Source: an uncultured Candidatus Saccharibacteria bacterium (lineage in GTDB: Bacteria; Patescibacteriota; Minisyncoccia; Phycocordibacterales; 2-01-FULL-51-21). From it: a stretch of 21,507 nucleotides of DNA. The notes under the pieces are model-generated. The model was not told the DNA's origin, searched no databases, and saw only the letters and a list, made by a program, of their open reading frames with translations. The stretch is from assembly GCA_964348955.1 (NCBI GenBank), contig CAYGEN010000001.1, positions 1,273 through 22,779 of the forward strand, read 5' to 3'. This document shows positions 1 to 21,507 of the stretch, piece after piece. The first letter of the stretch is position 1; each line of letters starts with the position of its first letter. Both the position numbers and the translations under genes were made by a program.

Positions 1-55
1 AAGTCGCCCACCGCTCTCGCGATGGGCTCCTTTGTTTTGTGCGCCGGGAGGGATT
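1..55. repeat. Direct repeat copy 1, identical to 182..236. It comprises 40 bp of the tRNA-Tyr 3' flank plus the 3'-terminal 15-16 nt of tRNA-Tyr.
   Basis: Manual alignment shows 1..55 is identical base-for-base to 182..236 (aagtcgcccaccgctctcgcgatgggctcctttgttttgtgcgccgggagggatt). After position 55 the sequence diverges (gtcctgacgg versus cgaacccccg). Confidence 0.85.
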
Positions 56-181
56 GTCCTGACGGTCGCTAATTCGCTTCACTCATAAGCGCCGCGGGAC
101 ACGGCTCGGCGACAAGCCCTCGCTTCGCTCGTCTTGTATACCGCCTCCGCCGTTCGAATCCCTCCGGCTGCTACAAAACAA

Positions 182-236
182 AAGTCGCCCACCGCTCTCG
201 CGATGGGCTCCTTTGTTTTGTGCGCCGGGAGGGATT
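182..236. repeat. Direct repeat copy 2. It overlaps the genuine 3' end of tRNA-Tyr (221..236).
   Basis: Same 55-mer as 1..55. The flank contains an inverted repeat, acaaaacaaag (172..182) and ctttgttttgt (211..221), that could form a hairpin just downstream of the tRNA 3' end. Confidence 0.85.
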
Positions 237-303
237 CGAACCCCCGTAGCCCGAAGGCGCCTCGTCTACAGCGAGGTGCGATTGACCACTCCGCCACCGG
301 CGC
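221..303 (-). tRNA. tRNA-Tyr, anticodon GTA, type II with a long variable arm and no encoded CCA.
   Basis: The reverse complement reads GCGCCGG-TG-GCG-GAGTGGTCAAT-CGC-A-CCTCG-CTGTAGA-CGAGG-CGCCTTCGGGCTACG-GGGGG-TTCGAAT-CCCTC-CCGGCGC-A. The 7-bp acceptor, 5-bp anticodon stem, GTTCGAATCC T-arm and GTA in the anticodon loop are all present. Confidence 0.85.
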
Positions 304-332
304 ATATTCCGCCGGCGTGGCGGACGTGCGGT

Positions 333-3026
333 TTATGCTATCATGCTTTCAAAGCGTTTTAAAGATTTGCTCACACGACGACTCCCCTTTTTCTTCACGT
401 CAAAGGTAAACTCATCCCCTTTCATTCCAACGGAGACAATCCCGCCGTCCATGACACCTTGAGAAACCATAAGCGAAGCAACCGGCGTTAAGATTTTATT
501 CTGAATGAGGCGGCGGAGCGGGCGCGCGCCATACTGCGGATTGTATCCTTCTTTCCCGAGATAGGTGAATACTTCCGGAGCAATTTCAAGGTCAATCGCC
601 TTGCTCTTGAGCCGCTCTTTGATGATGGCAATTTGAAGCTCCACGATTTTCTTAACCGCCTCCGTGGAGAGAATGTTAAAAATGATAATCTCGTCAAGGC
701 GATTTAAAAATTCCGGACGGAAATGGTTGCGCAAAGCGTCCTGCACTTTCTCCTTCGCCTGCGTATACTGCGCGTCAAGACCGTTACCCCTCTGGTCCGC
801 AAATCCGATGGAGGTCATGCGGTCAATATGTTCCGCGCCGATGTTTGAGGTAAGCACGATGACGGCATTTTTGAAATTCACCTTGCGCCCCTTCGCATCC
901 GTCAAATGCCCGCTATCAAGAACTTGGAGTAAAATGTTAAACACCTCGGGGTGCGCTTTTTCAACCTCGTCGAAGAGAAGCACCGAGTATGGGCGGTGAC
1001 GCACGATTTCGGTCAGATTGCCGCCCTCCTCATAGCCCACATACCCCGGCGGAGAACCGATTATCTTGGATACCGAGTGGCGCTCCATGTACTCGGACAT
1101 ATCCACGCGAATGAGCGACTTTTCATCATCAAAAAGAAATTCCGCAAGCGCTTTCGTGAGCTCGGTCTTCCCGACGCCCGTCGGCCCCAAGAAAAAGAAC
1201 GAGCCGATGGGGCGGTTCGGGTCGGCAATACCGGCGCGAGAGCGCTTGATGGCATCCGCGACTTTTTGCACCGCCTCATCCTGCCCGATGATGCGTCCCT
1301 TGAGCACCGCTTCCATGCGAGAAAGTTTTTCCGCCTCTTCTTCAAGCATGCGGGTGGCAGGCACGCCGGTCCAGCGCGAAACGACCTCGGCGATATCCGC
1401 TTCAACAATTTCCTCTTTCAAAATTCGACGCGATTTTTGAAGCTTTTTCAGCCGCTTAATTTTGAGTTCCAAATCTCGCTCGCGCTCTGGAATGTCCGCA
1501 TAGCGCATTTCCGCCGCTTTTACAAGGTCGGCGCGCGCCTCGGCGGCATCCGCTTCCAGCCGAAAGGTTTCCAGTTCTTTTTTGAGCGCTTTAATTTCTC
1601 CAAGGGTCTCTTTTTCATTTTTCCACTTGAGTTCAAGCTCCGCCGTTTTCTCACGCAAGTCTGCAATCTCTTTATCAATCGCTTTCACGCGCGTTTTCTC
1701 GCCCTTCGTTGAACCGCTCTCAAGGTCTTTCTTGAGCGCTTCCTTCTCTATTTCCAATCGCACTATTTTGCGATGCGTCTCGTCCAAAATGGGCGGCTTA
1801 TTTTCAAGCGCGATTTTGAGCGAAGAGCCCGCTTCATCAATAAGGTCAACCGCCTTGTCCGGCAGAAAACGGTCCGTAATGTAGCGACTTGAAAGTTCCA
1901 CCGCCGCAATAATGGCGTCATCCGTAATGTGCACGCCGTGAAAGATTTCATATTTCTCGCGCAATCCGCGCAAAATGGCGACGGCATCCTCAATGGAGGG
2001 CTCTTGTACATGCACCGGCTGGAAACGTCGCGTGAGCGCGGGGTCGCGTTCAATGTATTTTTGATATTCCTTGAGCGTTGTCGCGCCGACAACGCGCAAA
2101 TCTCCGCGCGCGAGCGCCGGTTTCAGCATATTGGAAGCGTCCATCGCTCCCTCCGCGCTTCCCGCGCCGACAATCGTATGAATTTCATCAATAAATAAAA
2201 TGACTTTCCCTTCCGCCCGTTCTACTTCTTTCATGATACTTTTTAATCGCTCTTCAAATTCACCGCGGTATTTTGTCCCGGCAATGAGAAGCCCGAGGTC
2301 AAGGAGAACAAGCTCTTTGTCCCGCAGAGATTCCGGTATGTCACCTGAAACCATGTGTTGGGCGAGCCCCTCGGCAATTGCCGTTTTTCCAACACCCGCC
2401 TCCCCTATCAAAATTGGATTATTCTTGGTGCGGCGCGAGAGAATCTGGACAACGCGGCTGATTTCACGGTCGCGTCCAATGACCGGGTCCAATTTATTTT
2501 CTGCCGCAAGTTTCGTGAGTGAGCGCGTGTACTTAGCGAGAGCGCGACCGCGTTTTGGCTGCGTAATGTCGGTCGTTTTTTCCGACTTCAGCTCTGAAAG
2601 CACCTGCATGACGGCGTTTCTATTGAGCCGAAATCGCGCAATAATGTCGCGCGAAGGCCCCGGGTGGTCGAGCGCGGAGAGAAAAAGGTGTTCGGTAGAG
2701 ACAAACGGGTCGTTAAAGCTCTGCGCGATTTTTGACGAATTTTCCAGCACCTCGGCGAGCTCCGGCGTCAGATAAAGCTGATACGATGGCGTGACGGTTG
2801 AGGATGCATCCCGCGTTTCAATGGCTTCAAGCAAAGAATCCGTCAGAAGCATGGTGTCAATTTCAAGTTTCTCCAGAATTGAAAACACCATGGACTCTTC
2901 CTGCAGGACAAGCGACGCCAAAAGATGCAATGGGTTGACGTGATTTTGGCCTCGCTCAACCGCAAGCTCGTGCGCTCGGCGAATGGCTTCCTTTGCTTTT
3001 GTGGTGAAATTATTGAAAGGGGGCAT
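333..3026 (-). CDS. clpB: ClpB chaperone/disaggregase (Clp/Hsp100 AAA+ ATPase with M-domain)
   Basis: The 897-aa product has a Clp N-domain and two Walker A sites ([15 protein letters not shown] and [19 protein letters not shown]). A long coiled-coil middle domain rich in E/K/L repeats lies between the two NBDs. A C-terminal small domain is present. The start is ATG (attgaaagggggCAT on the plus strand). Confidence 0.93.
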
Positions 3027-3044
3027 AGAGATTATATTGATTTT

Positions 3045-3992
3045 TTATTGGCCTTTTGGAGCGGCGGGCTTTGCGGCTATCGCAGAGAGTTCGCTTGTGA
3101 TTACTGAACTCGGAATAAATGTCGTGCCGCTTGAGGGAACCGATGCCGTGCGAATGCCGATTGCTTCGCCGAAGATATTGAGAAGCGGACTGCCCGCGAG
3201 CGCGGAGAGAGAATCAATACTGCTGTGAATAAACGCTACGACCGTCGTTGTCGCCGCTCCCGCACCATCTCCCGTTGGCACTACCTTTTCCTCAAGCATG
3301 GAGATAATTCCGATGGAAACACTTGCCCGCTCCTCGCCAGAAAGCGCAATGACGCTTTGTCCGAGCTTGAGTGAAAGCGGGTCGGTAATCTTTAGGGTGG
3401 AGAGCGGCGCCGGAGACGATGATTTTCCGTCAGAAGTATTTTTTACGGCAAGTTGGAGAAGTGCGATAGGAGCGGACGAGCCAAGATTGAGAACCCTGAA
3501 CGAAAAAATGCTTCCACTTTGGTTGATTGCCGTATAGGTGTATCCATCCACAAAAATGCTGCGCGCCGTCGCGACGATACCCGATGAATCTACCACGGCA
3601 CCGATGCCAACCACTTCTGACTGAGCTTCCTGTCCGCCGACCGGCTGTGCCAGAATGCGCACGAGCGTACCTCGATTTCTTTCAACTGAGTCGGTGATAA
3701 GGTCATCTTCCTTTACTACCACCGTTACCTCTTTGATCGTGCCGCCGTCTTGTGGTTTCCTACTTAAGTCGGGCACAACTCGTTCTACCGTGCGCTCAAC
3801 AACGCGATTGATAGTTTGGGTGACGGCGGTTGGTGCGCGCTCTAAAAGGGTAACGGTAACGATACCGGTCGCAATGGAGGTCACGAAGCTCACCAGAAGC
3901 GTCAAGAGAATAATCTGCGATTTATTGAGGTGTTCTATATCCATAGTGCATCTATGCTGACTATATGATACCGCATGCATATCGCCGCGCAA
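3045..3992 (-). CDS. Membrane-anchored trypsin/HtrA-like (S1C fold) protein, apparently lacking the catalytic triad (putative pseudoprotease). The start is more likely the internal Met at 3944 (MDIEHLNK...).
   Basis: An N-terminal TM helix (IILLTLLVSFVTSIATGIVTVTLL) is present. GIGAVVDSSGIVAT resembles the HtrA GSGFIIspdGYIvT motif. LGQSVIALSGEERASVSIGIIS resembles VGDwVvAIGnPFGLgqTVTsGIVS. IHSSIDSLSALAGSPLLNIFGEAIGIRTA resembles IQTDAAINPGNSGGPLLNlnGEvIGINTA. At the aligned catalytic positions His is replaced by R/S, Asp by P, and the GNSGGP Ser by Ala (ALAGSP). No PDZ domain is present. The alignment was done by eye. Confidence 0.55.
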   Translation of the reverse strand: MRGDMHAVSYSQHRCTMDIEHLNKSQIILLTLLVSFVTSIATGIVTVTLLERAPTAVTQTINRVVERTVERVVPDLSRKPQDGGTIKEVTVVVKEDDLITDSVERNRGTLVRILAQPVGGQEAQSEVVGIGAVVDSSGIVATARSIFVDGYTYTAINQSGSIFSFRVLNLGSSAPIALLQLAVKNTSDGKSSSPAPLSTLKITDPLSLKLGQSVIALSGEERASVSIGIISMLEEKVVPTGDGAGAATTTVVAFIHSSIDSLSALAGSPLLNIFGEAIGIRTASVPSSGTTFIPSSVITSELSAIAAKPAAPKGQ

Positions 3993-4035
3993 AGCGCATT
4001 GGCATCAATCGTACTCGCATATTAACATAGAAAGG

Positions 4036-5292
4036 TTATCTGTCAAATTTTTTGAGTACCCGTGCGAGCGCGTTAACTGCCCGTATTATGTCACCCCTGC
4101 TCGTCTTTGCGCCAAAGGAAAATCGGAGTGTTGTCTCTGCCCGTCCACGGTCGCCGTAGAGCGCGTAAACTACCGATGAGGCTTTTTCGCTTGACTCGGC
4201 ACAGGCCGCTTTCGTCGTCACCGACACCCCCGCCGCATCAAGCGCGAGCGCCATGAGTTCCCCGTCACGACGAGGGAGCGAAATGTTGACATTGTTTTCC
4301 ATGCGGTGTTTCGTACTGCCGTTTATGAGCGCTTCAGGTATCTTCCTCTTTAGTAAACCAAAAAAAAGCTCTTGAAGTTGCGCAAGACGCGCCCGCTCTT
4401 CCACTCTGCGCTGTGCGGCAAGTGAAAACGCTTCCGCCATGCCGACTATGAGCGGCACATTTTCAGTGCCGGGTCGCAAGCCGTTTTCCTGATGTCCACC
4501 GAAAAGAATTGGCGCTATGTGCGCATTGCGTCGCACATAGAGCGCGCCGACACCTTTCGGTCCATAGACCTTCTGCGCGTCAAGTGTCATGAGGTCAACG
4601 CCAAGCCGCTCAACCGAAGTGTTACAGAGGAGTGCCGCTTGGCTTGCATCAGTATGGAGATAGGGTAGCTGACGGCGCGCATGTGCACGATATGCGCGAA
4701 GGAGTTTGCCGAGCTCCGGCACCGGTTGAATTGTGCCGATTTCGCTGTTTGAGAGCATGAGCGAAACGAGCACGGTATCGTCGGTTATCTCTTTGTGCAT
4801 TGCCACTGCGGAAGTGATACCGCTCTCATCCGGCGAAACATATGAGACGCGCATACCGCGGCGCTCAAGCTCTTTGAAACAGTTGAGTACCGATTCATGT
4901 TCAATCGCGGACGTGACCGCGTGCAAACGAGAAAGCGGCGCGCCGCCAAGCAGACACGCATCCACCACGCCAAAAATACCGAGATTATTTGCTTCGGTGC
5001 CACTGCCCGTAAAAACAATTTCTTGCGCACGAGCCTCTATAATCCGCGCGATTCTCGAGCGCGCGGCTTCAACCGCGCGGCGCGCAAAAACGCCTTCGGC
5101 GTGGATTGCGCCGGCGTTGCCAAAGTGTTTCCGCAAGTAAGGCTCCATGGCTTTGAGCACGAGCGGATGTACCGGCGTAGCCGACGCATAATCCAAATAG
5201 ATCCGCTTGCCTCGCACTTTTTTTCTCTCATTCCCGCGCCGCTTTGCGGCGCGGGACACGTTCTGTGGACGCTTTTTTATCATCCTTCGCAT
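4036..5292 (-). CDS. Cysteine desulfurase (class V aminotransferase, IscS/NifS family). The true start is probably the GTG near 5218 rather than the ATG at 5292.
   Basis: IYLDYASATP is the conserved N-terminus of IscS/NifS. The PLP-lysine region reads DAQKVYGPKGVGALYVRR. The C-terminal part reads GTENVPLIVGMAEA...SSGSACAE. The 27-aa basic N-terminal extension (5219..5292) contains a perfect 9-bp-stem hairpin (cccgcgccg-cttt-gcggcgcggg, 5233..5255) and a GAGAG motif 7 nt upstream of the GTG. This makes it more likely to be 5'UTR. Confidence 0.88.
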   Translation of the reverse strand: MRRMIKKRPQNVSRAAKRRGNERKKVRGKRIYLDYASATPVHPLVLKAMEPYLRKHFGNAGAIHAEGVFARRAVEAARSRIARIIEARAQEIVFTGSGTEANNLGIFGVVDACLLGGAPLSRLHAVTSAIEHESVLNCFKELERRGMRVSYVSPDESGITSAVAMHKEITDDTVLVSLMLSNSEIGTIQPVPELGKLLRAYRAHARRQLPYLHTDASQAALLCNTSVERLGVDLMTLDAQKVYGPKGVGALYVRRNAHIAPILFGGHQENGLRPGTENVPLIVGMAEAFSLAAQRRVEERARLAQLQELFFGLLKRKIPEALINGSTKHRMENNVNISLPRRDGELMALALDAAGVSVTTKAACAESSEKASSVVYALYGDRGRAETTLRFSFGAKTSRGDIIRAVNALARVLKKFDR

Positions 5293-5380
5293 TGTACGGC
5301 GTCTCGTATTTTTTACAATATTTTCGCGAAGCTCCCGACCTTCCTGGCGCGCCAGCGCCTTACAAAAGACCGCGGCACTT

Positions 5381-5409
5381 TTGCATATTTCTGAAAAACG
5401 GAGTATATT
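5381..5409 (+). promoter_or_regulatory. Sigma70-like promoter (TTGCAT-N17-TATATT) for the 5433 gene, in the divergent intergenic region shared with the desulfurase gene.
   Basis: The -35 TTGCAT is at 5381..5386, the spacer is 17 nt, and the -10 TATATT is at 5404..5409. This places it about 24 nt upstream of the ATG at 5433. Confidence 0.45.
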
Positions 5410-5432
5410 ATTGACTTGTACACGCGCGTTTT

Positions 5433-5942
5433 ATGCAAGCGACTTTTGAACTTTTTTTAGGCGACATAACGCTCCCCCTCTACGCCCTCTTTGCGCTCGT
5501 CGTACTCATTATTCTTTGGATTGTCCAAATGGAAATCCGTATGCGTCGGCTCATGCGCGGTAAGCATTCAAAAGATTTAGAGGGAACAATACATGCCCTG
5601 CAAGACGGGCAAATTGAGTTGCATTCATACCGCCAAGAGCTTGAGAGGTATTTAAAAGGGGTGGAGGAGCGACTGCGCCGGAGCTTGCAAGGCGTGCACA
5701 CGGTTCGCTTCAATCCGTTTAAAGGAACCGGTAGCGGCGGCAATCAAAGTTTTGCCACGGCATTTGTCAATGAAAAAGGAGACGGAGTCGTGTTTTCCTC
5801 GCTCTATGCGAGGGACCATGTTAGTGTGTTTGCAAAACCGGTCATTGCCGGAATATCAGAATTTGAGCTCTCCGCCGAGGAGAAGGAAACGCTCAAAACC
5901 GCGAGCGCAAAATTAACGCCAACGCAGGGCTCACTAAAATAG
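5433..5942 (+). CDS. DUF4446-like membrane-anchored protein of unknown function
   Basis: The 169-aa product has an N-terminal TM helix (LPLYALFALVVLIILWIV). The motifs RFNPF..GGNQSF..VNEKGDGVVFSSLYARDHVSVFAKPV are as recalled for the DUF4446 family. Family assignment is from memory and not from a search. Confidence 0.55.
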   Translation: MQATFELFLGDITLPLYALFALVVLIILWIVQMEIRMRRLMRGKHSKDLEGTIHALQDGQIELHSYRQELERYLKGVEERLRRSLQGVHTVRFNPFKGTGSGGNQSFATAFVNEKGDGVVFSSLYARDHVSVFAKPVIAGISEFELSAEEKETLKTASAKLTPTQGSLK

Positions 5943-5960
5943 TTTTCAACATGCCCTTTA

Positions 5961-7481
5961 TTGCTTCCCCAAAATATGCCAACCGAAACGATTTACAACC
6001 AATCCGTGCGGCAACCCGTCATTGCGATCCTCGGGCATATTGACCATGGCAAATCAACGCTTCTTGATTACATCCGCGAGACGAATATTGTAGAAACCGA
6101 AGCCGGTAACATCACCCAGCGCCTATCCGCCTATGAGGTTGTACACAAGAACCCGGGCGGCATAGAGCGAAAAATCACCTTTCTGGACACCCCCGGGCAT
6201 GAGGCATTCGTCTCCATGCGAAGTCGCGGCGTCGGCGTCGCCGACATCGTCGTTTTAGTGATTTCAGCCGAGGAGGGCGTTAAAGCGCAAACAATTGAGG
6301 GTCTCAAAACTATTTCTGAAGCTGGTATCCCCTACATTGTCGCCATCAATAAAATTGACAAGCCACAGGCGGACATTGAGCGCACCAAGAACTCACTTCT
6401 TGAAAATGGCATCTACCTTGAGGGGTACGGCGGTGATGTGCCCTTCGTACCCATCTCTGCGAAAACGGGTGCCGGGGTACCGGAGCTCTTGGACATGATG
6501 CTACTCGTCGCCGACCTCGCCGAACTCAAAACTGACCCCGCAAAAAACGCTACGGGGTTTGTTATTGAGGCGCACCTTGACCAAAAAAAAGGTATCGCGG
6601 CAACGCTTATCGTCTTGGACGGCACATTAAAAAGCGGTATGTTTCTCGTGGCAGGCGATGCGCTGGCTCCAACCAGAATTCTCCAGGATTTTTTGGGCAG
6701 ACCGCTACAAGAAGCGCATGCGGGCCAGCCGGTCCGTGTCATCGGCTGGAATAAAATTCCGCTGACGGGAATACCGTTCACTGCTTACGAAAAAAAGAAA
6801 GACGCGGAAGCGGCAACGAAAATTGCACCGCCCGCTAAATCGCCGGATTCTTTGGAACTTCCGCCACGAGAAAGAGGAAGTGTGCTTTTACCTCTTATCC
6901 TCAAGGCAGATACCGCCGGGACGCTTGATGCCATTTTGCACGAACTTGGAAAAATTGAGGGCGACCGCGTGCGTATAAAAATTCTCCAAAGAGGAACGGG
7001 CAATGTTTCCGAGGGTGACCTCAAACTCGCGCAGAGCGTACCTGGTGCCGTCATCGTGCGATTTAACAGCGGCATTGATGGGACGGCGGCGGACATTGCC
7101 GCGCGCTTGAACATTCAAGTGGAACACTTTACCGTCATTTATGAATTTTCAAAGTGGGCGGGGGAAGAAATGAACAAGCGTCGGCCTGTGGAAGAGGTGA
7201 AGGAAATCACAGGTCGCGCTAAAGTGTTGAAGATTTTCAGCAAGATGAAAGACCGCCAGGTGCTCGGTGCGCGCATACTTGAGGGGTCCCTTTCCCTTAA
7301 CGCCTCGGTAAAAATCATGCGGCGCGGTGAACCGTTAGGCATTGGTTCGATTGTTAATTTGCAGCAACAGAAAGTGGATGTAAAAAAGGTTGGAGAAGGC
7401 GAATTCGGCGGAGAAATAAAGGCGAAGATTGATGCCGCCCCGGGAGACGAGCTTGAAGGGTTCGTTATGGTAAAAAAATAA
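5961..7481 (+). CDS. infB: Translation initiation factor IF-2, compact form lacking N-terminal domains. The likely start is the ATG at 5976.
   Basis: The GTPase motifs are present: G1 AILGHIDHGKSTLLD, G3 DTPGHEAF, G4 NKID and SAKTG. The IF-2 beta-barrel and C-terminal domains follow. The ORF track begins at TTG 5961, and an in-frame ATG (MPTETIY) lies 15 nt later. It is followed by rbfA, which is the conserved synteny. Confidence 0.9.
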   Translation: MLPQNMPTETIYNQSVRQPVIAILGHIDHGKSTLLDYIRETNIVETEAGNITQRLSAYEVVHKNPGGIERKITFLDTPGHEAFVSMRSRGVGVADIVVLVISAEEGVKAQTIEGLKTISEAGIPYIVAINKIDKPQADIERTKNSLLENGIYLEGYGGDVPFVPISAKTGAGVPELLDMMLLVADLAELKTDPAKNATGFVIEAHLDQKKGIAATLIVLDGTLKSGMFLVAGDALAPTRILQDFLGRPLQEAHAGQPVRVIGWNKIPLTGIPFTAYEKKKDAEAATKIAPPAKSPDSLELPPRERGSVLLPLILKADTAGTLDAILHELGKIEGDRVRIKILQRGTGNVSEGDLKLAQSVPGAVIVRFNSGIDGTAADIAARLNIQVEHFTVIYEFSKWAGEEMNKRRPVEEVKEITGRAKVLKIFSKMKDRQVLGARILEGSLSLNASVKIMRRGEPLGIGSIVNLQQQKVDVKKVGEGEFGGEIKAKIDAAPGDELEGFVMVKK

Positions 7482-7487
7482 GAGATT

Positions 7488-7808
7488 ATGGGTTCTATGA
7501 GACAAGAGCGCGTAAAGGAGCTTTTGCGGCACCTTGCCGCAGAGTTTGTTTCAAGCGCCGCCAACACAACCCCGCTCATTACCGTTACCGATGTGCGCGT
7601 GCCGCCTAACTTTAGCGAAGCGACGGTGCTCGTTACCGTATATCCCGACCGCGATGAAGAAGCCGCGCTTTTGTTTTTAAAACGCAAGCGCGGAGAGTTA
7701 CGCACTTTTGTGAAAGCGCGAACAAAACTCAAGACTATTCCCCGCTTTGACTTTACTATTGACGAAGGGGAGAAAAAACGCCAACGTATTGATGAGCTAT
7801 TGTGGTAA
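7488..7808 (+). CDS. rbfA: Ribosome-binding factor A
   Basis: The 106-aa product contains RVKELLRHLAAEFV...VTDVRVPPNFSEATVLVTVYP...GELRTFVKARTKLKTIPRFDFTIDEG, which is the typical RbfA KH-like fold sequence. It lies immediately downstream of infB. Confidence 0.85.
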   Translation: MGSMRQERVKELLRHLAAEFVSSAANTTPLITVTDVRVPPNFSEATVLVTVYPDRDEEAALLFLKRKRGELRTFVKARTKLKTIPRFDFTIDEGEKKRQRIDELLW

Positions 7809-7823
7809 TGTGTACGAGAGTCT

Positions 7824-7899
7824 GGGCCTGGTGGTGAAGGGGTAACACGGCGGTCTGCAAAACCGCTATGCGCGGGTTCGAGTCCCGCCCAGGCCTCCA
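7824..7899 (+). tRNA. tRNA-Cys, anticodon GCA, with CCA encoded.
   Basis: The sequence reads GGGCCTG-GT-GGTG-AAGGGGTAA-CAC-G-GCGGT-CTGCAAA-ACCGC-TATGC-GCGGG-TTCGAGT-CCCGC-CCAGGCC-T-CCA, which is a canonical cloverleaf. Confidence 0.85.
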
Positions 7900-7924
7900 T
7901 GTTGTACCTTATGATAGTAAAAAT

Positions 7925-8009
7925 GCCGGGGTGGCGGAACTGGTATACGCGCACGACTTAAAATCGTGTTCCGAAAGGAATATGGGTTCGATTCCCATCC
8001 CCGGCACCA
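7925..8009 (+). tRNA. tRNA-Leu, anticodon TAA, type II, with CCA encoded.
   Basis: The acceptor GCCGGGG pairs with CCCCGGC. The anticodon arm is CACGA-CTTAAAA-TCGTG. A long variable arm (TTCCGAAAGGAATAT) and T-arm ATGGG-TTCGATT-CCCAT follow, ending ACCA. Confidence 0.85.
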
Positions 8010-8133
8010 CGTAGAAAATTGCAAGGCAAGGTGGAGCGGGTTTCTTTTTAGGAAAAAGGAAGAGGCGAAATGCAAATACTAAAAGTGCTCTCCATTCCTT
8101 AAAGAAAAATGAATGGCAAGGCGCAAACTATAT

Positions 8134-8358
8134 TTACAACAACCTTCGTAACTGTTCCTCGGTCAGTTCTGCTTGTTTCAAAATCTTTTTTAGTAATCCG
8201 CGAGCGACATCTCCAGGGTGCATTGGTACAGACGTTTGGAGATTGCGTTGTTCATCAACCAGTATTACGTGACTTCCGATTTGGTCGGTTTCTTCAAAAC
8301 CGGCTTTCTTGAGTGCTCGTATAAGTTCGCGTGGTTTAACTTGGCGTAGCCGCGTCAT
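8134..8358 (-). CDS. hicA: HicA-family mRNA-interferase toxin (type II TA)
   Basis: The 74-aa product reads PRELIRALKKAGFEETDQIGSHVIL...HPGDVARGLLKKILKQAELTEEQ, which is the typical HicA/YcfA signature. Its start overlaps the hicB stop by ATGA (8355..8358). Confidence 0.8.
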   Translation of the reverse strand: MTRLRQVKPRELIRALKKAGFEETDQIGSHVILVDEQRNLQTSVPMHPGDVARGLLKKILKQAELTEEQLRRLL

Positions 8359-8603
8359 GCAAGTGCTATTGGCGCCGCGATACTTACTACAAAGGGACTT
8401 TTTGCCGATTTTTCAATGGGTATAGTTTTCCCGCGACGAGCTAACGTGCTCACAAAAGCATAGATGGCGTCTTGCGCCATTGCAATAGCTTCGTCGAAAG
8501 TGCGGCCTTGGGTAAAACAACCAGGCAGCGCAGGGACGGAAACGACATACACGCCGTCCTCATCGCGCTCAATATGGATAGTGTAGGTAAGATGCTGTTC
8601 CAT
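8355..8603 (-). CDS. hicB: HicB-family antitoxin (UPF0150 / RNase H-like N-domain only)
   Basis: The 82-aa product reads YTIHIERDEDGVYVVSVPALPGCFTQGRTFDEAIAMAQDAIYAFV, the canonical HicB N-terminal domain. It is encoded upstream of hicA and translationally coupled to it. No obvious C-terminal DNA-binding domain is present. Confidence 0.75.
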   Translation of the reverse strand: MEQHLTYTIHIERDEDGVYVVSVPALPGCFTQGRTFDEAIAMAQDAIYAFVSTLARRGKTIPIEKSAKSPFVVSIAAPIALA

Positions 8604-8863
8604 GTGAGTTAGTGTAGCATATCTTCTTCTTTTTGAGAATCTATGCTTTATCTATGTTTTTATGTATGCGGGCTCTTTTTCTTGCTCGCGAATTTTATAT
8701 AATCGTCTGTGGTATGGATCAATTATATAAAAAGTTGTTGCTCATCGACTTTTGTGGAGTAATATACTACCTTTGAATGAAATCTTGGCACATCGCCTAG
8801 ATTGAAAATTGAAGAGGAACAGAGCTCTGTCCTTTGACACTCAACGACTGAAAAGAGTCGGAA

Positions 8864-9211
8864 ATGAAGACAAATTTCGTCTGCATCGAGACCGCAGTAA
8901 GCGACGCGCTTGCGCGCGAACTCGAAACGCCTCTCGTGCCGACAGTTGCTCGGCAAAAGGCGTCGCAAGCGTCTCTCGCCGTTGTTGCTGGCTTCGCCGT
9001 CCGCGACAAAGCCGTCGAGCAACGTGAAATCGAGAACTCGCGCAGTGAACGCCGGGCCAGCATCGCCCAGTATCGCAGCCATCGCGACGAGGTCGCTGCC
9101 GAACTCGACAAGCTCGGAATCACGCCTCTCGCCATCGTGCCGAAAACCGCATGGGGGGCGTATCTGCACCTCAAGCGGGCTGTTCCGGCTCGAACCGAAC
9201 GGCAACGGTGA
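8864..9211 (+). CDS. Hypothetical protein (115 aa) in a GC-rich segment. Possibly the 5' part of a frame-broken gene that continues in the +1 frame.
   Basis: This is the only reading frame in 8.8-9.2 kb with a protein-like, non-low-complexity composition. It has an ATG start and no recognisable family. Sampled 60-nt lines in this region have about 62% GC, versus about 45-55% elsewhere in the window. Confidence 0.4.
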   Translation: MKTNFVCIETAVSDALARELETPLVPTVARQKASQASLAVVAGFAVRDKAVEQREIENSRSERRASIAQYRSHRDEVAAELDKLGITPLAIVPKTAWGAYLHLKRAVPARTERQR

Positions 9212-9899
9212 AGTTGCTGTCTCGGACGCGCTACTCGGCGTTTTCGAAAAACGGGCGGCAGCAATCCTTAACGGACCCGCGCATCTCGCCGTTCTGTTCG
9301 CCCCGACTATCGCAAGTTGCGTCTACTTCGCCTTGGCCTTCGATTGGCCGTGGTGGAACACCGCATTAGTGACGTTCGGCACTCTCATCGCCTCGACAAT
9401 CTTTATGGATTTTCTGTTCATCAGCCGTGGCCGCGCCGAGTCCGACTGGAAAATAAACGCTTGGAAGAAGAAACTCGTGCGGTTACAAATCCGCCGCTTC
9501 TGCAAGAAGCCGTGGGAGCAAGTGCTCAAGGGTTTCTTCCCGAACGGCGTGAGTGAGAACGGCAATTTGCGAGCTCGTATCATCCTTCCAGAGCCACCGG
9601 CGGAAGTTGTCGCGACACTGCTCAACGCAAAGGGCCTCAAGCTTAAAGTCGCAGCAGTTGCCGAAGCGATTGCGTTCTCCGAAGCGCCAGAGAAAATTCT
9701 CGGGCGTGAGCGTGATGACCGACTCTTCGAGCAGTGGGAACGCGACCGGCTGGAGAAAATGCGCGAGGAACGGCTGCTGAAGGACCCCATCGTCTACCAC
9801 GAGCACGGTAGCGCGGTCGCAGTTATCGCCCAGTTCGGCGATTTTCCGGTCGAGCAGCGCGTCGTCGATGAGGTCGTCAACTCCGAATACCTCGTCTGA
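9210..9899 (+). CDS. Hypothetical membrane protein segment. The frame is open from upstream but lacks a canonical in-frame start until TTG ~9333, GTG ~9369 or ATG ~9405. It may be the frameshifted continuation of 8864..9211.
   Basis: Two predicted TM helices (AHLAVLFAPTIASCVYFALAF and ALVTFGTLIASTIFMDFLFI) are followed by a charged soluble C-terminal domain. Translation runs continuously in frame 3 up to the stop at 9897..9899. The frame-2 ORF stops at 9209..9211, right where frame 3 becomes protein-like. Confidence 0.4.
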   Translation, partial: EVAVSDALLGVFEKRAAAILNGPAHLAVLFAPTIASCVYFALAFDWPWWNTALVTFGTLIASTIFMDFLFISRGRAESDWKINAWKKKLVRLQIRRFCKKPWEQVLKGFFPNGVSENGNLRARIILPEPPAEVVATLLNAKGLKLKVAAVAEAIAFSEAPEKILGRERDDRLFEQWERDRLEKMREERLLKDPIVYHEHGSAVAVIAQFGDFPVEQRVVDEVVNSEYLV

Positions 9900-9933
9900 T
9901 CTTCGACTTCAACTAAATCCAGATATTCTGGTG

Positions 9934-9961
9934 CCGCGCAGGTTCGCCTGCGCGGTTTTTT
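9934..9961 (+). terminator. Rho-independent terminator after the 9899 stop
   Basis: A perfect 9-bp stem (ccgcgcagg-ttcg-cctgcgcgg) is followed by a TTTTTT run. Confidence 0.7.
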
Positions 9962-10074
9962 CATATCAAAGAATAAAGAATAGTTGTATGCGCTTCGCGC
10001 ATTCTCGAACCTAGTCCGTCAAAGAAAAATTTGATATTGTCCCAAGTACCATAACGCTTCGCGTTAGCTACGGG

Positions 10075-10110
10075 GCAGGCAGCGGTGCGGCTTTGCCGCC
10101 TGCATTTTTG
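10075..10110 (+). terminator. Second GC-rich nested hairpin followed by a T-run (terminator-like or sRNA 3' end)
   Basis: The element reads gcagg-c-agcggtgcggctttgccgc-cctgc followed by atttttg. The inner stem is gcgg/ccgc around tttg. A further hairpin (ccgcgcc-aaag-gcgcgg) lies at 10123..10139. Confidence 0.4.
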
Positions 10111-10471
10111 GCGGGGGTTCTGCCGCGCCAAAGGCGCGGTGGGTTCGCACTAATTCAAATATCCTGCACAATTCATAACTTGGTCGGAAAATTCGCACGC
10201 TCCGCGCGTGCGAAGCCAGTCAGTTTCTTGTTCAAAATAGGTTCGAGCAAAGCAGCGTAATACCGCACCAAATAAGAGCAGACGGCAGACGCATAACGTC
10301 TGCGAATTGCGCATCGTAAAATAGACTACAGACTTGTGTATGACTTTATGAGCAAAAGCGTACGATATATCGTACACTTTTTACTTGAGTGGGACTTGGG
10401 TGAGAGATATGTGGAGGCACGGGAGGAATTTCCGATTGCATAACTGAAGCAACTTACGTACTATGTTCCTA

Positions 10472-10544
10472 CCGCCCATAGCTCAGTTGGTAGAGCTGCT
10501 CCCTCTTAAGGAGAAGGTCGCAGGTTCGAATCCTGCTGGGCGGA
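10472..10544 (+). tRNA. tRNA-Lys, anticodon CTT, no CCA encoded.
   Basis: The sequence reads CCGCCCA-TA-GCTC-AGTTGGTA-GAGC-T-GCTCC-CTCTTAA-GGAGA-AGGTC-GCAGG-TTCGAAT-CCTGC-TGGGCGG-A. The acceptor and T-arms are perfect, and there is one G-A mismatch at 27:43. Confidence 0.8.
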
Positions 10545-10767
10545 CTTGTACGCAAGTCTGCCGACGCAAGCGAACTGCTTCGCTTGTGTGGACAGGATTG
10601 GAACGGCGGAGTATGTCCTCGGCTTGTTGAAGGAATGCGAGCCGCGTCCAGAGGCACTTAGTGAGTTGCTAGCCAGCAACGAGATTAGTGACCGCGGGAC
10701 GAATCCTGCTCTCTAGACTGTAAGGAAGTTCTTACAATGTAATTAAAATGTTTATTCGTGTTCATTC

Positions 10768-10849
10768 GCTGGGGTGGCGAAATTGGTAGACGCGCTAGCC
10801 TTAGGAGCTAGTGCCGCAAGGCATGGGAGTTCGAGTCTCCCCCCCAGCA
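10768..10849 (+). tRNA. tRNA-Leu, anticodon TAG, type II, no CCA encoded.
   Basis: The acceptor GCTGGGG pairs with CCCCAGC. The D-arm is of the long Leu type. The anticodon arm is CTAGC-CTTAGGA-GCTAG. The variable arm is TGCCGCAAGGCAT and the T-arm is GGGAG-TTCGAGT-CTCCC. Confidence 0.82.
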
Positions 10850-10962
10850 CTAGAAGTTATGTTTGCCAGTTTGCAGACACCTTTAAAACGCGTAGCTCCT
10901 ACCTTACCGCAAAGCAAAACGAGGGACGGCGGTCTTTCGGCTGCGTTTTAATGCACGCCTCT

Positions 10963-11998
10963 GAATTAGCACTCTAATTGCACCACTCACTTCTTCAGGA
11001 ATATGGTGCGCGGATTCTTGAATTCGAGCCGTTTCCGTGGGCGCTCGTTCAGTCTGCGCACCGCATGCGCAAGCTCCTCGGACGTGATCAAGTTGAAGTC
11101 GAGTGAGCTCGGGAAATACTGCCGCAAGAGGCCGTTTGTATTTTCGTTTGAGCCACGCTCCCAGAAGTGGTACGGGTATGCAAAGAACACGGTGGAGCCA
11201 CTCTTTTTCTCCAGTCTCTCCCAGTCTGAAAACTCAGGTCCGTTGTCGAGAGTGAAAGTCTTGCGCTTTGCTTTCGGAATACTGCGGAAGTGCTGGAGCG
11301 TGAGCGACGTGAGGAGTGCTGCGCGCATCTTGGGCAGAAGAAAAGCAATAAGGTATCCGCTCCGGCGATCCACAAAGGTCACGATGCGCACCCGCTTGTC
11401 ACGTCCCTGCACCGTGTCTCCCTCCCAGTCGCCAAGCCGGCCACGGCGCTCGACGACAGAAGGCCGTTCGTCAATACGACGCTTCTTTGCTTGCTCTCTG
11501 GTCCTCTCTCGTATCTTCGTCCCACGCCTCCTGCGGTATTTTCCTTTCTTTGAGCGCAGGAACTGCTTGAGGTGTGGAGCTCGTTCGTGGATGTATCGGT
11601 ATATGGTGCTAGCGCTCACGCACCGGAGAACACCCGCAATCTGTTCGGGCGACTGATGCTCCTTGAGGAGCTTCACGACGGTGCGCAAGAGCGCACCTTT
11701 CAGTATGCGAATGCCTTCCATGGCTGCAATGCGCGTCATACGCTTGCGTCGTCTCACCTCACGTATGTCATATCCTTCCCGACCGCCATGGTCACGCACG
11801 TGCCGAGAAACCACACTGTGGTCCTTGCCGATCGTCTCGGCTATTGCGCGAATACTGTATCCAGCCGTGAGCAATCGAACGATGACCGGCCATTCGGCCG
11901 GTCCAATGTGGGTATGTGCCATATGCACCGAAGTATGGGCGCCCACAAAGGTGGTGCAATTAGCCTGCAAACTTTGGTGCAATTAGGATGAGAATTCA
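10963..11998 (-). mobile_element. IS30-family insertion sequence (~1036 bp) with imperfect ~24-bp terminal inverted repeats
   Basis: IRR is at 10963..10986 (tgaattagcactctaattgcacca). IRL is at 11975..11998 (reverse complement tgaattctcatcctaattgcacca). These match at 20 of 24 positions, including a perfect outer tgaatt and an inner taattgcacca. A second subterminal copy of tggtgcaattag lies at 11954..11965. The flanking ct (10961-62 and 11999-12000) could be a 2-bp target-site duplication. Confidence 0.75.
10987..11920 (-). CDS. IS30-family DDE transposase. The ORF track extends to 11982, but the start is probably the ATG at 11920 (MAHTHIG...).
   Basis: An N-terminal HTH (RLLTAGYSIRAIAETIGKDHSVVSRHV) is present. 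The DDE motifs are GDWEGDTV, TLDNGPEF and ERGSNENTNGLLRQYFP, the last of which is IS30-typical. The 3' end overlaps IRR, as is usual for IS30. Confidence 0.9.
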
Positions 11999-12101
11999 CT
12001 GCCAATAAATTGACAGAGAGTAGTTTTTATGTATAATATTTTCAGATTGGTTTCATGACCAATAGCACTTTGACAAATACGTACATGATTAGGAGACAGC
12101 C

Positions 12102-13472
12102 ATGGCTACTCAACGAAAGCGAGGAGGCACTCCACGTCCACCAATAGCACCAAAAGACTGGACGGGGATTGCTAAGTTTGAGCTTAAACAACTCTTCAAT
12201 GAACTGCGAAGCATTGTTGGTTATACTGATGCGCACGGAAAGCGCCACAAAGGGTCACTCGAAAAAACGCTTGAGCTGGAAGCGCAAAACGCACCCGAGC
12301 TTGCGGAAAACAAAAATCTGTACTGGAAAGTAATCGGGTTCTACATCGGCATGCAAATTTCTCTCATCTTTGCGTGCTTTCGGTACAACCTGTACAGTCA
12401 TCCGCTAGCACTCGATGGCCTCACCATCAACATCGGGCTTACCGCTCTATTGTTCCAATTCGGCCACCTCATCGCATCATTGCGCTCAGTGGAAGTGGAC
12501 GAACTTGCCGGCGCCCTCTTCTTTGGACGGCCGACAACTAAACCAACAAACGGTCTATGGCTCATGCCGCTCGGATTACTTGCGCTTCTAAAAGAAAAAA
12601 GGATAATACGGGACTTCTTGTTTCCGGGCCCGCAGGAAAAAATCTTCCGCTTAACTACTGAGCAAGCAAAAAAAAGGGAGGATGGCGAAAACATCCCCCT
12701 GGACAAAGAAGGTAAACCACTCATGGTGAAGCCAATTTTCATCACTACTGGCAAACCACGTGGAGATGTTAGCGACAAAAGTGATACGCTGGACCGCCAG
12801 TTCACCATTGACGTCTCATGGTTTATCCAACTTCGGATGAGTGACAAGCATGGTGGTATCTTCCGAATCTATCGCAACATCGGCCGAGGAGAAGATGCTT
12901 GGGAGCAAGCCGAAAATCTCATTAAAGAGCAGGGGGTCAGGGCGCTCCGCGGAATTTTCACAACCCTTACCCCGGCAACCATCATCGCCAATGAAAAGCT
13001 GGTGTCTGACGTCTTCGCGCTCATCTTGACCGAAATCATGATGCGCCGCGGATTTCAAGTGATGGATGGCGGGATCACCGACCTCAACATAAGTCACGAG
13101 ACAAATATTGCGTTGCAGGAAGCACAAACCAGAGCGCCACTAAAAAAGCTGGCCACTATCATTGAGGCTGAAGGAGAGCGGGATCGGCTGACGGAAATCG
13201 GCAAAGGTGTAGCCGAAGCTGAACGACTGCGACTTGTTGCCCTCGGTGAGGGTTACAAGCGAATCAGAGATGCCACCGGTGTAAGTGGTGAAGCGGCACT
13301 TGCGTCGGAAACCGCAAAAATAGTCTTGGCAAATTCGGATACGGTTTTGATTGGCACCGATGGACTTAGGGAAGCTCTTGGCTTTCTTGTAACAGCCAAG
13401 AGCTTTTTTGAAAGGACAAGAACACCGCTGGGAATCGCAACCGAACCAACACAAACGGAAGGGAATGAGTAA
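12102..13472 (+). CDS. SPFH/band-7 (stomatin/HflK/C-like) domain protein, with an ~80-aa basic N-terminal cytoplasmic extension and two TM helices
   Basis: The 456-aa product has two TM helices (IGFYIGMQISLIFACF and LTINIGLTALLFQFGHLIASL). The SPFH core reads VEVDELAGALFFGRPT..GLWLMPLGL....FTIDVSWFIQLRMSD..IFRIY, followed by a long EA-rich helical region (AEGERDRLTEIGKGVAEAERLRLVALGEGY) that is typical of band-7 proteins. Confidence 0.8.
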   Translation: MATQRKRGGTPRPPIAPKDWTGIAKFELKQLFNELRSIVGYTDAHGKRHKGSLEKTLELEAQNAPELAENKNLYWKVIGFYIGMQISLIFACFRYNLYSHPLALDGLTINIGLTALLFQFGHLIASLRSVEVDELAGALFFGRPTTKPTNGLWLMPLGLLALLKEKRIIRDFLFPGPQEKIFRLTTEQAKKREDGENIPLDKEGKPLMVKPIFITTGKPRGDVSDKSDTLDRQFTIDVSWFIQLRMSDKHGGIFRIYRNIGRGEDAWEQAENLIKEQGVRALRGIFTTLTPATIIANEKLVSDVFALILTEIMMRRGFQVMDGGITDLNISHETNIALQEAQTRAPLKKLATIIEAEGERDRLTEIGKGVAEAERLRLVALGEGYKRIRDATGVSGEAALASETAKIVLANSDTVLIGTDGLREALGFLVTAKSFFERTRTPLGIATEPTQTEGNE

Positions 13473-14392
13473 TGGCGGGCGCAATTAAGATAGTCAGAGA
13501 CTGGCTCGGCAAACAATGGACCAAAACGAGCGGAAGGAGCCGCACAACGAATACGACAGCGGGGACTTGGCTAAAGGCAAATAGGTCTCTCGTTTCTGGT
13601 CTCTTTCTTGGACTTGTTCCTCTCCTGGCACTGTGGTTTTTTTCGCCAGCTGAAACAAGTCACGAAAGCCAAGGCTCACCAACACATTCCTCCGCAACGG
13701 AAAACGGAATACTGCTTGCAGTAATCATAGCCGCCGCCCTCATTATCCTATTGTTCTGGCAGCGACAAGCAGCATCAGCGGCATTAATCGGTGTTTTGGG
13801 TGGCAAACGCGCTGGAAGTGCGCTTAAGAGCATACTTAAGAGCACATGGGACTGGACCAAGGGAGAAAGGGCGTGGTCACTTCCGCTCCACCTAAGTGGA
13901 TTCATCCTGTTACATCTTGCGTTTGCAAACCTCTTCCCCGTAACATGGCACGCGTACTACGGAGGCGGGAGCAAGTTTTTCTTCCTCTCGCAGGCGCTTC
14001 TCTTGATGAGCGTAGCGCTACTCTCCATCAAGGGCGGGAAGGCAAAACTTCTGGCTCTTTCGCTACTCGCCATGCTTGCGATAAGCACTGTAAACTGGAT
14101 GGAAGAAAGTTTGTTTTGGCCGTCAGAGCAAACGGCCGACGTCTCGCCATTAAAAGTAGATACCGTGGTAGCGCCGGTAGGCAAACTGTCTCCGCCCATC
14201 AGTGTGCCGCTCAATTACTGTATGGATTGGACGGCCGCAAAAGAGAGCGAGCGAGAGCAATACGACGTGGTTACTGATGGAGTAGCCTACGAGGGAGGCT
14301 ATCCGAACGGGCGGCGCGCGCAGTTTCGCTCAAAGGTGGAATATCCGGTGCTCATACAGTACGAACTTTACCCAATGCCGTGCAGACGGTAA
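13472..14392 (+). CDS. Polytopic membrane protein of unknown function (5-6 TM), translationally coupled to the SPFH gene (TAATG overlap)
   Basis: The 306-aa product has several hydrophobic helices (LVSGLFLGLVPLLALWFF, ILLAVIIAAALIILLF, LSGFILLHLAFANLF, LLLMSVALLSI, LLALSLLAMLAISTV). The C-terminal ~90 aa are soluble. No family is recognised. Confidence 0.65.
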   Translation: MAGAIKIVRDWLGKQWTKTSGRSRTTNTTAGTWLKANRSLVSGLFLGLVPLLALWFFSPAETSHESQGSPTHSSATENGILLAVIIAAALIILLFWQRQAASAALIGVLGGKRAGSALKSILKSTWDWTKGERAWSLPLHLSGFILLHLAFANLFPVTWHAYYGGGSKFFFLSQALLLMSVALLSIKGGKAKLLALSLLAMLAISTVNWMEESLFWPSEQTADVSPLKVDTVVAPVGKLSPPISVPLNYCMDWTAAKESEREQYDVVTDGVAYEGGYPNGRRAQFRSKVEYPVLIQYELYPMPCRR

Positions 14393-14398
14393 TGGGTA

Positions 14399-14425
14399 GG
14401 CGAGGGTTAACAACCCTCGCTTTTT
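14399..14425 (+). terminator. Rho-independent terminator for the SPFH operon
   Basis: A stem gcgaggg-ttaacaa-ccctcgc is followed by TTTTT, 7 nt after the stop. Confidence 0.7.
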
Positions 14426-14474
14426 CTTTTCAACCGTTCTTTTTTAAGCTCCTTTTTGTAAAGAAAACTATGAA

Positions 14475-14729
14475 CTATGGCAGAGGCACACCAAAGGTTT
14501 TAGTAACAATGGCGAGAATGCCATAAAAACCAACCATAATAAACATGCCGATGACGCCCCAAACCATGTGCCGCTTCCCAGCGTTCCGCGCCTCGTCATT
14601 CTCGGCATTCAAAATAAATTGGAAAATGCCCCACATAAAAAAAACGAGTGCCGCCACAAAGAGCAGTTGAAGTATCGGATTAATAATAAAAATATTAATC
14701 CGCCCGATGAGCGCGCTGACCGAGTCCAT
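14475..14729 (-). CDS. Small two-helix membrane protein, a paralog of the pilin-like family (P1). It lacks the signal peptide.
   Basis: The 84-aa product aligns with the mature part of the 15262..15693 product. DSVSALIGRINIF..LLFVAALVFFMWGIFQFIL..NAGKRHMVWGVIGMFIMVGFYGILAIVTKTFGV matches DSVLRIFGDLIN..IVVALALLYFFWGLAKYIL..SGLNMMIWGIIALFVMVAVWGLVQVLVQTFNV. Confidence 0.6.
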   Translation of the reverse strand: MDSVSALIGRINIFIINPILQLLFVAALVFFMWGIFQFILNAENDEARNAGKRHMVWGVIGMFIMVGFYGILAIVTKTFGVPLP

Positions 14730-14751
14730 TATGATGAGTTAGGGCTTAAGA

Positions 14752-15084
14752 TTACCGAACAAATGGCACTTTGGTACCCCCACCCGCCTGTACATTAAAT
14801 GTTTGCACAAGCACCTGTACCAACCCCCACACGGCGACCATCACGAAAAGCGCGATGATACCCCATATCATCATATTGAGACCGCTTGCTTTTGACTCTG
14901 GGTCTCCGGTGGCAAGAATATATTTCGCCAAACCCCAGAAGAAGTAGAGGAGGGCGAGAGCGACAACGATTGGGGTCGCCTGATTGATGAGGTCGCCAAA
15001 TATCCTCAAGACACTATCAAGCGTCGCGGCAAATGCGATGGCGGGTGATAAGAACAGCGCGGTACTAATTAAGATTTTTTTCAT
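14752..15084 (-). CDS. Pilin-like small secreted membrane protein (P2), a truncated duplicate of P3
   Basis: The first 108 aa are identical to the 15262..15693 product because they are encoded within the 338-bp perfect repeat. The last two residues and the stop come from unique sequence at the repeat boundary. Confidence 0.55.
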   Translation of the reverse strand: MKKILISTALFLSPAIAFAATLDSVLRIFGDLINQATPIVVALALLYFFWGLAKYILATGDPESKASGLNMMIWGIIALFVMVAVWGLVQVLVQTFNVQAGGGTKVPFVR

Positions 15085-15095
15085 TTTGTATTAAA
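14758..15095. repeat. 338-bp perfect direct repeat, copy A (partner 15367..15704)
   Basis: Line-by-line comparison shows 100% identity over 338 bp, with the copy starts 609 bp apart. The boundaries lie at g/t before aacaaatggc and at c/t after cattttgtattaaa. Confidence 0.9.
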
Positions 15096-15261
15096 CTAAG
15101 ATACGCATTGATAATTTTAGGCAAATATTGCCACCACTCTTACTGAGAGCATACAATACCACTCTTACTGTGTACATATAGCGCCTGTGGACAGAAGCGA
15201 TACTGTGTCACCTATCCATAGTTGCCTCAAAAGGTATGGGTAACATTACCTTTTCCTTGGT

Positions 15262-15693
15262 TCATATCTCACAACCGGGAAGATTTGGATTGTCAATACA
15301 AAATCTTGAACCCCCACCCGATGCCTCGGGGTTAGACCCAAAAGGGGCTCCCCCAAACGGCTGTGTAACAAATGGCACTTTGGTACCCCCACCCGCCTGT
15401 ACATTAAATGTTTGCACAAGCACCTGTACCAACCCCCACACGGCGACCATCACGAAAAGCGCGATGATACCCCATATCATCATATTGAGACCGCTTGCTT
15501 TTGACTCTGGGTCTCCGGTGGCAAGAATATATTTCGCCAAACCCCAGAAGAAGTAGAGGAGGGCGAGAGCGACAACGATTGGGGTCGCCTGATTGATGAG
15601 GTCGCCAAATATCCTCAAGACACTATCAAGCGTCGCGGCAAATGCGATGGCGGGTGATAAGAACAGCGCGGTACTAATTAAGATTTTTTTCAT
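15262..15693 (-). CDS. VirB2/TrbC-like small secreted membrane protein (P3): Sec signal peptide, two hydrophobic helices and a Gly-rich tail
   Basis: The signal peptide is MKKILISTALFLSPAIAFA. Helix 1 is IVVALALLYFFWGLAKYIL, the loop is ATGDPESKASG, and helix 2 is IWGIIALFVMVAVWGLVQVLV. The C-terminal tail reads GGGTKVPFVTQPFGGAPFGSNPEASGGGSRF. This architecture matches T4SS pilin (VirB2/TrbC), but no HMM search was run. Confidence 0.6.
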   Translation of the reverse strand: MKKILISTALFLSPAIAFAATLDSVLRIFGDLINQATPIVVALALLYFFWGLAKYILATGDPESKASGLNMMIWGIIALFVMVAVWGLVQVLVQTFNVQAGGGTKVPFVTQPFGGAPFGSNPEASGGGSRFCIDNPNLPGCEI

Positions 15694-15704
15694 TTTGTAT
15701 TAAA
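15367..15704. repeat. 338-bp perfect direct repeat, copy B
   Basis: Identical to 14758..15095. It covers the 5' 326 nt of the P3 coding sequence plus 11 nt upstream of it. Confidence 0.9.
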
Positions 15705-15734
15705 TAAAAAAAATGATGCGTGTTGATTTAGAGA

Positions 15735-16142
15735 TCAAATATCAAAAAAATCAATACTAGGTTGAGGGGTATTTTGACTGCCCGCAGGGACTTGCGGAGG
15801 GTTTATACTGCCGCCAGTGCCTATTCCGAAGGTCTGGGCAATGACCTGCACCAACCCCCACACGGAGACCATCACGAAAAGCGCGATAATGCCCCATATC
15901 ATAAATTGCTTCCCGCTCTTGCGTGATTCTTCATCGTCTGCATTTAATATAAACTTCGCAAGACCCCAGAAAAACGCGAGGAGCGCAAGCGCCGCAACAA
16001 GCGGTATAGTGAGCGAGACGAGATCAGTGAGCGTTTTAATCAAATCTTTGAGGTCTTTGACCTGTGCGCCAAACGCCACGACAGGAGTAAGGACGGAAAA
16101 AACGGCAAGAAAAAGCGCGGGAAAATGTTTTTTTGTTTTCAT
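15735..16142 (-). CDS. VirB2/TrbC-like small secreted membrane protein (P4), a divergent paralog
   Basis: The signal peptide is MKTKKHFPALFLAVFSVLTPVVAFGA. Helix 1 is IPLVAALALLAFFWGLAKFIL and helix 2 is IWGIIALFVMVSVWGLVQVIA. A Pro/Gln-rich tail follows. The start overlaps the P5 stop (ATGA). Confidence 0.6.
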   Translation of the reverse strand: MKTKKHFPALFLAVFSVLTPVVAFGAQVKDLKDLIKTLTDLVSLTIPLVAALALLAFFWGLAKFILNADDEESRKSGKQFMIWGIIALFVMVSVWGLVQVIAQTFGIGTGGSINPPQVPAGSQNTPQPSIDFFDI

Positions 16143-16606
16143 TTGAGTGTGAGATGGATAGCCCCGCCATCCGCTCTAAGCTCCTTAACGGTGCCTTGAA
16201 TCGCCCGCGAGAGAACCGCCGCGCCGAGAACGAGAAGCGCACCGATGATAGTCCACAGAAGCACTTTTTTCGCGGTGGCAAGTTTTGTTTCGTTTCCCTG
16301 CGCCGCGACGAACAGAAAGCCGGTGTAGACAATAAAGAGAACGAGTATGGGGAATGCAATGGTAATGAGTACATCAAGCACCGCCGCCAAGAACGAATAG
16401 ATGTCGCGGTACTTGAGAGGATTTTGGAAGCCACTGCCGGGGTTTTGCATACCCCCGCTACCGGGGTTTTGCATACCGCCATCCTGGGCAAACACCAAAA
16501 GCGGGTTTAGGAGAAGAAACAGCGAGTACCTTGCTATACGGAACATGCGTTTGCCTCGTGCCATAGTTGCAAAAATATGATGGGTAAAGAATGGTCTCAT
16601 CGTCAT
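16139..16606 (-). CDS. VirB2/TrbC-like small membrane protein (P5), with a tandem GGMQNPGSG repeat after the signal sequence
   Basis: A signal-like segment (MFRIARYSLFLLLNPLLVFAQ) is followed by DGGMQNPGSGGMQNPGSG. Helix 1 is VLDVLITIAFPILVLFIVYTGFLFV and helix 2 is VLLWTIIGALLVLGAAVL. The start at 16606 overlaps the stop of the solute-binding-protein gene (ATGA). Confidence 0.55.
   Translation of the reverse strand: MTMRPFFTHHIFATMARGKRMFRIARYSLFLLLNPLLVFAQDGGMQNPGSGGMQNPGSGFQNPLKYRDIYSFLAAVLDVLITIAFPILVLFIVYTGFLFVAAQGNETKLATAKKVLLWTIIGALLVLGAAVLSRAIQGTVKELRADGGAIHLTLK
16435..16482. repeat. 24-bp tandem duplication (20/24 identical) inside the P5 coding sequence
   Basis: tgccggggttttgcatacccccgc is followed by taccggggttttgcataccgccat. 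On the minus strand this encodes GGMQNPGSG twice. Confidence 0.7.
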
Positions 16607-17892
16607 CGTAGCAGGTTGGCCATGTCGCGTGCGGCGCTCTGAACCGCCTCGCTCAAGCGCGCTTTGCCGGAGGTGGTATCTTCTATCATATTCTTAAAAA
16701 TGATATCTGTCTCCTCCGGGCTTGGGTCAAACCATGCGCGCGCGATGAGCGCCGAACTAAAGAACACACTCTGGTACGCCTGCGGAGGGTTTTGCGAAAG
16801 AAGTGCGCGAGAGACCGGGGGCAAAGAGCTCTGTAGAGAAAGCGCGGCAAGCGCGGCATCGCCAGAGAGCACGCTTGCCACTTGAAATGCGCCATTTGGA
16901 TTTCTTGCGCCGCGCGGAATGGAAAGCGCGGTCATGCGGCCAAAGGTAATGCTGGTTTTAGCATCAAGCGCCTGCGGCAGACGCGCTACATCAAAATTAA
17001 GATTCGGATTCGCATTCCGTATCGCCGGCAATTCGCTCGAAAAGCCGAAGTACATCGCGACGTCCCCCGCCGTAAACATTTCGCGGGCGTTTGGAAGCCC
17101 GCGGTTCCATGTGTAAGTATCTTTGGTCGGATTTGAAAATTCAGTGTAGAAGCGCAGAGCCGTCTCGGGCGCTTGCGGCGTAATCCCCGGCACATTATTC
17201 ATATCAAACGTTTCTTGGAACTCGCCCTGCGAAACCCGCACGATTGGGTTGCCGACTTGAAGAATAAGCGTCGCGAGAATGTCTTTGGCGTGGGGAATGT
17301 TGGCATATTCACCAAGCGGCACGGTGGCCCGCGTGACGGTACCCGCCGGATTTTTCTTCGTTATGATTTTACTCAAGGCAAAAAATTGGTCCCATGTGTT
17401 CGGGGGCAAGGCAACGCCCGCGGTTGCAAATAGGTCGCGGTTCCAATACATAACCATCGGGTCAATGGTGTACGGTATGCCGGCAATGCCTGCGGCGGAA
17501 AGGTAGATGCCGGCGGCGTCAAGATAGGTGTCTCTAAATACCCGCTCGGAAACGACCGAAAACGGTATCGGCATAATCTTATTGCCAAAACTTAAAATGC
17601 GGTCTTGCGGGAGAAGAAATATATCGGGGCCCGTGCCGGCGGCAATCGCATTCACCATATCGCTCTCGTAGGTGCGCGGGTCTTTTTCAACATAGCTCAC
17701 ATTGTTGAAATCGGCGTGGGTTTCGCGCACGCTTTGCAAAACGCTCTCCATGAGCGCCTGCGGCAAAGTGCCCCACATAGTCACCGCACCGATACCCTGC
17801 CCACTTTTCGCGCGGTAGGTCGCAAACACGACGACACCGACTACCGCCAGAAAAATAAAAGCGGCGAGAACGATTATATGAAATGGTTTCAT
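16603..17892 (-). CDS. Extracellular solute-binding protein (ABC-type family 1, MalE-like fold) with an N-terminal TM anchor. No cognate permease or ATPase is present in the window.
   Basis: The 429-aa product has an N-terminal TM helix (IIVLAAFIFLAVVGVVVFA). Typical SBP_bac_1 motifs follow: TMWGTLP, GTGPDIFLLPQD, GIPYTIDPMVMYWNRDLF and PNTWDQF. It overlaps the methyltransferase gene stop and the P5 start by ATGA. Confidence 0.75.
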   Translation of the reverse strand: MKPFHIIVLAAFIFLAVVGVVVFATYRAKSGQGIGAVTMWGTLPQALMESVLQSVRETHADFNNVSYVEKDPRTYESDMVNAIAAGTGPDIFLLPQDRILSFGNKIMPIPFSVVSERVFRDTYLDAAGIYLSAAGIAGIPYTIDPMVMYWNRDLFATAGVALPPNTWDQFFALSKIITKKNPAGTVTRATVPLGEYANIPHAKDILATLILQVGNPIVRVSQGEFQETFDMNNVPGITPQAPETALRFYTEFSNPTKDTYTWNRGLPNAREMFTAGDVAMYFGFSSELPAIRNANPNLNFDVARLPQALDAKTSITFGRMTALSIPRGARNPNGAFQVASVLSGDAALAALSLQSSLPPVSRALLSQNPPQAYQSVFFSSALIARAWFDPSPEETDIIFKNMIEDTTSGKARLSEAVQSAARDMANLLR

Positions 17893-18500
17893 GGCGTTGA
17901 TGAGGCAGTCGTGAGTTGCAAGCGCGCAATGACTCCCCAGTGATGCGCACCTGCATTGATGGTTCGCTGAACGCTGAAGCCCGCGCGTTCAAGGAGCGCC
18001 TGGGCTTCATTTTCCGTCAGTATTTCGGCAGGCGTAGGGCCAAGGCCGCCGAACGAATCAGCCCAATCAACCACAAGCGCGCGGCCTTTAGGGCGAAGCA
18101 CCCGCTTCATTTCGCCGAGAGCCGCCTCCTTGTCTTTAAGCTGGAAGAGCACGTTGCAGAGGAACACCGCGTCCACGCTCCCCTCCTTTAGTTTGGTATC
18201 GCCTGATTTTTCAAAGTCGCCGTGCAAGGGATAGATATTGTGCAGATACTCGGCGTGAGCGAGATTTTTGAGCCGCCGAAGAAGCTCCGGTTGAATATCA
18301 ATCGCGTACACGCGACCCGAGCCGACGGCACGCGCCGCCGCGAGCGCGTAGTGCCCGGAGCCGGTTCCAAAGTCGGCAACGTGATGTCCCTCTTCAAGAC
18401 CGAATTGCGCGATAATTTTTTCCGGCGCAGAAAATGCTCCCGCCTCATTTCGCGCGCTACTTTGCACTCGCGCGCGCGCTTGCGCTGTTTTTAATTCCAT
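17889..18500 (-). CDS. Class I SAM-dependent methyltransferase
   Basis: The 203-aa product has motif I VADFGTGSGHYALAAA, motif II RVYAIDIQPELL and motif post-II VDAVFLCNVL. It is the first gene of the minus-strand operon. Confidence 0.8.
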   Translation of the reverse strand: MELKTAQARARVQSSARNEAGAFSAPEKIIAQFGLEEGHHVADFGTGSGHYALAAARAVGSGRVYAIDIQPELLRRLKNLAHAEYLHNIYPLHGDFEKSGDTKLKEGSVDAVFLCNVLFQLKDKEAALGEMKRVLRPKGRALVVDWADSFGGLGPTPAEILTENEAQALLERAGFSVQRTINAGAHHWGVIARLQLTTASSTP

Positions 18501-18624
18501 TACTCTTTAGTATAGCCGCCGCAAGGCGCCACGACAACGGAGAAACTCACACCTCTCAATTTTCCGACCTACCGCAGCTACAGACTCCTGCAACCGCGCA
18601 TGTGCACGTTTGCGCGCCACGCCG

Positions 18625-18653
18625 TTGACTTCCCGAATCAAACGAGTTACATT
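18625..18653 (+). promoter_or_regulatory. Sigma70-like promoter TTGACT-N17-TACATT upstream of the 18687 gene, with a GGAGG RBS at 18677..18681
   Basis: The -35 TTGACT is at 18625..18630, the spacer is 17 nt, and the -10 TACATT is at 18648..18653. GGAGG lies 5 nt before the ATG. Confidence 0.45.
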
Positions 18654-18686
18654 CACACAAGATAAGATTCAGATGCGGAGGAAATC

Positions 18687-19151
18687 ATGCTCTATGCATT
18701 TACGGTCCCGAATGACATGCGAACCTTCATGCTCGCGCGCCGCGCAAACTCTTCCCTCAAAAAAACATCGAAGATGCTTAAGAAGGGTGATGTCGTGTTT
18801 ATGACACACACGAAGCGTGTGTTTCAATTTGAAGAGTATGACGGCGCCATACAGCTTGTCCTCAACATGAGGTGCGGGGGAAGCGTATTCTATCTCCTCG
18901 TTGAAGACTTGAGTCTTTTCGCGAAGCAGTGTGTATGTCAGTGGATGCTCGCATGCCTCAACCGTATGTCGAAGGAAAATAAGGAAGCGAGGAGCGAAGC
19001 GATTAATACCATGCGACTCATGGAAAGAGAGCTTTCCAAACACATCCGGGGACACCGCCAGCCAATTCTCACCGTTGTCGCCGGTCTTGATTTCTCGGAA
19101 AAGAGAGAAAGGGAGGCGGCACGCCATTTACCTGTGAAAATACCGCGCTAA
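18687..19151 (+). CDS. Hypothetical protein (154 aa), no family recognised
   Basis: The ORF has a strong RBS and promoter upstream and a strong terminator downstream. The composition is protein-like. Confidence 0.55.
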   Translation: MLYAFTVPNDMRTFMLARRANSSLKKTSKMLKKGDVVFMTHTKRVFQFEEYDGAIQLVLNMRCGGSVFYLLVEDLSLFAKQCVCQWMLACLNRMSKENKEARSEAINTMRLMERELSKHIRGHRQPILTVVAGLDFSEKREREAARHLPVKIPR

Positions 19152-19168
19152 ATGCGCCACACAGAATC

Positions 19169-19203
19169 CCCGCTTCGCCACCCCATGGCGAAGCGGTTTT
19201 CTT
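19169..19203 (+). terminator. Rho-independent terminator
   Basis: The stem cccgcttcgcca-cccca-tggcgaagcgg is followed by TTTTCTT. A second hairpin (ctcccgagg-tttaa-cctcgggag) lies at 19206..19228. Confidence 0.7.
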
Positions 19204-19274
19204 AACTCCCGAGGTTTAACCTCGGGAGCTTTACGCGAACCATCCCCCTGATTTCTACGGGAGAAAGTAATCAC

Positions 19275-19535
19275 TCACTTTTCTCCCGCCGTAATCTGAA
19301 TAGGACTTTGAATGCCGGGTTTCCACTCTGCATCAATATTTCCAAACCGTTTTTCATACTGCTCAAGATTGTGCGAGAGGGATTGAGAAAGTCTTTTAGC
19401 GTGTTGAGGAGTAAACGCAAAAACCGCCGCATTCGCTCCGGAGAAAAACGCCATCACAAACGATTCTTGGCTGGTGCCGATGAGAACATTATCGCAGTGC
19501 TGTTTTGGCACTTTGTTAAAATCAAATGTATCCAT
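19275..19535 (-). CDS. DUF3467-like small protein
   Basis: The 86-aa product reads ESFVMAFFSGANAAVFAFTPQHAKRLSQSLSHNLEQYEKRFGNI, which resembles the DUF3467 consensus as recalled from memory. Confidence 0.5.
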   Translation of the reverse strand: MDTFDFNKVPKQHCDNVLIGTSQESFVMAFFSGANAAVFAFTPQHAKRLSQSLSHNLEQYEKRFGNIDAEWKPGIQSPIQITAGEK

Positions 19536-19617
19536 AGTATCTCTTGTTACATGCTAATCACCGTGAATTACGAAACAAACTCTCTACGCTGGCGGGAAAG
19601 CAAAAAAACTGTAATTA

Positions 19618-21507
19618 TTACAAACACACCAGCGTGGCAATCGCGTCGCCTTGGTAGAGCTTCATTATGCGCACGCCTTGGGTCGCGCGGGAGAGTGTTG
19701 GGATTTCGCTCAAGTCAACACGTATGACTTGACCTTTGCGCGACATGACCACGACTTCCCCTTCGCCATCCTCGGCGATTTGCGCGCCGATGAGTGCGCC
19801 GGTTTTTTGCGTCACATTCATCGTCTTGATGCCGGAGCCGCCGCGCGACTGCACTTTGTATTCGGAAAGTTTGGTGCGCTTGCCGTAGCCAAGACTGGAG
19901 AGAACGAGGAGTTGCGGGTTTTTCATCGCCCTCCCGGCGATGTGCGCGGAAACGACGCGGTCTCCCTTACCGAGCTTGATGGCATGCACGCCTGCGGCGC
20001 CACGCCCCATAGCGCGGATGTCTCCTTCCTTAAATCTAATGGACTTCCCCTTGGAAGTTACCACCACGGCGGTGTCCCCTTTTTCCACAAATGACGTTGA
20101 GATGAGCTCGTCGGAGGGATGAATTTTTAAGGCAATGAGACCCGAGCGCCGCACATCGTGGAAGCTCTCGGCGGCGACTTTTTTTGCAATGCCTTCTTTC
20201 GTCACCATAAGAATGGCGAGCGATTCTTTCTTGCGCGATTCCTTCGGCATCGCAAGCACCGAGGTAACCTTTTCATTTGACTGAAGCGAAAGGTAATTCA
20301 CAATCGCCTTGCCTTTTGTCGCGCGCCGCCCCTCCGGCAAATCGTACATCTTTATCTGGTACGCCCGTCCCTTGTCGGTTAAAAAGAGAATGTCAGAGTG
20401 CGTAGAGGCCGTGAGAAAGTTCATCACGAAATCCTCTTCTTTCGTATTCAAATCAATGACCCCGACGCCGCCGCGCTTTTGCTTGCGGTACTCGCTTGGG
20501 TCGGTCCGTTTTACATAGCCGCCAGAGGTCAAGACGAGCACGTTCTCTTCCTCTTGAATCATATCCTCCATGGAAAGCGAAGTGATGCCTGTTTTCACCA
20601 CTCTCGTGCGGCGCGGGTCGCCATACTTTTTACCGACCTCTTCAAGCTCGGTCCGTACCCTCCTCAAAATATTTTTCGGCGCGGAAAGAAGCTCCTTGAG
20701 CAATTTGATGAGTGCTTGCACTTCTGTGAGCTCGTCTTCAATTTTCTTCCGCTCAAGGCCCGCGAGCTTCTGCAGGCGCATTTCAAGAATCGCCGTCGCC
20801 TGGATTTCGCTGAATTTAAACTGCGTGCAGAGCGCCGCATGCGCACTCGGCACATCTTTTGCGGCGCGAATGAGCTTCACGATGGCGTCAATGTGGTCAA
20901 GGGCTTTGGAGAGACCGAGCAAGATGTGCTCGCGCGCCTCGGCTTGCTTCAAGTCAAACTCCGCGCGGCGGCGCACAATAACCTGCCGATGCGCGATAAA
21001 TTCTTCCAGTATGCCTTTGAGCGAGAGCGTCTGAGGCACGCCGTCCACGAGCGCGACCATATTGAAATGGAAGGTGTCTTCCAGTTGCGTGTGTTTGTAG
21101 AGATAGTTGAGCACCTGCTTCGGCTGGGCGCCTGATTTAAGGTCAACGACAATGCGCGTTTCTCTCGTAGACTCGTCGCGCAAATCCCTGATGCCCTCAA
21201 GCTTTTTCTCGCGCACGAGGTCGGCCATTTTCATGATGAGGTCTGCTTTATTGACGCGATACGGAATGGAGCTGATGACAATTTGAAAATTTCCCTTCTT
21301 GTCTTCCACGACTTCCGCCTCGCCGCGCACGACGACGCCGCCCCGACCGCTTCCATACGCGTGCTCCAAGTCTTTCTGATTGAAAACGACGCCGCCCGTC
21401 GGGAAATCGGGTCCTTTCACAAACTGCAGGAGCTCATCGGTCGTCGCGCTTTTGTTTTCAATGAGGTGCACCGTGGCGGCAATAATTTCGCCGAGATTGT
21501 GCGGAGG
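19618..21507 (-). CDS. gyrA: DNA gyrase subunit A, partial. The 5' end lies beyond the window, and the Met at 21471 is internal.
   Basis: The frame stays open to the window edge, and the reverse complement of 21472..21507 encodes PPHNLGEIIAATV (conserved IPPHNL). Downstream are VKGPDFPTGG, a GyrA-box-like QKRGGVGV, and the C-terminal beta-pinwheel repeats. Confidence 0.9.
   Translation of the reverse strand, partial: PPHNLGEIIAATVHLIENKSATTDELLQFVKGPDFPTGGVVFNQKDLEHAYGSGRGGVVVRGEAEVVEDKKGNFQIVISSIPYRVNKADLIMKMADLVREKKLEGIRDLRDESTRETRIVVDLKSGAQPKQVLNYLYKHTQLEDTFHFNMVALVDGVPQTLSLKGILEEFIAHRQVIVRRRAEFDLKQAEAREHILLGLSKALDHIDAIVKLIRAAKDVPSAHAALCTQFKFSEIQATAILEMRLQKLAGLERKKIEDELTEVQALIKLLKELLSAPKNILRRVRTELEEVGKKYGDPRRTRVVKTGITSLSMEDMIQEEENVLVLTSGGYVKRTDPSEYRKQKRGGVGVIDLNTKEEDFVMNFLTASTHSDILFLTDKGRAYQIKMYDLPEGRRATKGKAIVNYLSLQSNEKVTSVLAMPKESRKKESLAILMVTKEGIAKKVAAESFHDVRRSGLIALKIHPSDELISTSFVEKGDTAVVVTSKGKSIRFKEGDIRAMGRGAAGVHAIKLGKGDRVVSAHIAGRAMKNPQLLVLSSLGYGKRTKLSEYKVQSRGGSGIKTMNVTQKTGALIGAQIAEDGEGEVVVMSRKGQVIRVDLSEIPTLSRATQGVRIMKLYQGDAIATLVCL

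Follow-up and report, generated by a model that had tools for sequence, protein, structure and literature searches.

The window analysed here, a stretch of 21,507 nucleotides whose nearest relatives are Kaiserbacteria (Parcubacteria/Paceibacteria), contains seven minus-strand genes at 14475-18500, all in the same direction according to their ORF coordinates. The analysis confirmed that this is a real operon in an ultrasmall Patescibacteria/Parcubacteria genome. The first gene of the block (17889..18500) encodes a class I SAM-dependent methyltransferase (MTase) of 203 amino acids, and the second (16603..17892) a membrane-anchored, family-1 (MalE-like, carbohydrate-type) solute-binding protein (SBP) of 429 amino acids. 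They are followed by genes for five small proteins: P1 (16139..16606), P2 (15735..16142, 135 amino acids), P3 (15262..15693, 143 amino acids), P4 (14752..15084, 110 amino acids) and P5 (14475..14729, 84 amino acids).

The genes had been described as chained by ATGA start/stop overlaps or short gaps. Four-nucleotide ATGA overlaps were found at the MTase/SBP and P1/P2 junctions, but a third, between the SBP gene and P1, requires a P1 start at 16606. A GAGG Shine-Dalgarno sequence belongs to the alternative start at 16546 (M21), and P1 was called from this position, as a protein of 135 amino acids, in an independent assembly, L087. This is therefore the likely true start, and would leave a gap of ~57 nt between the SBP gene and P1. 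The other intergenic gaps are 41 nt (P2/P3), 177 nt (P3/P4) and 22 nt (P4/P5). The co-directional chain of seven genes stands with two firm overlaps, the third being start-dependent.

A GC-rich hairpin at 14398..14422, identified by pattern match only, has an 11-bp stem with a T run on the plus strand and an A run on the other side. It is flanked by convergent gene ends and resembles a terminator acting in both directions, which would close the operon at its 3′ end. A weak minus-strand match to a sigma-70-like promoter (9 of 12 positions) closely precedes the MTase start, at 18509..18537. Such sites are no more numerous in this region than expected from shuffling, and its assignment as promoter of the block is only suggestive.

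The rest of the window encodes ClpB, a trypsin-like protease, an IscS-like protein, a DUF4446 protein, IF-2, RbfA, five tRNAs, an IS30 transposase, an SPFH protein, a membrane protein and, on the minus strand, gyrA (19618..21471; DNA_topoisoIV and DNA_gyraseA_C), which is cut off by the window end. Genes for a T4SS ATPase or channel are absent from the window, as are those for an ABC permease or ATPase, and neither T4SS machinery nor ABC components were found within ±7 kb in ~80 related loci. The sequence-only reading, which had noted the absence of both secretion machinery and a transport partner for the SBP, was therefore correct on these points.

Five small proteins of the T4SS pilin family

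The small proteins had been proposed to be VirB2/TrbC-like pilins, each with a Sec signal peptide and a two-helix hairpin. In a Pfam profile search all five scored above the gathering cut-off of PF18895 (T4SS_pilin; 26.6 bits), at 30 (P1), 43.9 (P2), 47.2 (P3), 47.3 (P4) and 32.9 bits (P5). PF18895 is present in all 827 homologues of P2. No other Pfam family reached its own cut-off, and all five proteins of the window fell short of the threshold for PF04956 (TrbC/VirB2).

Hydropathy and alignment show an N-terminal signal-peptide-like segment followed by two hydrophobic helices in P1-P4. In addition, P1 carries two copies of a GGMQNPGSG repeat and an NPL motif, P2 a Pro/Gln-rich tail, and P3 a Gly/Pro C-terminal tail with two Cys residues. 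The AF2 model of P2 (pLDDT 77) has helices at residues 7-27, 31-66 and 71-104, a signal helix and a helical hairpin. P5 consists of the two-helix hairpin alone and lacks a signal peptide, and no upstream extension of its ORF is possible. The proposed signal peptide is thus present on P1-P4 but not on the leaderless P5.

Small size, two-TM topology and tandem occurrence are also features of holins, bacteriocin or immunity proteins, and exported peptides of other kinds that have no relation to secretion-system pilins. This resemblance is generic, however; the profile searches placed none of the small proteins in such a family, PF18895 being their sole Pfam match at cut-off, PHROG profiles, including those of holins, gave zero matches, and phage or bacteriocin context is absent. 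We consider this identity very improbable.

The five proteins form two classes that have diverged deeply and keep to their own positions in the array, type A (TrbC/VirB2-like) and type B. Comparison of the two profiles gave a 98 % probability of homology at an identity of only 18 %. The window contains one type A protein (P1) and four of type B, of which P4 is a fresh duplicate and the last, P5, is short and leaderless. P1 groups with 118 genes, drawn from 76 loci, that stand first or second in their arrays. All type A orthologues (40/40) match PF18895 and 25/40 also match PF04956, in support of the VirB2/TrbC-like assignment; PF18895 is likewise found in 41/41 orthologues of the terminal, P5-like protein. 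In 69 of 76 related loci, the gene that best matched P5 closed the array. Arrays begin with one or two type A genes (position 1 or positions 1-2), continue with several type B genes and end with the short leaderless B, the commonest patterns being A-A-B-B-Bs and A-B-B-Bs.

These position-specific classes hold across species with only 40-55 % SBP identity. Given this conservation by position, they probably differ in structure (as base, shaft or tip subunits, for example) and are not interchangeable variants. Antigenic or host-range variation among interchangeable paralogues has been proposed for Patescibacteria arrays by analogy with the VirB2 families of Bartonella and Anaplasma (PMC12102498), and would be in keeping with a pilin copy number that ranges from 2 to 8 between species and with the perfect type B duplication in the window. 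As an account of the whole array we find it improbable, since type A always comes first and the short leaderless B nearly always last, a pattern which fits distinct conserved roles better than free variation. Variation may occur among the middle type B copies.

The solute-binding protein and its linkage to the array

The SBP matches Pfam SBP_bac_8 (7e-24) and SBP_bac_1 (1e-22), and the profile search also matched it to CpMnBP1 (4r9f; 4e-19). Its AF2 model (pLDDT 91.5) has a confident MalE-like fold with no extra domain, for which the best Foldseek matches were 5ci5, 4r9g and MBP (E ~1e-22). The fold is nearest to manno-oligosaccharide and maltodextrin binders, and the ligand is most likely a carbohydrate. 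Many aromatic residues are invariant, and the more than 900 homologues are all Paceibacteria-type proteins of ~430 amino acids. As had been proposed, the protein carries an N-terminal anchor: a single TM helix (residues 3-25, hydropathy segment 1-28) is followed by a short linker, and a lipidation Cys is absent.

Linkage was scored in an SBP-selected sample (one genome per GTDB species, 79 loci for the SBP-pilin junction) and in an independent, pilin-selected sample of metagenome loci (n=35). The SBP gene lay directly before the pilin array in every case (79/79 and 35/35). In 77 of the 79 SBP-selected loci a pilin ORF started less than 400 nt past the SBP stop codon, and the two exceptions have theirs at 456 and 745 nt. 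Gaps have a median of ~5 nt, and 4-nt overlaps are frequent. Judged by this spacing, the close and invariant junction implies co-translation. Homologous loci keep the gene order very strongly, and across hundreds of species the pilin genes follow one orthologous SBP gene, mostly at a distance of a few nucleotides. The fixed pairing of SBP and array has apparently not been described before, unlike the arrays themselves.

The MTase matches Methyltransf_11/25/31 (E ~1e-17), reaches the cut-off of no NCBIfam model and has as its best solved relative 3dh0, an uncharacterised SAM methyltransferase. Hydropathy gave no TM segment, and the enzyme is predicted to be cytoplasmic. Immediately upstream of the SBP gene, an orthologue is present in 72/81 SBP-selected and 24/34 pilin-selected loci (~70-90 %); in the remaining 9/81 and 10/34 it is missing or replaced, in some by a transposase. 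Of the operon's genes, that of the MTase is the least tightly coupled, so that the proposed association of methyltransferase, SBP and small proteins is invariant in its SBP-array part and loose in its MTase part.

The MTase also belongs to a longer run of housekeeping genes (Pth, S1, lactamase_B, gyrA) whose order is conserved upstream of the module; gyrA itself precedes the SBP gene on the same strand in 71/83 related loci, mostly with 550-1000 nt between it and the SBP start. Since gene order is conserved over this longer stretch, part of the SBP-pilin linkage could be frozen synteny in reduced genomes. Adjacency might even be no more than gene order frozen around gyrA, the pilins serving a distant T4SS, the SBP being an ordinary sugar-uptake receptor for a remote ABC permease/ATPase, and the MTase a housekeeping enzyme. 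The canonical fold of the SBP, and the loss or replacement of the MTase without loss of the remaining genes, are compatible with this account, to which we give a minor but appreciable chance. Against it, the SBP-pilin junction is invariant and apparently co-translated although the downstream flank of the module is poorly conserved. Moreover, the gyrA-MTase interval tolerates insertions (Fic, toxin-antitoxin genes, transposase), whereas none was found between the SBP gene and the first pilin gene in the sampled loci, and no locus has an ABC component within ±7 kb.

Relation to known systems and proposed role

Because VirB2-like pilin arrays of Patescibacteria have already been published (PMC12102498, PMC10633639), the locus is less novel than the sequence-only reading assumed. 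PF18895 arrays of 2-11 genes were reported in 383 Patescibacteria assemblies, and VirB4 in 2,417 of 3,035 assemblies, near dnaA/dnaN in Paceibacteria (Quiñonero-Coronel et al. 2025, PMC12102498). The window array resembles these in PF18895 membership (with PF04956 for some), in its tandem, highly diverged paralogues and in its monoderm, host-dependent lineage. Ca. Southlakia epibionticum cannot grow as an epibiont without its six-gene PF18895 array (SEML1_0014-0019), according to Wang et al. 2023 (PMC10633639). This array is similar in that it mixes PF18895-only members with members matching both PF18895 and PF04956. However, it sits inside a T4SS cluster beside VirB6-like and PrgI genes, without an SBP, whereas the window array is detached from T4SS genes and forms one operon with the gene of a MalE-like SBP, in most loci with an MTase gene too, next to gyrA. 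The fixed order of A, then B, then leaderless short B also distinguishes it from the published arrays, including that of Southlakia. In cultured Paceibacteria, genes for T4SS pilins rank among the most highly expressed of those that encode secreted proteins (PMC10936435).

The TrbC/VirB2/TraA pilins (PF04956; T-pilus, F-pilus, pKM101 TraM) share with the small proteins a signal peptide, a two-helix hydrophobic hairpin and a short charged loop, and their family is matched by the type A orthologues noted above. The window proteins themselves miss PF04956, however, and sequence and fold searches gave no significant match to solved VirB2-type pilins (TraM 8cw4, E 0.13; A. pernix pilus 8dfu, E 3). 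In contrast to the Gram-negative systems, the window, from a monoderm organism, has no TraF-type cyclase, VirB5 or adjacent VirB3/4/6. The best NCBIfam match of P2, P3 and P5 (30-34 bits) was the Mbov_0395-family pilin-like conjugal transfer protein of Mycoplasma ICEs (NF045849), which likewise is small, forms a hairpin and belongs to a monoderm T4SS, but all scores were under the 40-bit cut-off and ICE context is absent in the window.

PrgZ (pCF10) and TraC (pAD1) are surface-anchored SBPs encoded with Gram-positive conjugation genes and used as receptors, not purely for nutrition. The window SBP is likewise surface-anchored and encoded beside T4SS-related genes. PrgZ and TraC, however, are family-5 (OppA-like) peptide binders feeding the chromosomal Opp permease, whereas the window SBP is a family-1, carbohydrate-type protein, chromosomal, vertically inherited and apparently translationally coupled to the pilin genes.

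There is a slight chance that no pilus is made, and that the small proteins are membrane-resident hairpin subunits which form with the SBP a new, T4SS-independent transporter or channel, loosely like the binding-protein-dependent TRAP/TTT systems with their DctQ/TctB-type small subunits. There is weak, sub-threshold similarity to DctQ and TctB, and one homologue carries the source name 'TRAP small permease subunit'. The probable co-translation with the SBP, the fixed and ordered subunit classes and the absence of T4SS genes nearby would also suit such a system. Yet all members pass PF18895 and many type A proteins match TrbC/VirB2, while the DctQ/TctB scores are far below cut-offs and typical of hydrophobic-composition matches. 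A DctM/TctA-like large subunit is absent from the loci, and the homologous Southlakia array lies within a T4SS cluster and lacks an SBP.

We incline, with somewhat more belief than doubt, to the reading that Paceibacteria (Parcubacteria) inherit this chromosomal operon vertically and that it supplies pilin subunits of a patescibacterial T4SS-like surface apparatus, the machinery being encoded elsewhere, and co-produces a surface glycan-binding partner. P1-P4 would enter the membrane via Sec and be cut by signal peptidase, and P5 would be inserted directly as a hairpin. A VirB4/VirB6/PrgI-type machine encoded elsewhere would then extract this membrane pool and polymerise it into a hetero-oligomeric filament or conduit for host-cell contact. 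Co-translated with the pilins and anchored in the same membrane, the SBP may be a host-surface glycan receptor or adhesin acting with the filament, or alternatively a device capturing host-derived sugars. The MTase, presumably co-transcribed in most lineages, would be dispensable for the module. To our knowledge, no filament built of PF18895 proteins has been visualised. The earlier interpretation as a surface-structure or adhesin module is supported overall by the assignment of all five proteins to PF18895 and by the strongly conserved gene order.

The duplication that produced P4 is recent. Positions 14758..15095 (copy 1; P4 and 11 nt upstream) and 15367..15704 (copy 2; the 5′ part of P3 and 11 nt upstream) form a 338-nt tandem direct repeat, and P4 equals P3 over residues 1-108, minus the tail. 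The copies are 100 % identical, whereas the highest published within-array pilin identity is 54 % (PMC12102498). Two independent short-read assemblies stop inside copy 2, at 15608 and 15613, as expected for a genuine duplication.

Operon layout and pilin family assignment

The operon lies on the minus strand, and its ORFs encode, in order of transcription, a methyltransferase (MTase, 203 aa, 17889-18500), a solute-binding protein (SBP, 429 aa, 16603-17892) and five small pilin-like proteins, P1 (16139-16606, longest ORF), P2 (15735-16142), P3 (15262-15693), P4 (14752-15084) and P5 (14475-14729). A sequence-only reading had described it as an MTase-SBP operon with five VirB2/TrbC-like pilin paralogs, chained by ATGA start/stop overlaps or short gaps. 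That description is confirmed, with three small amendments: P5 has no leader, P3 and P4 are duplicated, and one of the ATGA overlaps is uncertain. The overlaps are present at the MTase/SBP and P1/P2 junctions. An SBP/P1 overlap requires the longest P1 ORF; an internal P1 start at 16546 is preceded by a GAGG ribosome-binding site and agrees with the gene call of an independent assembly (L087). A pattern scan placed a GC-rich hairpin (14398-14422) between the end of P5 and the convergent gene, and promoter and terminator scans of the region, which gave counts not above the shuffled expectation, provide positional hints only.

All five small proteins scored above the curated gathering cut-off of PF18895 (T4SS_pilin; 26.6 bits, whole-protein score) in a Pfam search, at 30.0 bits for P1, 43.9 for P2, 47.2 for P3, 47.3 for P4 and 32.9 for P5, with other families far off. 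The same family was matched by 40/40 orthologues of the P1-like pilins (type A) and by 41/41 orthologues of the terminal pilin of the P2-P5-like group (type B). PF04956 (TrbC/VirB2) was not listed for any window protein at E ≤ 1; 25 of the 40 type A orthologues matched it at E ≤ 0.01, the strongest of them at 1.7e-8.

Hydropathy, alignment and an AF2 model of P2 revealed the PF18895 architecture, a small protein with a signal peptide and a helical hairpin. The Sec signal peptide first proposed for all five proteins is seen in P1-P4, where a signal-peptide-like N-terminus precedes two hydrophobic helices. It is lacking in P5, which begins right at the first helix, with no upstream ORF extension possible, and keeps the hairpin. 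The P2 model, made with 50 homologues (pLDDT 77), consists of a signal helix, a two-helix hairpin and a disordered tail. Nothing significant was found in the PDB, either by a profile search with the pilin alignment (TraM of pKM101, 8cw4, E 0.13) or by a Foldseek search with the P2 model, in which the conjugation pilus of A. pernix (8dfu) ranked 16th (E 3, target TM 0.59). So simple a hairpin fold would not be expected to match solved conjugative pilins significantly, and the 8dfu and 8cw4 hits speak neither for nor against a VirB2 fold. P1 has a 24-nt tandem repeat (16431-16478) coding for two copies of GGMQNPGSG; this low-complexity spacer follows the signal peptide, precedes the NPL motif and lies on the exported part of the type A pilin.

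Two other identities were considered for the small proteins. Holins or immunity proteins were rejected: a PHROG search gave no match for any of the five, and the neighbourhood is housekeeping, with no lysis cassette. The small subunits of TRAP/TTT transporters (DctQ, PF04290; TctB, PF07331) were rejected as a family, DctQ reaching 13-17 bits against a cut-off of 28.3; no large DctM/TctA-type permease was found in the loci examined.

Linkage of the solute-binding protein and methyltransferase to the pilins

The SBP matched SBP_bac_1 and SBP_bac_8 (PF01547 and PF13416) at 85.5 and 81.7 bits, above cut-off, and so belongs with the family-1 binding proteins of ABC transporters. Its AF2 model (pLDDT 91.5) contains the N-terminal TM helix that had been read as an anchor, followed by a short linker and a canonical MalE-like fold. 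Profile and Foldseek searches identified Tlet_1705, CpMnBP1 (a manno-oligosaccharide binder) and maltodextrin binders as the closest structures, Foldseek of the model giving E ~1e-22 to 5ci5, 4r9g and MBP. As the ectodomain (residues ~32-429) is soluble and well predicted, ligand screening could readily begin with it. Homologues of ~430 aa number more than 900, the nearest in Candidatus Kaiserbacteria (55-56 % identity) and the remainder in Paceibacterota/Parcubacteria lineages. As the sequence-only reading had noted, the SBP has no transport partner beside it: there is no ABC permease or ATPase within the window, and neither an ORF with Walker A and LSGGQ motifs nor one with an EAA motif was found within ±7 kb in 83 related loci.

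Three loci of SBP homologues carry gyrA, further upstream, then MTase, SBP and four pilin genes, followed by convergent membrane/SPFH genes. For a larger sample, an SBP profile was run against one-genome-per-species GTDB contigs; at least 592 candidate stretches matched, and 80 loci made up the SBP-selected sample. Related loci were annotated with HMMs built from the window proteins. Among the 79 loci with at least 600 nt beyond the SBP, a pilin ORF starts no more than 400 nt after the SBP in 77, and at 456 and 745 nt in the other two. The median SBP-to-pilin gap is ~5 nt, and many junctions are 4-nt overlaps. An independent, pilin-selected sample was obtained by scanning metagenome contigs with the type B profile (A3), the type A alignment (A4) being too divergent as a seed. 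The SBP was immediately upstream of the array in 35/35 of these loci with enough upstream DNA. With an array following the SBP in 79/79 and 35/35 loci, the SBP-to-pilin junction is therefore invariant, and the MTase link is frequent but dispensable. The module is also present in complete genomes, for example CP174359.1 (721 kb, module at ~420 kb) and OZ244961.1 (617 kb, module at ~187 kb). The profile assignments and the conserved gene order support the main claims of the sequence-only reading.

The main rival explanation of this linkage makes the SBP an ordinary receptor for uptake that frozen synteny keeps beside the pilins; the locus would then be an ordinary member of an already described class. 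This explanation is weakened by the invariance and tight coupling of the junction, and by the absence of an ABC partner nearby, although a distant partner may exist.

The MTase matched Methyltransf_11/25/31 (Pfam, E ~1e-17), and its translation contains the glycine-rich SAM motif VADFGTGSG. These features identify it as a class I SAM-dependent methyltransferase with a Rossmann-type domain. No NCBIfam equivalog reached its cut-off for this protein, and its best solved relative, 3dh0, is an uncharacterised enzyme. The proposed coupling of the MTase to the SBP-pilin operon holds in part. It is a frequent neighbour, directly upstream of the SBP in 72/81 SBP-selected loci with upstream DNA and present in 24/34 pilin-selected metagenome loci. 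It is also dispensable: in four loci (L010, L038, L042 and L050) gyrA abuts the SBP, and in five (L022, L031, L032, L035 and L041) an IS200-like Y1 transposase, encoded on the other strand (about 6200-6950, minus strand), fills the slot. The MTase is a generic, cytoplasmic enzyme, and a sizeable minority of modules lack it while being otherwise intact; it should not be counted as integral to the module. Modification of the pilins by this enzyme found no support, the MTase being absent from 10-30 % of otherwise intact modules. The longest arrays, of 7-8 pilins, occur in lineages in which the MTase has been lost or replaced.

Ordered pilin classes and a recent duplication

Clustering of 363 array proteins by BLASTP score separated two deep groups. 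Type A proteins (~140 aa) have an NPL motif and a YAGFLFV…G-N…AK core, and occupy position 1 or positions 1-2 of the array. Type B proteins, which resemble P2-P5, share the motif FFWGL…GK…MIWGIIALFVMVSVWG and include a short, leaderless subgroup of ~85 aa (Bs, P5-like) that is nearly always the final gene; the best P5 match was the terminal gene of the array in 69/76 loci. The commonest orders are A-A-B-B-Bs and A-B-B-Bs, and the window has A-B-B-B-Bs, with one B newly duplicated. Comparison of the type A and type B profiles with hhalign showed homology (98 %, identity 18 %), and P1 aligned with the other window pilins at 20-26 % identity. The classes are orthologous by position though the SBPs of the loci share only 40-55 % identity, which argues for distinct conserved roles of the pilins; pure antigenic variation would not predict such positional orthology.

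Some arrays open with larger pilin-domain proteins, measured as longest ORFs: 541 aa in L015 (4722-6347), 378/319 aa in L030 (8285-10340) and 292/388 aa in L073 (8285-10341). These may be type A proteins with big extracellular extensions, or over-extended ORF calls.

P3 and P4 arose from a perfect tandem duplication of 338 nt, in which 14758-15095 and 15367-15704 form a 100 % identical direct repeat. It carries the first 108 codons of a type B pilin, copied from P3 to P4, and the ribosome-binding region. In two independent public assemblies of this organism, both from short reads, the sequence breaks off 92-97 nt into the repeat, which argues that the repeat is real and not an assembly artefact. 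The two contigs concerned, both short, were the only ones in an assembly index on which P2 was found, and an exact look-up of the window's SBP in that index gave no match. P3 and P4 are identical over 108 aa, an exception to the otherwise high divergence of the window array. Members of published arrays are highly diverged, with a mean identity of 25 % and a maximum of 54 % (PMC12102498), and P3/P4 therefore represents an unusually recent amplification.

Relation to known pilin arrays and genomic surroundings

Patescibacteria account for a large part of bacterial diversity. They live in dependence on host cells, through surface machines of which very little is understood. Among T4SSs, their T4SS-like system alone is known to be indispensable to the cell that carries it, and its pilins are an unusual feature for a monoderm. 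The absence of secretion machinery noted in the sequence-only reading was borne out more widely: the 21.5-kb window contains no VirB4/VirB6/VirB3-type gene and no gene for a T4SS ATPase or channel, no VirB4/VirB6/VirB3-type gene was found within ±7 kb in ~80 related loci, and no large P-loop ATPase was found within ±7 kb in any locus.

A survey with PF18895 and PF04956 reported 441 VirB2-like pilin arrays of 2-11 genes in 383 Patescibacteria assemblies, an array being at least two pilin genes, in tandem or one non-pilin gene apart, in a Patescibacteria genome (PMC12102498). With five tandem PF18895 genes, and nearest homologues in Kaiserbacteria and Paceibacterota, the window array falls within this definition. 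In the same survey VirB4 was present in 2,417/3,035 Patescibacteria assemblies, tending in Paceibacteria to lie near dnaA/dnaN, and pilins were near virB4 in just 1,135/1,948 assemblies (PMC12102498). In cultured Paceibacteria, pilin genes of the T4SS rank with the most strongly expressed of those encoding secreted proteins (PMC10936435), and a 2025 review describes these systems as the only monoderm T4SSs having pilins (PMC12857230). Full-text literature searches returned no paper tying PF18895 pilins to a solute-binding protein; the related assemblies were not found in the supplement of PMC12102498, and that of PMC10936435 held nothing usable on highly expressed pilin loci or a family-1 SBP.

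In Ca. Southlakia epibionticum, an essential six-gene PF18895 array (SEML1_0014-0019) lies inside the T4SS cluster (PMC10633639). That array has no SBP, whereas the window array has one and is detached from T4SS genes. In a more radical alternative, the hairpin proteins would make up the membrane part of a transporter that depends on the SBP; the family assignments and the Southlakia context both speak against this.

The best-supported reading of the family membership, operon structure, conservation and ordered composition observed here is that the operon is the form taken in Paceibacteria by the patescibacterial pilin array, and a core chromosomal operon. The kind of element is already known; its SBP-coupled, T4SS-detached and ordered arrangement across Paceibacteria appears to be an undescribed variant. 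In such an operon the pilins would be exported via Sec and cleaved, and several structurally distinct VirB2-like subunits would be delivered to a T4SS-like machine encoded elsewhere. A distant VirB4 machine could assemble them into a filament, and the membrane-tethered, carbohydrate-type SBP would be co-produced with them and may act alongside. Ordered pilin classes and one sugar-type SBP share a strictly conserved operon in hundreds of Paceibacteria species, away from T4SS genes. Two leads follow: the pilins may be distinct structural subunits and not antigenic variants, and a glycan-binding partner may confer host specificity or nutrient capture on the apparatus.

It is unlikely, in our estimate, that these components form a single surface machine widespread in Paceibacteria, either a monoderm hetero-oligomeric VirB2-type filament or conduit coupled at its base or tip to a carbohydrate-binding SBP, or a new SBP-dependent uptake system with the hairpins as its membrane part. 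If the filament version were true, host contact by a T4SS pilus would be directly tied to recognising or capturing the glycans or sugars of the host. Either version would put T4SS pilins to use in a functional class not recognised before.

Elsewhere the window carries housekeeping genes, for ClpB, an IscS-like protein, DUF4446, a short IF-2, RbfA, five tRNAs and gyrA, together with one IS30-type transposase and an SPFH/membrane gene pair convergent to the operon. gyrA is the same-strand upstream neighbour in 71 loci, and lactamase_B-fold, S1 and Pth genes are often kept further upstream. The downstream flank is much less conserved, except for a convergent SPFH-like gene in at least 32 loci. 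In the window, a 456-aa SPFH/Band-7-like protein (12102-13472, plus strand) and a 306-aa multi-TM protein (13472-14392, plus strand) share one base and converge on the operon end. Given that a divergent SPFH-like gene recurs downstream in related loci, it may belong to the operon's neighbourhood. The IS30-type transposase (HTH_38 + rve; 10987-11982, minus strand) lies between the SPFH gene and a tRNA cluster (tRNA-Lys, 10472-10545; tRNA-Leu, 10768-10850). No homologue of it was found in any related locus, and it is therefore probably a lineage-specific insertion. The gap between gyrA and the MTase (18501-19617) is a variable islet. In the window it contains a DUF3467 gene (19275-19535) and a pair of ORFs that overlap each other and match no family; in Kaiserbacteria relatives it contains Fic, YafQ-like and MazE-like genes (L001, 2254-5364; L003, 199-5249). 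IF-2 (5961-7481, plus strand) is just 506 aa, without the long N-terminal region of typical bacterial IF-2, and is ~500 aa in related loci.
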